A stretch of DNA of 60,011 bases from Eubacteriales bacterium (lineage in GTDB: Bacteria; Bacillota; Clostridia; Oscillospirales; SIG627). Shown in pieces: positions 1-60,011 of the stretch (positions are counted from its first letter, which is position 1; every line of letters begins with the position of its first letter). Under the pieces are notes generated by a model. It did not search any database. It was not told the DNA's origin and was given only the letters and a program-made list of their open reading frames with translations. Where the stretch lies: assembly GCA_045655865.1 (NCBI GenBank), contig JAZOQB010000007.1:1-60011 (forward strand). The letters are read 5' to 3'. The translations under genes and the position numbers were made by a program.

Positions 1-1378
1 CCGCTTCCGCACTGTCCGAATCCGTGGGGCTGGCAACCAGTTTATCTCCTTGGCGTCCGCAAACGCGGAAGGTGCGGTAAATCCGCCGAGAATCCAGAAG
101 GTTGGCTACCTCGGTCATGAAGAGAAAGAGAGCGGCCACACAACCAAAGAGTGGGTAAGTCTTTTCTCCGAAAATCAGCATCGTAACACTGTGGATTGTG
201 GTTAGGAGTGTGAGCAGAAAAGGCGTTGTTTTGCGGTTAGGCTTTCCTTGTATCAGCCCGCGAGCCCCTTCTCCCAGCGAGGAGAGAGAGAGTAGCGCTG
301 CAACAAAAATCAGTTGAATGTCTATTAAAAGGTAGATGGCGCTGTATACGCTGTCGGGCTTTAAAAACTCCGGATGGTAGAAATTAGAAAACGTGGCGCT
401 TTCCAGGTAAAGAAGAGCCAGAAATACCAAAAAAGACCAAACGCAGGAGATCATACCTTTGAAATTGCGGTTGCGAAGATGCTCTGCAAATTCGTCGTAT
501 TCTTCCTGAGCGGTGAACTCTTCCGGAAGAAGACCTTTCTTCCGAGGGCTCTCTTCCATCTCGTCGTAGGTGTCGTTATAGGGGTCCGACTGATCGGGCA
601 TGTGCATCTCGTCAGCCAATTCCGGAATGGAGTCTGTTACCTGATCCGGAGTGATCTGATTGAGGGCTTCTTCAATTGCAAAGGTGGCGTGATAACGCTT
701 GGTGACCTCGTCCGGTGCGTCGTGAATGGCCACGTACTCCCCATCGCCCTTCCGGGCGGGAACGAGGGTTTCCCCTTGAGGTGCGCAGGCCTCTTCCTCT
801 AACAGCTCCTTCTCTTCGGACAAAGTCTCTGTGTTTTGGATCGAAGCGGGGGCTTCAAATTTCGGTTCCGCTTCTTTTTTCTTCTTTTTCTTTTTCTTGT
901 CCGATCCAAAGACCTCCAGCAAGAGGGCTGTGGTTTGATCGTATTCCGATTGAGATGTGCTTGCGGAAAAACTGCCTTTGGTGTGGTTAAATACCTCATC
1001 CAGCTTTTTGGAGTCCACCTCGGTGGTTTCCAAAGCTTCCATCAACTCTTCCGGAATGGGTTTTGTTTCAGAATGATCCGCCCGGCTATCTTCCGCGGCT
1101 AAGTCAGAGAGGGAAAAAGCGCGAGTGTCACTTTTTTCTTCTGTGACTTCCGGCTTCTCTTCCTCGATAACGGTGTTGTCAATTACTTGGGGCTCAAGTT
1201 TTTCTTGGATCTGTGGGACCGCGTCGTGGTCCTTGGTTTTTTGCTGTGTGTTGGAATTGGTATCTTCCCCAAAGAGAAGAGGGAAGAAATGCTGGCGATT
1301 TTCTTCTTCAGATTGGCGTTCCCGATGATCGGTGTCTTCTTTTTTACTGTTTCGTTTAAATCTGTAAACAGAAGCCAT
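1..1378 (-). CDS. Large membrane protein, truncated by the window edge: ~310-aa acidic/low-complexity N-terminus followed by several TM helices
   Basis: Manual translation: ATG at 1378 preceded by GAAAGGA; frame open with no stop to base 1 (MASVYRFKRN...MISCVWSFLVFLALLY...GARGLIQGKPNRKT...). Absent from the ORF track because it has no stop in the window. Confidence 0.85.
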   Translation of the reverse strand, partial: MASVYRFKRNSKKEDTDHRERQSEEENRQHFFPLLFGEDTNSNTQQKTKDHDAVPQIQEKLEPQVIDNTVIEEEKPEVTEEKSDTRAFSLSDLAAEDSRADHSETKPIPEELMEALETTEVDSKKLDEVFNHTKGSFSASTSQSEYDQTTALLLEVFGSDKKKKKKKKEAEPKFEAPASIQNTETLSEEKELLEEEACAPQGETLVPARKGDGEYVAIHDAPDEVTKRYHATFAIEEALNQITPDQVTDSIPELADEMHMPDQSDPYNDTYDEMEESPRKKGLLPEEFTAQEEYDEFAEHLRNRNFKGMISCVWSFLVFLALLYLESATFSNFYHPEFLKPDSVYSAIYLLIDIQLIFVAALLSLSSLGEGARGLIQGKPNRKTTPFLLTLLTTIHSVTMLIFGEKTYPLFGCVAALFLFMTEVANLLDSRRIYRTFRVCGRQGDKLVASPTDSDSAEA

Positions 1379-1398
1379 AAAAGTCCTTTCCGAAAAAA

Positions 1399-2169
1399 TT
1401 ATCTATATTTTGCTGCCTCATATAAAATAACGGCGCCGGCGCAGGAGACGTTCAGGGAATTGATCTTTCCGCGCATAGGCAAGGAAATGACAAAATCGCT
1501 TTTTTCCTTTAAAAGACGGGAAACTCCAAATCCCTCACTCCCCAGAATGATGGCAATGGGTCCCTTGTAATCTACTTGATCGTAGGGGCTTCCGTCTGCC
1601 TCACAAGAGAAGATCCAAAGCCCTCTTTCTTTTAAAATCTCTACTGTCTGAGCTAAGTTCGCCACGCGACAGACAGCCAAATGTTCAGCGGCACCTGCAG
1701 AGGATTTGATTACCGTTGGGGTAAGACCCACGGCATTTGCCCGAGGAATGATGATACCGTGAACGCCCGCACCCTCACAGCAGCGGATCAACGCTCCGAA
1801 ATTGTGAGGATCTTCCAAGCCGTCTGCCAGAACAAAGAACGGCTCCTCGCCGCGCTCTTGTGCGATTTGAAAGAGCTCTTCCAGCAAGACGTATTCTTTT
1901 TGGGCTGCCATGGCCACCACGCCTTGGTGAAAGGCGCCGCCTGCCATCGCCTCCAGCTTTGCTTTTTCGGCAAAGGCCACGGGGATCTTTTTTTCTTTTG
2001 CTTTTGCCAGAATGGCTTTCAAAGAACCGGTCCCCTCTTTTTGGAGATAGATCTTTTCTACCGTTCTGCCGGAAAGCAGAAGCTCCATCACGGCTTGGCG
2101 ACCGGCGACTACGCTCCCTTGCGCAGAAGTACTTTTTTTACGAGAAAAATTATCATTTGTTTTCATCAT
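1399..2169 (-). CDS. rlmB: 23S rRNA (guanosine-2251-2'-O)-methyltransferase RlmB (SpoU family)
   Basis: Motifs AGRQAV, HQGVVA, DGLEDPHNFGALIR, GSEGFG, SLNVSCA. Start trimmed from the track ORF (2310) to ATG 2169. Confidence 0.93.
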   Translation of the reverse strand: MMKTNDNFSRKKSTSAQGSVVAGRQAVMELLLSGRTVEKIYLQKEGTGSLKAILAKAKEKKIPVAFAEKAKLEAMAGGAFHQGVVAMAAQKEYVLLEELFQIAQERGEEPFFVLADGLEDPHNFGALIRCCEGAGVHGIIIPRANAVGLTPTVIKSSAGAAEHLAVCRVANLAQTVEILKERGLWIFSCEADGSPYDQVDYKGPIAIILGSEGFGVSRLLKEKSDFVISLPMRGKINSLNVSCAGAVILYEAAKYR

Positions 2170-2176
2170 CCAGATT

Positions 2177-2205
2177 ATTATATCACAGAAAAAAAGAATT
2201 GTATA
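2177..2205 (-). promoter_or_regulatory. sigma-A promoter of rlmB (TATACA-17-TGnTATAAT)
   Basis: Minus strand reads TATACA-attctttttttctgtga-TATAAT, 7 nt before the ATG. Confidence 0.7.
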
Positions 2206-2304
2206 GCCTTTTTTGAATTTTTTACAAAAAAAATCTGCATGGAAGAAAAGAGGTGAAAAAAATAAAAAATCTTCAATATATTTTAGAATAATATAGAAAA
2301 AAAC

Positions 2305-2334
2305 TTGCAATTTTACCCAGCGTTGGTATATGAT
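2305..2334 (+). promoter_or_regulatory. Probable sigma-A promoter of the trmH...leuS run
   Basis: TTGCAA-18-TATGAT upstream of 2364. Confidence 0.5.
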
Positions 2335-2363
2335 AAAAGGAAAGAGTCAGAAAGGATGGATTC

Positions 2364-3158
2364 ATGGACTGGAAAGAAATTGAAAGCAGACAGAATCCTT
2401 TGGTCAAATTCGCCTCCTCTTTGGGGGAGAAAAAGACAAGGGATCGGGAAGGGGTGTTTTCTTGCGAAGGAGCTACCATTTTTTTTGATCTCTGCAAAGC
2501 TGGAGTATTTCCCGAAACCCTGTTTCTCTCTGCTGATAAGATCCATTTAAAAGAAAAGGTGGAAACGGCACTTTCAGAGCATGACTGCCAGACAGTTCTC
2601 CTGTCTCCGGGTGCCTTTGAAAAGATCAGTACGGAAAAGGCCAGCGAAGGGATCCTGACTCTGTATTCTCAGAAAAAGATCTCCCGAGCCTTGCCTGTTT
2701 TGCATTGGCGTCGGCTCGTCGCCCTGGAAAACGTTCAAGACCCAGGGAATGTGGGAACTGTGATCCGAACCGCTGCCGCCTTGGGTTTTGACGGGGTGTT
2801 GCTTGTCGGCGGGGCGGATCCCTTTGGTCCGAAAGCGGTCCGTGCTTCCATGGGAGCTTTTGCCCGGATCCCCATTCTTTCTTTTTCCGACACAAAATCT
2901 CTCTTTTCTGCTTTGGAGGAAAAGGGGGTTCGCAGCATCGCCTCATGCCTTGCACCTGAGGCAAAACAGATCGGTCAAACGCTCTTTCAGGAACCGGTCT
3001 GCGTTCTCATCGGCAATGAAGGCAGTGGCCTTACCCCGGAGGCACAGGCTTGGGCAACGGAAAAGAGCCGTATTCCCATGAGCGCTATGGAAAGCTTGAA
3101 CGCCGCGGCGGCAGGGGCCATCTTCCTGTGGGAGATTGCAAGAAGGAGCGATCAATGA
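2364..3158 (+). CDS. TrmH/SpoU family RNA 2'-O-methyltransferase
   Basis: IESRQNPLVK N-terminus, ENVQDPGNVGTVIRTA, RASMGA, GNEGSG, ESLNAA. Confidence 0.9.
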   Translation: MDWKEIESRQNPLVKFASSLGEKKTRDREGVFSCEGATIFFDLCKAGVFPETLFLSADKIHLKEKVETALSEHDCQTVLLSPGAFEKISTEKASEGILTLYSQKKISRALPVLHWRRLVALENVQDPGNVGTVIRTAAALGFDGVLLVGGADPFGPKAVRASMGAFARIPILSFSDTKSLFSALEEKGVRSIASCLAPEAKQIGQTLFQEPVCVLIGNEGSGLTPEAQAWATEKSRIPMSAMESLNAAAAGAIFLWEIARRSDQ

Positions 3159-4456
3159 AGGAAAAAGAACAAAGACTCCTGTATTGGCTTTGGTTGTCTC
3201 TTGCTACTTGTCCGGGAACGGTATTGCCCACCACCTTGCTCAAGTACTTTGGAGATCCGGAAAAGATCTATGAGGCCACGCCGGAGGATCTGGAAGAAGT
3301 GGACACTTTGTTTTACGGACATGAAAAAGATCTGGCGGACAAGTCTCTGGACAGGGCAAAAAGCATTTTGACCTATTGCCGAAAAGAGAAAATCGGAATC
3401 ATGACTCCGGATGACTATATCTATCCGGAAGGATTCCGCGCCCTCCCCAATAAGCCCATGGTGCTCTATTACCTGGGGAATTTCTGCGATCTGGACAATC
3501 GTTTTACGGTGGGCGTTGTGGGAACGCGCCATCCCAGTGGATACGGAATTCACGCCGCCAAGCGGATCTCTTTGGATCTGGCTCGCGCCGGAGCGGTGAT
3601 CGTCTCCGGGGTAGCGATGGGCTGCGATACTTTTGCGCATAAGGCGGCGCTTTACAACAAAAGCTTTACTGTGGGGATCTTAGGATGCGGGATCGACCGG
3701 GTATACCCGGAGGAGAACGCGGAATTGTATGAACAGATCATCCGGGAAGGACTGCTTATCACCGAATATCCTCCCGGGACACCGCCCTACGGAAAGAATT
3801 TTCCCAAAAGAAATCGTCTGATTGCCGCCCTGTCCGATACCGTTTGCGTCATCGAAGGAGATGAGCGCAGCGGAGCTCTCATTACTGCGGAAGATGCAAT
3901 GAAACAGAAAAAGACGGTCTATGCGGTCCCCGGGTCTATTTTCTCAAGGTCCGCTTTAGGCAGCAATTTCCTTTTGAAGATGGGCGCAAAGCCTTGTCTT
4001 TCCGCCTATGACATAGTGGAGGATTTTCGGCCCCTATATCCCGGTTTAAAAAGTGCACTGCCCCTTTTTGGCAAAAAGGAGAGCGTGCCTGAACCGAAAA
4101 AGGAAAAGAGACCGAAAATTCGACAAAAGCTTCGCTCTTTTGTGTTTCCCGGATCCCAGCGGTCCGAGGAAGAAAAGGCGATACCTCCGGAATTTGAGGT
4201 GTCTTTTATAGAAGGGGAGAAAAAAGAGGAAGAAAAAACGGTCTCTTCGCTGGCCTCTCCGCTTCCTACCCTCTCGGAAGAGGAGAGGGAGATTTACATT
4301 GCACTGGGGTATGAGCCAATGAGCTCGGACGCCCTGGTGACACAGGACAGAAGCGTCTCCAAGGTCCTGCAAATTTTAACCAAACTGGAAATCAAAGGGC
4401 TTGTGCGAAAGGCGCCCGGAGGAAAGTATATCCTCACCGATCGCGCAGAAGTATGA
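3155..4456 (+). CDS. dprA: DNA-processing protein DprA
   Basis: VVGTR, VSGVAMGCD, FPKRNRLIAALS, SGALITA, C-terminal winged helix (LTKLEIKGLV); ATGA overlap with the upstream gene; lies before topA. Confidence 0.95.
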   Translation: MKEKEQRLLYWLWLSLATCPGTVLPTTLLKYFGDPEKIYEATPEDLEEVDTLFYGHEKDLADKSLDRAKSILTYCRKEKIGIMTPDDYIYPEGFRALPNKPMVLYYLGNFCDLDNRFTVGVVGTRHPSGYGIHAAKRISLDLARAGAVIVSGVAMGCDTFAHKAALYNKSFTVGILGCGIDRVYPEENAELYEQIIREGLLITEYPPGTPPYGKNFPKRNRLIAALSDTVCVIEGDERSGALITAEDAMKQKKTVYAVPGSIFSRSALGSNFLLKMGAKPCLSAYDIVEDFRPLYPGLKSALPLFGKKESVPEPKKEKRPKIRQKLRSFVFPGSQRSEEEKAIPPEFEVSFIEGEKKEEEKTVSSLASPLPTLSEEEREIYIALGYEPMSSDALVTQDRSVSKVLQILTKLEIKGLVRKAPGGKYILTDRAEV

Positions 4457-4469
4457 AAGGAAACACAAT

Positions 4470-6737
4470 ATGGCAAATCATTTGGTAATCGTGGAATCTC
4501 CGGGAAAGGTACCTACCATCAAAAGCTTTTTGGGGAGCGGATATAAAGTCGTGGCCTGTCAAGGGCACATCCGAGACCTTCCGAAAAGCAGTCTCGGTGT
4601 GGATCTGGAGCATGACTTTCAACCAAAATACATCAATATTCGCGGAAAAGGTGAGCTGATCGCAGATCTGAAAAAAGAAGTGAAAAATGCCGACAAGGTG
4701 TTTTTGGCAGGCGACCCTGATCGAGAGGGAGAAGCGATCAGCTGGCACCTGTACCAGGCGCTGGGGCTGGAAGGAAAAAACGGCGGACGGATCTCGTTTA
4801 ACGAGATCACAAAGCCTGCGGTGAAAAACGCTATCGCTCATCCCCGTCAGATCGATATGGCTCTGGTGAACTCTCAGCAGACCCGAAGAATTTTAGATCG
4901 CATCGTGGGGTATAAGCTGAGTCCTCTTCTTTGGAAAAATGTGCAAAACGGATTGTCCGCCGGCCGGGTTCAGTCAGTGGCCACTCGCCTTGTTGTGGAT
5001 CGGGAGCGTGAGATCCGTGCCTTTGTTCCCGAAGAGTATTGGACGCTCAACGCCTTACTTTCCACTCCTCAGGGAAAGGACTTTATTGCCCGTTTTCACG
5101 GCTCTCTCCAGAAAAAAGCGTCTCTTTCCAATCAGGAGGCCTGCGACAAGGTGTTATCTTCTTTGAAAGAGGCAGAATATTCTGTGAACCACGTGGTCAC
5201 CAGCGCAAAGATCAAAAATCCACCGCCTCCTTTTACCACTTCTCAATTACAGCAAGAGGCTTTCAAACGTCTGGGCTTTCCGTCGAAAAAAACCATGCGC
5301 ATCGCTCAGTCTCTCTATGAGGGAATGAATCTTGGAAAACACGAGGAGCACGGACTGATCACTTATATGAGAACCGACTCTCTGCGCGTTTCCGCGGAGG
5401 CGCAAAGCGCCGCTCGGGAGATGATCCTAAATAAATTCGGGGAAAAATTTTATCCCGCAAAGCCCCGCACCTACCAGTCCAAAGGAACCAGTCAGGATGC
5501 CCACGAAGCCATCCGTCCCACCGATCCCGCCAAAACGCCGGAATCGTTGAAGGAAGTGCTCTCTTCTGAGCAGTTTCGCTTATATAAGCTGATCTGGGAC
5601 CGTTTTACCGCCAGCCAGATGGCCAGCGCCAAGATCGACGTGCAGTCGGTGGATATTCAGGCTCGCTGTCCCGACGGAAAGAGTTTTCGATTTAAGGCCA
5701 GTGGCGAGACGGTTCGTTTTCAGGGATTTTTGAAGGTCTATGGGGAGATCAAGGAAGAGGGAACCGAGGAAAATTTGTCAACCGGAAAACTTCCCGCTTT
5801 GCAGGAAAACGACGTTTTGACGGAAAAAGAGTTGTTTCCTAAGCAAAACTTTACTCAGCCGCCCCGCCGTTACAACGATGCCAGTTTGGTGGACGCTTTG
5901 GAGGAAAAAGGGATCGGACGACCCAGTACCTATGCTCCCACCATCGAGACCATTCTCAATCGCGGGTACATCGCCCGGGACAAAAAGCAGTTTATTCCCA
6001 CAAAGCTGGGAGAAGTGACCAATGAGATCATGGAGAAGAACTTTGGCACTGTGGTGGACTATGAATTTACGGCCAATCTGGAAAAAAAGCTGGATGATAT
6101 TGCAGAGGGACAGGCGGAATACATCGGCGTTCTGTCCGAATTCTACGGAGAATTCAAACGGCTTTTGGACGAGGCGGAAAAAGAATTGGCTGAGCAGGGC
6201 AAGGTCCAGCTCCCGCAAGAGGAATTGGATGTTGTCTGCCCCAACTGCGGAAGGAAAATGATTGTAAAGACCGGGCGCTTCGGAAAGTTTGCCGCATGCC
6301 CGGGATATCCCGAATGTAAGACCACCATGACCCTGGACCGGAATGGAAAAGTGGCCCAGGCTCCGGAAAAAGCGGAAGAGGTTGTGGTGGAAGGAATGAC
6401 CTGCGAAAAGTGTTCCGGTCCCGTTGTCATCAAAAAGGGACGTTACGGCGATTTTTACGCTTGCCAGAATTACCCGAAATGCCGATTCACGCGACAGATC
6501 CCCAAAAAGATCGGTGTGAAGTGCCCGAAATGCGAAGGCCAGATTGTGGAGAAGCACGGTCGCAAAAGCACCTTCTATTCTTGCGACCAATATCCCAATT
6601 GCGACTTTTCTCTTTGGGATGAACCAACCGGCCAAACATGTCCTCAATGCGGTTCTCTTTTGGTGAAAAAGAAAAACGGGAGCGTGGTTTGCTCCTCCAA
6701 AGAATGTAAGTACAAAGAAAGCAAGGTGAATGAATGA
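4470..6737 (+). CDS. topA: DNA topoisomerase I with four C-terminal zinc ribbons
   Basis: LVIVESP, DPDREGE, SAGRVQS, ITYMRTDS, AHEAIRPT, GIGRPSTY and four CxxC...C...C ribbons. Confidence 0.98.
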   Translation: MANHLVIVESPGKVPTIKSFLGSGYKVVACQGHIRDLPKSSLGVDLEHDFQPKYINIRGKGELIADLKKEVKNADKVFLAGDPDREGEAISWHLYQALGLEGKNGGRISFNEITKPAVKNAIAHPRQIDMALVNSQQTRRILDRIVGYKLSPLLWKNVQNGLSAGRVQSVATRLVVDREREIRAFVPEEYWTLNALLSTPQGKDFIARFHGSLQKKASLSNQEACDKVLSSLKEAEYSVNHVVTSAKIKNPPPPFTTSQLQQEAFKRLGFPSKKTMRIAQSLYEGMNLGKHEEHGLITYMRTDSLRVSAEAQSAAREMILNKFGEKFYPAKPRTYQSKGTSQDAHEAIRPTDPAKTPESLKEVLSSEQFRLYKLIWDRFTASQMASAKIDVQSVDIQARCPDGKSFRFKASGETVRFQGFLKVYGEIKEEGTEENLSTGKLPALQENDVLTEKELFPKQNFTQPPRRYNDASLVDALEEKGIGRPSTYAPTIETILNRGYIARDKKQFIPTKLGEVTNEIMEKNFGTVVDYEFTANLEKKLDDIAEGQAEYIGVLSEFYGEFKRLLDEAEKELAEQGKVQLPQEELDVVCPNCGRKMIVKTGRFGKFAACPGYPECKTTMTLDRNGKVAQAPEKAEEVVVEGMTCEKCSGPVVIKKGRYGDFYACQNYPKCRFTRQIPKKIGVKCPKCEGQIVEKHGRKSTFYSCDQYPNCDFSLWDEPTGQTCPQCGSLLVKKKNGSVVCSSKECKYKESKVNE

Positions 6738-7747
6738 AGCTGATCGTGGACGCCATGGGCGGCGACCATGCCCCGGAAGAAATCGTCTTGGGCGCCGTAC
6801 AGGGAATGAAAGAGAATCCCGACATTCAGATTCTTTTTACAGGTGACGAGAATGCCATTTTACGCGTTTTGAAGGACAATCATATTTCCCCGCAGGGGAT
6901 CGAGATCTTTCATACTCCCAATGCCATTGCCATGGAAGACGATCCTTTGTGCATTCTCAAGAGTAAGCGAGATTCTTCCATGGGAAAAGGCTTGACTCTT
7001 TTGGGAGAGGGGAAGGGCGACGCCTTTCTTTCTGCCGGAAGCACCGGCGCTCTTTTGGTGGGCGCTTCCAGCCGTATTTATAAATTAAAACTTCCCGGGA
7101 TCCGACGTTGCGCCATCGGAACCGTGCTTCCGCTTACCGTCCCCACTCTTCTTTTAGACAGTGGCGCCAACATTGAGGTAAGCCCCGAGGAGCTTGTACA
7201 GTTCGGCTATATGGGAAAAGCTTACATGAGTGGCGTTTTTGGGATCCAAGAGCCTCGGGTAGGCCTTGTCAATAACGGTGCTGAGGAAACCAAAGGCACA
7301 GCTCTTTACGTTCAGACTCACGCTCTGTTGAAAGAGACCAGAGACCTTCGTTTTGTAGGCAATATCGAAGGGCGAGACATCCCCCTGGGAGCGGCAGACG
7401 TTCTGCTTTGCGACGGTTTTGTGGGAAATGTGATCTTAAAGCTCTCCGAAGGTTTTGGAAAATTTATCGGCAGGGAATTGAAGGGGATCTTAGGCAAGGG
7501 GGTCTGCGGAAAATTGGCCGGTCTTCTGGTCTATTCCAAACTCCGTGGCTTCAAATCCCGCTTATCTTATGAGAAATACGGCGGTGCGCCGTTGCTGGGA
7601 ACTTGCCGCCCCATTATCAAGGCTCACGGCTCTTCCAAGGCAGACGCCATCAAAAACGCAGTTTTTCAGGCGAAAAAATGCCACGAATCCGGGCTTTGCG
7701 CCATGATAAAAAGTCAAGTTTTGCCGCCGGAAAAAGGAGAAGCTTAA
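6734..7747 (+). CDS. plsX: Phosphate acyltransferase PlsX
   Basis: VDAMGGDHAP, SAGSTGA, LDSGAN, CDGFVGN, GGAPLLG, KAHGSS. Confidence 0.96.
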   Translation: MKLIVDAMGGDHAPEEIVLGAVQGMKENPDIQILFTGDENAILRVLKDNHISPQGIEIFHTPNAIAMEDDPLCILKSKRDSSMGKGLTLLGEGKGDAFLSAGSTGALLVGASSRIYKLKLPGIRRCAIGTVLPLTVPTLLLDSGANIEVSPEELVQFGYMGKAYMSGVFGIQEPRVGLVNNGAEETKGTALYVQTHALLKETRDLRFVGNIEGRDIPLGAADVLLCDGFVGNVILKLSEGFGKFIGRELKGILGKGVCGKLAGLLVYSKLRGFKSRLSYEKYGGAPLLGTCRPIIKAHGSSKADAIKNAVFQAKKCHESGLCAMIKSQVLPPEKGEA

Positions 7748-8509
7748 ATGGAATGGAAATTGGCCTGTGAGGCGGATTATCCTCAGAGTTTTCTCTCACG
7801 GCTGGATGAATTGGAACAGAAGATCGGGCATCGGTTCCGGGATCGAAAATACCTTTTGATTGCTCTGACCCACTCTTCGTTTTCCAATGAAAAACGCAAT
7901 CACATTTTATTTGAACATAATGAGCGGCAGGAATTTTTGGGCGACTCTGTTTTGTCGCTGGTGGTCTCTCGGCACCTGTTTTCCGATCACGCCACCTTTC
8001 AGGAAGGGGTCCTTACAAAGCTCCGGGCTTCTTCCGTGTGTGCTGAGGCTCTCTTTGAGTATGCGGAAACGATCGACCTTGGCCAATACATGCTTTTGAA
8101 CCGTGGCCTGGAAGACGCACACGGCCGTCATCAAAAAAACATTCTCGCCGACTGTTTTGAGGCTCTCATCGCGGCTTTATATCTGGATGGGGGTTATGAT
8201 GCGGCAGAGCGTTTTGTTTTGCGCTTTGCTCAGCCCAGGATCCATCGTCTCGTAAAGGGCGGACAGATCCGGGACGAGGATTATAAAAGCCTTTTGCAGG
8301 AAAAAGTTCAGACCAGCCCCGGCGAAAAGGTGGAGTATTATTTGATCGGCGAAAAGGGTCCGGATCATTTGAAGGAGTTTTCCGTTGAGGTGCGACTCAA
8401 TTCCAACGTGATCGGCCAAGGCTGCGGCTCGTCCAAACGAAAAGCGGAGCAGGAAGCGGCTCGCGTGGCTCTTCTTACCTGGTTCGGAGAAACGGACAAA
8501 AAAGAATAA
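7748..8509 (+). CDS. rnc: Ribonuclease III
   Basis: ALTHSS, NERQEFLGD, ADCFEALIAALYLD, dsRBD DYKSLLQE...KAEQEAA. Confidence 0.97.
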   Translation: MEWKLACEADYPQSFLSRLDELEQKIGHRFRDRKYLLIALTHSSFSNEKRNHILFEHNERQEFLGDSVLSLVVSRHLFSDHATFQEGVLTKLRASSVCAEALFEYAETIDLGQYMLLNRGLEDAHGRHQKNILADCFEALIAALYLDGGYDAAERFVLRFAQPRIHRLVKGGQIRDEDYKSLLQEKVQTSPGEKVEYYLIGEKGPDHLKEFSVEVRLNSNVIGQGCGSSKRKAEQEAARVALLTWFGETDKKE

Positions 8510-8530
8510 CAAAAGAAAAAGGGGAACCGG

Positions 8531-11500
8531 ATGTACTTAAAAACACTGGAGATACAAGGGTTTAAATCGTTTCCTGATAAAACGGTCATTGAGTTTGACA
8601 AGGGTATGACCGCCATCGTTGGGGCAAACGGAAGCGGAAAGAGCAATATTTCCGATGCTGTCCGTTGGGTTTTGGGAGAAATGAGCGCCAAATCTCTTAG
8701 AGGAAACAAAATGGAAGATGTGATCTTCAACGGTTCCTCCAAGCGCAAGCCTGCCTCCTTTGCGGAGGTGGTCATGACCATCGATAACTCTGATTCTCTC
8801 ATGAAAATTGATTACGATGAGGTCAGCGTTGGCCGTAGGCTCTACCGCAGCGGAGAAAGTGAATATTACCTGAACAAAAAACAGGTACGCTTAAAAGACG
8901 TGGTGGATCTTTTTCTCAACACGGGTATCGGTCGGGAAGGCTATTCTGTAATCAGTCAGGGAAAAATTGCCGAGGTCATTTCTCTCAAGGCTCAGGAAAG
9001 AAGGGAGCTTTTTGAGGAGGCCGCAGGAATTTCCCGTTTCCGCTACCGCAAGCACGAGGCGGGGCTCAAGCTCCAAAGTGTCAACGAAAATGCCCTTCGG
9101 ATCCAGGACATTCTCTCCGAAGTACAAAGTCGCTTGCCTCGTTTGGAAAGTCAGGCTGCCAAAGCCAAGGAATATCTTTCTGTAGTCGAGGAAAAAAAGC
9201 ACCTGGAAATGGGAATCTGGTCCCAACGGCTGGAAAAGCTGGACCGTTTTTCCAAGGAAGGAAAAGAAGCCTGGGAGCGAGAGGATCGGGAAATCCGCCT
9301 TCTGAGCGATGAAATTGAATCCCAGGATCGCACCATCGACGCTCTTTATACGGAGACCCAGGAAAAAAGCGTACAAAGTGAACTTTTGCGGGGTGAGGTC
9401 TCCGCTTTGGCGGGAACGGTGTCTGATCTTACCGCCAACCTTTCCGTTTTGGAAAATGAGATCCATCACATGCAGATGCGCAGAGATGAGCTTCATTCCG
9501 AAGGGGAAAAGGGGAGCGTTCAAAAGAATGCTCTCGAGGAAGAAAAAGCAGCTATTTTTCAAAACTTTTCTAAGATCCAGGAAGAGCTGGATCAGGTGGA
9601 GGGACGTTTTTCAGACAACCGTGCCCGTCAAGATGCTCTTGCCGGTGAATATGCTACTCTTTCGGAAAAGGAAGAGACGCTCTTGGGAGAAAAAGACGCT
9701 CTTGGCGAGAAACACGCCGCTCTTTCTCTTCAGCTGAAAGAAGACGAGGGCTTTGGAAGAGCGGGCTTGGAGCAGAAAAAAGAATTGGAAAAGCGCCTGT
9801 TGGAAGATATGGGCTTGGATGAACAAAAACTTGCCCATCTGGAAGATTTGCGCTTGGCAGCTCAAAAAGCTCAGCAATCCGTTCAGGAAACGGAAAAACA
9901 AAACGGGAAAATCAATCTTGCCCTCTATGAATTGGGCGAGAAGATTGAAGAAAAGACCCAGCTTCGCCAAAACGTGCGCCTGGAAAAAATGGAGGCGGAG
10001 CAGAGAAGAGATACGCTTCTTCGCATGGAACGGCTTCTCGAGGGATTTTCCGATTCTGTGAAGGAAGTGATGAACGCCGCCGGGGAGGAGCTTTCCGGCA
10101 TCTGCGGACCGGTCTCCAAATTGATCTCTACCGGCGAAGAATATGTCCTTGCCGTAGAAACCGCCTTGGGCGGAGGCGTGCAAAACATCATTGTAGAGGA
10201 TGAGAAAAGCGCCAAAGAGGCCATCGGATTCTTGAAGAAAAATCGTCTGGGCAGAGCGACTTTTTTGCCGCTGACAACCCTTCGTGCGGGAAAATACGAC
10301 ACTTCCCACATTCAAGATGCGGGCTTTGTCGGTGTAGCCAGCGATCTTTGCCGGAGTGAGGCAAAATATGAAAAAGCGGTGGAATTCCTTTTGGGTAAGA
10401 CCCTGGTATGCCGGGATATTGATACCGCCTCCCTTTTGGCGAAAAAAGAAAAATATGGCGTCCGCATCGTCACCTTGGACGGACAGATCATTCATGCAGG
10501 CGGGTCTTTTACCGGAGGACAGGCCCTTCACCTGACCGGCGTTCTTTCCCGTTCCGGGGATCTTGCCCGGTTAAAGGAGAAGATTGACGCCTGTGAAGAA
10601 AAAATCACCGCCTTCCAAAAGGAAATCGATGAAATGGAAGCCGAGCGGGAAGAGCTTCGCGGAAAAGTTAAAGAGATCGAAGCGTCCCTTTCTGCTCTGC
10701 GGCTTTCCGCCGGTCAGGCTCAAAATGCCCTGACCCTGGAGGAGGAACGGCTCTCGACTGCTCGTTCTGCCACCCAACAGATGAAAGAAGAAATTGCCCA
10801 GATCGAGGAAAAGCTCCGTCAAAAAGAAGAGAGGGGCGAAAAGATCAGGGAAGAGATGAACCTTCTTTCCCAGCGAGAGAAAAGTCTGGAAGAGGAACTG
10901 GAACAGATCCAGGCAAAAATTGAGGAAAAAGAAAAGGATCGGGAGAGCCTGATTGTTTCCCAAGGCGAAATTCTTGCTTTGCGCGGACAGACACAGCTTC
11001 GTTTAGAGCAGGAAGCCGAGCGGCTGAATGAAAAGGAAGAAGCCCTTCGTGTTTTAACAGAAGGGGGAAAAAGTAAAGAAGAAGCTCTGGCAGAGCTGGC
11101 GCAAAAGGAAGAAGACGCTCTGAGCCAGATCAAAGAGACCGAGCAAAAGAGGGAAGAGCTCCGCGGTCAGATTTCTGAAAAGCAAAGTCAGATCACCTCA
11201 CTTCAGCAGAGAGTCACCGAAGCCGGAGAGGAAAGTGCTCGCATCCGCGGAGAGCAGAAGACAAAGCTTGCGGAAAAGGAGAAAAAAATGGAGTCCTTTT
11301 CCCGTCTTTCCAACCGCCTTTCCGCTGCGGAAAAAGAAAAAGACAGCATTGTTCGCTCTCTTTGGGAGGAATATGAATTACAGCCGGATAGCGATGAGAT
11401 GATCGCCCTGCGAGAAACTGACACCGAAGCCTTGGGGGGAGAAAAACGCCTTCAGTCCCTTCGCGGTGAACTGCGCCGGATCGGTCCGGTGAGCTTGGAA

Positions 11501-12103
11501 TCCATTCCGGAATTGGAAGAAGCCAGGGAACGATTCCGGTTCCTGAATACCCAGTATTCCGACGTAGCAAAAGCTAAGGAAGAACTGGAAAAACTCATTT
11601 CAGATCTGGAAAGCACCATGCGGGATATGTTCACAGAAACCTTTGAACAGATCCGTTATACCTTCCGGCAGATTTTCGTAGAGCTCTTCGGCGGCGGTAG
11701 CGCCGATATCGAATTGACCAACCGGGAGGACCTTCTCAATTGCGGAATTGAAATTCGGGTACAGCCTCCGGGCAAGGTGATCAAAAACCTATCCTTGCTT
11801 TCCGGCGGCGAGCAGGCTTTCGTGGCTATTGCTCTTTATATGTCCCTTTTGCGCATCAATCCCAGTCCTTTCTGCATTTTTGACGAGATCGAATCCGCGC
11901 TGGATGAGGCAAACGTTCGCCGTTTTGCCGAGTATATCAAGAAGCACAATGACAAGACACAGTTCATTGTTATCACACACCGTCGCGGCACCATGGAAGA
12001 GGCGGATACCCTGTACGGTATCACCATGCAGGAAAAGGGAGTCAGTGACTTTATCCGCTTGGACGTGGCGGACGGCCAAAAATTTGCCAGTGACGGAAAG
12101 TGA
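8531..12103 (+). CDS. smc: Chromosome segregation protein SMC
   Basis: GFKSF, GANGSGKSN, coiled coils, hinge GRATFLPL, LSGGE, FDEIESALD. Confidence 0.98.
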   Translation: MYLKTLEIQGFKSFPDKTVIEFDKGMTAIVGANGSGKSNISDAVRWVLGEMSAKSLRGNKMEDVIFNGSSKRKPASFAEVVMTIDNSDSLMKIDYDEVSVGRRLYRSGESEYYLNKKQVRLKDVVDLFLNTGIGREGYSVISQGKIAEVISLKAQERRELFEEAAGISRFRYRKHEAGLKLQSVNENALRIQDILSEVQSRLPRLESQAAKAKEYLSVVEEKKHLEMGIWSQRLEKLDRFSKEGKEAWEREDREIRLLSDEIESQDRTIDALYTETQEKSVQSELLRGEVSALAGTVSDLTANLSVLENEIHHMQMRRDELHSEGEKGSVQKNALEEEKAAIFQNFSKIQEELDQVEGRFSDNRARQDALAGEYATLSEKEETLLGEKDALGEKHAALSLQLKEDEGFGRAGLEQKKELEKRLLEDMGLDEQKLAHLEDLRLAAQKAQQSVQETEKQNGKINLALYELGEKIEEKTQLRQNVRLEKMEAEQRRDTLLRMERLLEGFSDSVKEVMNAAGEELSGICGPVSKLISTGEEYVLAVETALGGGVQNIIVEDEKSAKEAIGFLKKNRLGRATFLPLTTLRAGKYDTSHIQDAGFVGVASDLCRSEAKYEKAVEFLLGKTLVCRDIDTASLLAKKEKYGVRIVTLDGQIIHAGGSFTGGQALHLTGVLSRSGDLARLKEKIDACEEKITAFQKEIDEMEAEREELRGKVKEIEASLSALRLSAGQAQNALTLEEERLSTARSATQQMKEEIAQIEEKLRQKEERGEKIREEMNLLSQREKSLEEELEQIQAKIEEKEKDRESLIVSQGEILALRGQTQLRLEQEAERLNEKEEALRVLTEGGKSKEEALAELAQKEEDALSQIKETEQKREELRGQISEKQSQITSLQQRVTEAGEESARIRGEQKTKLAEKEKKMESFSRLSNRLSAAEKEKDSIVRSLWEEYELQPDSDEMIALRETDTEALGGEKRLQSLRGELRRIGPVSLESIPELEEARERFRFLNTQYSDVAKAKEELEKLISDLESTMRDMFTETFEQIRYTFRQIFVELFGGGSADIELTNREDLLNCGIEIRVQPPGKVIKNLSLLSGGEQAFVAIALYMSLLRINPSPFCIFDEIESALDEANVRRFAEYIKKHNDKTQFIVITHRRGTMEEADTLYGITMQEKGVSDFIRLDVADGQKFASDGK

Positions 12104-12109
12104 GGAACC

Positions 12110-13024
12110 ATGGGACTTTTTGAACGATTAAAGCAAGGCTTGCAAAAGACCAAAAATGCCATTTTGCATCAGACGGACAGCCTTTTCCGGGCCCTTTCCG
12201 GAGAAATCAACGAGGACTTCTATGAGGAATTGGAAGAAATTCTGATCTTAGCGGATTTTGGCGCCGAGACCTCCATGGAGATTATCGATCTTCTGCGGGA
12301 AAAGGTCAAAGAGGAACGGATTATGTCCGGAGAAGAGGCAAAAATTGCGCTTCGGGAGATCTTGGTTTCTCTCCTGGAAAAGGACGGATTGGAATTGAAT
12401 CTGAGCACCCGTCCCTCCTCCATTCTGATGATCGGGGTGAATGGGGTGGGGAAAACCACCTCCATTGCTAAGATCGCCAATTTCCTCAAAGGACAGGGGA
12501 AAAAAGTCATCCTGGCTGCGGGAGATACCTTCCGTGCCGCCGCCCGGGAACAGCTTGGCATTTGGGCGGAGCGCGTGGGCGTGGATATGATCGCCCAGGG
12601 AGAGGGGGCCGATCCTGCCGCCGTGGTGTTTGACGCCGCCGCCGCCGCAAAAAAACGGGGTGCGGACGTTCTCATCGTTGACACAGCGGGAAGGCTTCAT
12701 AATAAGAAAAATCTCATGGATGAGCTAAGTAAGATCAGCCGGGTCCTGGATCGGGAATTGCCGGGGGCAAGCCGGGAGGTGCTTCTGGTTCTGGACGCCA
12801 CCACTGGACAGAACGCTGTCAGTCAGGCCAAAGAATTCAAAAACAGCGCCGGTATCACCGGGCTTGTTCTCACAAAGCTTGACGGTACTGCCAAGGGCGG
12901 CATCGTGTTCTCATTGAAAAAAGAGCTTGGCATCCCCGTTAAATTCATTGGCGTCGGTGAGGGGATGGACGACTTGCAGCCGTTTCAACCGGAAAGCTTT
13001 GTGAAGGCACTGTTCGATGAATAA
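12110..13024 (+). CDS. ftsY: Signal recognition particle receptor FtsY
   Basis: [31 protein letters not shown]. Confidence 0.98.
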
Positions 13025-14234
13025 AAGGATCGGAATTTTCGGCGGCGCGTTTGACCCTCCTCACCGTGGGCACCAGATCGCCCTTGCCGCTTTCTTGGGC
13101 ATCGCACAGTTGGATCTTTGCTATGTGATTCCCTCCGGGACGGCCCCCCACAAGACCATCTCCCGTGGCGCTTCTCCCGGTGACCGGCTGGAAATGTCCC
13201 GGATCGCTTTCTCCCCTTTGTCGGAAAAAGTGGTGGTTTCGGATCTTGAGATCGCCTCTGATGAGATTTCATATACCTATCGGACGGTGGAGAAAATTCG
13301 GGCACAGCATCCGGAAGATGAACTTTTTCTGTTTGTAGGAACGGACCAGTTTTTGACTTTCCAATCCTGGCGAGAGCCCGAAACGCTTCTTTCCTCTTGT
13401 ACCCTTTGTGTTATGGACCGTTACCGGGATGAAGATCAGATCCTTGCAAAAAAAGAGGCTTTGGAGAAAGAATTTGGGGCCCGGTGCTTGCTTTTAAAGG
13501 AAAAAGCATATATAATATCTTCCACCCAGATCCGCAAGGAATTGGAACGGAACGGCTTTTCCACCTCTCTTCCTCCCGGTGTCAACGATTATATTGCCCT
13601 TTCCGGGCTCTACGGCACCGCATCTCCCGAAAGGCAACGAGTGTTGGAAAGACTTGGCTCTTCGCTTTCTTCAGAGCGCCTTTCTCATACTCTCAGCGTA
13701 GAGAGGGAAGTGGCCAGGCTTTGTGATCTTCTGGGTATTCCGGAAAAAAAGGAGCTTTGTCTTGCAGCACTCTACCATGACCTGACCAAGGAAAAAAGTC
13801 TGGAGGAGCAAAGCGGAATTTTTGAGCAGTTTGGCGTTGATCCTACGCCGGAGGATCTTGCTTCTCCCTCAGTGCTTCACGGCATGACCGCCGCGTTGTT
13901 GGCTGAGAGGGACGGCCTTCCCGGATTTGCTTGCGACGCAGTACGCTATCACACCACCGGAAGGGCCAATATGACCCTTTTTGATAAGATTTTATATTTT
14001 GCAGACTATATTGAAGAAAGGCGAACCCATCAAGTTTGCCAAAAGGCCAGAAAAGATTTGTACAAAGGCCTGCCGGAAGGGATCCCGGAGCGAAGGGCGT
14101 GGCTGGATCGCTGCCTTTTGCTGGTTCTTGCCGGTACCGTCTCCCACTTGAAGGAAGAAGGTCGTCCCGTTCACCCACGGAGCCTTGAGGCATTGGAAGG
14201 AGCGGAAAAAGCCAAAGGAAAGGAAGATTTATGA
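13017..14234 (+). CDS. nadD: NadD (nicotinate-nucleotide adenylyltransferase) fused to a YqeK-type HD domain
   Basis: N-terminal GGAFDPPHRGH and ISSTQIR; C-terminal RLSHT, YHDLTK, LHG, YHTTG, ADYIE. Confidence 0.93.
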   Translation: MNKRIGIFGGAFDPPHRGHQIALAAFLGIAQLDLCYVIPSGTAPHKTISRGASPGDRLEMSRIAFSPLSEKVVVSDLEIASDEISYTYRTVEKIRAQHPEDELFLFVGTDQFLTFQSWREPETLLSSCTLCVMDRYRDEDQILAKKEALEKEFGARCLLLKEKAYIISSTQIRKELERNGFSTSLPPGVNDYIALSGLYGTASPERQRVLERLGSSLSSERLSHTLSVEREVARLCDLLGIPEKKELCLAALYHDLTKEKSLEEQSGIFEQFGVDPTPEDLASPSVLHGMTAALLAERDGLPGFACDAVRYHTTGRANMTLFDKILYFADYIEERRTHQVCQKARKDLYKGLPEGIPERRAWLDRCLLLVLAGTVSHLKEEGRPVHPRSLEALEGAEKAKGKEDL

Positions 14235-14587
14235 CGAATCTGGAAAAAGCAAAAAAAATTGCCGAGATCCTGGATGAAAAAAAAGGAAAAGACGTCTCGA
14301 TTTTAAAGGTGGAGGAAGAAACCGTCATTACCGATTTCTTTGTTATTGCCACCGCGACCTCTTCCACCCATTTGAAAGCTTTGTGTGATGAGGTGGAATA
14401 CCGACTGCGTGAGGAAAACGGCGAGCGCACATCTCGAGTGGAAGGTTACGGCGGAGGCGGCTGGATCCTTATGGATTATTCGGATGTGATCGTGCATCTT
14501 TTCGATGCCGATTCCCGGGAATTTTTCAAGTTGGAAAAACTGTGGGGACAAGCAGAGAGCATCCCCTTTGAAGCAAAAGAAGATTAG
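14231..14587 (+). CDS. rsfS: Ribosome silencing factor RsfS
   Basis: LDEKKG, DFFVIAT, WILMDYSDVIVHLF, LEKLW; typical position after nadD/yqeK. Confidence 0.96.
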   Translation: MTNLEKAKKIAEILDEKKGKDVSILKVEEETVITDFFVIATATSSTHLKALCDEVEYRLREENGERTSRVEGYGGGGWILMDYSDVIVHLFDADSREFFKLEKLWGQAESIPFEAKED

Positions 14588-14612
14588 TTTTTGAGAGGCG
14601 AGGAAACAGACA

Positions 14613-17015
14613 ATGGACTACAATTTCAAACAAACTGAGAAAAAATGGCAGGATATTTGGGAAGAAAAAGGCACGTTCCAAGCCGGAGATGATTACTCCA
14701 AACCCAAGTTTTACGCTTTGGTGGAATTTCCTTATCCTTCCGGACAGGGTCTTCACGTAGGTCACCCCCGTTCCTATACGGCGCTGGATATCGTAGCTCG
14801 GAAAAAGAGACTTCAGGGCTACAACGTACTTTATCCTATGGGCTGGGATGCCTTTGGACTTCCCACGGAAAACTTCGCTATCAAAAATCATATTCACCCC
14901 TCCATCGTTACCGAGAAGAACGTGGCTCATTTCAGAGAACAGCTCAAATCCCTGGGCTTTTCTTTCGATTGGTCCCGTGAGATCAACACCACCGACCCCT
15001 CTTATTATAAGTGGACTCAGTGGATCTTCTTGCAGCTGTTCAAAGAAGGCTATGCCTATAAAAAGGAAATGGCTGTTAACTGGTGTCCCTCCTGTAAGTG
15101 TGTTTTGGCCAACGAGGAGGCCGTGGGCGGTGTTTGCGAACGTTGCGGAAGTGAAGTGGTGCGCAAGGTAAAGAGCCAGTGGATGCTCAAGATCACCGAT
15201 TATGCGGAAAAACTTCTGGATGGTTTGGATACGGTCAATTTCATCGAGCGTGTCAAGACCCAGCAGAGAAATTGGATCGGACGTTCTACCGGCGCCCAGG
15301 TTCGTTTTGCTACCACCGCCGGCGACGATTTGGAAGTGTATACGACCCGTCCCGACACTCTCTTTGGCGCAACGTACATGGTCATGGCTCCCGAGCACGC
15401 TTTCATTGAAAAGTGGGAGAAAAAACTTCATAATATGGAAGAGATCCGCGCTTATCAGGAAAACGCCGCCAAAAAGAGCGATTTTGAGAGAACGGAAGTG
15501 GCCAAGGAAAAGACCGGCGTGAAACTTGACGGCGTTTCAGCGATCAACCCGGTAACCGGGAAGCAGATCCCCATTTTCATTTCCGACTATGTTTTGGCCT
15601 CCTACGGTACCGGCGCCATTATGGCGGTGCCTGCCCACGACGAGCGTGACTATGAATTCGCTAAGGTTTTCGGCCTTCCCATGATCGAAGTGGTCAAGGG
15701 CGGTGACATTACAAAGGAAGCCTTTGTGGACTGTGCTACCGGTATGATGGCAAATTCCGGATTTTTGGACGGTTTGACCGTGGACGAGGCTAAAGTCAAG
15801 ATCATAGATTGGCTCACCGAAAAGGGTGTTGGTGAGAAGAAAGTGAATTATAAGTTGCGCGACTGGGTATTCTCCCGTCAGCGTTACTGGGGAGAACCCA
15901 TTCCCATCGTTCACTGTCCCCATTGCGGAGCGGTGCCTCTTCCGGAAGATCAACTGCCCCTGGTACTTCCCGATGTAGATTCCTATGAACCCACCGAAAC
16001 CGGGGAATCTCCTCTGGCGAAAATGACGGATTGGGTCAATACTACATGCCCTGTCTGCGGAGCGCCTTCTCAAAGAGAAACCGATACCATGCCCCAGTGG
16101 GCCGGCTCTTCCTGGTATTTTCTCCGCTATATCGATCCCCACAATAACGATGCACTGGCATCCAAAGAGGCCATGGAGTATTGGCTACCTGTGGATTGGT
16201 ATAACGGCGGTATGGAACATACCACCCTGCACTTGCTTTACAGCCGCTTCTGGCATAAATTCCTCTATGACATTCAAGCCGTTTCCACCCCCGAGCCCTA
16301 CGCCAAGCGTACCAGCCACGGCATGATCCTGGGCGAAAATGGGGAAAAGATGAGCAAATCTCGAGGGAACGTTGTCAATCCTGATGATATCGTAAACGAA
16401 TATGGCGCAGATACCATGCGTCTTTACGAAATGTTTATCGGAGACTTTGAAAAGGCAGCTCCCTGGAACTCTGCATCCATCAAGGGTTGCAAACGGTTCC
16501 TGGATCGAGTCTGGGGTCTTTTGGATATGTGCCGGGAAGGCGCGATCCGTCCCGAATTGGAAAGTGCTTTCCACAAGACCATCAAAAAGGTCACCGAGGA
16601 CATTGAGAATCTTAAGATGAATACCGCCATTGCCGCTATGATGGCGCTTCTCAATGAGATTTACGCTTCCGAGAGCGTCACTCGGGAAGAGCTGAAGGTC
16701 CTTATCGTTCTTCTCAATCCTTTTGCTCCTCACTTGACGGAGGAAATGTGGGAGACTCTGGGCTTTGAGGGCATGCTGAACCAGACCGCTTGGCCGAAGT
16801 TCGATCCGGAAAAGTGTGTGGATGCCACGGTGGAGATCGCCATTCAGATCTGCGGCAAAGTGAGAGCGAAAATGAACGTTCCCACCAAAGCTTCCGCCCA
16901 GGATGTGATCTGCCAAGCCAAAGAAGAAGAGAGCATTCGTGCCCTTTTGGACGGCAAGACCGTTGTAAAAGAAATCTACGTTCCCGGGAAACTTGTGAAC
17001 ATTGTTGCAAAGTAA
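14613..17015 (+). CDS. leuS: Leucine--tRNA ligase
   Basis: [38 protein letters not shown]. Confidence 0.98.
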
Positions 17016-17024
17016 GATTTCATT

Positions 17025-17055
17025 TGCCCGCCTGATTTCAGGCGGGCATCTTTTT
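17025..17055 (+). terminator. Intrinsic terminator after leuS
   Basis: TGCCCGCCTGA/TCAGGCGGGCA stem followed by TCTTTTT. Confidence 0.85.
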
Positions 17056-17094
17056 GCAAATTTTTCAAAAACCGAAAAAAAAGAGAAAAACGAC

Positions 17095-17123
17095 TTGACA
17101 TTGGTAAAGAATTCGATTATAAT
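17095..17123 (+). promoter_or_regulatory. Consensus sigma-A promoter of rpsU
   Basis: TTGACA-17-TATAAT, perfect match. Confidence 0.9.
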
Positions 17124-17187
17124 AGACCCTAGTCGTGAAAGACTGTTTTGTTTGATCTCTTCGCTAAGTGCAAAGGGAGGGAAAAAG

Positions 17188-17364
17188 ATGGCAGAAGTTA
17201 GAGTTAAAGAAAACGAATCGCTCGACAGTGCTATTCGCAGATTTAAACGTCAGTGCGCCAGAAGCGGTGTGCTGAGCGAACTTCGCAAGCGCGAGTGCTA
17301 TGAAAAGCCCAGCGTGAAGCGCAAGAAGAAGTCCGAAGCTGCTAGAAAGCGCAAGTACAAGTAA
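17188..17364 (+). CDS. rpsU: 30S ribosomal protein S21
   Basis: [21 protein letters not shown]...[19 protein letters not shown]; GGGAGG RBS. Confidence 0.98.
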
Positions 17365-17424
17365 AGCTGCAGGATAGTGCAAAGCGGCGTGTTCGCCGCT
17401 CTCTTGCCTGTTTGGCAGGAAGTT

Positions 17425-17470
17425 ATGCCAATTCCGACCACACTTGTGGAAGGAATTGGCTTTTATCATT
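17425..17470 (+). terminator. Probable terminator/attenuator between rpsU and asd
   Basis: GCCAATTCC...GGAATTGGC 9-bp stem with inner CCAC/GTGG, followed by TTTTATCATTTT. Confidence 0.6.
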
Positions 17471-17491
17471 TTAGAGTTTTTGGAGGGAATT

Positions 17492-18571
17492 ATGAATCCG
17501 ATCAAAGTGGGAATCATTGGTGCCACCGGTATGGTAGGTCAAAGATTTTTGACCTTGTTAGAAAATCACCCCTATTTTCAGGTAGCAGGGCTTTATGCCA
17601 GCGCTCGCAGCGCAGGGAAAACCTACGGTGAGTCTGTCGAGGGTCGCTGGAAGATGGCTACTCCCTTGAAAGAGGAATTTGCCGCTATGCCCGTTTATGA
17701 CGCTGCGGATATTTCCCGAATTGCGGATAGCGTAGATATGGTATTTTGTGCCGTTAATATGCCAAAAGCCGAGACGAAGGCATACGAAGAGGCCCTGGCC
17801 AAAGCGGAGATCCCAGTGGTTTCTGCCAATAGCGCCAACCGCATGGTTCCGGATGTTCCCATGATCATTCCTGAGGTCAATCCCCACCACACGGATCTGA
17901 TTCCTTTGCAGAGAAAGAGACTAGGGACCCGCCGTGGCTTTATCGCTTCCAAGCCCAATTGTTCCATTCAAAGCTACGTTCCCCTGATCCAGCCGCTGAT
18001 GGAGTTTGAGCCGACGGAGGTTTTTGTTACCACCTATCAGGCTATCTCCGGTGCAGGAAAGACCTTCCGCGAGTGGCCGGAAATGCTGGATAACATCATT
18101 CCTTTTATTTCCGGTGAGGAAGAAAAGAGCGAGCAGGAGCCGCTGAAGATCTGGGGTAGTGTGGGCGAAGAGGGAGTCAAGAACCTCTCTAACCTTACCA
18201 TTAGCGCTCAGTGTCTGAGAGTTCCCTGCAGTGACGGACATATGGCGGCAAGCTTTATCCGTTTTGCGAAAAAGCCAACCAAGGAGCAGATTCTTGCCAA
18301 ATGGAGAGAATATCGCTCTGTGCCCCAGGAACTTTCTCTTCCCAGCGCACCCAAGCAGTTTATCACTTATTTTGAAGAGGACAACCGTCCTCAGACGGGC
18401 CTGGACCGCATGACGGAACGGGGCATGGGCATTTGTGCCGGCAGATTGCGGGAGGATCCCATTTACGATTACAAGTTCTTGGGTCTGTCTCATAACACTC
18501 TTCGCGGCGCCGCCGGCGGTGCGGTAGAGGTTGCTGAACTGCTCTTCCGTTTGGGCTATTTTGACCGATGA
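17492..18571 (+). CDS. asd: Aspartate-semialdehyde dehydrogenase
   Basis: IIGATGMVG, PEVN, KPNCS, QAISGAG, HNTLRGAAG; GGAGG RBS. Confidence 0.96.
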   Translation: MNPIKVGIIGATGMVGQRFLTLLENHPYFQVAGLYASARSAGKTYGESVEGRWKMATPLKEEFAAMPVYDAADISRIADSVDMVFCAVNMPKAETKAYEEALAKAEIPVVSANSANRMVPDVPMIIPEVNPHHTDLIPLQRKRLGTRRGFIASKPNCSIQSYVPLIQPLMEFEPTEVFVTTYQAISGAGKTFREWPEMLDNIIPFISGEEEKSEQEPLKIWGSVGEEGVKNLSNLTISAQCLRVPCSDGHMAASFIRFAKKPTKEQILAKWREYRSVPQELSLPSAPKQFITYFEEDNRPQTGLDRMTERGMGICAGRLREDPIYDYKFLGLSHNTLRGAAGGAVEVAELLFRLGYFDR

Positions 18572-19809
18572 ACACTCCTCTTGCGGAGCGCCTTCGCCCC
18601 CGGGAACTTTCCCAGGTGGTAGGGCAGAAGCAAATTTTGGGAGAAAAGGGAGCACTGCGCCGACTTTTGGAGGCCGGAAAGCTCACAAATATGATCTTCT
18701 ACGGCCCCAGTGGGGTCGGGAAGACCACCGTTGCCAATTTGGTGGCGGGAATTGCGGGATTGCCGTTTCGAAAGCTCAACGCCACGAACGCCGCCGGAAA
18801 AGACATAAAAGAAGTTCTGGCGGAGACGGAAGGCTTGGACGGGATGAACGGAATCGTCCTGTATTTGGATGAGATCCAGTATCTCAATAAAAAGCAGCAG
18901 CAAACGCTTCTTGAATACATTGAGGACGGGCGGATCACCTTGATCGCCTCTACTACGGAGAATCCTTATTTTTACGTATATAAAGCGATTCTCTCCCGCT
19001 GTGCTGTGTTCGAATTCAAAGAATTGGCCCCTGAAGAGATCCAGGAAAATCTCCTTCGTGGCATGGAAGAATTGAACCGGGAGACTGGGGAAGAAAAGAC
19101 CATCACAAAGGAAGCTTTATCCCATATTGCTGTCTCCAGCGGTGGAGATGTGCGCGCTTCATTAAACTTTTTGGAGTTGTGTTATTACATTTCCGATTCA
19201 CAGATCACCTTTGAGGATGCACAGGCTGCGGGTCAGCGGAATTTTTCTGCCTACGACCGTTCCGGAGACGATAAGTACGAGCTTTTGTCCGCTCTTCAAA
19301 AGTCCATTCGCGGCAGCGATGAAAACGCCGCGATCTTTTACCTGGCAAAGCTCTTGGAAGCAGGGGATCTGCAGGGCGCTTGCAGAAGACTGATGGTGAT
19401 TGCCTCGGAAGACGTTGGTCTGGCTTACTCTCAAGCGGCCGGCATAGTAAAAAGCTGTGTGGATTCCGCCTTGATGCTGGGAATGCCCGAAGCCAGGATC
19501 CCTCTGGCTCATGCGGCGATTCTTCTGGCCACCAGTCCCAAGTCCAATTCCGCTTACATGGCCTATGCTGCTGCCGCAGCGGATATTGAAAAGGGGCTCG
19601 GGAGAGATATGCCATCTCGGCTCAAAAACAACCACTGCTTTGGTGTTGGTGAGAAAAAAGACAGCTATATTTATCCTCACGATTATCCCGGTCACTATTA
19701 TCCCCAGCAGTACCTGCCTGACGATATCAAAGATCAAGTGTATTATCAGTTTGGCGAAAACAAGGCGGAGCAGGCCGCAAAGGCGTACTGGGAAAAGATC
19801 AAAAAATAA
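18568..19809 (+). CDS. rarA: Replication-associated recombination protein A (MgsA/RarA AAA+ ATPase)
   Basis: PLAERLRP, GPSGVGKTT, TTENPYF, SALQKSIRGSD, ASEDVG, PKSNS. Confidence 0.96.
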   Translation: MNTPLAERLRPRELSQVVGQKQILGEKGALRRLLEAGKLTNMIFYGPSGVGKTTVANLVAGIAGLPFRKLNATNAAGKDIKEVLAETEGLDGMNGIVLYLDEIQYLNKKQQQTLLEYIEDGRITLIASTTENPYFYVYKAILSRCAVFEFKELAPEEIQENLLRGMEELNRETGEEKTITKEALSHIAVSSGGDVRASLNFLELCYYISDSQITFEDAQAAGQRNFSAYDRSGDDKYELLSALQKSIRGSDENAAIFYLAKLLEAGDLQGACRRLMVIASEDVGLAYSQAAGIVKSCVDSALMLGMPEARIPLAHAAILLATSPKSNSAYMAYAAAAADIEKGLGRDMPSRLKNNHCFGVGEKKDSYIYPHDYPGHYYPQQYLPDDIKDQVYYQFGENKAEQAAKAYWEKIKK

Positions 19810-19813
19810 AGAC

Positions 19814-19851
19814 AAAAAAAGGCCTCCTGATTTTTCAGGAGGCCTTTTTTT
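19814..19851. terminator. Bidirectional terminator between rarA and rsgA
   Basis: A7-GGCCTCCTGA/TCAGGAGGCC-T7. Confidence 0.9.
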
Positions 19852-19860
19852 GATAAAAAG

Positions 19861-20817
19861 TTATCGACGGGTTTTCTTTTTCTCAACTTCCCAGGATTTG
19901 GTTTTAGCTAGTTGGCAAAAGAGGGTACAGTAGCTTTCGTGGCGGGAGGGTGCAATCTCTCCCTTTTTCACCTCTTCTAAAATTCGGCAGCCATCTTCCG
20001 TTTGGTGCGTGCACTTGGTATAGCGGCACTGGCCCAGGTAGGGATCGAATTCCGGAAACGTGAAGGCAAGATCCTCTTTTTCCATAAAGAAAAAACGCTG
20101 GAAATCCAGGAGGGAGAAGCCGGGAGTATCTGCTACATACACCCGCTCTTTACTTCCGATCAAATGGGAAATTTCGTACAGGGTGCTCTGGCGTGTGGTG
20201 TGTTTCCCTCGCTGGGTCTTTTCGCTGACGTTCCCCGTTTCCGGGGAAAGAGTGGGGAAGAGGGTGTGAATGAGAGTGGATTTTCCTACTCCGCTGGCCC
20301 CTGCCAGGGCACAAACATGACCGCGAATTGCAGGATAAAGAAGCTCTCTTGTTATTTCTTGTTCTGCTCTGGTCACCGCAAAGGCACAAAAGCCTGCTTT
20401 CTGATAAAGAGAAGTGAGCTCGTCTGCCCGAGCCGGATCCAGTTCTTTTTTGGTAAACACCAAAACCGCGTTGATCCCATTGTGGCGGGCGATGGCCAGA
20501 AGCTTATCAATAGAAAGAAGATCCGGTTCCGGATTTTTTACCGCCACCACCAAAAACAGAGTGTCCAGATTTGCAAGTGGCGGGCGAATCAAAATGTTTT
20601 TTCGTGGAAGAATTTTAGTAATCAAGCACCGGGCGTCCTTTTGTTCCGCCTGGTCGCTCTCTTTTGTTTCTCGTTCCAGCAGAACCAGGTCTCCTGCTAC
20701 CGGACTGAGACCTTCTTTTCGAAAGCTGCCTTTTGCGTAGCAAAACACCTTGTCACGGTCGGTCTGAGCGGTGTAAAGACCACCGCTCAAGCTTATAATT
20801 CTGGCTTTCTCTTCCAT
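19861..20817 (-). CDS. rsgA: Ribosome small subunit-dependent GTPase A
   Basis: RPPLAN, GASGVGKS, RGKHTT, DTPGF, Zn finger C-x4-C-x-H-x5-C. Confidence 0.96.
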   Translation of the reverse strand: MEEKARIISLSGGLYTAQTDRDKVFCYAKGSFRKEGLSPVAGDLVLLERETKESDQAEQKDARCLITKILPRKNILIRPPLANLDTLFLVVAVKNPEPDLLSIDKLLAIARHNGINAVLVFTKKELDPARADELTSLYQKAGFCAFAVTRAEQEITRELLYPAIRGHVCALAGASGVGKSTLIHTLFPTLSPETGNVSEKTQRGKHTTRQSTLYEISHLIGSKERVYVADTPGFSLLDFQRFFFMEKEDLAFTFPEFDPYLGQCRYTKCTHQTEDGCRILEEVKKGEIAPSRHESYCTLFCQLAKTKSWEVEKKKTRR

Positions 20818-20820
20818 CTT

Positions 20821-22530
20821 TTATGAGCCGGAAGCCGGATTTTTTGGCCCAAGGCTGACTACCAGATCCACCGCGGTATATTTTTGCGCTGTGGAGGCGC
20901 CTGGCGCGATGCTCTGACTGATGACGCGTCCCTCCGGTACAGCGTCAGAATACTCTTTTGTGATATTTCCCACGACAAAATTAGCATTGAGAAGCTGGCG
21001 CTTGGCCTCTGCAGCGTCCTTCCCCTTAACGTTGATCATCTTAGAGTAGGTGGTCTCTACACCCTTTGATACCTGCAAGGTCACCGTGTCGCCGTTGTTG
21101 ATCAACGTCCCCGGTGCCGGAGTGGTTGCAATCACGTAACCGGCAATGACGGCGTTATCGAATTTTTCTTCCACCACGACTTTTGCTCCCAGATTTTCAA
21201 GAGCAATCTGAACCTTGCGGTATTCTTGATTGGTATAATCGGAGAGAGAAAAGCTCTTTTTGCCCAAAGATACTTCCACGGAAACCGTGGTAGTACGATC
21301 TTTGGAAGCAATTTTCCGGGTTTGCCCTCCGGCGGGGTCCTGGAAAGCGATGCGACCTTTTTCATATAGATCGTTGTTCACTTCCGTAACGTCCAGAGTG
21401 ATGTTCTGAGCTGCCAGACTGGCCTGCAGTTCCTCCGTCAATTCTTGATTGATTAGATCCGGAATGGAAATGACCAGCGTGTTGTCCTCGTCGGTCATAT
21501 TGATCAAGGATGTAAGGAGAATGACCCCAGCCACAAGTGCTACGCAGAGAAAGGCAGTTGTGACTCCTAAAATAATGGGGAAGAGGGTGTGGTGAATGGC
21601 CTTGACAGTCTTTTTTTCTGCCGGGGAGGCCGCTTTATTGCTTTCTTTATCTTTTCCGGTACCGGTCTCTTCAAAGACTACCGTGGGATCTTTTTTGATG
21701 ATCTCGCAAGCCCGAAGCATGGACTTGGCCGAGCGGAAGCGCTCTTCGGGAGCTTTGTTTATCGCTCTAAGAATGATCTGTTCCAGGCCTTGCGGGATCT
21801 TTTGATTGATCTTGCGCGGTCTTACCGGACGGCTTTTTACTTGCATCATAGCAATGGAAAGGGGAGTGTCCCCTTCAAAAGGCAGACGGCCGGTGGCCAT
21901 TTCATAGAGCATGATGCCGACTGAATAAATGTCCGAGGAGAACGTGGTGGTCTTTCCGCTGGCTTGCTCGGGAGAGATGTAGTATACCGTTCCCATGGCC
22001 ACTCCGGAATTGGATTGTTTGGCGTCGCTGATCTGGGCAATGCCAAAGTCCGTTACTTTCAGTTTCCCGTTGGCCTGCACCATGATGTTCTGCGGTTTGA
22101 TGTCGCGGTGTACCACGCCCTTCTCATGGGCATGCTGTAAGGCAGAGAGAATTTGCATTGTAAAATCCAACGCCTTTTCGATGCCAATGGGTGCGTGGCG
22201 CAGCATGTATTCTCGCAAGGTGATCCCATCGATGTATTCCATGACGATATACTTGCTTTTTCCCGTAAAGGCTACATCGTAAATATCCACGATATGTTCG
22301 CTGGAAAGCAGGGCGATGGCACGGGATTCATTGACAAAGCGACGAATAGAGGCGTTGTCGTTGCTGTGCTTTTCATTGAGCATTTTGATGGCAACGATGC
22401 GGTTTTTTAACCGGTCTCTGGCTTTGAGTACCACAGCCATTCCGCCGATTCCTTTGACCTGTAGGATCTCATACCGATCGTCGATCACTTTTCCGATCAG
22501 GTGCGCGTAGCGATTGAGGCTTGTGTCCAT
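20821..22530 (-). CDS. prkC: PASTA-domain Ser/Thr protein kinase (PrkC/PknB/Stk1)
   Basis: GIGGMA, VAIK, HRDIKPQN, DFG, SPEQ, one TM helix, three PASTA-like repeats. Confidence 0.95.
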   Translation of the reverse strand: MDTSLNRYAHLIGKVIDDRYEILQVKGIGGMAVVLKARDRLKNRIVAIKMLNEKHSNDNASIRRFVNESRAIALLSSEHIVDIYDVAFTGKSKYIVMEYIDGITLREYMLRHAPIGIEKALDFTMQILSALQHAHEKGVVHRDIKPQNIMVQANGKLKVTDFGIAQISDAKQSNSGVAMGTVYYISPEQASGKTTTFSSDIYSVGIMLYEMATGRLPFEGDTPLSIAMMQVKSRPVRPRKINQKIPQGLEQIILRAINKAPEERFRSAKSMLRACEIIKKDPTVVFEETGTGKDKESNKAASPAEKKTVKAIHHTLFPIILGVTTAFLCVALVAGVILLTSLINMTDEDNTLVISIPDLINQELTEELQASLAAQNITLDVTEVNNDLYEKGRIAFQDPAGGQTRKIASKDRTTTVSVEVSLGKKSFSLSDYTNQEYRKVQIALENLGAKVVVEEKFDNAVIAGYVIATTPAPGTLINNGDTVTLQVSKGVETTYSKMINVKGKDAAEAKRQLLNANFVVGNITKEYSDAVPEGRVISQSIAPGASTAQKYTAVDLVVSLGPKNPASGS

Positions 22531-22545
22531 CTGTTTCTCCTCCCG

Positions 22546-23325
22546 TTATCGTTCGATCATTACGGCGGTGATGTTGTCTGCTCCACCGCAGCGGTTGGCG
22601 TATTCAATGAGAATCTCTACTTTTTCCTTGCAGCTTCGTCTGCTTTCCAAGGTTAACAAAAAGAACTCTTCGTCAAAATAATTGGAAAGGCCGTCGCTGC
22701 AAAGCAGCAGGGTTCCTTTGGTGTAGGGGAAGAACTGAATATCCGCCTCTACTTTTTCTTCTACCCCTAGGGCACGCAGAATGATGTTTCGGTTGGGGTG
22801 ACTTTGAGCCTCCCGTTCGGTGATGCGTCCTTCATCAATAAGGTTCTGCACCAGAGAGTGGTCTTGGGTGAGTTTTGTAATCTTCCCGTCGCAAACGTAA
22901 TAGATCCGGCTGTCACCGATGTTGGCGGTCACGATTCCCGTAGGGGTGACGATGCAGGATGTCAAAGTAGTCCCCATGCCTCTCAGATTTTCGTTTCGCT
23001 CTGCCGCACCGAATACTTCGGCATTGGCCAGATCTACGGATTTAGAAATAAAATCTCCCAGGCGCAGATCCGGAAACTCTTTGCAGGACTCTCCGAATTC
23101 CGGAATGTCCCCCAAATACACAAAACTCAGGGCGGAGCTGATGTATTTGGCTAGCTTTTTGGTGTAGGCCTCCACAGCAATGGCGCTGGCTACATTTCCG
23201 CCGTTGGCACCGCCCATTCCGTCGCAAACGGAGGCGATCAGGAGGTTGCCGGCGATTTTGATCTGAAATGCGTCCTGGTTGCTGCTGCGGCGGATGCCCT
23301 GATTTGTGGAACCGTAATACTGCAT
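22546..23325 (-). CDS. stp: PP2C-family Ser/Thr phosphatase (Stp1/PrpC)
   Basis: NQDA, VCDGMGG, GMGTT, NIGDSR, CSDGL, GGADNIT. Confidence 0.95.
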   Translation of the reverse strand: MQYYGSTNQGIRRSSNQDAFQIKIAGNLLIASVCDGMGGANGGNVASAIAVEAYTKKLAKYISSALSFVYLGDIPEFGESCKEFPDLRLGDFISKSVDLANAEVFGAAERNENLRGMGTTLTSCIVTPTGIVTANIGDSRIYYVCDGKITKLTQDHSLVQNLIDEGRITEREAQSHPNRNIILRALGVEEKVEADIQFFPYTKGTLLLCSDGLSNYFDEEFFLLTLESRRSCKEKVEILIEYANRCGGADNITAVMIER

Positions 23326-23335
23326 GATATTCTCC

Positions 23336-24382
23336 TTAATGAGACCCTTTTTCTCGGCGTAGCTGTCCGCATGCTGCTTGAATATCTGCGCCTAGAGTTC
23401 GGCGAATGGTGACGTTAACGCCGCCTTTTTTCAAAAGTGAGAGGAAATGTTCCATAGATTTTCGACTTCCCGGATGAAAGTCAGTCTCTTTTGTGGGATT
23501 GATGGGGATGAGATTTAAGTGATTCATCCAGCCGGATAAGAGTCCGATCAGTTCTTTCGCCTCTTTTTCCGTGTCATTGACACCGCGGATCACTGCATAT
23601 TCAAAAGAGATCCGGCGTCCGGTGACCTTCGTATATTCCTTGCACGCTTCCATCAACTCTAAAAGAGGGTATTTGCGGTTGACCGGCATCAGTTCCGACC
23701 GAAGGGGGGAAGAGGCGGCGTGCAGAGAGACGGAAAGGGTAATGGGCAATTTTTCTTTCATGAGCTTTTTCATTTGAGGGATGAGCCCACAGGTGGAAAG
23801 AGAAATGTTGCGAAGGCTGATCCCAAATACGTCTTTGTGGCTACACAGCCTGAGAAAGCGCAAAACTTCCTCATAATTATCCAAAGGCTCTCCGATCCCC
23901 ATGAGCACCACGTGCCCGATGCGAAAATTCGGGTCGACCGTTTTCATCTGCCGGGTGATCTCCACCATTTGTAAAAGGATCTCACCCGCTCGGAGATTTC
24001 GGACAAAGCCGGCTTTGGTGGAGGCGCAGAATCGGCAACCCATTTTGCAGCCTACCTGGGTAGAAAGGCACACGCTGATCCCGTGCTGATAAGAGAGCAT
24101 GACACTCTCTACGTATTCTCCGTCCGGGAGGGTAAAGAGGTATTTTCTCGTTCCGTCTTGAGAGATCAGAGTTTCCACCTCTGTCATGTTATCGATCACA
24201 AACAATTCATTCAGGCGCTCTCGCAGGGCTTTGGGGAGATTGGACATTTCATCAAAGCTTCCCACGCCCTTTTGTAGCCAGGAGAGGATCTGCCCGGCTC
24301 TGTAAGACTCTATTTTATTTTCCAGAATGATTTCCTGCACCTCTTCCGGCAGAAGAGAGCGCAGATCTCGGCGTTCCATCAT
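23336..24382 (-). CDS. rlmN: 23S rRNA (adenine-2503-C2)-methyltransferase RlmN
   Basis: CKMGCRFC, MGIGEP, SLHA, AACGQL. Confidence 0.97.
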   Translation of the reverse strand: MMERRDLRSLLPEEVQEIILENKIESYRAGQILSWLQKGVGSFDEMSNLPKALRERLNELFVIDNMTEVETLISQDGTRKYLFTLPDGEYVESVMLSYQHGISVCLSTQVGCKMGCRFCASTKAGFVRNLRAGEILLQMVEITRQMKTVDPNFRIGHVVLMGIGEPLDNYEEVLRFLRLCSHKDVFGISLRNISLSTCGLIPQMKKLMKEKLPITLSVSLHAASSPLRSELMPVNRKYPLLELMEACKEYTKVTGRRISFEYAVIRGVNDTEKEAKELIGLLSGWMNHLNLIPINPTKETDFHPGSRKSMEHFLSLLKKGGVNVTIRRTLGADIQAACGQLRREKGSH

Positions 24383-25668
24383 ATGGTTTTCTCCAAAAGA
24401 TCGCAGAAAAATCCGTCGTTTTCCCCACCTACGGGGAAAATGGTCTCAGCCTTGCCGATCCGGCGAAACTGGGGATGACGGGAAAGAAATTTTTCTGTTA
24501 CCCCTTCGTTTTCCTCCGGATTTAACGTGCAGGTGGAGTAGAGAATCACTCCGCCCGCCTTTAGCGCTGTTGCGCCGGATTCTAAAATGGCAAGCTGAAG
24601 CTCGGGAAGACCGGCCGCTTCCTCTTTCTCTTTATGGCGAATGTCCGGCTTTTTGGCAATGACACCGTACCCGGAACACGGAACGTCACAGATCACGCGG
24701 TCAAAGATGCCGACGCACTCCTGCAAAAGCTGAGTAGAATCGTTTTTCTGCGCCCGAATTATGGAAATTCCCAGGCGCCGCGCTCCTTTTTGGATCAAGT
24801 CCAGCCGGGAGGCGTGTAGCTCAAAGGAAAGGATCTCTCCTTGCCCCTCCATGTCCATGGCGGCACCGAAGCTTTTCCCTCCGGGTGCGGCGCAAAGGTC
24901 TAAAATTCGTTCTCCCGGTCGTGCGCCCAGTCGGTCCACGGCTCTTTGGGCGGCGGCGTCCTGGACGAAAAAGAGACCTTCTTCAAATCCAGGCAGTTGT
25001 GAGGGATGCCCTTTTGTTTCCAGTGTAAATCCATTCCGACAAAGGGGGTTGGCATGATAGGGGATCTCTTCTTTTTTCAGCAGTTGTTCGTATTCAGAAA
25101 GAGAAATTTTCAAAGTGTTGACCCGTAGTGTCAAAGCCGCTTTTTGGTTTTGAGCCTCCATAATAGAAAGGCATTGTTCTTTTCCGTAAGCTTCCTGCCA
25201 GAGTCCCACCATCCATTTCGGATATCCGAAACGCAAAGACAGTCCCTTTTTTCCCGGGTGGTCCAAAAGGGAAAAGAGCGTTTCTTTTTCACGGGACAGG
25301 CGGCGAAGCATGGCATTGAGATAGGAAAGGGCTTGCGGGCAGTGTTTTTTTGCCATCTCTCCCGCCTCGAAAATGGCAGCCCGATCCGGTACGCGGTCCA
25401 GGAATAAAACCTGAAATGCACCCAATTCCAACAGGGACAAGACCTCCGGGGATAGCTGGTTTAACGGGATCTGGGAGATCCGGGACAAAAGATAGTCCAA
25501 GGGGATCTTCTTTTCCACTACTCCCAGGTAAAGCTTTTCGTAAAGGGAACGGTCTTCCGGAGAAAGAGAGGCTTTTCGAAGAGTCTGGTCGCTTTCCAGA
25601 TTGGGAAAGGCCCCGTCCCTCAGACTTCTCGTCAGGGAACGAAAGGCCAGAAGTCTGGCTTGGTTCAT
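24379..25668 (-). CDS. rsmB: 16S rRNA (cytosine-967-C5)-methyltransferase RsmB/Sun
   Basis: NusB-like N-domain, FFVQD, DLCAAPGGK, DVPCSG, YSTCT. Confidence 0.96.
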   Translation of the reverse strand: MNQARLLAFRSLTRSLRDGAFPNLESDQTLRKASLSPEDRSLYEKLYLGVVEKKIPLDYLLSRISQIPLNQLSPEVLSLLELGAFQVLFLDRVPDRAAIFEAGEMAKKHCPQALSYLNAMLRRLSREKETLFSLLDHPGKKGLSLRFGYPKWMVGLWQEAYGKEQCLSIMEAQNQKAALTLRVNTLKISLSEYEQLLKKEEIPYHANPLCRNGFTLETKGHPSQLPGFEEGLFFVQDAAAQRAVDRLGARPGERILDLCAAPGGKSFGAAMDMEGQGEILSFELHASRLDLIQKGARRLGISIIRAQKNDSTQLLQECVGIFDRVICDVPCSGYGVIAKKPDIRHKEKEEAAGLPELQLAILESGATALKAGGVILYSTCTLNPEENEGVTEKFLSRHPQFRRIGKAETIFPVGGENDGFFCDLLEKTI

Positions 25669-26609
25669 TGGAAGAGATCGCCCAGAGCGATTTTTCTTCC
25701 GTTGACTGCATCCATCGCGTTCATTTGTCCTTTTCCTTCCGGTTGGATTCTTAAGAGAACGATGGCCCCATCTCCGGTTTTTACAAGAACTTTACCCTTT
25801 GTACCGATCACCTCGCCCGGCATACCGGAAAATTCCCCTTCCGCTTTTTCAGCAGAGTAGATCTTAAAGAGCGATCCTGTCTCTTTTTTGCGGCACAGAG
25901 CGCCGGGAGCGGGGGAGAGGGCGCGGATACGGTTCAAAATCTTTTCGGTCTCTTCCTCGAAGTTTAGATCCTGGTCTTCCCGTTGAATCTTGGAAGCGTA
26001 GGTAGACTGGGTGTGATCTTGAGGGATGGGAGTGAGTTTGTTTGCGAAAATGTCCGGTAAAATTTCCAGTAGCATTTCTTTTCCCAGCATAGCCAGCCGT
26101 TGTGACAGTTCCCCACAGCTTTCATTTTCCTCAATCAAAAGTTCCCGTTTTAGAAGCATATCTCCCGTGTCCAGTCCTTCATCCATTTGCATGACGGTGA
26201 CACCGGTTTTATCTTCTCCGTCCAAAATAGCGCGTTGAATGGGAGCGGCCCCCCGGTACTTAGGCAGAAGAGAGGCGTGAAGATTGATACAGCCGTATTT
26301 CGGAGCGTGGATGACGTAGGGTGGGAGAAGAAGACCGTAAGAGGCCACAACCACAAGATCGGCTTTCAAGGAAAGAAATTCTTCTTTGGCATCTTCCTCT
26401 TTCAAAGAATGAGGCTGGTACAGGGGAAGTCCTTTTTCCCGGGCGAAGGCGGCGACGCAACCGTCTTTTTCTTTCATACCCCGACCGGCCCTTTTGGCTT
26501 CTTTCGTGTACACGACAAGACGGTCGTCGGCGTGAAGGTTCTCCCAAAGACCCGTTAAGGCCTCAAGGGCAAAAGGCCCGGTTCCCATAAAGCAAAAAGT
26601 TTTATTCAT
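25665..26609 (-). CDS. fmt: Methionyl-tRNA formyltransferase
   Basis: FMGTGPFA, INLHASLLPKYRGAAPI, MDEGLDTGD. Start trimmed to ATG 26609. Confidence 0.97.
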   Translation of the reverse strand: MNKTFCFMGTGPFALEALTGLWENLHADDRLVVYTKEAKRAGRGMKEKDGCVAAFAREKGLPLYQPHSLKEEDAKEEFLSLKADLVVVASYGLLLPPYVIHAPKYGCINLHASLLPKYRGAAPIQRAILDGEDKTGVTVMQMDEGLDTGDMLLKRELLIEENESCGELSQRLAMLGKEMLLEILPDIFANKLTPIPQDHTQSTYASKIQREDQDLNFEEETEKILNRIRALSPAPGALCRKKETGSLFKIYSAEKAEGEFSGMPGEVIGTKGKVLVKTGDGAIVLLRIQPEGKGQMNAMDAVNGRKIALGDLFQ

Positions 26610-27075
26610 AATCTTCCAATTCTTCGGGAGAGAGCATCCGATCGGCAATATCGTAGAAAAGTGTACCGTCCAAATGGTCCATTTCATGGCAAATGGCTCT
26701 GGCTAGGAGACCTTGGGCTTTGTGGCGAACGATTTTTCCTTTTCGGTTCATCGTTTCCACTTCTACTTTCATAGGTCTGCGGGTGATTCCCCATTTACCC
26801 GGGCAGGAAAGACACCCTTCCCGGTCTTCCTGTTCTCCGGAGGCGGAGAGCAGACGGGGATTGATCAATTCCAGTTGTTCTTCTCCGGTGTCGATGACAA
26901 TGACCCTTTTCAATTTTCCCACTTGGACTGCCGCAAGGCCAACGCCTTGGGCTTTTTCCATGGTTTCCTTCATGTCTTCCAGAAGAGTGATGATCTTGTC
27001 GTCCACCACTTGTACTTCCTTGGATCTTTTGCGGAGGATTTCATCTCCGTCCTTTACAATGTTGAGAATGGCCAT
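26602..27075 (-). CDS. def: Peptide deformylase
   Basis: GVGLAAVQ, EGCLS, HEMDHLDG. Confidence 0.98.
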   Translation of the reverse strand: MAILNIVKDGDEILRKRSKEVQVVDDKIITLLEDMKETMEKAQGVGLAAVQVGKLKRVIVIDTGEEQLELINPRLLSASGEQEDREGCLSCPGKWGITRRPMKVEVETMNRKGKIVRHKAQGLLARAICHEMDHLDGTLFYDIADRMLSPEELEDYE

Positions 27076-27085
27076 GCTTTCTCCT

Positions 27086-29332
27086 TTAGATCATGCCCGG
27101 ATTGATGTCCAGGCTAAGTTTTGTCCCGTCCGATGAGGACAAGGACATTTCCGTTAAGATCCGATCAAGAAGCTCTCTTGACCGGGGATTGTTTTTGTAT
27201 TTTATGATAAACCGTTTTCGGAAAATATTTTTCATCCGGTAAATGGGCGCCTCAAAGGGGCCGTAAACGATGAATTTTACGTCGGAAAATTCTCCCGTGA
27301 GAGCTTTTTCTAAAAGAGATCCCATTTTCGATGCGCCCCGATCTAGCTCCCGTTCCGATTCGTGGGAGAGGGTAAAGACGGCCAGCTGACAAAAGGGAGG
27401 GAACAGAAAGGCTTTTCTTAAGGCGATCTCCCCTTCGTAGAGCTGAGTGAAATCCTGCTCTGCCGCCAGCGAAAAGACGTTGTGGCGGGGATTGAGAGTT
27501 TGAATCAGGGCTCTTCCTTCTTTTTCCGCTCTGCCTGCCCGGCCAATGACCTGGGTCAAAAGGGAGAACGTGTGTTCCGCAGCACGGTAGTCGCCCAAAT
27601 ATAGGGCGCTGTCTGCCATGACGATTCCCACCAAAGTTACATCGGGAAAGTTGTGGCCTTTGGCTACCATCTGTGTGCCGATAAGAATGTCAGCTTCTTT
27701 GTTTCGAAACGAGGTCAAAATGGTCTCGTGATCGCTTTTTCCCGTGAGGGAATCGGAATCCAGTCGCAAAACTCTTGCCTGGGGAAAGGCCTCTTTTAGC
27801 TCTTCCTCCAGTTTTTGAATGCCGTATCCGTGAGCAGACAAATGAGCCTTTCCGCACTCCGGACAAGTTTTTGGCAACGGGATGGCATAGCCGCAGTAGT
27901 GGCAAGAAAGACGCTGGTTTTTACCGCTGTGAAGGGTCATGGAAACGCTGCAATGGGGGCAACGGATCACGTTTGCGCAAGATAGGCAAGAGACGAACCT
28001 TCGGTAGCCCCGGCGGTTCATGAGCAAAATCGCCTGTTCGCCACGCTCCAGATTCAGCCGAATCTCTTCCCTTAGCCTTTTTCCCAATAAAATACCGGGA
28101 TTCCGGCGAAGGTCCGGGCGCAGATCGATGATCTGAACCTGGGGGAGCTTGGCGGCGCCGTAGCGCTCTTTTAATTCTACCAGCTGATATTTTCCGGTTT
28201 TTGCCTTGTAATAGGATTCAATATCCGGTGTGGCTGAGGCCAAAAGAAGCATGGCCCCGTTTTTTGCACAGCGAAAGCGTGCCACATCTCTGGCGTGGTA
28301 CTTCAATTGGGTATCGGATTTATAGCTCTGGTCTTGCTCTTCATCCATGACCACAAGCCCTAGGTTGGAAAGGGGTGCAAATACAGCACTCCGCGTTCCC
28401 AAAACCACCCTTTTTTCCCCTTGTCGGATGCTCACATAGGTATCCCGCCTCTCACCTTCGGAGAGGGCGGAGTGTAAAATGGCAACTTTTTTGCCGTAAC
28501 GGGTTGTCAGAAGTCGGGCGCTTTGCCCGGTAAGGGCGATCTCCGGAACCAGAAACAGAACCGTTTTTCCTTTTTCTAAAACGTGATCGCACAGAGCCAG
28601 CATGACTCTGGTTTTTCCGCTCCCGGTAATACCGTGAAGAAGCGCGGCACAGGGCTCAGCTTTGTCCAATTGCTCTTTTAAGATCCCATAGGCCTCTTCT
28701 TGAGCAGGGGACAGGAGATTCTCCTCTTGCTTCTCGTCTATGGATAGGAAAGAGACGGGATCGCGAAAAGCGTTTTCCTGAGAAAAAGTGATCAGCCCTT
28801 TTTTGGAGAGAAAGGTGAAGGCTGCGCCATCCAAGGAAAAAAGATCCCGGCAAACTTTTTCTTGTACGGATCCCATGAGAGCCAGATAGCGCAGAAGATC
28901 TTGGTATTTTTCTTTGTTTTTTCCTCGAAAGCTTACCAGTGCAGTTTCCGGGTCCACATCTTGAGAAAGAGAGACCAGGCGCACCGTTTTGGCTTTGTTT
29001 TGATATACCGGAGAGGGGATCATAGCCCGTGCGGCTTCGCCAAAGGTGCAAAAGAGCTGCTCCCGAAGATGATCGCAAAGGCTCAAAAGCTCCTCGTTTA
29101 AGCTGACCTCTTCCGGGAAAACAGAAGAAATGGTCTTAAGAGGCATGGCGGGGGTTTCCCGGGAAAGATCCACCACGATACCGAATCGCTCACGATCCCC
29201 TTTACCAAAGGGGATTTTCACCACGGCGCCGCGAAACACCGGCAAAGATGCCGGGCACAGGTAATCAAAGACTTTATCCGTTCCCTTGGCGGTGGATAAA
29301 AGCCGTACCTTGGCGATGTTCAACGGCTCCAT
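27086..29332 (-). CDS. priA: Primosomal protein N' (replication restart helicase)
   Basis: GITGSGKT, VPEIAL, DEEQD, NRRGY, four CxxC, GTQMVAKG, GRAGR. Confidence 0.98.
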   Translation of the reverse strand: MEPLNIAKVRLLSTAKGTDKVFDYLCPASLPVFRGAVVKIPFGKGDRERFGIVVDLSRETPAMPLKTISSVFPEEVSLNEELLSLCDHLREQLFCTFGEAARAMIPSPVYQNKAKTVRLVSLSQDVDPETALVSFRGKNKEKYQDLLRYLALMGSVQEKVCRDLFSLDGAAFTFLSKKGLITFSQENAFRDPVSFLSIDEKQEENLLSPAQEEAYGILKEQLDKAEPCAALLHGITGSGKTRVMLALCDHVLEKGKTVLFLVPEIALTGQSARLLTTRYGKKVAILHSALSEGERRDTYVSIRQGEKRVVLGTRSAVFAPLSNLGLVVMDEEQDQSYKSDTQLKYHARDVARFRCAKNGAMLLLASATPDIESYYKAKTGKYQLVELKERYGAAKLPQVQIIDLRPDLRRNPGILLGKRLREEIRLNLERGEQAILLMNRRGYRRFVSCLSCANVIRCPHCSVSMTLHSGKNQRLSCHYCGYAIPLPKTCPECGKAHLSAHGYGIQKLEEELKEAFPQARVLRLDSDSLTGKSDHETILTSFRNKEADILIGTQMVAKGHNFPDVTLVGIVMADSALYLGDYRAAEHTFSLLTQVIGRAGRAEKEGRALIQTLNPRHNVFSLAAEQDFTQLYEGEIALRKAFLFPPFCQLAVFTLSHESERELDRGASKMGSLLEKALTGEFSDVKFIVYGPFEAPIYRMKNIFRKRFIIKYKNNPRSRELLDRILTEMSLSSSDGTKLSLDINPGMI

Positions 29333-29349
29333 GTTGTGGCTCCTCGGAC

Positions 29350-29604
29350 TTATTTTTCTTCGGGCAGAACGATCTTGAATTCTCTGGTATGAAGCTTTTC
29401 GATGGCCTCTTTCACAGGCTTTTCATTGGAATTGGCTTTCTTCTGGGGGAAGGGAGAAAACTTGTCGTCGCGGAAATCTCCCATTCCGGATCCTTTTTCC
29501 AGTTGATCGCTGGTAATTTTCCGTGCGCACTTTGCAGTGGCAATGGAGAGCATGTAGCGGTTCACGCCTTCGTCAGAAAGGTCTTGAATGGATGGATAGA
29601 TCAT
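29350..29604 (-). CDS. rpoZ: RNA polymerase omega subunit
   Basis: MIYPSI, NRYMLSIATAKCAR, KPVKEAIE; located after gmk. Confidence 0.88.
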   Translation of the reverse strand: MIYPSIQDLSDEGVNRYMLSIATAKCARKITSDQLEKGSGMGDFRDDKFSPFPQKKANSNEKPVKEAIEKLHTREFKIVLPEEK

Positions 29605-29643
29605 GGTATTTCCTCCTAAAATTTAGAATGGTTTGGGTTTGGG

Positions 29644-30255
29644 TTAAAAATTCTTCAGAAAGGTGGCTCGGTCCTGCACCAGCGCAGGGCTTTTGGTTTC
29701 GCCCGCCTCTACCAAATCGGCAATGGCCCGGGCGGCTTCGTCCGCCGATCCGTCAAAATTGATTACGATGTTTTCATAGAGCCGGGAGCGAAGGATTTCT
29801 TCCTTGGCGGCACCCAGGCGCTTTTGAATGGCATCCTCGGTCTCTGTGCCGCGGCCTCTCAGCCGTGCTTCTAACGTTTGGTAATCCGGGGGAGACAGGA
29901 ATACGGAAAGACAGGAGGGGAGCTTTTTCATGACTTGCTCCGCACCGTCCGTTTCGATTTCCAGAACCGGAACCAGGCCTTGATCGATCATCTGGAAAAA
30001 CTGCTTTTTTGGCGTTCCGTAGAAATTTCCGCAATATTCGGTGTGCTCCAAAAAGCCGTCTTCCTCCAGGGTCTTTTGAAAGGTTTCTTTGGTGACAAAA
30101 TAATATTCCCGTCCATCTACCTCGCCCGGTCTGGGGGCGCGCGTGGTCATGGAAATGCTCAGGGTCAATTTCGGGCAAATTTCCCGTGCAAGCTTTAAAA
30201 CGGTTCCTTTTCCGCTTCCGGCAGATCCGGAAAAAATCAAAATGTTATGCTTCAT
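29644..30255 (-). CDS. gmk: Guanylate kinase
   Basis: SGSAGSGKGT, TTRAPRPGEVDGREYYF, FYGT, RLRGRGTE. Confidence 0.97.
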   Translation of the reverse strand: MKHNILIFSGSAGSGKGTVLKLAREICPKLTLSISMTTRAPRPGEVDGREYYFVTKETFQKTLEEDGFLEHTEYCGNFYGTPKKQFFQMIDQGLVPVLEIETDGAEQVMKKLPSCLSVFLSPPDYQTLEARLRGRGTETEDAIQKRLGAAKEEILRSRLYENIVINFDGSADEAARAIADLVEAGETKSPALVQDRATFLKNF

Positions 30256-30508
30256 CCTCTTCCTCGTCTCTTCCTTCTTCTCCGGAAAGTCTTCTCTGAA
30301 TGGATTTTGGCGCCAGCGCAGAAAGGAGCACGTGACCGCTGTCGGTAAGAATTACCGATTGGGTTTTTCGACCGCAAGTTACGTCCACTGCGATCCCCGC
30401 GTCCTTGGCATCTTGCACCAGGCGCTTCATGGGTGCGGAATCCAGGCCTGTTACCGCCACTACCCGGGAGGAGGCAACGAAGTTTCCAAAGCCGATGTTC
30501 GTCATCAT
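30245..30508 (-). CDS. remA: RemA/DUF370 family protein
   Basis: NIGFGNFV, SAPMKRLV, DVTCGRKT, HVLLSAL; between yicC and gmk. Confidence 0.92.
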   Translation of the reverse strand: MMTNIGFGNFVASSRVVAVTGLDSAPMKRLVQDAKDAGIAVDVTCGRKTQSVILTDSGHVLLSALAPKSIQRRLSGEEGRDEEEDEA

Positions 30509-30520
30509 GTCCCTGACCTC

Positions 30521-31399
30521 TTATTCAATGTTTTGGATCTGCTCCCGGATCCTCTCGATTTCATTTTTTGCGTCGATCACAAGACGTGTGATCTCGATCA
30601 TGGAGCATTTTGAGCCAATGGTATTGACTTCCCGGTTTAGTTCTTGGGTGAGAAAGTCCATGGTCCTGCCGGAAGGGGTGTCTTGCCGGATCAGGTCACG
30701 GAATTGCTGAATGTGGCTGGAGAGACGTGTGATCTCTTCCCCGGTATCGATTTTATCAGCAATGATACCAACTTCGGTGAGAAGACGGTTTTCATCGATG
30801 GCCTTGTCCTGTAGGTACTCCTGAAGTCTTCCTTCCAGCTTTTGGCGATAAAGGGAGAGGGCTTGGGACGAATAGGTCCGGATTCCCTCCAGAATTTCTT
30901 CCATGCGGTCAAGCCGGGAATCCAAATCCCGGAAAAGATTTTCTCCTTCTCTTTCCCGCATGGCAAGAAAGGCATCCAGCGCCTGTTCTACCACCACCTC
31001 TACCGCGCGCCAAACCGTGTCGGCGTCTTCCTCTTTTACTTTTTTAGAAAAAATGTCGGAGAAACGGGAAACGGTGGAAACAGAAATATCCTCTCTCAAC
31101 CCGTGATTTTTCGCGATCTTCCGGAGTGCTTCCACATACTGCGCCGCCAGGGCGTCGTCCAAGGCGATCTCGGATAGATCCCCCGCGGGTCGATCCACGG
31201 AAAGATAAGCGTCTACCTTTCCTCGGGAGGCTTTTTTTTGGATCGCCTTTTTGATTTTTTCCTCCAAATAGCCGTAAAGGCGAGGCAGGCGAATGTTGGT
31301 GTCAAGATAACGGTTGTTTACAGAACGGATCTCAAAGGTAATGTCGTACCCTTCAATTTGCTGGGAACAACGGCCGTAACCGGTCATGCTTTTTAACAT
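30521..31399 (-). CDS. yicC: YicC/YloC family endoribonuclease
   Basis: SMTGYG, RSVNNRY, EEITRL, QELNREVNTIGSK, IREQIQNIE. Confidence 0.95.
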   Translation of the reverse strand: MLKSMTGYGRCSQQIEGYDITFEIRSVNNRYLDTNIRLPRLYGYLEEKIKKAIQKKASRGKVDAYLSVDRPAGDLSEIALDDALAAQYVEALRKIAKNHGLREDISVSTVSRFSDIFSKKVKEEDADTVWRAVEVVVEQALDAFLAMREREGENLFRDLDSRLDRMEEILEGIRTYSSQALSLYRQKLEGRLQEYLQDKAIDENRLLTEVGIIADKIDTGEEITRLSSHIQQFRDLIRQDTPSGRTMDFLTQELNREVNTIGSKCSMIEITRLVIDAKNEIERIREQIQNIE

Positions 31400-31452
31400 G
31401 GATCAAGGTTTCCTTTCTTCATAGATCCATAAAAGGACTATTTTATCAATAT

Positions 31453-31481
31453 AGTATACCAAACAGATGTGTCAAAGTCAA
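31453..31481 (-). promoter_or_regulatory. sigma-A promoter of the yicC...rsgA operon
   Basis: TTGACT-17-TATACT with extended TG on the minus strand. Confidence 0.8.
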
Positions 31482-31539
31482 GTAAAAGCCGCGGAAAAAG
31501 GGGATTTTGAGGTATTTTTTAAACTTTTTTCAGCGGTGG

Positions 31540-31568
31540 TTGCTCCCCGGAAAGAAAAGTGGTAAAAT
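31540..31568 (+). promoter_or_regulatory. sigma-A promoter of deoC-deoD
   Basis: TTGCTC-17-TAAAAT with extended TG. Confidence 0.65.
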
Positions 31569-31601
31569 AAAAAAGAATCCGACGATGAAAGGAGTTTTTC
31601 T

Positions 31602-32273
31602 ATGGATATTTCTAAGATTCTCTCTTGCACCGATCACACGCTTTTGTCTCCCACCGCCACATGGTTTGATATTCGCCACCTTTGCGATGAAGCCGTTACC
31701 TACAAAACCGCTTCGGTCTGCATTCCGCCTTCTTTTGTAAAAGCGGCGAAAAATTATTTGGGAGAGCAGATGCGCGTGTGTACCGTGATTGGTTTCCCCA
31801 ACGGCTACCATTCCCTTCGGGTCAAGGAATACGAGACCCAAAGCGCCCTGGCGGACGGAGCAGATGAAGTGGATATGGTCCTATCCCTGGGAGCGGTCAA
31901 GGAAGGGGATTTTCGATCCGTGGAAGATGAGATTTCTTTGATACGGCGTGCTGCACAGACAAAGACGCTGAAAGTGATCGTGGAGACGTGTCTTTTGACA
32001 CGGGAAGAGAAGATCCGGCTTTGCCGTGTGGTGGGAGAAGCCGGCGCGGATTATATCAAAACCTCCACCGGATTTTCCAAAAAAGGTGCTACGCCGGAGG
32101 ACGTTGCTCTTTTTGCTGAGAATATTAAGCCTCCGCTTCGCATTAAGGCGGCCGGCGGTATTTCTACCCTGGAGGATGCATGGCGCTTCCTTTCTTTGGG
32201 CGCGGACCGATTGGGAAGCAGCCGCGTGGTGAAACTTGTCCAAGAAATGCAGAATCAGGAGGAAAACGGATGA
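31602..32273 (+). CDS. deoC: Deoxyribose-phosphate aldolase
   Basis: DHTLL, TVIGFPNG, GADEVDMV, KVIVET, IKTSTG, KAAGGI. Confidence 0.97.
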   Translation: MDISKILSCTDHTLLSPTATWFDIRHLCDEAVTYKTASVCIPPSFVKAAKNYLGEQMRVCTVIGFPNGYHSLRVKEYETQSALADGADEVDMVLSLGAVKEGDFRSVEDEISLIRRAAQTKTLKVIVETCLLTREEKIRLCRVVGEAGADYIKTSTGFSKKGATPEDVALFAENIKPPLRIKAAGGISTLEDAWRFLSLGADRLGSSRVVKLVQEMQNQEENG

Positions 32274-33007
32274 ACGCTCCAACCCCACACATTCAAGCTG
32301 CTCCTGCAGATTTTGCCAAAACCGTTTTGATGCCGGGAGATCCTCTTCGAGCCCAATGGGTCGCTCAGACTTATTTGGAAAACCCGATCCTTGTGAACAA
32401 TGTCCGAGGCGTTCAGGGATACACCGGCCTTTTTGAAGGCCAGCGGGTCTCTGTGATGGCCAGCGGCATGGGGATGCCCTCCATGGCCATTTACGCCAAC
32501 GAGCTGTTTTCGGCTTTCGGCGTGGAAAACATTGTGCGCGTCGGTTCTGCCGGTGCGATGCAAAAAGAGGTTCGCATGCGGGATCTTGTGATCGCCCAGA
32601 GCGCCAGCACCGATTCTGGAATGGCAAAGGATTTTTCTCTTCCGGGCACCTTCGCTCCCACCGCCACCTTCTCTCTTCTGCGCATCGCCGTCGAGGAGGC
32701 GGAAAAAATGGGCCTTTCTTTCCACGTGGGAAATCTTCTTTCCTCGGATCATTTTTACCACGACGAAACGGATCTTCGCCCGGAGGAAACCTCGCTGGCT
32801 CGGTGGTCGAAAATGGGAGTTTTAGCGGTAGAAATGGAAGCGGCCGCGCTGTATATGACCGCAGCCCGTCTTGGAAAACGCGCTCTTGCCATTTGCACCG
32901 TCTCGGATCATCTTATTACCGGGGAAAAGACTACCAGCGCGGAACGGGAGACCTCTTTTACCGATATGATCAGCCTTTCACTGCGTTGTGCCTTGCGTTT
33001 TTCCTAA
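32270..33007 (+). CDS. deoD: Purine nucleoside phosphorylase (DeoD type)
   Basis: TPHI, MPGDPLRA, GMGMPS, RVGSAG, VEMEAA, TVSDH. Start trimmed to ATG 32270. Confidence 0.97.
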   Translation: MNAPTPHIQAAPADFAKTVLMPGDPLRAQWVAQTYLENPILVNNVRGVQGYTGLFEGQRVSVMASGMGMPSMAIYANELFSAFGVENIVRVGSAGAMQKEVRMRDLVIAQSASTDSGMAKDFSLPGTFAPTATFSLLRIAVEEAEKMGLSFHVGNLLSSDHFYHDETDLRPEETSLARWSKMGVLAVEMEAAALYMTAARLGKRALAICTVSDHLITGEKTTSAERETSFTDMISLSLRCALRFS

Positions 33008-33011
33008 AAGG

Positions 33012-33047
33012 AAAAAGGAAGACCGAAGCTTCGGTCTTCCTTTTTTT
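33012..33047 (+). terminator. Intrinsic terminator after deoD
   Basis: AAAAAGGAAGACCGAAG/CTTCGGTCTTCCTTTTT palindrome with T-tail. Confidence 0.9.
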
Positions 33048-33152
33048 GGACACAAAATGAATGCCCAACAAAACTATTATATAATAAAGATCATGATAAT
33101 TCAAGTGTTAAAATAACAGAAAAATAACAAAAATATTTGTGTAGGATGCGAA

Positions 33153-33181
33153 TTTACAAAACGGGCAAGTCATGGTAAGAT
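33153..33181 (+). promoter_or_regulatory. sigma-A-like promoter with no downstream protein gene
   Basis: TTTACA-17-TAAGAT with extended TG, located after the deoD terminator. Confidence 0.6.
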
Positions 33182-33235
33182 AAAGGCGTAAGAAGGAAAG
33201 AAAAAACGGGGCAAAAAGGACCCCGAACCTGAACA

Positions 33236-33320
33236 AGGAGGTACGGTCCAAAGAAGAAGATCCAGTGACCCGGATGTCCGGAGAAAAAGAGAATCATACC
33301 AGGAGGTACGGTCCCATGAA
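33236..33320 (+). repeat. Direct repeat AGGAGGTACGGTCC(A/C)A(A/T)GAA, two copies
   Basis: Copies start at 33236 and 33301; 14-nt exact core, 18/20 over the extended unit, each followed shortly by CAGTGA. Confidence 0.9.
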
Positions 33321-33336
33321 CAGTGAGGAACAGAAG

Positions 33337-33384
33337 TAACCCCGAACCGGTAGAAAAACCAAAGCCGGTTCGGGGTTATTTTTT
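33337..33384 (+). terminator. Terminator hairpin with T-tract on the + strand; may also serve the convergent ECF operon
   Basis: Perfect 14-bp stem TAACCCCGAACCGG/CCGGTTCGGGGTTA followed by T6. Confidence 0.85.
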
Positions 33385-33847
33385 AGAAGTTGAACGTTTC
33401 GACGCAAAGAAGGTATTGGGCCCCGTCCTTTAAAACAAGATCGGCAATGCCCACACTGGCGTAGCAATAACTGTGCCCTTTGATCTCCACCGGATCTCCG
33501 AAGGTGAACGCGCTGTCATCGGTATAAATGGCGATGTACTGGTTCTCTCCGGGTGTAAGGTCACAAAGACCGTTGAGGAAAGGACTTTCGCCCTCGGCAA
33601 TATCTGCTTGGAACTGGTCACGGTAAGCTTCGGATTTTATGGCATCATACAGGGTGGCTCCCTCTTCCAAGGTAGACAGGTCCAGTACAATGACCTGATC
33701 CTGTTCTCCGGAGATTATGACAGTGGCAGTGGGCAGGTTTTGGGTCTCTTCCGGCCCTGTGGTTCCGGTGCTTTCCTGCCCTTGTGCGCAGGACAGGAGA
33801 GAGAAGAGAAGGGTGAGGATGAGAAGGGATGTAACGATTTTTTTCAT
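33383..33847 (-). CDS. Lipoprotein with divergent DUF4430-like (transcobalamin beta-domain-like) fold
   Basis: Lipobox LLSC; TLYDAI...ASVGIADLVLKDG pattern; last gene of the riboswitch operon; AAAGGAG RBS. Confidence 0.65.
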   Translation of the reverse strand: MKKIVTSLLILTLLFSLLSCAQGQESTGTTGPEETQNLPTATVIISGEQDQVIVLDLSTLEEGATLYDAIKSEAYRDQFQADIAEGESPFLNGLCDLTPGENQYIAIYTDDSAFTFGDPVEIKGHSYCYASVGIADLVLKDGAQYLLCVETFNF

Positions 33848-33867
33848 GACAAAGCTCCTTTTTGTTA

Positions 33868-34545
33868 TTATTTCAAGCCGTACTTTTTGATCAACCGCTG
33901 AAAAATGCGCCGAAAAAGGGGAGTGAGCGCCAGAAGGAACAGCACGTTGGACAGCGCGTAGACCAATGTGACGGGCAAGGACGAGGTGAGAAAGAACAGG
34001 TATCGGGAAAGGTCAAAGTGCCCTTCTTGCCAAAGTGCGGTGAACAGGTCCATGCAAAGGGAAAACAGAACGCCGGAGAGCGCGCCGAAAAGGCACTGCA
34101 TCACACGGCTTTTTTTGATGGGCTTTGAGAACACACCGGAAAGAAATCCGATCAGCCCCCAGGATAGCATTTGAAACGGAGTCCACGGTCCCTGACCAAA
34201 GTAAAGATTGGAAAGCAGGGCGGAAAGAGAACCGCAGAGAAATCCTGCTTCAGCGCCGAAAAAGGCGCCGCAAAGAACGCTAATGGCCGTTACGGGCTTA
34301 AAAAAGGGAATGGGAGCAAACAGGACCCGCCCCGCGGCGCTCAGAGACACCATAGAGGCAATCAGGCTCAGGCGCCCGGCATTGTTTTGGCCTCGCTCCA
34401 ATCGCAGAAAAAAAGGAATGGGAGTCGCGCATGCGATCAAAACGGAGAGAAGAAGCCACTGCCGCCCCAGAAGAACAAGAACCAACAAAAACAAAAAAAG
34501 AATGGTACAGATAAGAATAAGCTGACTTCGGCGGCTTTTTTTCAC
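33868..34545 (-). CDS. ECF transporter S component, CbrT-like (cobalamin)
   Basis: Hydrophobic; PFFKPVTAI, G-x3-G, LSNLYFGQGPWTPFQM; in a B12-riboswitch operon. Confidence 0.85.
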   Translation of the reverse strand: MKKSRRSQLILICTILFLFLLVLVLLGRQWLLLSVLIACATPIPFFLRLERGQNNAGRLSLIASMVSLSAAGRVLFAPIPFFKPVTAISVLCGAFFGAEAGFLCGSLSALLSNLYFGQGPWTPFQMLSWGLIGFLSGVFSKPIKKSRVMQCLFGALSGVLFSLCMDLFTALWQEGHFDLSRYLFFLTSSLPVTLVYALSNVLFLLALTPLFRRIFQRLIKKYGLK

Positions 34546-36122
34546 GGCGTTACCTCCAGTCTTGCAATCAGATCTTCTGTTGTAAAGGAACAGGGAATGA
34601 TCCCCCGGGTCAAGCGGACGGCGGGGGGAGAAAAGTAGTGAGCCGAGTTGAAAAAATCTCGGGCCGGACTCAGAGAAAGAACCTGACCGTCAAAAATCAA
34701 TCCGCAGCGATCCGCGGATCTTGCGGCAAATTCCAGGTCGTGGCTGACGCAGATCACGCTCACGCCCTTTTCTTTTTCTTCCCGTAAGAGACGCAAAAGA
34801 GCTTTTTTTCCTTTGGGATCCATTCCCTTGGTTGGCTCGTCCAAAAGGAGAAGATCTGGGCGTTTGAGTAACGTTATGGCTACTGCGGCCCGTTGTCGCT
34901 CGCCGCCGGAAACATCCAGAATGTTATGATCTAAGAGCGTCTCCAGAGAAAGGGCAGAAATCAGCTTGTTCCGACTTTCATCATCTCCGTATCTCTCAAG
35001 GTCATCTCCGATGGTTTCTTCCGAAAAGAGCATCCGGGCATCCTGGGGAAGGATTGCCATTCGCAGCCCCTTTTCTTTTTTGATTTTACCCCGCAGAAGA
35101 GAGGTTTGTCCTGCAAGGGCGTTCAAGACGGTGCTTTTTCCGCAACCGCTGATCCCCAAAAGAAAGAGGATCTCTCCGGAATCAATTTCCAGATTCGCAC
35201 CTCGCAAAACGTCTTTTCCTTCTTTTTCATAGCGAAAATAACCGTCTTTCATCGAAAGTATGACCTTTTTTGGAAGGATATGGGTCTGGGGTTTGTCCGG
35301 AACGGAAAGGAAACGAGCGGCGTTTTCCCCGAGAAGCTTCCTTCCCTCTTTCACGGTTAAGGGAACAGGGGCGTCTCCGGACAAGGCAAGTCCCAGCTGG
35401 GCTTGAGCGGGAATCCAGTCAGAAAAGCCGGATTCTTTCAAGCGTGGAAGAATCTCTCTGGGATTTCCTGTGTCCACCACGTTCCCCTCCTTCATTACCA
35501 CCACCCGGTCCACAATTGGGAAGAAGGGCTCCGGTCGCTGCTCGCACAGGAGGATGGTGGTGCCGTATTCTTGGTTGATGCGTCGGAGAAGAGCGACCAA
35601 TTCCATGGTCGTTACCGGATCCAGAGCAGAGGTTGGCTCGTCCAGGAGAAGCAGAGAGGGGGTAGCGGTCAACAGGGAAGCGATGGACAACAGTTGCTTT
35701 TGTCCTCCGGAGAGAGAGTCGGTATCTCGGTGAAAAAGTTCCTGAAGGCCAAAGGCGGCAGCCACTTCGCCCACACGCAGACGCATGGTATCCTGGGGCA
35801 TCCCCAAGTTTTCCGGTTGAAAGGCCAATTCATGCCACACTTTATCGGTGACCAGAGATATCTGGGCATCCTGGCGCACCAAGGCCACGCCCTGAGTGTG
35901 TTCCGTTAAAGTTTCCCCCGCCAAGCGGATCTGTCCGCTTTTTTCTCCCACCGGAAACAGGGAGGGGGTCAAAAGGGACAACAGGGTACTTTTTCCGCTT
36001 CCGCTTTCACCCAGGATCATGCAGAATTCACCGGCTTCTACAGAAAGTGAAAAATCTTCCAAGGCTTTTTTCGTTTTCCCCGGGTAAGAAAAATTTAGAT
36101 TTTGGATTTCAAGATACGCCAC
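34542..36122 (-). CDS. ECF transporter ATPase with two fused NBDs
   Basis: GESGSGKS/LSGGQ/LLDEPT and GISGCGKS/VSGGE/LLDEPT. Confidence 0.93.
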   Translation of the reverse strand: MAYLEIQNLNFSYPGKTKKALEDFSLSVEAGEFCMILGESGSGKSTLLSLLTPSLFPVGEKSGQIRLAGETLTEHTQGVALVRQDAQISLVTDKVWHELAFQPENLGMPQDTMRLRVGEVAAAFGLQELFHRDTDSLSGGQKQLLSIASLLTATPSLLLLDEPTSALDPVTTMELVALLRRINQEYGTTILLCEQRPEPFFPIVDRVVVMKEGNVVDTGNPREILPRLKESGFSDWIPAQAQLGLALSGDAPVPLTVKEGRKLLGENAARFLSVPDKPQTHILPKKVILSMKDGYFRYEKEGKDVLRGANLEIDSGEILFLLGISGCGKSTVLNALAGQTSLLRGKIKKEKGLRMAILPQDARMLFSEETIGDDLERYGDDESRNKLISALSLETLLDHNILDVSGGERQRAAVAITLLKRPDLLLLDEPTKGMDPKGKKALLRLLREEKEKGVSVICVSHDLEFAARSADRCGLIFDGQVLSLSPARDFFNSAHYFSPPAVRLTRGIIPCSFTTEDLIARLEVTP

Positions 36123-36970
36123 CGGATTTTCTCCTTTCGTTCTAAAATACCGGGAAACAGAGAGAGGGGAAGAAGGGTAAGATAGGAAAACAGATAAGAT
36201 CCCTTTTCATAAGAAAAGGTTGGATAAAAGGAAAATCGAAAAGCGCCGAAAAAAGTCAAGAGAAGAAAGAAAAGAAGGGCGAGCGCGAAAAGAAAAATAC
36301 AGATCCAATCTCGCTTTGACAGAGAGAAAATGGAGTAACAACTGCGTTTTCCCCGGCCGTAGCCGCGAGCGGTGATGCCTGCGGCAATTTCAAAACTTTC
36401 CTCAATGGTTAAGGACGTTCCGACGGCGAAAACATTGGCTGCCAAACGGATTTTTTGAAGATATCCTCTGTCTTCTCCGGCGCTTTGGAGTCGGTACAAT
36501 TCCACCAGCCTTCGTTGAAAACGGGGGAAAAAGCGCATCGCCATGGAAAGCAGCAGCGCCAGCCTGGGAAAGGGCTTTCCCAGAAGGAACAGAAAACTTT
36601 CCTGGGAGATCTCTTTGGAAAAAAGTGTACACCACAAGAGGAGTTGAGACAGGGAAAGACCTCCTTGCGCTCCGGACATGAGGGCCTCCAGGGTGATGGG
36701 CTTGGAATTGAGAAAGAGAAGTATGGTCTCTCCTCGGTGAGAAAAGAGGGGATTGATCAGAGCCATTGCGAGAGAAAAAAGAAGTAAGAGACCCAAAGAA
36801 TGAAGGAGGGCGGCCGGTCCATTTCTCTCAGCTTGCCAGAAAAGCGCACCTAAAAGGAGAATGAGCGAAAGAAAGGGGTTTTGCCCCCAAAAGGAAAACA
36901 GGATCACACAGAGGGCAAAAAGCCCCTGACAGACCGGGTGAAGTCGGGAAAATTCTGTTTTTCCCATCAT
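36095..36970 (-). CDS. ECF transporter transmembrane T component
   Basis: LHP, INPLFSHRG, LSMAMRFFP, ARGY coupling motif. Confidence 0.92.
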   Translation of the reverse strand: MMGKTEFSRLHPVCQGLFALCVILFSFWGQNPFLSLILLLGALFWQAERNGPAALLHSLGLLLLFSLAMALINPLFSHRGETILLFLNSKPITLEALMSGAQGGLSLSQLLLWCTLFSKEISQESFLFLLGKPFPRLALLLSMAMRFFPRFQRRLVELYRLQSAGEDRGYLQKIRLAANVFAVGTSLTIEESFEIAAGITARGYGRGKRSCYSIFSLSKRDWICIFLFALALLFFLLLTFFGAFRFSFYPTFSYEKGSYLFSYLTLLPLSLFPGILERKEKIRWRILKSKI

Positions 36971-37491
36971 GAAATATCCTCTCCCAGGTTACAGCTATAC
37001 ACCCACTGTACCCGGTCTCCGTCCAAAAGGATCACTTGATCGGCACTTTTGGATACGGTGTTCCCGTTGACGGTATACATCCACCCGGAAAGATCTCCGC
37101 AGTCCCGTTCAAATAAAGGCCCGATTCCCACAAGATAGACTCCGTTTCCCTCGCTTCCCTGAAAAGAGATAGGAAATCCCACTTCCCGGGATGCCCGGGA
37201 GAGGAGGGAGAATACCGTATCTCCGTCGTAAAGGGGCATGGAGCATTCCGCTAAGAGCGCGCCGCCTTGAGGAAGACGTTCTCTTGTTTGCGAGGAAAGG
37301 GCATCGGAATCAAGGGCATTGTCACAAAAAATTCCCAGAGTCACGTTTCCGATGATTTCTCCCGCATCCGCTTTTTTGTAGTATTCTTCCGGGGATTCGA
37401 TCTGCAAAAGGCCCAGTCCCCAAAAAAGGAGAAATCCTGCGGCCAATAGAATCAAAAGAGATGCTGAGTAAAAAATAATTTTCTTTTTCAT
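36967..37491 (-). CDS. Membrane-anchored DUF4430 (transcobalamin-like C-terminal domain) protein
   Basis: N-terminal TM; DTVFSLL, YLVGIG-L-E-DCG-SGWMYTVNG, LLDGDRVQWVYS. Confidence 0.85.
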   Translation of the reverse strand: MKKKIIFYSASLLILLAAGFLLFWGLGLLQIESPEEYYKKADAGEIIGNVTLGIFCDNALDSDALSSQTRERLPQGGALLAECSMPLYDGDTVFSLLSRASREVGFPISFQGSEGNGVYLVGIGPLFERDCGDLSGWMYTVNGNTVSKSADQVILLDGDRVQWVYSCNLGEDIS

Positions 37492-38492
37492 TTTGTTTTA
37501 CCAAAATCAAAGATCGATCCTTTTCCTTCCTGTTGAAATTTTATGGATAAAAAGGCCATCAAGGCTTGGTGAGTGGCCATTGTGCTGGAATTTTCATCCT
37601 TTTTTTTCATGGCAAAGCCCCCATCGCTTCTCTGGAATGCCATCAGGGCTGTAACGGGATCCGCCTCTTTTTGAAAAAGGGGATCTTTTTTGGCATCCAT
37701 TCCCAGAGCGGAAAGGGCAAGGATCACCTGAGAGATGCTGGCGGCATTTTCTTCCCCATAACTTTCAAAACCGCCGGAAGAAAGCTGATTTTTAGATAAA
37801 AAGTCCAGGGCACGCTCGATCCCCGCCTCCACGCCTTCTTCATTCCGATAAAAAGAAAGGGCGGTGATTGCCATGGCCGTCAGATCCACGTCGGAGGGAA
37901 GTTTGCCCATGGCAAATCCTCCGTCTTCGCGCTGTGCGGATAGAAGGAGAGTGATAAGGTCAAAGGTGGATTGAAAGGCCGCTTTCGGCGGCGTTGTTTC
38001 GCTTCCTCCCAAAAGGATCAACGCCCAAATAATCCCGTTGACGCCTTGAGAGGACAGATCCTTGACCCTTCCCCGATCAAAACTGGATTGGGCCAAAAGA
38101 TCAATTCCGCCGAAATGGCGAACATCCCCTCCCAAAGCCATAGCACAAAGGCATATTCTTTGCAGTTCTGTGACAAGGGTTCCGGCAAGTCCTTTTTCTG
38201 AGGAGACCGTCTTTTCAAGGACCGTCTCCAGGCTTTCCAAATATCGGTCTTTTCCTTGGACCTCACCCTGCAGGGCAAGGCAGAAGGCCAGCCAGTCCGA
38301 TTCGGTCGTTCCCGCTTGCCCCTCCAGCCGGGAAAAGAGATCTCCATCGTTTTCTACTCCCCACGCTTCCCGTTCCCGAGAAAGGATCTTTTCTATGGGG
38401 TCTTCCTGTACCGTTTTGCCACAGGAGGAAAAACAGGAAAGCAGGAGAAACAGCGACAGACATCCACTAAGAATTCGAAGAGTTGGTTTCAT
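37488..38492 (-). CDS. Lipoprotein with prenyltransferase/squalene-oxidase (alpha/alpha toroid) repeats
   Basis: Signal peptide with lipobox-like Cys; three Q-x-x-(D/S)-GGF repeats (QREDGGF, QLSSGGF, QRSDGGF); DVDLTAMAITAL; QGVNG. Confidence 0.85.
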   Translation of the reverse strand: MKPTLRILSGCLSLFLLLSCFSSCGKTVQEDPIEKILSREREAWGVENDGDLFSRLEGQAGTTESDWLAFCLALQGEVQGKDRYLESLETVLEKTVSSEKGLAGTLVTELQRICLCAMALGGDVRHFGGIDLLAQSSFDRGRVKDLSSQGVNGIIWALILLGGSETTPPKAAFQSTFDLITLLLSAQREDGGFAMGKLPSDVDLTAMAITALSFYRNEEGVEAGIERALDFLSKNQLSSGGFESYGEENAASISQVILALSALGMDAKKDPLFQKEADPVTALMAFQRSDGGFAMKKKDENSSTMATHQALMAFLSIKFQQEGKGSIFDFGKTK

Positions 38493-38745
38493 GTTTTTTC
38501 TGTCTCCTTTTTTCTGTCTCCTTTTTCTTTCGACGAATCCGGTTTTTTTCCAGAGTGGAGATCGGTTTCGCCTCTTTCAGCTTCGCCTCTTCCAACGCTC
38601 TGGGCCATGGGCCTAAGGCGCTTTTGATCCGTGCCACGTCTTCCGGCGGAAAATCTTCTTTTTTCGGGAGTCGGCCAAGGATTGCGGCCTTTTCCTGTAA
38701 AAGAAGAACGGCCCGCTGTACTTGATTTTTTTTCATATTTTGCAT
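38467..38745 (-). CDS. Small basic protein resembling a homing-endonuclease-associated repeat
   Basis: LGRLPKKEDF...IKSALGPWPRALEEAKL; GAAAGG RBS before ATG 38745; overlaps the next gene. Confidence 0.7.
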   Translation of the reverse strand: MQNMKKNQVQRAVLLLQEKAAILGRLPKKEDFPPEDVARIKSALGPWPRALEEAKLKEAKPISTLEKNRIRRKKKETEKRRQKKHETNSSNS

Positions 38746-38779
38746 AAAAAAAAGTGCCTTTCCAAAAAATGAAAAGCAC
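38746..38779 (-). terminator. Riboswitch expression platform: SD-sequestering hairpin with U8 tail
   Basis: Minus strand GTGCTTTTC-8-GAAAGGCAC-TTTTTTTT-ATG. Confidence 0.65.
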
Positions 38780-38859
38780 AACAAAATCGGCCCGGAAAGG
38801 ATAGACCTCTCCCTGGCGGTTTCGGCTGCGCTTCTTCTCGTCCAAGACGAACCAAATAT

Positions 38860-38980
38860 AAAATGCGGCAGTGTTCTGGCTGAAAGCTTGTGCTTTTTCA
38901 CAGTAATGACGGTTGCTCCGGATTTTCACCGGATTTCCATTTTGATCTACCGGAGATCTCTCTCCCTCGAACCGCATTTT
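38860..38980 (-). promoter_or_regulatory. Cobalamin riboswitch (short form)
   Basis: AATGGAAAT-CCGGTGAAAATCCGG-AGCAACCGTCATT-ACTGTGA...AGCCAGAACACTGCC (B12-box-like); closing stem AAAATGCGG/CCGCATTTT; upstream of a CbrT-like ECF operon. Confidence 0.9.
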
Positions 38981-38998
38981 GTAATTTAATTTTTCTTT

Positions 38999-39027
38999 AT
39001 TGTATAGACTGTTCCGTGTTTTGTCAA
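38999..39027 (-). promoter_or_regulatory. sigma-A promoter of the B12 operon
   Basis: TTGACA-17-TACAAT. Confidence 0.85.
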
Positions 39028-39107
39028 GCAAGAATTGCAAAACAGTGGATTTTGCATTTCTTTTGTGCTATACTTCAAGATAAGGATTACAAAATAAGGA
39101 GCAGGAC

Positions 39108-39752
39108 ATGAAGGTATTGGAGTTGACCCACACCATCCGGCAACTGATGCCGGTCTATCCGGGAACGAAACCTCCTGTTTTGGAAGAGGTCTTTGGTCAT
39201 GAAAAGCACGGCTTCCGGGAAACCAAGATCTCTCTGTACAGCCACACCGGCACCCACATCGATCCGCCGGCCCACCTGTTTCCCGGACGCAAGACCCTGG
39301 ATCTGTTTTCACCGGAACAGTTCATCGGAAAAGCGCTGGTGATCGATTGCCGCAGTGTTGTGCCGGAAGAAAAGATTACCATGGAAAACCTGCATCCCTA
39401 TAAAGAGATGACGCCGAAGGCGGATTTTCTCCTGTTTTGCCTTGGCTGGGATCGGTTTTGGGGAAAAGAGGAATATTTCCACGGCTATCCTTGCATGGAT
39501 GAAAATGTCCTGGATTTTATTCTCCGAGGAAACTATAAAGGCGTGGGTTTTGACACCATGAGTCCGGACCCGGTTGGGGACACCACGCTTTCCCGGCACA
39601 GGCGTCTTTTGGGTGAGAGAGACATGATCATTATTGAGAATCTCAAGAATCTGTCTCTGTGTGGAAATGGGCTTTTTTGCTTCAGTTGTTTTCCGTTGAA
39701 GACGGAAAACTCCGACGGCTCTCCCGTTCGGGCGGTGGCCTGGTGGGAATAA
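39108..39752 (+). CDS. Cyclase family metal-dependent hydrolase (kynurenine formamidase-like)
   Basis: HTGTHIDPPAH, GFDTMSPD, IIIENL, DGSPVRA; AGGAG RBS. Confidence 0.92.
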   Translation: MKVLELTHTIRQLMPVYPGTKPPVLEEVFGHEKHGFRETKISLYSHTGTHIDPPAHLFPGRKTLDLFSPEQFIGKALVIDCRSVVPEEKITMENLHPYKEMTPKADFLLFCLGWDRFWGKEEYFHGYPCMDENVLDFILRGNYKGVGFDTMSPDPVGDTTLSRHRRLLGERDMIIIENLKNLSLCGNGLFCFSCFPLKTENSDGSPVRAVAWWE

Positions 39753-39766
39753 AAGAATAAAAAAGA

Positions 39767-39800
39767 AGAAGGCAGGCGAGAAAAGCGCCTGCCTTCTTTC
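39767..39800. terminator. Bidirectional terminator
   Basis: AGAAGGCAGGCG/CGCCTGCCTTCT stem between convergent genes. Confidence 0.85.
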
Positions 39801-39802
39801 TG

Positions 39803-41482
39803 TCATTTTTGGATCAAGCGGATCTTTTGCAGGATCCTTAATATTTTGTCTCCCTTGGGGAGCATGAGAACGTCTTCTTTTTCAAAACCTCGGATCCGGA
39901 AAAGTACCACAACGTAAATCATTCCTGCTATCAGGATGCTCAGAACGGTTGCCAGAGAAGGGGAGAGCAAGCGACTGAGAAGAAAATTGCCTAAAAGGGC
40001 CGAGATTCCGCATATTGCTGCGCTGATGAAAGGCCGCATGAGGACTTTACGGAAACTGAGACGGTAATTGACATAGCGGGATAAAAAGTACATGTTAAAC
40101 AGGAACATGATCAAATAGCAAAGCAGAGTGGAAACGGGGATCCCGTAATGACCAACACTGGGAATTGAGATGAGAAACCAAACGGACACGGCTTTGGCAC
40201 CCACACCGCAGAAGGTAGAGAGGATACTCTTTTTCTCGTGACCGGAAGCTTGGAGCATGGCGCCGCTGACGCTGATGAGCCCGGAAAAGACGATGGCCGC
40301 GGCCAAAATGGAAAGCATGGGCGCTACGGCATCGTTGGAGAGGACTCCGTTCCCCAGGGCATCCAGATAAATTATCTCGTTGGAGGAAAAGAGAAGATCA
40401 ATGATGGGCTTTGCTAAGATTCCAAGTCCGAAAGCCGCAGGAAGACAGATCACGGAAACGATGCGGAAGGTGAAGTCCATGGTTTTCTTTAAGGCGTTTC
40501 GGTCTTGGGAGGCATCAGCGGAGCTGATGGCGGGAATGATGCTGATGGCAAAGGGATAGATGATGGTGGGAGCCAGGTTAAACAGGGTTACTGCCTTTGC
40601 CATATACGCGCCGTAAAGGGTGATTGCCACCGGGGCGGCGCCTTGACTGATCAGCGCTGTGGAATTGGCAACGGCAACCCAGGTCTGATTCATCCTTCTC
40701 ACGGCCAGCATGGAGTCGATGACGCTTGTCAGCGACATGACGCTGGAGGCGACGGTGATGGGGATGGCAATGGAAATAAGTTCTTTTGCAATGCATTTTC
40801 GACTTCTCTCCGGGCCTGTTCCAAGACCGACTTCCCGATCTCGATTGCCTACCCATTTGGCAAAGCACATGTAAAGGGCGGAGATTACCATACCTAAGGT
40901 CACACCGCTCAAAGCCCACGCGGCCACAACTGCCGGGCCTGCGCCGGCGCGTTTTGCCAGGACACCTGCGGTAAGCCCTACCAGAAGGTTGCCAAGAACT
41001 TCAATGACCTGAGAGACGGCAGTGGGCGTCATGTTTTGGTGCCCTTGGAAATACCCCCGCACACAAGAGACCAGACACACAAAGAACATGATCGGGGAGA
41101 TGGCTTTCAAGCAGAGGGCCAGATCCGGCTCTTCCGGGATGGTGGCGATCATATCCGCTCCGAAAAAGAGGAAGGCCGTTCCCACAAAGCCCACGACAAC
41201 AAAGATCAGAAGGCTTACGCGGTAAATTTGATCTACTTCCTTCGTATTTCCTTTTGCCCGGGCTACGGCGATCATGCGCGAAATGGCCACCGGAAGGCCC
41301 GCAGTGGAAATGAGAAAACACATGGCGTAAATGGAATATGCAGAATTAAAGTACCCCATGGCGGTGTCACCGATGACGTTGGCCAGGGGGATCTTAAATA
41401 ATGCACCCACCACTTTGACGATGATGTTGGATAGCATTAAAATCAGTGCACCAAATACAAAACCTTGCTTTTTCTTTGACAT
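39803..41482 (-). CDS. MOP-superfamily flippase (YtgP/MurJ-SpoVB 'polysaccharide biosynthesis protein')
   Basis: FVFGALIL, FKIPL, STAGLPVAISRMI, RGYFQG, PTAVSQVIE; many TM helices. Confidence 0.9.
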   Translation of the reverse strand: MSKKKQGFVFGALILMLSNIIVKVVGALFKIPLANVIGDTAMGYFNSAYSIYAMCFLISTAGLPVAISRMIAVARAKGNTKEVDQIYRVSLLIFVVVGFVGTAFLFFGADMIATIPEEPDLALCLKAISPIMFFVCLVSCVRGYFQGHQNMTPTAVSQVIEVLGNLLVGLTAGVLAKRAGAGPAVVAAWALSGVTLGMVISALYMCFAKWVGNRDREVGLGTGPERSRKCIAKELISIAIPITVASSVMSLTSVIDSMLAVRRMNQTWVAVANSTALISQGAAPVAITLYGAYMAKAVTLFNLAPTIIYPFAISIIPAISSADASQDRNALKKTMDFTFRIVSVICLPAAFGLGILAKPIIDLLFSSNEIIYLDALGNGVLSNDAVAPMLSILAAAIVFSGLISVSGAMLQASGHEKKSILSTFCGVGAKAVSVWFLISIPSVGHYGIPVSTLLCYLIMFLFNMYFLSRYVNYRLSFRKVLMRPFISAAICGISALLGNFLLSRLLSPSLATVLSILIAGMIYVVVLFRIRGFEKEDVLMLPKGDKILRILQKIRLIQK

Positions 41483-41512
41483 ATCTTCTCCTTAATAGTC
41501 AAATGGTTGGAA

Positions 41513-42934
41513 TCATACGATTTTCCCAATTTGAGCCATTTTCTGTAGCCTTATCTGGATCTCTTCCGGTCTGGAAAGATATTCATAAGGGTATTTTGGC
41601 CCTGCGATCCGCAGGATTCGCTCTCCTTTGTCTTCCGGTACGATTTTACTGATCCCTCCGGCTCCGCAAGCGAAAATATGACAAAGATCTTCCATCATGG
41701 CAAGATTGTAAATGCCGATCTTGTCATTTTTGGCAAAGCCAAGGTTCTCCAGATCTGCGGCAGCATTTTTTTGCCTGTATAGATAATATGGTCGCAGCCC
41801 CTGATTTATACAAAGACCGTAGGCCTGATCCGCGGCCTTAGGCCATTGCGGAGAATAGACGGGTATCTCTTGTCGGGAGGCGCTTTTTTTTCGGCAGAGG
41901 GCGTGGATGGTTAGGTTTTCCGGGGAAAGGGCCAGAACGTCATTTACACTTTGCAGAAAATCCCGGGGCGATTCTCCGGGAAGCCCTGCGATCAAATCGC
42001 AATTGACGCTGTCAAAGGAAAAGGTCCGCGCCAATTCCATTGCTTGAAAAAAGTCCTTTGCACTGTGGCGTCGGCCGATGCGCAAAAGGGTTTTATCGTG
42101 AACGGTCTGGGGGTTGATGCTGATCCGCTGGACCCCACCGACCGCCAAAACCTCAAGCTTTTCTCGGGTAATGGTGTCGGGCCGTCCCATTTCCACACAA
42201 AATTCCCGGCACTCTGTCAGGTCAAATTCCTCCCGGATCTGTCCGATAAGATCCTCTAGCTGTGCGGGGGATAAGATCCCCGGCGTGCCGCCGCCAAAGT
42301 ATACGGCCAACGGCTTTTTGCCATGATCCCGAAAAATTTTGGCAGTTGCTCTCAATTCTTCTTTCAGTAACGTCAAATACGACGGGATCAAAGAAAGGTG
42401 CTCCGGCGCGGAAGAGGAAATAAATGAGCAGTAGGAGCAGCGGCTGGGGCAAAAGGGAATGGATACGTATAGCATTACCTGACCTTTTCCCATTTTGCTT
42501 TTAAAAGCGCTTTCCTGCGTGGCCAAAAATTCCAGGAGGGCAGCCTTTTCCGGAGAAACCAGAAAATCGGTTTCCAAAAGGGATCGTACTTTTTCTCGGG
42601 AAAAACCGTGTTCTTGATAAAAAAGAGGAACTTTTACCGGCCGTACCCCTACCAAGGTTCCGTAGGGTGGACAATAGGAGGTAAAAGCCCGAGCCGCCCG
42701 TGCAAACGCGATCCCCAGGGCTGTGTTTTTTGCCCGGATAGGGTCCCGATGCCGGGAAAGATCGATCGTTTGCTGCTCTGTGGCTTTTTTTCCCTGGCTC
42801 TCCAAGGTCACTGTCACCGCTTTTTCGTCTGCTTTTGCTCTGACGCAAAGGTCAGGATGACCTTCGTGAAAAAAGAGAGAGGAGAGGTGGTAAAGAAAGA
42901 GGCGGCAGGCCTCGTTTTCTGCATAAAACTCCAT
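41513..42934 (-). CDS. hemZ: HemZ-like radical SAM protein
   Basis: YGTLVGVRPVK, YVSIPFCPSRCSYCSF, GGGTP, GRPDTIT, RISINPQT, PYYLYRQK. Confidence 0.92.
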   Translation of the reverse strand: MEFYAENEACRLFLYHLSSLFFHEGHPDLCVRAKADEKAVTVTLESQGKKATEQQTIDLSRHRDPIRAKNTALGIAFARAARAFTSYCPPYGTLVGVRPVKVPLFYQEHGFSREKVRSLLETDFLVSPEKAALLEFLATQESAFKSKMGKGQVMLYVSIPFCPSRCSYCSFISSSAPEHLSLIPSYLTLLKEELRATAKIFRDHGKKPLAVYFGGGTPGILSPAQLEDLIGQIREEFDLTECREFCVEMGRPDTITREKLEVLAVGGVQRISINPQTVHDKTLLRIGRRHSAKDFFQAMELARTFSFDSVNCDLIAGLPGESPRDFLQSVNDVLALSPENLTIHALCRKKSASRQEIPVYSPQWPKAADQAYGLCINQGLRPYYLYRQKNAAADLENLGFAKNDKIGIYNLAMMEDLCHIFACGAGGISKIVPEDKGERILRIAGPKYPYEYLSRPEEIQIRLQKMAQIGKIV

Positions 42935-43407
42935 TATAGTTCTTCGCTATCCACAAGAATGGTCACAGGCCCGTCCCCGGTGATCTCCACAATCATATCT
43001 CCGCCGAAAACTCCGGGGAAGATCCTGGGGCTTTTGGCACCGGGCGGGGTGAGAAGCGCGGCTTCCGCTTCCATTTTTTTCAAAAAATAGTCGTAAAGCT
43101 CTCGAGCAGGACCGAATTTCATCGCTTTCAGAAAGTCAGGGCGCCGGGAGGAGAGATTGGCGTAAAGGGTAAAGTTGGACACCACCAAAATATCTGCCTC
43201 CACGTCCACGGCGCTTCGGTTGAGTTTTCCCTGATCATCGGCAAAGATCCGCATTTTCAAAATCTTTTGGATGACCTTATCCGCAATTTCCTTTGTATCT
43301 GTGTCTGCCAGCCCCAGAAGAATACACATCCCCTTGCCGCACTGAGATATCACCGAGCCTTCGCAAAGAACGCCGGACTTTTTTGTCACCTGTAAAACCG
43401 CTCTCAT
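42934..43407 (-). CDS. dtd: D-aminoacyl-tRNA deacylase
   Basis: MRAVLQ, RIF-D, VSNFTL, RPDF, G-FG-DM, DGPVT; follows rel. Confidence 0.92.
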   Translation of the reverse strand: MRAVLQVTKKSGVLCEGSVISQCGKGMCILLGLADTDTKEIADKVIQKILKMRIFADDQGKLNRSAVDVEADILVVSNFTLYANLSSRRPDFLKAMKFGPARELYDYFLKKMEAEAALLTPPGAKSPRIFPGVFGGDMIVEITGDGPVTILVDSEEL

Positions 43408-45599
43408 GCGCCGCCTCCTACCAGGATCCGAAGGATCTCTTTGTTCTTTTTTAGTCGCTCAATGATGGCGTTCAAATGTTCTCTTCCCCGGATTTTGATG
43501 GTCATGGTGATCAAGCTGGTTCCGGGGGAAGAAATTTGGGTGTTCAGGGCGGAAATCGAGATCCTCATGTCCGCAAGAGTGGTAGAAATGGAAGAGATGA
43601 CACCGATGTTATCCGCTACGATAAGCTGTAAAACGGCGTTGTAGACATGAGATTGCATATCCCCGGCACTAGCCGACCAGGTGGCGTTGACCCAGCGATC
43701 TTTTTCTGCGCTTTGCAATCCTTCGACTGCGTGGGGGCAGCTGAATTTATGTACCGAGACGCCATACCCTCTGGTGATGTAGCCAATGATCTCGTCTCCG
43801 GGCAAGGGAGAGCAACATTTGGCAAATTTCACCTGGCAATTTTCAAGGCCTTCGATGATCACTCCGCTCTTGGAGTGCTTTTCCTCTTTTCTTTCCGTCT
43901 GGGTCTGTGTCACTTCCAGAGCTGCAGGAGTTTGCGAGGCCAGACTGCGCTCGATCTCGTCCCGTATCTTTACGTGGATCTTGGTTAAGGCGATCCCGCC
44001 GTAACCGATCGAATTATAGAGATCATCCAGACTGTCCAGCCCATGACGCTGAGCAATTCTGGCCATGATCTGCTCTTTGACTTCGTCTTTCAAGTCCTTT
44101 CGGATCTTGTCGAATTCTTTGTTGACTTCTGCACGGGCAAGTTGAATGTTTTCTTCTCGTTTTTCCTTTTTGTACCAGCCGCGGATCTTGTTTTTCGCCT
44201 CACCGCTCTTGACGATCTTGAGCCAGTCTCGGCTGGGACCTTTCGAAGCGGAAGAGGTGAGCACTTCCACGATCTGTCCGGTTTGGAGCACGGTGGTGAT
44301 GGGGGCAATGGAACCGTTGATCTTAATTCCCACCATTTTGTTGCCTACTCCGGAATGGATGGCATAGGCAAAATCGATTCCACAGGCGCCGGTGGGAAGA
44401 GAGACTACGTCTCCCTTGGGGGTAAATACGAAGATCTCGTCTTCGAACATGTCGATCTTTAAGGGACGCAGATATTCGTCCGGATCCATGGATTTTTGTT
44501 CGCTCTCCAGGAGCATGTGGATCCATTCCAGCTTTTTGGACATCCCTTCGCTACCCTGGGCGCCGCTTTTGTACTTCCAGTGTGCAGCGATTCCGTACTC
44601 GGCGATCTGGTGCATCTCCCGGGTGCGGATCTGTACTTCAAAGGGGATCCCGTCCCGACCGATGACCGTGGTGTGGAGAGAACGGTAGTTGTTGGGCTTG
44701 GGGTTGGAGATGTAGTCTTTAAAGCGCCCCGGCATGGAGTGATACGACTCATGGATCAGACCAAGGGCAGTGTAACAGGCCATCTCTGTGTCTACAATGA
44801 TGCGTACTGCATAAAAATCGTAGATCTGATCGAAGCTTTTGCTGGAACGGTAGATCTTTCGATAAATGGAATAGATGCTTTTGACCCTTCCCTGAATGGA
44901 AAAGTCCATTTCTTGATCTTGCATCTTTTCCCCGATCTCTTTCTGTACCCGTTCGATAAAGCCCAGGTTTTCCCCGTATTTTGTTTCGATCCACGTTTGG
45001 ATCTCTTTATAGCCGATCGGGTCCAGGTACTGCAGGCAAAGGCTTTCCAATTCCTGCTTGATCCTCTGGATACCCAAGCGGTGGGCCAGCGGTGCGTAGA
45101 CGTGCATGGTCTCCAGGGCAATGAGCCGCTGCTTGGATTCCAAGTGAGAGGAAAGGGTGCGCATGTTGTGAAGCCGGTCACAGAGCTTGATGAGGATCAC
45201 TCGAATGTCTCGGCTCATGGCCAAAAACATTTTTCTCAAATTCTCGATCTGCTCTTCTTCCTTGTCTTCAAAGGGGATGGCCACCAATTTTGTCAGTCCG
45301 TCTACCAGGATTTTCACATCGTTTCCAAAGGCCTCGCCGATTCCATCCAGGCTTTTTCCGGGGCAATCTTCTACAATATCATGAAGAAGGGCTGCACAAA
45401 TGGCGTCGGTATCCAGATTCAGCTCGGCGCAGATCTCCGCCACCGCCAAGGGATGAAAAATATATTCTTCTCCTGATTTGCGAAATTGCCCCCGGTGCGC
45501 CTCCTCTGCAAAGAGAAAGGCACGCTGGATTTTTTCTTTGTCGTATTTGTTTCCGCTTTCATCCAGGAGAGAAAAAAGACGTTTGGTATCAGCTGCCAT
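43404..45599 (-). CDS. relA: Bifunctional (p)ppGpp synthetase/hydrolase Rel
   Basis: RKSGEEY-HP, LLHDIVED, DRLHNMRTL, SLHTTV, EVQIRT, TGS domain, AKCC and ACT domain. Confidence 0.98.
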   Translation of the reverse strand: MAADTKRLFSLLDESGNKYDKEKIQRAFLFAEEAHRGQFRKSGEEYIFHPLAVAEICAELNLDTDAICAALLHDIVEDCPGKSLDGIGEAFGNDVKILVDGLTKLVAIPFEDKEEEQIENLRKMFLAMSRDIRVILIKLCDRLHNMRTLSSHLESKQRLIALETMHVYAPLAHRLGIQRIKQELESLCLQYLDPIGYKEIQTWIETKYGENLGFIERVQKEIGEKMQDQEMDFSIQGRVKSIYSIYRKIYRSSKSFDQIYDFYAVRIIVDTEMACYTALGLIHESYHSMPGRFKDYISNPKPNNYRSLHTTVIGRDGIPFEVQIRTREMHQIAEYGIAAHWKYKSGAQGSEGMSKKLEWIHMLLESEQKSMDPDEYLRPLKIDMFEDEIFVFTPKGDVVSLPTGACGIDFAYAIHSGVGNKMVGIKINGSIAPITTVLQTGQIVEVLTSSASKGPSRDWLKIVKSGEAKNKIRGWYKKEKREENIQLARAEVNKEFDKIRKDLKDEVKEQIMARIAQRHGLDSLDDLYNSIGYGGIALTKIHVKIRDEIERSLASQTPAALEVTQTQTERKEEKHSKSGVIIEGLENCQVKFAKCCSPLPGDEIIGYITRGYGVSVHKFSCPHAVEGLQSAEKDRWVNATWSASAGDMQSHVYNAVLQLIVADNIGVISSISTTLADMRISISALNTQISSPGTSLITMTIKIRGREHLNAIIERLKKNKEILRILVGGGA

Positions 45600-45655
45600 A
45601 TCTGCCTGACCATTCCTTTCTGGGTCTGAGAAATCGAAATTGATAATAATATTCT

Positions 45656-45684
45656 ATTATACATTGCTTTTCCAGAAAATACAA
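45656..45684 (-). promoter_or_regulatory. sigma-A promoter of rel
   Basis: TTGTAT-17-TATAAT. Confidence 0.75.
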
Positions 45685-45845
45685 GCCTCCCCCGCGATTT
45701 AAAAATGGGAAGACAAAGCTGCAGGATTTTTTTCGAATTTTGCCTTTTTGTCTTGCTTTTTTTTATTTTGGTGCTACAATCGACAATAGAAGATCGATGA
45801 GAAATGAACAGTAGATTTTCGCATCCGGAGGCCAGGAGGAACACT

Positions 45846-47231
45846 ATGCAGGCCAAGCATTCCATGAATTTAACGGAAGGATCGGTTTTTAAAAAGTTTC
45901 TTACCTTTTCTATTCCGATTCTTTTGTCCAATTTGTTGCAGCAACTTTTCCATGCCGCGGACGTGATGGTGGCGGGGAAATTCTCCCAAGATTCTGCTGT
46001 GGCTTTGGGGGCGGTAGGCGCTACCGGTTCCATCACAACTCTCCTTTTAAACCTCTTCCTGGGACTTTCCGTGGGAGCCAACGTGGTCTGTGCCAATCTC
46101 TACGGCGCAAAAAAGCAGAAGGATCTTCGCCGTGCCATGCACACCGCTATGATCGTGGCGGGGTTTGCAGGTGTTTTCATCGGAATCGTCGGATTTGTTT
46201 TCGCCAGACCGATCCTGACCCTCATGGGAACCCCGGATTCCATCTTAGATCAGGCCACTGTTTATATGAGGATCATCTTTTTGGGTCAGCCGGGCAGCTT
46301 GATGTACAATTTCGGTGCGGGAATTCTGCGGGCTCACGGAGATACCAAGCGTCCCATGTACGTGCTTTCTGCCTCTGGGGTTCTCAATGTCCTTTTGAAT
46401 CTTCTTTTTGTGATCGTGTTTCACCTGGACGTGGCCGGCGTGGCCTTGGCTACCATTATTGCCCACTATCTTTCCGCGGGAGTGGTTCTGCTCTTTCTTT
46501 TTCATCCCGGAGGAGATTACCAGCTGGAGCTTCGCAGCCTTTGTCTGGATCGGGAGCAGCTGGCGAAGATCGTCAAGATCGGAATCCCCTGCGGCTTGAA
46601 CGGAATGATGTTCAGCATTTCCAATGTGGTTGTGGTCTCTGCCATCAATTCTTTTGGAGACATGCAGGTAGCGGGCAATTCTGCTGCATACAGCGTGGAA
46701 TGTATCATTTATCAGATTTTGGGTGCCTTTTATAGCGCCTGCGTCAGCTTTTCCGGTCAAAATTTTGGCGTTAAGGACTTTCGCCGTATTGACCGGCTCC
46801 TTTGGCAGAGCACTCTCTGTGCCAATGCGTTGATTTTAGTGTCGGCGGTGGCCATCACTATTTCTCCCGTTTTTTTCCTTGGCCTTTTCACCGATGACGC
46901 CGAGGTGATCCGTCTTGGCATTCCCCGAATTCTCACGACTTCCTGGGGATATTTGCTCTATGCTGCTTCGGAAATGGCCATCGGATGCAGCCGGGGGATG
47001 GGGAAATCCACGGTTCCTGCGATCCTCAATGCATTTTTTGTCTGTGTTCCCCGATTGATCTGGGTGTTTGTGGTGATGCCCCTTACCAAGGGAAGCTACC
47101 AATTTTTGTTGCTTTGCTATCCGGTTTCTTGGATCCTTTCTTCCACATCGCAGCTGATCTGCTATTTTTATTACCGCCGGATCGAGACAAGAAAACACAG
47201 GGAATCTTTGGCATCGGCACAAGCTTTGTAA
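45846..47231 (+). CDS. MATE family efflux transporter
   Basis: LTEGSV, PILLSNLLQQLF-AAD, ALGAVGA, GDTKRP, GVALAT, GQNFG; AGGAGG RBS; upstream TTGCTT-16-TACAAT. Confidence 0.95.
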   Translation: MQAKHSMNLTEGSVFKKFLTFSIPILLSNLLQQLFHAADVMVAGKFSQDSAVALGAVGATGSITTLLLNLFLGLSVGANVVCANLYGAKKQKDLRRAMHTAMIVAGFAGVFIGIVGFVFARPILTLMGTPDSILDQATVYMRIIFLGQPGSLMYNFGAGILRAHGDTKRPMYVLSASGVLNVLLNLLFVIVFHLDVAGVALATIIAHYLSAGVVLLFLFHPGGDYQLELRSLCLDREQLAKIVKIGIPCGLNGMMFSISNVVVVSAINSFGDMQVAGNSAAYSVECIIYQILGAFYSACVSFSGQNFGVKDFRRIDRLLWQSTLCANALILVSAVAITISPVFFLGLFTDDAEVIRLGIPRILTTSWGYLLYAASEMAIGCSRGMGKSTVPAILNAFFVCVPRLIWVFVVMPLTKGSYQFLLLCYPVSWILSSTSQLICYFYYRRIETRKHRESLASAQAL

Positions 47232-47269
47232 GAAAAAAACAAGAATCTGTACCGAACGGACCGGCTTGT

Positions 47270-47300
47270 AAGGAGTAGCGTTTTGCGCTACTCCTTTTTT
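47270..47300 (+). terminator. Intrinsic terminator after the MATE gene
   Basis: AAGGAGTAGCG/CGCTACTCCTT followed by Ts. Confidence 0.85.
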
Positions 47301-47419
47301 CTTTGCGGCAGCAAATATTCTGAAAGTGTTGCATAAATCACGTTGTTTGCAAATGAGATTCGGGATAAAAAATAAAAGGAAAAAACTCGCGGAAAAAGGA
47401 AAAAACTCTGCAGATTGCC

Positions 47420-47448
47420 TTGACTTTTCCTCTTTTTTGCTATATAAT
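47420..47448 (+). promoter_or_regulatory. sigma-A promoter of plsC-ispH/rpsA
   Basis: TTGACT-17-TATAAT. Confidence 0.85.
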
Positions 47449-47477
47449 GATAGGCAATTGATTTTTGCGGAGGAAAT

Positions 47478-48089
47478 ATGGGGTTGTACGATCGTCTGGT
47501 GCGGATCATCCGCCCGCTTTTGCGATTTTTCTTCCCGGTTCGCTTTTTGAATTGCCCCCCCGCACTTTCTGAGGAAGGGCTAATCGTTTGCGCCAACCAT
47601 CTTTCGGATATCGATCCGTTGTTTTTGGCTATATCGCTTCCCCGCAATTTGACTTTTTTGGCAAAGCAGGAATTGTTTCGCGTTCCCGTTCTTGGAAAGA
47701 TCGTGGAGAAATGCGGGGTGATCCCCTTGTCTCGCAACGGTGGAGATGCCGCGAAATTGATGCAGGCGGTGCGTGAGTTGAAGAGCGGTAAGGTTCTTGC
47801 CATCTTCCCTCAAGGAACGCGTTGCCGCAGACCGCTTTCCCGAGAGGATTTTAAGGCTGGAGCCGGGATGATGGCGACCCTCTCCGGTGCCAAGATTCTG
47901 CCGGTAGGGATTTACACGAAAAACTATAAAGTGCGCCTGTTTCGCAAGACCATCGTTCAATTTGGGGAAGTGATGAGCGTCAATCCCCCAAAGGATATGG
48001 GAAAAAAAGAACAATCGGTTTTCGTCTCCGATTTGATTTTTTCGGAGATTGAAAAATTGGAAACGATCGCCCGGGAGGGTGAAAAGTGA
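47478..48089 (+). CDS. plsC: 1-acyl-sn-glycerol-3-phosphate acyltransferase
   Basis: ANHLSDID, FLAKQELF, IFPQGTR. Confidence 0.93.
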   Translation: MGLYDRLVRIIRPLLRFFFPVRFLNCPPALSEEGLIVCANHLSDIDPLFLAISLPRNLTFLAKQELFRVPVLGKIVEKCGVIPLSRNGGDAAKLMQAVRELKSGKVLAIFPQGTRCRRPLSREDFKAGAGMMATLSGAKILPVGIYTKNYKVRLFRKTIVQFGEVMSVNPPKDMGKKEQSVFVSDLIFSEIEKLETIAREGEK

Positions 48090-50098
48090 AGATTCTCCTA
48101 TCCCGGCATGCCGGCTTTTGCTTCGGTGTGCGAAGGGCCGTGGATATGCTGGAAGAAGAGGTATCCCGGGGCGAAAAAAAGATATACACTTTAGGGCACA
48201 TCATCCACAACGAGGACTTTAATGCGGATCTGGAACGTCGCGGCGTTAAAAACCTTGGGGTGAAGGAGCTTGATGCCATCGAAAAAGAAAATTCCCTGGT
48301 GTTTATTCGGACCCACGGCGTCCCCCGTAGCGTGGTGGAACACCTGGAGGAAAAGAAGATCTCCTATATCGATGCCACTTGTCCCTTTGTAAAGAAGATT
48401 CACCAGATCGTCCTCAAGGAAGAAGAACTTGCCCGGGAGACGGGAGAAAAGATCGTCTTTGTCCTTCTGGGGGATGAAAAGCACCCGGAAGTTTTAGGGA
48501 TCATAAGCTTTGCCCGGGAAAACCCGGTGGTAGTCATCCGTAGTCTGGAGGAATTGGAGCAATACGAGAAACGGGGAAACAAAAATCTTCGCCACGTATT
48601 CCTCTCGCAGACGACTCAAAGCGTTTTGGAATGGGAAAAGTGCTGTCTGTTTGCCAAAGAGAACTTTTCCAAGCTTTCTTTCTACGACACCATTTGCAAT
48701 GTGACCGGCATCCGTCAAAAGGACGCGCGTGAAATTGCAAATCAGAGCGATTTGATGGTGATCGTGGGAGGAAAGAGCAGTAGCAACACCAAAGAGCTGG
48801 TATCGGTCAGCAAAGAGATTTGCCCGACCGTTCACATCAGAAATGCGACAGAATTGCCGCAAAATCAATTTAAAAAGGATATGACTGTTGGGGTATCGGC
48901 AGGAGCTTCTACCCCGGACAGTGTGATCAAGGAGGTAATACAAACCATGTCGGAAATCAAGAACGACGAAATGAGCTTTGAAGAATTGCTCGACCAAACA
49001 TTCAAAACTGTCAGAACAGGAGAAGAAGTAACAGGGATCGTGACCAGTGTCTTTGCCAACGAAGTCCATGTGGATCTTGGAATCAAGCACACCGGTATTC
49101 TTCCTTCCAGCGAAGTGGTTGACAGTGAATCCGATCTTTTGGCAAACTTCAAGCCCGGCGACCAGATCAACGTTCTGGTACAGAAGTTCAACGACCCGGA
49201 GGGAACCGTTCAGGTTTCGAAAAAGAGAGTGGATTCTCGGGCCGGTTGGATTAAAATCCAGGAGGCGTTTGAGGGTGGCCAAACCCTTTCCGGCAAGGTG
49301 ACCAGCGTCATTAAAGGCGGCATCCTGGTGTCTGATGAGATTCAGAGCTATTTTGTTCCCGCATCTCTCACCGGAGCTCCCAAGGGAGCAAGCCTCGATC
49401 CCATGCTGGGTCAGAACGTCGCATTTAAGATCGTGGAGATCGACTCTTCCAGAAAGAGAGCCATCGCCTCTATCCGCGAAGTTCTCCGAGAGGAGAGAAA
49501 GGTTCTGGAAGAGAAGTTCTGGAGCGAGGTGGAAGAGGGCAAAGTTTATACCGGTAAGGTAAAATCCATCACCTCTTACGGAGCCTTTGTTGACCTGGGC
49601 GGCGTGGATGGAATGGTCCACATCACCGAGCTTTCTTGGAAGAAGTTGAAGAGCCCCGCTGAGGTGGTGAGCGTTGGCGATGAGATCACCGTGTTTGTCA
49701 AAGAGATCCATGCTGATACCAAGAAGATCAGCTTAGGTCACAAGACCGAAGAGACCAATCCTTGGAACCTGCTGCGCGACCAGTACCAGGCAGGGGACGT
49801 GGCTACTGTGAAGATCGTCAGCTTGACCACGTTCGGCGCTTTTGCCGAGCTGATTCCCGGAATTGACGGTCTGATTCACATTTCCCAGATCGCCGACCAC
49901 AAGATCGCCAATCCCGCTGAGGTTTTGAAGGTGGGAGACGAGGTTCAGGTGGAAGTGATCGATATCAACTACGACACCCACAGAGTCAGCCTTTCCATGC
50001 GTGCTTTGCTGGAGAAGGCAGAGGAAGAAGCTCAGGAAGAGATCCTGGAGGAAAACGCTCAGTACGTTCAGGAGCAAGAGGAATCCAGCGAAGAATAA
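48086..50098 (+). CDS. ispH: Bifunctional IspH (HMBPP reductase) / ribosomal protein S1 fusion
   Basis: AGFCFGV, DATCPFV, HPEV, TICNVT, SSNT, AGASTP followed by four S1 domains. Confidence 0.96.
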   Translation: MKILLSRHAGFCFGVRRAVDMLEEEVSRGEKKIYTLGHIIHNEDFNADLERRGVKNLGVKELDAIEKENSLVFIRTHGVPRSVVEHLEEKKISYIDATCPFVKKIHQIVLKEEELARETGEKIVFVLLGDEKHPEVLGIISFARENPVVVIRSLEELEQYEKRGNKNLRHVFLSQTTQSVLEWEKCCLFAKENFSKLSFYDTICNVTGIRQKDAREIANQSDLMVIVGGKSSSNTKELVSVSKEICPTVHIRNATELPQNQFKKDMTVGVSAGASTPDSVIKEVIQTMSEIKNDEMSFEELLDQTFKTVRTGEEVTGIVTSVFANEVHVDLGIKHTGILPSSEVVDSESDLLANFKPGDQINVLVQKFNDPEGTVQVSKKRVDSRAGWIKIQEAFEGGQTLSGKVTSVIKGGILVSDEIQSYFVPASLTGAPKGASLDPMLGQNVAFKIVEIDSSRKRAIASIREVLREERKVLEEKFWSEVEEGKVYTGKVKSITSYGAFVDLGGVDGMVHITELSWKKLKSPAEVVSVGDEITVFVKEIHADTKKISLGHKTEETNPWNLLRDQYQAGDVATVKIVSLTTFGAFAELIPGIDGLIHISQIADHKIANPAEVLKVGDEVQVEVIDINYDTHRVSLSMRALLEKAEEEAQEEILEENAQYVQEQEESSEE

Positions 50099-50117
50099 TT
50101 CAAACATTTGAAACGAT

Positions 50118-50156
50118 AAAATTTTGCCGAAAGCGGAAGTTTTCGGCAAAATTTTT
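50118..50156. terminator. Bidirectional terminator
   Basis: AAAATTTTGCCGAAA/TTTCGGCAAAATTTT. Confidence 0.8.
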
Positions 50157-50160
50157 CTCA

Positions 50161-51582
50161 TTAGGCACTTCGTTCCCGCCCTTTTGTGGTGCGAACGAAG
50201 ATTTTTGCGATCCCTTTTGCATCAAAGGGAAAGACGGGATAAAGGTAGCCCTTTCCTGTGATGCTCCTTGTGCTGATAAGGACCAGAAGCCAAAAGAGAG
50301 TCCCGCCTAAAAGGCCCCACAATCCTAAAAATTCAACCAAAAGGATCAAACTGATCCTCATGAATTTAAAACTGTACCCCAACTCGAAATTCGACGGAAT
50401 AAAGTTTGCAATTCCCGTGAAGGCGGAATAGAGAATGGTTTGCGGAACGAACCACCCACTTTTTACCGCAAATTCACCCAAAAGCAACCCTCCGATCATG
50501 GAAAAGGAGCTGGAAAGCGAGTCCGGTGTATTCAGAGATGCCATTTTGAGTCCGTCGATGGCAAATTCTATGAGGATGAATTGTAAGAAGAGCGGAACCG
50601 AGTAATCTTGGTTGATCAAGATAAAGCTAAAAGCGGCGGGAAGGTTATTTTTGTATTGCACCACAAGAAGCCATATGGGAATGAGAAAAATGGAGGCCAA
50701 AAATACAAAAACCCGTACGATCCTTAGATAAGTTGCGGTAATTGGGGGAAAATAGTAATCGTCAGTCTCTTCAAAAAAATCAAAGAGACATTCGGGCAGG
50801 ATCATGGCCGAGGGGGAATTGTCGCAAAGGACTGCCACCTTTCCTTCCATTAGAGTTGCTGCCACCACGTCCGGCCTTTCCGTAAAGCGTACCCGGGGAA
50901 ACGGGTTGAGAACGGATAGCTTTTTCTGGGGAAAGAGAAGAGCCGCGAGCGTTTCCTGGGTCATGGAAAGATTGGGCAGAGTAGAAGTTTCCAATTTTTT
51001 TCGAATCCGTTTTAAAAGAGCCGGATTTTCCTTTCCCTCCATGGAGAGGATCACCACTTCGTTTTTGATCTGGGTCCCCAAGAGGAAACGTTCAGTTTTT
51101 AATTGGGAAGTTCTCAAATATCTCCGGATCTGAACGAGATTGCCTTCCAGGCTCTCGTTCATGCCGATGTGAGGCCCTCGCAGAGTTCGGTCTTTGTTAG
51201 GTTCTCCGATGTCCCGTGTGGTAAAACTACGCACGTCCAAGAGAATCATTTTCTCAAGCCCCTCGATGGCAAGACTGGCGCTGCCTTTCAGCACCGCTTC
51301 TGCCGCATCTTCCGGGTTGGCAGCTATAGAAGAAGCCGGATAAGGAAGAAAGTCCAAAAGGAAACTCTCTGCATCCGCACAGGCGGAGAGATCGTCTTCT
51401 GAAAGGGCGAGAAGAGAAGTGAAGATTCGCTCCATCATGACGGAGTCCGTATATCCCATGATATAGGTGCAAACGGCGTTTCTGCCTCCGATTCTGAGCG
51501 CTCTTTCTTTAAAGTCAAAGCAGCGGCCCATACCCAGCGCGGTAGAGAGCCTTTTTTGCAAGACTGGTAAAGATTGGTTCAA
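50161..51582 (-). CDS. GerA-family spore germination protein (SpoVAF-like)
   Basis: EP-K--TLRGP, IRRYLR, NPFPRVRFTERPD, DNSPSAMILP, ASLNTP, LLLGEFAV; TTG start with GCAGGTG RBS. Confidence 0.9.
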   Translation of the reverse strand: MNQSLPVLQKRLSTALGMGRCFDFKERALRIGGRNAVCTYIMGYTDSVMMERIFTSLLALSEDDLSACADAESFLLDFLPYPASSIAANPEDAAEAVLKGSASLAIEGLEKMILLDVRSFTTRDIGEPNKDRTLRGPHIGMNESLEGNLVQIRRYLRTSQLKTERFLLGTQIKNEVVILSMEGKENPALLKRIRKKLETSTLPNLSMTQETLAALLFPQKKLSVLNPFPRVRFTERPDVVAATLMEGKVAVLCDNSPSAMILPECLFDFFEETDDYYFPPITATYLRIVRVFVFLASIFLIPIWLLVVQYKNNLPAAFSFILINQDYSVPLFLQFILIEFAIDGLKMASLNTPDSLSSSFSMIGGLLLGEFAVKSGWFVPQTILYSAFTGIANFIPSNFELGYSFKFMRISLILLVEFLGLWGLLGGTLFWLLVLISTRSITGKGYLYPVFPFDAKGIAKIFVRTTKGRERSA

Positions 51583-51610
51583 ACTGTCACCTGCTTTTTG
51601 CGTTTTTTGT

Positions 51611-51640
51611 TACTGTTCCCCGCACCGGGAGGAGATATTC
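51611..51640 (-). promoter_or_regulatory. Forespore (sigma-F/sigma-G-type) promoter
   Basis: GAATA-15-GGGAACAGTA on the minus strand, just upstream of the GerA-family gene. Confidence 0.65.
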
Positions 51641-51672
51641 TCCTTCCAAAAGAAATTGAAAGGACCGGTTCT

Positions 51673-53181
51673 ATGAAACAAAGAAGCTTTTTACCGTATC
51701 TGGCGGTGATATTAGGGATTATTCTTGTCCTTTTGTTTCCCTTTTCCGTGTTCGCAGTAGAAGGGGAAGAAGGGGAGAACGGATATTCTTTGAATCTTAG
51801 TATGGCGCCCTCCACGGGCGGCAGTTTTCAAGTGACCGTCGGCGGCGAGGAGAAAACCGGAACGTCCTTCCGGATAAAGCCGGGGGATGAGGTCAATGTT
51901 ACCGTCGTTGCCGCTGAAGGCTACACTTTCTACACTTGGGAGATCATGGAAGGCGTGGATATCGATCCTTACAGCAAAACGGTTCGATTTACCATGCCGC
52001 AGGAAAACGTTCGGCTCCACGCTCTGATGCAAGATAAGCGGCAGGGATATTCTATTGTGGTGGAAGAGAACATTATGGGTGAGAGTGATCACCAAGGAAA
52101 AAGTTATTCGGCAGGGGAAAAAGTTACCTTGACTGCCAAGCCCTACGACGGTTTTCGCTTTGTTCGCTGGATCGATGACAATTCTGTTTTGGGACTGAAA
52201 GCCGAAGAACTGAAAAACGCGGGCATCACGTTCACTATGCCGGAAGAGGACGTTTATCTCTCCATGGAGTTTGAGTATATCTCCTATCGCTTCCAATTAA
52301 AAGTCCAGGGAGAGGGAAAGGTGGAGATCGAGGGAAAAAAACCCAATGACGACGGAAGCTATAGCTGCACCGTAGGGGAAGAGATCGTTTTTATGGCGAC
52401 CCCCGGGGAAGGTTTTGCTTTTGCCGAATGGATCGGAAACCATGGCGTCATCTTTTCCGAAACTGCCAAGGAAATCACTACCGTCACCTGTCCTGCCTCC
52501 GATTTTGAAATCACGGCTAAGTTTTCTTCTACCATCAAGGAGTTGACCATTACCTCCACGCAGGGCGGTTCCGTTTCTCCTGAGGAAGGGGTGCTCCGTT
52601 TGGGTATCGAAAGTCTTTTCAATTTGATGGCCATTCCGGATGCCGGATATGTATTTTCACATTGGGAGTGCTCTTCCACAAAGGGAAAATTTGCAAACAA
52701 CAAAGAAGAGTATACCGCCTTTACCATGCCGGATGAGGACTGCACCATCACCGCCGTGTTCATCCGGGGAGGATATCGCCTTACCGTTACCGCCTCGGCC
52801 GGGGGATCGGTCGTTGGCGATGAGGGCAATTACGAAATGGGAGCCAGTGTTCCTTTGAAGGCGATTCCGCGGGAGGGCTATGCGTTCTCGCGTTGGGAGT
52901 CCAGCGTTCCCGGGGTGTTTTCCAATGCGGAAAGCGTGGAGACTCTGGTAGCCATTCCGGGTCGGGATCTGACGGTCACCGCTGTATTTGTGCTGGAAAC
53001 GGCCCGGGCACCCGGTAGCATCGGGGAGAATCCGGAAAGCACCTTTCCTTGGTTTGCCGTCATTTTGATGTTCTTCCTATCCCTTGGCATCATAAGCCTG
53101 ATTATCATTCGGGAGCGTTACAGTATCTCCTATATTTACTTGATCAAAAAATGGATCACCGGCCTTGTGAAAAAGCAATAA
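51673..53181 (+). CDS. Cell-surface protein with five divergent InlB B-repeat-like domains and a C-terminal TM anchor
   Basis: Signal peptide (..SVFA); five ~75-aa repeats with G(Y/F)xFxxW...(F/V)xxP; C-terminal hydrophobic helix; GAAAGGA RBS. Confidence 0.85.
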   Translation: MKQRSFLPYLAVILGIILVLLFPFSVFAVEGEEGENGYSLNLSMAPSTGGSFQVTVGGEEKTGTSFRIKPGDEVNVTVVAAEGYTFYTWEIMEGVDIDPYSKTVRFTMPQENVRLHALMQDKRQGYSIVVEENIMGESDHQGKSYSAGEKVTLTAKPYDGFRFVRWIDDNSVLGLKAEELKNAGITFTMPEEDVYLSMEFEYISYRFQLKVQGEGKVEIEGKKPNDDGSYSCTVGEEIVFMATPGEGFAFAEWIGNHGVIFSETAKEITTVTCPASDFEITAKFSSTIKELTITSTQGGSVSPEEGVLRLGIESLFNLMAIPDAGYVFSHWECSSTKGKFANNKEEYTAFTMPDEDCTITAVFIRGGYRLTVTASAGGSVVGDEGNYEMGASVPLKAIPREGYAFSRWESSVPGVFSNAESVETLVAIPGRDLTVTAVFVLETARAPGSIGENPESTFPWFAVILMFFLSLGIISLIIIRERYSISYIYLIKKWITGLVKKQ

Positions 53182-53182
53182 C

Positions 53183-53215
53183 AAAAAGCCCGAGGAAATT
53201 CCTCGGGCTTTTTTT
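53183..53215. terminator. Bidirectional terminator
   Basis: AAAAAGCCCGAGG/CCTCGGGCTTTTTTT. Confidence 0.9.
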
Positions 53216-53234
53216 AAAATAGGGATATTGCCGA

Positions 53235-53789
53235 TTACAGTCGGATCACAGTTCCCTCTATGGGAGTCCGGTCGTGTGTCACAGCGATCAGAAGGGCCTT
53301 TTTTGATATCTCTTGCATCGCCTTAAAAACCAGGTCCCGGTTTTCCGGATCCAGTTCTTTTGTGGGTTCATCCCAGAGGAAAACATTGCCACCGTAGTAA
53401 AGAGAGCGAACAATGGCGCCTCTCAGCTTCATTCCGCCGGAAAGCGTTTCCGGCTTTTTTTCTGCTGCAGATAAAAGTCCAAAACGGTCCAAAAGAGACA
53501 AGGCCAGATTTTGGTCCTTTTCTTTTTTTACCAGCATCACGTTTTCCAAAAGAGTCATGTGAGGAATCAGTCTGGATTCTTGAAATACCATAGAGATCTT
53601 TTTTTCCCGGCTCCAAATGATCTTTCCTGAATCCGGTTTTTCCAGCCCGGCGATGAGACGAAGGAGGGTGGTTTTTCCGGTGCCGGAGGGCCCTTGAATC
53701 AGAAAAATACCCTGATTGGAAAAGCGGTAAGAAAAATCTTTGAGCACCGGTGTGTCATAAGCTTTGTTCAGATTACAAATTTCAAGCAC
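53235..53789 (-). CDS. NitT/TauT-family ABC transporter ATP-binding protein
   Basis: GPSGTGKTT, VFQESRL, LSGGM, WDEP, VTHD; GTG start overlapping the permease stop. Confidence 0.9.
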   Translation of the reverse strand: MLEICNLNKAYDTPVLKDFSYRFSNQGIFLIQGPSGTGKTTLLRLIAGLEKPDSGKIIWSREKKISMVFQESRLIPHMTLLENVMLVKKEKDQNLALSLLDRFGLLSAAEKKPETLSGGMKLRGAIVRSLYYGGNVFLWDEPTKELDPENRDLVFKAMQEISKKALLIAVTHDRTPIEGTVIRL

Positions 53790-54543
53790 GGCTTTCTCCT
53801 TTTCCTCCGGGCAAAAGGTGCCAGAATAGCTTTTCCAGGAAAACACTCAATAAAATAATGGCCACAGTCCAAGCGTAAAGGTCTACCGTTTCCAGATAAA
53901 GTTTGGCATCACTGATCATTTTTCCAATGGAAACTTTGGGCAATGCCAACACCTCTGCGGCAACGCCCGCCTTCCAAGCAAGTCCCAGGGCAGCTTTTCC
54001 CGAGGACAATACGTAGGGGATCACCTGAGGCAGATCTAAGCGAAAGAATTTACAAAAATGCCCCAAGCGGAAAACCTTTGCCATCTCCTCCAAGGCGGGG
54101 TCGAGGGAGGAAAAGCCTAAAAGGGTGTTCTGCCAAAGAATGGGAAGAACCATGAGAAAGCTGATAAAACCGGGTACTTCTCCCCGTTCCAGCCAAAGGA
54201 TCACCACCAGAATAAAGGATGCTACCGGTGTGGCTCGAATGATCGCCATCAAGGGCGATATTAGCGATCGAACCGGAGTGAGGCGGTGAGCCAGAAATCC
54301 CAGCAGAAAGCCCAGAAAGACCCCAAAAAGAAAGCCGGAGATCACTCGGAGAAACGAAGAAAAAAGAATTTGATAAAAGGAAGCTTCTCTGGCCAATTCC
54401 CAAAGCCTCCGGAACACCTCAACGGGACCGGGGAGAATGAAAGACAGATCCACTTTTTTTGCCAAAAAGAACCAAAGAAGGATCCAGAACAGAAGGGAAA
54501 AAATGCAGACGGCAGATTGCTTCCAAAAGAGATTTTTTTTCAT
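53782..54543 (-). CDS. NitT/TauT-family ABC transporter permease
   Basis: ILPGPVEV, RATPVASFIL, LEEMAKVF, LAWKAGVAAEVL. Confidence 0.92.
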   Translation of the reverse strand: MKKNLFWKQSAVCIFSLLFWILLWFFLAKKVDLSFILPGPVEVFRRLWELAREASFYQILFSSFLRVISGFLFGVFLGFLLGFLAHRLTPVRSLISPLMAIIRATPVASFILVVILWLERGEVPGFISFLMVLPILWQNTLLGFSSLDPALEEMAKVFRLGHFCKFFRLDLPQVIPYVLSSGKAALGLAWKAGVAAEVLALPKVSIGKMISDAKLYLETVDLYAWTVAIILLSVFLEKLFWHLLPGGKGESRA

Positions 54544-55562
54544 CGCATGAAGTAAAAGTCATCTCCGGGGAGAGCATTTCCAACGGAAGCGGGGTTAGCG
54601 TCAAAAAGCACCTGAAGGCACTTTGAGACCCCACTCTTCATGGCCGCCCCTTCCAGGAAGGTGATGTTGCAACCGTCAATGGCTTTTTTGGCAATAGCAG
54701 AGTTTGCCAAGATCCCTGCCTCTACAATGAATTGAGAACCTTGTTCCGGGTCGGTGTTCACGGTGTTTTGACTGGCGTTATAATCATCTAAAAAGGAACG
54801 GATCAAAGACGGATGTTCCTTTACAAAGGCACTTCTGGCAATAAATACGCCCTGAATCAAAGTGTTGTTTTCTCCGGCAACTTTGTTCCATTCTTGGGTC
54901 ATATCAAGGGCGATGCGGAAATTGGGATTGGCGCCCAGCACCACGGAAACGTTGGGCTCCGGGAGCATGCCGATGGCGTAAATGTCTGCGGCCAGATAGC
55001 TTGCCAATTCCGTGTGATCCGCTACAAAGACCAGGCTCACGTCGTTTTCCGGATCGATCCCATTTTCTTTCAAAATATAGCGCAAGACGTATTCCGGCGT
55101 GGATCCTTGACCGGTAGCGTAAATCGTTTTTCCCCTCAGGTCTGCCGCGCTCTGTACGCTCTGTCCGTTCTCCAAAAGATAGAGAACACCAAGGGTGTTG
55201 GCACAGAGCACTTGCACTTGACCCTGGGTTTTGGCGTAGAGGGTGGAAGCCAGGTTGATGGGAACGGCGGCAATGTCGCATTCACCTTTTGTAATAGCGG
55301 CGGCAATGTTAGAGATTTCTGCGCTGGTCACCAGCTCCGCATCGTATTGGCAACGATTTGAGCTGCCGGCGGTTTGGTTGTGTAAAAGCGGTGCCAGACC
55401 CATTCCGGTAGGACCCTTCAGGGCCATAAGACGGATCGTGGTGTTGTCCACATTGCCGCCATCTGTCCCGTTGGCCGTTTCCGGCTTGCTTTGTTCTCCC
55501 GAACAGGCTACCAGGGTCAAGAGCATGACCGCCACCAGAACGAACGTGAGTAATTTTTTCAT
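54540..55562 (-). CDS. NitT/TauT-family (SsuA/THI5/MqnA-like) substrate-binding lipoprotein
   Basis: Lipobox LVAC; ALKGPTGMG, NTLGVLY, DLRGKTI, GQGSTPEY, LPEP; AAGGAG RBS. Confidence 0.9.
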   Translation of the reverse strand: MKKLLTFVLVAVMLLTLVACSGEQSKPETANGTDGGNVDNTTIRLMALKGPTGMGLAPLLHNQTAGSSNRCQYDAELVTSAEISNIAAAITKGECDIAAVPINLASTLYAKTQGQVQVLCANTLGVLYLLENGQSVQSAADLRGKTIYATGQGSTPEYVLRYILKENGIDPENDVSLVFVADHTELASYLAADIYAIGMLPEPNVSVVLGANPNFRIALDMTQEWNKVAGENNTLIQGVFIARSAFVKEHPSLIRSFLDDYNASQNTVNTDPEQGSQFIVEAGILANSAIAKKAIDGCNITFLEGAAMKSGVSKCLQVLFDANPASVGNALPGDDFYFMR

Positions 55563-55585
55563 GATATTTCACTCCTTTTTTTGTT

Positions 55586-56248
55586 TTACGATAAAAAGAT
55601 TTCCAGTAATTTCGGAGAAAGAATGAGGATGTCTTTTCCGTTTTTTTCGATGACTCCTTCTTCCTCTAATTCTCCCAAAGCCCGATAGAGACTGGCTCTG
55701 CCCAGATTTAGGATCTTGGCCAGCTCGGAAAAAGAATGGGGAACCGGGACTCTTCCGTTGCAGTCAGCATGTTGGGAAAGGTACCGGGCCAGTTTTCCTA
55801 CCGCCGCCGGCGCTGTGTAAAAGGCGATCTTTCGGTTTAAAAAACGAATGCGCCCAGTGAGAAAAGAGATCAGATTCCGCCGTAGAAGTGGGTCCTCCAA
55901 AAGCGGATCTAAACGCGTTTCCTCCAAAAACAACACCTTTCCTTGCTGTATGCCGACGATCTGCGTTTTGGCGCCGTCTGTCCCGTACAGGGAAGAGAGA
56001 CCAAATAAGTTTCCACGGGAAAGACGGTTGAGGGGCACTTTTTTCTGTCCCGCAGAAAACACCTGCATTTGACCGGAAAGAAGAATTCCCACACGGTGGC
56101 TCTTCCCTTCGTATAACGAGAAAATTTCCCCCGGGGCAAAATCCTCTATGCTTGCTCCCATCCCAGCCAGGAGCTTTTCCAGCTTATTCGGCGGGTATCC
56201 GCGAAACAGCGCGGATTCTTCCAGGGTCAAAAGAACTTCTCGTTCCAT
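55586..56248 (-). CDS. Crp/Fnr family transcriptional regulator
   Basis: LF-G, ILLSG, G-LFG cNMP-binding-like domain; HTH ELAKILNLGRASLYRALGELEEEGVI; GGAGG RBS before ATG 56248. Confidence 0.92.
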   Translation of the reverse strand: MEREVLLTLEESALFRGYPPNKLEKLLAGMGASIEDFAPGEIFSLYEGKSHRVGILLSGQMQVFSAGQKKVPLNRLSRGNLFGLSSLYGTDGAKTQIVGIQQGKVLFLEETRLDPLLEDPLLRRNLISFLTGRIRFLNRKIAFYTAPAAVGKLARYLSQHADCNGRVPVPHSFSELAKILNLGRASLYRALGELEEEGVIEKNGKDILILSPKLLEIFLS

Positions 56249-56264
56249 AGGATGCCTCCGAAAC

Positions 56265-56280
56265 TGTCTCATTTGATACA
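56265..56280. promoter_or_regulatory. Candidate Crp/Fnr-family operator TGTCTC-N4-GATACA
   Basis: 16-bp near-palindrome with TGT-N10-ACA geometry, 4 nt downstream of the -10 box. Confidence 0.6.
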
Positions 56281-56284
56281 CTCA

Positions 56285-56313
56285 ATCCTATCACGCCTTT
56301 TTTTCGTTGTCAA
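56285..56313 (-). promoter_or_regulatory. sigma-A promoter of the crp-ABC operon
   Basis: TTGACA-17-TAGGAT with extended TG. Confidence 0.8.
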
Positions 56314-56352
56314 TGCCTTAATAAACTTTTTACATAAAAACTGAATTTTGCC

Positions 56353-56381
56353 TTGTAAAAGCTGGAAAAAAAGTGTATGAT
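56353..56381 (+). promoter_or_regulatory. sigma-A promoter of pgi
   Basis: TTGTAA-17-TATGAT. Confidence 0.65.
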
Positions 56382-56407
56382 AAAAGCGATTTAAAAAACA
56401 AGGAGAA

Positions 56408-57730
56408 ATGATTATGTCCATTCGTTTAAATTCGGAATTTGCAAAATCTTTTTTCACCGATGAGCAGTACAAAACCGTTGGTGCTCAGGCCCAGAAAGCT
56501 TTGGAAACGGTAAAGGAAAACGTTAAAAAAGGTGTTTCCCCTCTGGGTTGGTACGATCTTCCCGAAAATTACGATCGGGAGGAGTTTGCCAGAATTCAGT
56601 CCGCCGCTCTGCGCATCCGCAAGATGTGCGATGTGTTTGTGGTGATCGGTATCGGCGGCTCCTATCTGGGTGCACGAGCTGCCATTGAATTTTTGCAGGG
56701 TGGCTTTCACAACGATCTTCGGAAAGACGGCCCCCGGATCTATTTTGCAGGCACCAGTGTTGACGGTGACTATCTTGCAGATCTGGTCTCTCTTTGTGAG
56801 GGCAAGGATATCTGTATCAATGTGATCTCTAAATCCGGTACTACTACCGAGCCGGCTATCGCTTTTCGCGTGTTCCGTGAATTGGTAGAGAAAAAATATG
56901 GCAAAGAAGAAGCAAAAAAGAGAATTTTTGTCACCACCGATCAAAACGTAAAGCCCGGCACTCTGAAAGAATTTTCCGTTCAAGAGGGGTATGAGAGCTT
57001 TGTGGTTCCCGGCAATATTGGCGGCAGATACTCGGTACTCACCGCAGTAGGCTTGCTTCCCATTGCCGTTGCCGGCGCAGACCTTGATGCCATGATGGCC
57101 GGTGCATACCAGGCGAAAAAAGAATTTGCCGATCCGAAGATCGAAAACAATGTCTGCATGCAGTATGCCGCCCTGCGCAATGTTTTTTACGGTCAGGGGA
57201 AAAAGTTGGAGATGTATGCGTCCTATTCTCCTTCCATGGAATTGATGGGAGAGTGGCTCAAACAGCTGTACGGAGAATCCGAGGGCAAGGATGGGAAGGG
57301 AATTTTCCCTGTATCCGTCATTTATTCCCGAGATCTGCACTCCCTTGGTCAGTACGTCCAAGAAGGGGAGCGCACCATGTTTGAAACGGTGTTGCAGATT
57401 GAAAAGCCCAAGGTGGATTTTGCGATTCCCAAGTCGGAAAACGACATGGACGGTCTTGGATATTTAGAGGGACGGAACATGGACTTTGTAAACAAAAACG
57501 CATTCCTTGGAACCGCTCAGGCCCACCGGGACGGTGGCGTTGCTACGATCGTGCTTTCCTTGGATCGCGCCGATGAGGCAAATTTTGGCTACATGGTCTA
57601 TTTCTTTGAATTGGCCTGCGCCATCAGCGGATATATCCTTGGAGTCGATCCCTTCAATCAGCCCGGAGTGGAAGCTTATAAGAAGAACATGTTCCGCCTT
57701 TTGGGCAAACCCGGATATACAAAAGCATAA
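56408..57730 (+). CDS. pgi: Glucose-6-phosphate isomerase
   Basis: [45 protein letters not shown]. Start is 56408 or 56414. Confidence 0.98.
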
Positions 57731-57799
57731 AAATCACCTTCTTTCCTTGTGAATTTTTCACCAAAATTTAGATTTTGCAAAAAAGTGCCATACTCCCCC

Positions 57800-57828
57800 T
57801 TGCGTGGTGGAGCAAGATGTGGTAAAAT
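57800..57828 (+). promoter_or_regulatory. sigma-A promoter
   Basis: TTGCGT-17-TAAAAT with extended TG. Confidence 0.7.
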
Positions 57829-57869
57829 ATCAGTAGAGAGTAGGCACTGAGTGCCTGGAAAGGAATGGT

Positions 57870-58286
57870 TTGAATATGTTAAAATTGGTCATCGGTTTAA
57901 AGGGTAGCGGCAAAACCAAGCAACTCATCGAGCAGGCAAACAAAGCCGTAGAGCATTCTCCCGGTCATGTGGTTTGCATTGAGAAGTCCAACAAACTTAT
58001 TTTTGATGTGAATCATAAAGTCCGTCTGGTGGATACTGAGGCGTATTCCATTACCAACGCTCAAGAGCTTTTCGGTTTGGTTTGCGGCATCCTGGCTACC
58101 AATTACGACGTGAAAGACCTTTTCATTGATTCCTCTTTGAAGATCTGCAAAGATGACGTAGCAGAGTGGACGGAATTTTTAGGAAAGCTGGATCAGATCT
58201 GCGAAAAGTACGAGGTGCAGTGCATGACCACCTCTTCTATCGATCAAAAAGAACTACCTCAGATTTTGGAGAAGTACGTATATTAA
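57870..58286 (+). CDS. Small P-loop NTP-binding protein of unknown function
   Basis: N-terminal Walker A GLKGSGKT; Walker-B-like LFIDS; start is TTG 57870 or ATG 57876. Confidence 0.85.
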   Translation: MNMLKLVIGLKGSGKTKQLIEQANKAVEHSPGHVVCIEKSNKLIFDVNHKVRLVDTEAYSITNAQELFGLVCGILATNYDVKDLFIDSSLKICKDDVAEWTEFLGKLDQICEKYEVQCMTTSSIDQKELPQILEKYVY

Positions 58287-58287
58287 T

Positions 58288-59238
58288 ATGGATTACATTG
58301 AGCTTTGTCTCTCAATGCCGCAAGAAAAGGTCGATCAGGTATCGACCTTTCTTGTTGCCGGGGGATATGATACTTTTGAAATTTGCGACTTGAGCGATTT
58401 GGTGGAAAACGCCGGCGCCATGTTCTGCGATTATATTGAAGACGAGCTTCTGGAGAAGCAGACCGATCCTCCCTCCATCCGTTTTTATTTGGAGAGGGAA
58501 GAGATGGCACGTGCGGAAGAAATTTTGGATTATATTACCGGCGTTGCAAAGAATCTCGGCTGGAAGGACGTGACAGGGAAGATCACCCTGGTGGAAAACA
58601 GTGACTGGGATACCCGCTGGAAAGCGTATTTTGTTCCGTTTCCCGTGGGAGAGCGCCTTTTCATCAAGCCCAGCTGGGAAGATCTTTCTCCGGAAGAGAC
58701 TTTTGGGAGAGAAGTGATCGAAATGGATCCCGCCGCCGCTTTCGGCAGTGGGACTCACGCCACGACCCGTCTTTGTCTGGAGGCGTTGGAGCCCAATTTG
58801 AAGTCGGGAGACCGGGTTCTTGATATGGGTTGCGGATCCGGGATCCTGGGCATCGGTGCAAAGAAGCTAGGAGCAGGGAAGATCGTAGCGGTGGATGTAG
58901 ATGAAGCCGCCGTGCGTACTGCAGGAGAAAATTTTGAAAAGAATGGGATCGATACTGCAGATCTGACGCTTCTTTGCGGCAATATTCTCACCGAGCCGGA
59001 AGTTTTGGAAAAAATGGGAACGGGCTTTGACCTGATCTGCGCCAATATCGTAGCCCAGATTATCAAAGATATGGCCCCGTTGCTGTATCGTTCTCTCAAG
59101 CCGGGCGGGCTTCTTTTGGCTTCCGGGATCTTGGCTTGCCGGGAAGAAGAGGTAAAACAGGCACTTCTTACAGCTGGCTTCCGATTCCGTGCAAGTCACT
59201 GTTTGCAGGAGTGGATCTGCATGGAATTGACCCGCTGA
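58288..59238 (+). CDS. prmA: Ribosomal protein L11 methyltransferase
   Basis: DW---WK-YF, PSWE, DPAAAFGSGTHATT, LDMGCGSGIL, ANI-A, SGI. Confidence 0.96.
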   Translation: MDYIELCLSMPQEKVDQVSTFLVAGGYDTFEICDLSDLVENAGAMFCDYIEDELLEKQTDPPSIRFYLEREEMARAEEILDYITGVAKNLGWKDVTGKITLVENSDWDTRWKAYFVPFPVGERLFIKPSWEDLSPEETFGREVIEMDPAAAFGSGTHATTRLCLEALEPNLKSGDRVLDMGCGSGILGIGAKKLGAGKIVAVDVDEAAVRTAGENFEKNGIDTADLTLLCGNILTEPEVLEKMGTGFDLICANIVAQIIKDMAPLLYRSLKPGGLLLASGILACREEEVKQALLTAGFRFRASHCLQEWICMELTR

Positions 59239-59337
59239 AAAATTTGAAACAGGAAGTTTGAAAACAAGAGCTTTTTTGAGAAAAAAAGAGAAAACGAGAG
59301 ATAAAGAAATATTTTCTTATTTTTTTCGAAAAAAGTA

Positions 59338-59366
59338 TTGACAAACCCTTTTTATAGGGATATAAT
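59338..59366 (+). promoter_or_regulatory. Consensus sigma-A promoter of rplM-rpsI
   Basis: TTGACA-17-TATAAT, perfect match. Confidence 0.9.
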
Positions 59367-59401
59367 GACAGACGCAAATAAAGAATTTCGGAGGAAAAGC
59401 A

Positions 59402-59830
59402 ATGTCCACCTATATGGCAAAAGCCGAAACCCTGGAACGCAAGTGGTACGTTCTTGATGCACAGGGCAAACCTCTGGGAAAGGTCGCGGCCGCTGCCGCT
59501 ACCATTCTTCGCGGAAAGAATCGCCCTGAGTTTACCCCCCACGTAGATTGCGGAGAGTATGTAATCGTGATCAATGCGTCCAAGGCAGTTTTAACCGGCA
59601 AGAAATTGGAACAGAAAAAATACAGATATCACACCGGGTACATTGGCGGTCTGAAAGAGATCGGGTACAAGGAATTGATGTCGAAAAAACCTGAGAAGGC
59701 TATTTACCTGGCCGTCAAGGGAATGCTTCCTAAGAACACCATCGGCAGAAAGAGCCTCACACGTTTGAAGATCTATGCCGGCGACGCTCATCAGCATGCT
59801 GCCCAGCAGCCTGAGAGCATTGCGTTCTGA
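59402..59830 (+). CDS. rplM: 50S ribosomal protein L13
   Basis: RKWYVLDA, LRGKNRPEFTPHVDCG, HTGYIGG, AVKGMLP, HAAQQP. Confidence 0.99.
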   Translation: MSTYMAKAETLERKWYVLDAQGKPLGKVAAAAATILRGKNRPEFTPHVDCGEYVIVINASKAVLTGKKLEQKKYRYHTGYIGGLKEIGYKELMSKKPEKAIYLAVKGMLPKNTIGRKSLTRLKIYAGDAHQHAAQQPESIAF

Positions 59831-59852
59831 TTAAGAAGAAAGGAAGAAGACC

Positions 59853-60011
59853 ATGAACTATACCAGTGCGAAACCTTATTTCTACGGCACCGGCAGAAGA
59901 AAGAAGTCTATCGCCCGCGTCCGTATTTATCCCGGAACCGGCGCTATCACCATCAACAAGAGAGACATTGACGACTATTTTGGCCTTGACACCCTCAAGC
60001 TCATTGTTCGT
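59853..60011 (+). CDS. rpsI: 30S ribosomal protein S9 (5' part, truncated by the window)
   Basis: Manual translation [44 protein letters not shown]; follows rplM. Confidence 0.97.

Follow-up and report, generated by a model that had tools for sequence, protein, structure and literature searches.

The window, i.e. the whole stretch of 60,011 nt that was analysed, contains at positions 33153-33384 a unit that appears to be an independent, stand-alone small RNA gene. Comparison with related genomes suggests that it is a genus-specific derivative of an RNA class that is widespread in Clostridia, and we could not find this class described in any of the sources searched. The reading that we prefer, and that we regard as quite possible though short of probable, is that of a trans-acting RNA that engages ribosomes at tandem modules resembling initiation sites, either as a decoy or as an array of mini-ORFs. 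An earlier note on this DNA had proposed a sponge for CsrA or for C-rich small RNAs, with a decoy for 30S subunits or for another factor that binds SD sites as a fallback; the comparative data appear to favour the fallback.

Layout of the locus

The promoter proposed in the earlier note (TTTACA-17-TAAGAT with TG), the terminator that it had placed on the same (+) strand and the hairpin CGGGG...CCCCG were all located. The features of the unit are the following:

33153-33181, + strand: promoter-like site, TTTACA-17-TAAGAT with TG before the -10 box, 9/12 consensus matches
near 33186, + strand: putative transcription start, placed from the promoter position
33186-33206, + strand: purine-rich 5′ leader, GCGTAAGAAGGAAAGAAAAAA
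33207-33225, + strand: 5′ stem-loop, CGGGG/CCCCG
33236-33249, + strand: block I of the interior module, AGGAGGTACGGTCC, an SD-like site plus conserved spacer, no start codon
33265-33287, + strand: hairpin of the interior module, GTGAC, stem CCGG, loop ATGT, stem CCGG, AGAAA
33301-33314, + strand: block I of the final module, second exact copy of AGGAGGTACGGTCC
33316-33339, + strand: mini-ORF ATG AAC AGT GAG GAA CAG AAG TAA (MNSEEQK*), with the ATG 9 nt after GGAGG
33336-33384, + strand: intrinsic terminator, stem of ~15 bp (33336-33350 / 33365-33379) and T run

On the 5′ side, the + strand carries the gene of a DeoC-family aldolase and then that of a PNP_UDP_1 protein (purine nucleoside phosphorylase, deoD-like), which has its own terminator near 33016-33052. 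On the 3′ side, the - strand carries a lipoprotein gene (33383-33847; no Pfam match), an ECF S component and a fused ECF ATPase, and the terminator of the unit adjoins the stop codon of the convergent lipoprotein gene. The unit seems to be independent because it has its own promoter and terminator on the + strand, because the upstream gene is terminated, and because the unit is kept while its upstream neighbours change.

The longest + strand ORF that lies wholly inside the unit has 24 aa, and a GTG ORF of 36 aa (33323-33433, +) extends out past the terminator. The earlier statement that the unit holds no long ORF is thus correct as far as it goes, but it overlooked the conserved seven-codon ORF at 33316-33339, the stop codon of which falls in the base of the terminator stem. 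In the interior module, block I is followed by AAAG at the place of CATG in the final module. The whole unit of 201 nt has a folding energy of -62 kcal/mol (z = -4.8), which is largely owed to the terminator stem.

Repeats and GGA motifs

The two exact copies of the 14-mer AGGAGGTACGGTCC that had been noticed earlier start at 33236 and 33301. A non-overlapping exact repeat of at least 14 nt occurred in 3 of 3000 dinucleotide shuffles. The 13-mer core of AGGAGGTACGGTCC has exactly two occurrences in the 1.45-Mb assembly, both of them inside the unit. The seven GGA motifs listed in the earlier note are all in place, and its suspicion that the purine-rich composition inflates their number was borne out, the count being 7 versus 7.7 +/- 1.8 in the shuffles (P(>=7) = 0.76). 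The exact 14-mer duplication, not the GGA count, is the meaningful signal. Among 1274 crude ORFs of this genome, only 1.3% have AGGAGGT in front of them, and 13% have GGAGG.

Conservation within the genus

The earlier note had made its proposal depend on conservation of the repeat in relatives. In a DNA search of 40 related genomes, the unit was matched in 19 of the 19 other genomes of the genus, showing that it is real, in 0 of 5 from other genera of the family, and in 1 of 16 from other families. The genus total is 20 of 20 genomes, with one to five interior modules each, and the version in the window, with one interior and one final module, is the shortest form. The longer units of the relatives have the order promoter block, leader, 5′ stem-loop, one to five interior modules, final module and terminator, and the long forms among them carry an additional structured stretch before the final module. 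A promoter block GA[AG]TTTACA with an equally spaced -10 box occurs at 17 of 20 related loci (L001-L020); two of the remaining three (L012 and L018) end at a contig end. The leader of the relatives begins at the same place with GGTGCAAGGAAGAA, and their 5′ stem-loop has the same position and, as judged by eye, a sequence that varies between species.

The consensus of the interior module is GGAGGTAYRGTCC, (CC-)M-AAR, about 10 variable bases, (AC)AGTGAC, a 4-bp stem with its loop, and GGAGNAA. The modules are mostly spaced by 62-84 nt, a few by up to 123 nt through inserted sequence. The first alignment comprised 49 interior modules, every one of which has GGAGG, and A23 and A24 of the AAR triplet, which occupies the position of a start codon, are invariant in the interior modules. 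For interior and final modules of the genus together (78 blocks at 20 loci), the triplets at the start position are AAG (28), AAA (22), ATG (21), GTG (2) and others (5). The interior modules appear to be a conserved start-less form and not decaying copies, because the two A's of the triplet that replaces the start codon are invariant. A covariance model of the interior module (R1) identified 57 modules at E <= 1e-6 across 21 loci, and gave no match when applied to 150 further genomes of the order.

In the window, the arms of the interior hairpin are 33270-33273 and 33278-33281, forming 4 bp beneath a conserved GAC/AGNA internal loop. Across the modules, 91.3% of the cells of this stem are paired and 12 cells are changed on both sides, from G-C to A-U or C-G, and from A-U to U-A or G-C. 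Values as high as these did not occur in any of 500 shuffles, and slid controls were 19-55% paired. The small stem of the interior module is thus supported by covariation in the alignment. Two outer pairs across the internal loop are compatible with, and not proven by, the data; of 55 sequences, 54 have the U-A pair and 43 the G-Y pair.

For block I, no partner with compensating changes was seen, and the search for a fixed pairing partner gave a highest mean pair probability of 0.08 (45 modules). Thermodynamic folding assigned GGAGG a mean unpaired probability of 0.36, as compared with 0.48 for the whole transcripts (63 modules), and thus does not predict greater exposure of the blocks than of the remaining RNA. 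RNAalifold predicted no structure from the raw MAFFT alignment of the modules; for the final module it yielded a candidate GGA/TCC stem in block I, which has 3 bp, is mostly invariant, and has variants that, as judged by eye, lack consistent compensation. A GGTC/GACC hairpin within the module was rejected, as its variants GGACC, AGTCC and ATTCC are uncompensated. The conserved spacer TAYRGTCC is accounted for neither by SD pairing nor by pairing within the module, the variants being uncompensated. Pairing of the spacer with the 16S tail beside the anti-SD is improbable, because the common variants G to A and T to A would break it. The conserved 16S motif was found in 0 of the 20 genus genomes, including the assembly of the window; as no 16S rRNA gene is assembled in these 20 genomes, the anti-SD sequence was assumed and not read.

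Of 47 module spacings, 15 are divisible by three, and no Pfam family matches the long antisense ORFs that the relatives contain, arguing that the repeats are coding on neither strand. We regard these long - strand ORFs as a by-product of the purine-rich + strand, and rejected the possibility of an antisense protein.

The final module and its mini-ORF

The final modules of 19 RNAs were compared, i.e. those of 17 loci of the genus, of one locus from another family (L019) and of one metagenome locus (L059). The start codon is located 9 nt after GGAGG in all 19 (17 ATG, 2 GTG of the GVG type). The ORF has seven sense codons in 16 RNAs, six in two and 12 in one, and the sole length change is one of 3 nt. 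The stop codons (11 TAA, 7 TGA, 1 TAG) fall at the terminator stem or no more than a few bases away from it. The peptide is loosely conserved within the genus, e.g. MNSEEQK, MNTTDQI, MNSEGQF and MNKPDQI. The invariant codons show no synonymous change (AAC is always used), which points to constraint at the level of the RNA. The feature that is kept thus appears to be a short translatable frame together with its nucleotides, and not an amino-acid sequence.

A covariance model of the final module (R2) scored 93.3 bits on the window, at 33296-33385. When it was applied across the order, 13 loci were inspected. Four of them are divergent true relatives from other genera or families (L064, L066, L074 and L076), and the other nine are plain terminators at gene ends.

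A wider class in Clostridia

The search of Clostridia genomes and the covariance model suggested in the earlier note were both productive: R1 and R2 could be built, and the 13-mer followed by a start codon was found in >100 Clostridia records (Lachnospiraceae and Oscillospiraceae, species-level, cultured strains included). In the recurrent layout of the class, a strong promoter and an A-rich leader precede several blocks with mini-ORFs, and the array closes with a block that has an ORF of 6-10 codons and with a terminator. The peptides of the last block include MDISEI, MEITESK, MNTDESKK and MVLDFKSEQK, among others. The mini-ORFs in other Clostridia mostly have one to three codons, i.e. M*, MK*, MG*, MR* and MF*, and further MKT*, MGT*, MYK*, MYR*, MDR* and MNR*.

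We scanned one genome per species for GGAGGTACGGTCCNRTG, which gave at least 120 matches, and examined 80 loci. For the low-GC loci among these 80, an ORF of <=12 codons follows 33 of 39 matches; for chance matches in high-GC genomes, the value is 12 of 47. A scan for AGGAGGTAYRGTCCMATGRR returned, among the matches listed, 80 titles, of which 72 belong to Firmicutes/Clostridia, four clearly to other phyla, and four are unlabelled (by reading). The matches listed include Lachnospiraceae, Oscillospiraceae, Ruminococcaceae, Blautia, Dorea, Agathobacter and Acetatifactor, and also Lactonifactor longoviformis DSM 17459 and Lachnospiraceae bacterium MC2017. The 117 low-GC loci among the matches listed contain 200 blocks, 170 of which have a start codon, a fraction that is biased by the seeding. 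The ORFs of these 170 have <=3 codons in 88 cases, <=11 codons in 135 and >=15 codons in 22, and 13 of them reach the end of the locus. At 37 loci from beyond the genus there are 73 blocks, of which 68 have ATG, GTG or TTG behind them, again a biased value as the search was seeded with RTG; the lengths of the ORFs are not affected by this bias, and amount to <=3 codons in 37 of 68 and <=10 codons in 62 of 68.

The most reduced layout is that of L138, a Lachnospiraceae MAG, which consists of a promoter, A/U-rich linkers, MG*, MG*, MG*, MGICSI* and a terminator, and of nothing else. Because members of this type hold only promoter, linkers, sites and terminator, the function must lie in the sites themselves. 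A start-stop unit, GTG-TAA, is found at L100. The neighbour genes of the Lachnospiraceae members are unrelated. A metagenome scan gave 14 loci, of which L059 (typical) and L050 (a variant) belong to the class; the other 12 are coding, high-GC or AT-rich unrelated DNA. A phage collection contained no match for the RNA of the window or for that of L138.

Comparison with known families

The earlier note had put the RNA forward as a candidate for a novel one, and no Rfam family matches the unit. The search of the window with Rfam 15 at the gathering threshold gave no match to it, and at E <= 10 the region gave only sub-threshold matches of the terminator type. For 18 related loci (E <= 0.01-0.05), only cobalamin riboswitches and a tRNA beside the unit were identified. 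In the literature searched, no description of such an RNA class was found; the 13-mer occurs in no searched text, and the 11-mer in unrelated primers only.

CsrB, CsrC and RsmX-Z are the RNAs that the unit resembles in being a stand-alone small RNA with its own promoter and terminator, in its variable number of purine-rich GGA units, and in a plausible titration logic. It differs from CsrB and RsmZ in several respects. No CsrA was found in its lineage, and no model of these RNAs matches it. Its repeat is a full SD block of 13 nt, whereas that of the CsrB type is A(N)GGA in hairpin loops. One module here and most modules elsewhere in Clostridia are start sites with a mini-ORF. An enrichment of GGA in hairpin loops, as in the CsrB type, was not seen, the GGA count being at chance and block I having no conserved pairing.

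STAB-SD elements are 5′ stabilisers of Bacillus mRNAs that consist of an SD with no start codon behind it, presumed to bind the 3′ end of the 16S rRNA while initiation does not follow. The interior module is similar in having AGGAGGT, with AAG where the final module has ATG. However, a STAB-SD occurs singly and acts in cis from the 5′ end of a long mRNA, while the unit has tandem sites with a conserved spacer and a hairpin, and there is no cargo gene that could be stabilised in cis, as the unit is closed by its terminator at 33336-33384 and a convergent gene lies beyond it.

In minigenes, e.g. the bar loci of phage lambda, a strong SD is followed by an ORF of two to three codons, and the wider class carries units that may be comparable, i.e. 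MG*, MK*, MR*, MYK*, MNR* and start-stop units. In contrast to the minigenes, the class is chromosomal, conserved and arrayed in a dedicated small RNA, with one extended initiation site in common; the genus of the window retains only the seven-codon ORF.

A short ORF with its stop codon at an intrinsic terminator is reminiscent of leader-peptide attenuators, but the unit has no antiterminator helix, no regulatory codon run and no conserved downstream gene. In the window, no regulated gene follows on the + strand, and elsewhere no conserved family is found downstream. Tandem direct repeats that end in a terminator are also a property of type III antitoxin RNA arrays (ToxI and CptI), which are reportedly known in Lachnospiraceae too. 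These arrays have exact repeat units of 34-45 nt, whereas the repeats of the unit are spaced by 62-84 nt (a few by up to 123 nt), have variable linkers and carry an SD each, and no toxin gene follows. Instead of a gene for a ToxN/CptN/TenpN-like toxin, the downstream region contains the genes of the Pfam-less lipoprotein and the ECF transporter on the opposite strand. As the neighbour genes differ between lineages, the RNA is neither a leader nor a type III antitoxin array.

Proposed mechanism

According to the preferred reading, the working parts of this small RNA of ~200 nt would be tandem mimics of a translation-initiation region. Every module displays a full-strength SD (AGGAGGT) within the 13-nt block GGAGGTAYRGTCC, the conservation of which extends far beyond the needs of SD pairing. 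The final module would be a true initiation site, where a ribosome would start at the ATG at 33316 and, after seven codons, reach the stop at the base of the terminator stem. The interior module would offer the same docking block without a start, and its hairpin would begin about 15 nt behind the would-be P-site codon, roughly at the mRNA entry channel as placed from these distances. With a docking block that has no start codon and a small hairpin behind it, the interior module could hold a 30S subunit without productive initiation. Each molecule of the RNA would have several sites at which it occupies ribosomes or components of initiation. In other Clostridia, ribosomes would be cycled through ORFs of one to three codons, and in this genus, one seven-codon ORF would be combined with start-less docking modules. 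The sequences show the anatomy and its conservation, the covarying hairpin and how the final ORF starts and stops; ribosome binding, action in trans and any physiological effect are what we infer from these comparisons.

Across the class, the invariant feature is a full-strength SD site with a fixed spacer, followed almost everywhere by a start codon at initiation distance and then a very early stop. This combination looks as if the engagement of ribosomes, and not a protein product, had been selected for. The occupancy of the translation machinery is favoured as the function because the SD, the fixed spacer, the start codon and the very early stop are found class-wide. Several points weigh against this reading: SD pairing does not account for the conservation of TAYRGTCC, the start-less modules with their hairpin resemble a protein site, the blocks are not predicted to be exposed, and the anti-SD sequence is an assumed one.

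A broader proposal, which we put forward more tentatively, is that the arrays of an extended "super" initiation site represent a new class of regulatory RNAs that targets the ribosome. Each site would be closed by an ORF of zero to three codons, or would be start-less in this genus, and the arrays would retain ribosomes, initiator tRNA or particular peptidyl-tRNAs, or put them through futile cycles, and would thereby set the translational capacity. Such a class would be the ribosomal counterpart of 6S RNA, which acts on RNA polymerase, and of CsrB, which acts on CsrA.

To our knowledge, almost no small RNAs have been characterised in gut Clostridia, and the usual hub proteins are often missing there. 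The element has a conserved RNA design that is easily recognised, i.e. a promoter, tandem GGAGGTAYRGTCC sites, ORFs of zero to three codons, an ORF of 6-10 codons and a terminator. If the RNA acts on ribosomes, it would represent a new layer of global translational control in abundant gut bacteria of humans and animals, and a natural example of minigenes in an array. If, instead, the RNA binds a protein, the element would define the recognition site of that protein. On either reading, the motif and the two covariance models can be used by annotators, and culturable carriers exist.

Alternative explanations

The alternative with the best prospects, albeit a doubtful one, is a sponge for an RNA-binding protein that recognises GGAGGTAYRGTCC, and in the genus also the GAC/AGNA hairpin and the second GGAG, and that is titrated off its targets. 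The 13-nt block and the hairpin are conserved well past the needs of an SD, and A23 and A24 are invariant although the interior modules of the genus are start-less. In addition, the number of modules varies from one to five between species, and the number of repeats varies in sponge RNAs as well. The combination of AAR, covarying hairpin and second GGAG fits a dedicated protein-binding site no less well than a ribosome trap. However, no candidate protein emerged: all 20 genomes of the genus lack CsrA, and no Hfq was identified in this genome (94.7% complete). A genome-wide look also revealed no real gene of this genome that carries the block as its initiation site, so that no target set is visible. 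A protein sponge would furthermore not account for the start codon at a fixed distance and the early stop across Clostridia.

It is unlikely that the function lies in the translation of the final mini-ORF or in its peptide. In one version of this idea, the mini-ORF would be a translation-coupled sensor, with the ribosome at the stop codon opening the terminator stem and causing read-through or a change in RNA stability; in the other, the unit would be a dual-function RNA that encodes a peptide of 6-10 residues. Both would fit the retention of start, frame and stop by all 19 RNAs, in which the stop coincides with the stem or is a few bases away from it, and the similarity of distant final peptides, which are acidic or polar and often end with K (MNSEEQK, MDNEQK, MVLDFKSEQK, MNTDESKK and MEITESK). 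Within the genus, however, the peptide is poorly conserved (MNSEEQK, MNTTDQI, MNKPDQI), and the lack of synonymous change in the invariant codons points to the RNA level. There is no consistent downstream gene that could be regulated, because that of the window is convergent and that of the relatives apparently has its own promoter-like site. The start-less interior modules would be left unexplained.

Base pairing is less probable still. The repeated GGAGG could pair with C-rich seeds, so that the G-rich blocks might capture RNAs of the RoxS/RsaE kind, as earlier suggested for C-rich small RNAs, or might pair with mRNAs, and RosA and RoxS of Bacillus are said to be a precedent for such a sponge. 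RsaE was not found in this genome (94.7% complete), and the assembly contains no complement of the 13-mer at <=1 mismatch, which speaks against the suggestion. Matches with two mismatches are as frequent as those of a reversed-pattern control (15 + 10 vs 15 + 14), and the fixed start and stop codons behind the block would not be accounted for.

The titration of CsrA, for which the repeated GGA motifs and a 10/12 match to the CsrA consensus had been put forward in the earlier note, is hardly credible, because none of the 20 genomes of the genus yielded a CsrA (PF02599) match (MAGs of 63-95% completeness; E. coli, B. subtilis and Thermotoga controls were positive), so that the gene would have to be hidden in the unassembled portion of all 20 MAGs; moreover, the GGA count is at chance, models of the CsrB clan (CL00106) have no match on 33153-33384, and the lone CsrB alignment (19.6 bits versus a gathering score of 71) lies outside the unit, at 33000-33051, where it coincides with the terminator of the upstream gene.

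Genes next to the block and the unit

In some single matches, the block precedes ordinary genes, e.g. those of an HPr-like protein of 78 aa (five loci), an MgtE-like protein, a PduL-like protein and others. We rejected these as a target regulon, since by a rough estimate their number is about that expected by chance among AGGAGG-N9-ATG sites of Firmicutes, and they are probably explained by chance plus inheritance. Most members of the genus have a cobalamin riboswitch and a lipoprotein/ECF-type operon downstream of the unit on the same strand, and this downstream element appears, as judged by eye, to carry a promoter-like site of its own.

Genes around the sRNA in the window and in relatives

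In most relatives from the genus, the sRNA is followed immediately, on its own strand, by a cobalamin riboswitch with a lipoprotein gene and an ECF-S-like gene; the neighbourhood in the window is thus rearranged. Here, an ECF-type operon on the minus strand terminates at the shared terminator adjoining the sRNA, and the riboswitch found in the window may be the head of this operon.

38850-38991, minus strand, cobalamin riboswitch (RF00174, 43.5 bits)

The following genes lie upstream of the sRNA.

30521-31399, minus strand, YicC-like endoribonuclease gene, ~2 kb 5′ of the sRNA
31602-32273, plus strand, DeoC-family gene
32180-33007, plus strand, phosphorylase, mechanically called ORF of 275 aa

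The 275-aa phosphorylase ORF runs over the 3′ end of the DeoC-family gene. Its true start is probably at 32270, because a protein initiated there suffices to cover the phosphorylase Pfam domain. The YicC-like gene is probably unrelated to the sRNA, as it was absent among the immediate sRNA neighbours inspected in relatives.

Promoter and internal variation of the RNA

At four related loci (L004, L013, L016, and L020), an inverted repeat of the TGTGAA-N12-TTCACA type overlaps the -35 box and the spacer of the sRNA promoter. The repeat may represent a repressor operator; the sRNA promoter in the window has at most a weak version of it.

Long RNA forms (L003-L017) contain an additional segment of ~100-150 nt that follows the last interior module and precedes the final one. 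It is characterized by a GATCTC...GAGATC-type closing helix together with a small hairpin, CCGC-NNN-GCGG. The RNA in the window lacks this segment entirely.

L008, oriented about 1385-1490, example of the extra segment

Further class members and longer ORFs behind the block

In Lachnospiraceae bacterium 47-T17 (L154 / L234), a class member occurs twice in tandem; both copies are complete, lie ~600 nt apart and have separate promoters and terminators. In genome G071, a divergent class member adjoins a tRNA gene.

L066, 338-411, minus strand, tRNA gene

In a sub-group of eight loci (L197, L201, L209, L218, L246, L275, L281, and L311), a single block, i.e. the conserved 13-mer with the SD-like site, is followed by an ORF of 15-19 residues. 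These ORFs share a common tail of the form QYE(S/G)GxA* (example, MGTDESNYQYESGKA) and may encode a real small protein.

An HPr-like gene of 76-78 residues with the initiation site AGGAGGTATAGTCCA-ATG was found at five loci (L225, L226, L300, L314, and L315), in records from Dorea and other Lachnospiraceae. The occurrence of this site could either reflect chance plus inheritance or hint at a natural target of whatever reads the block.
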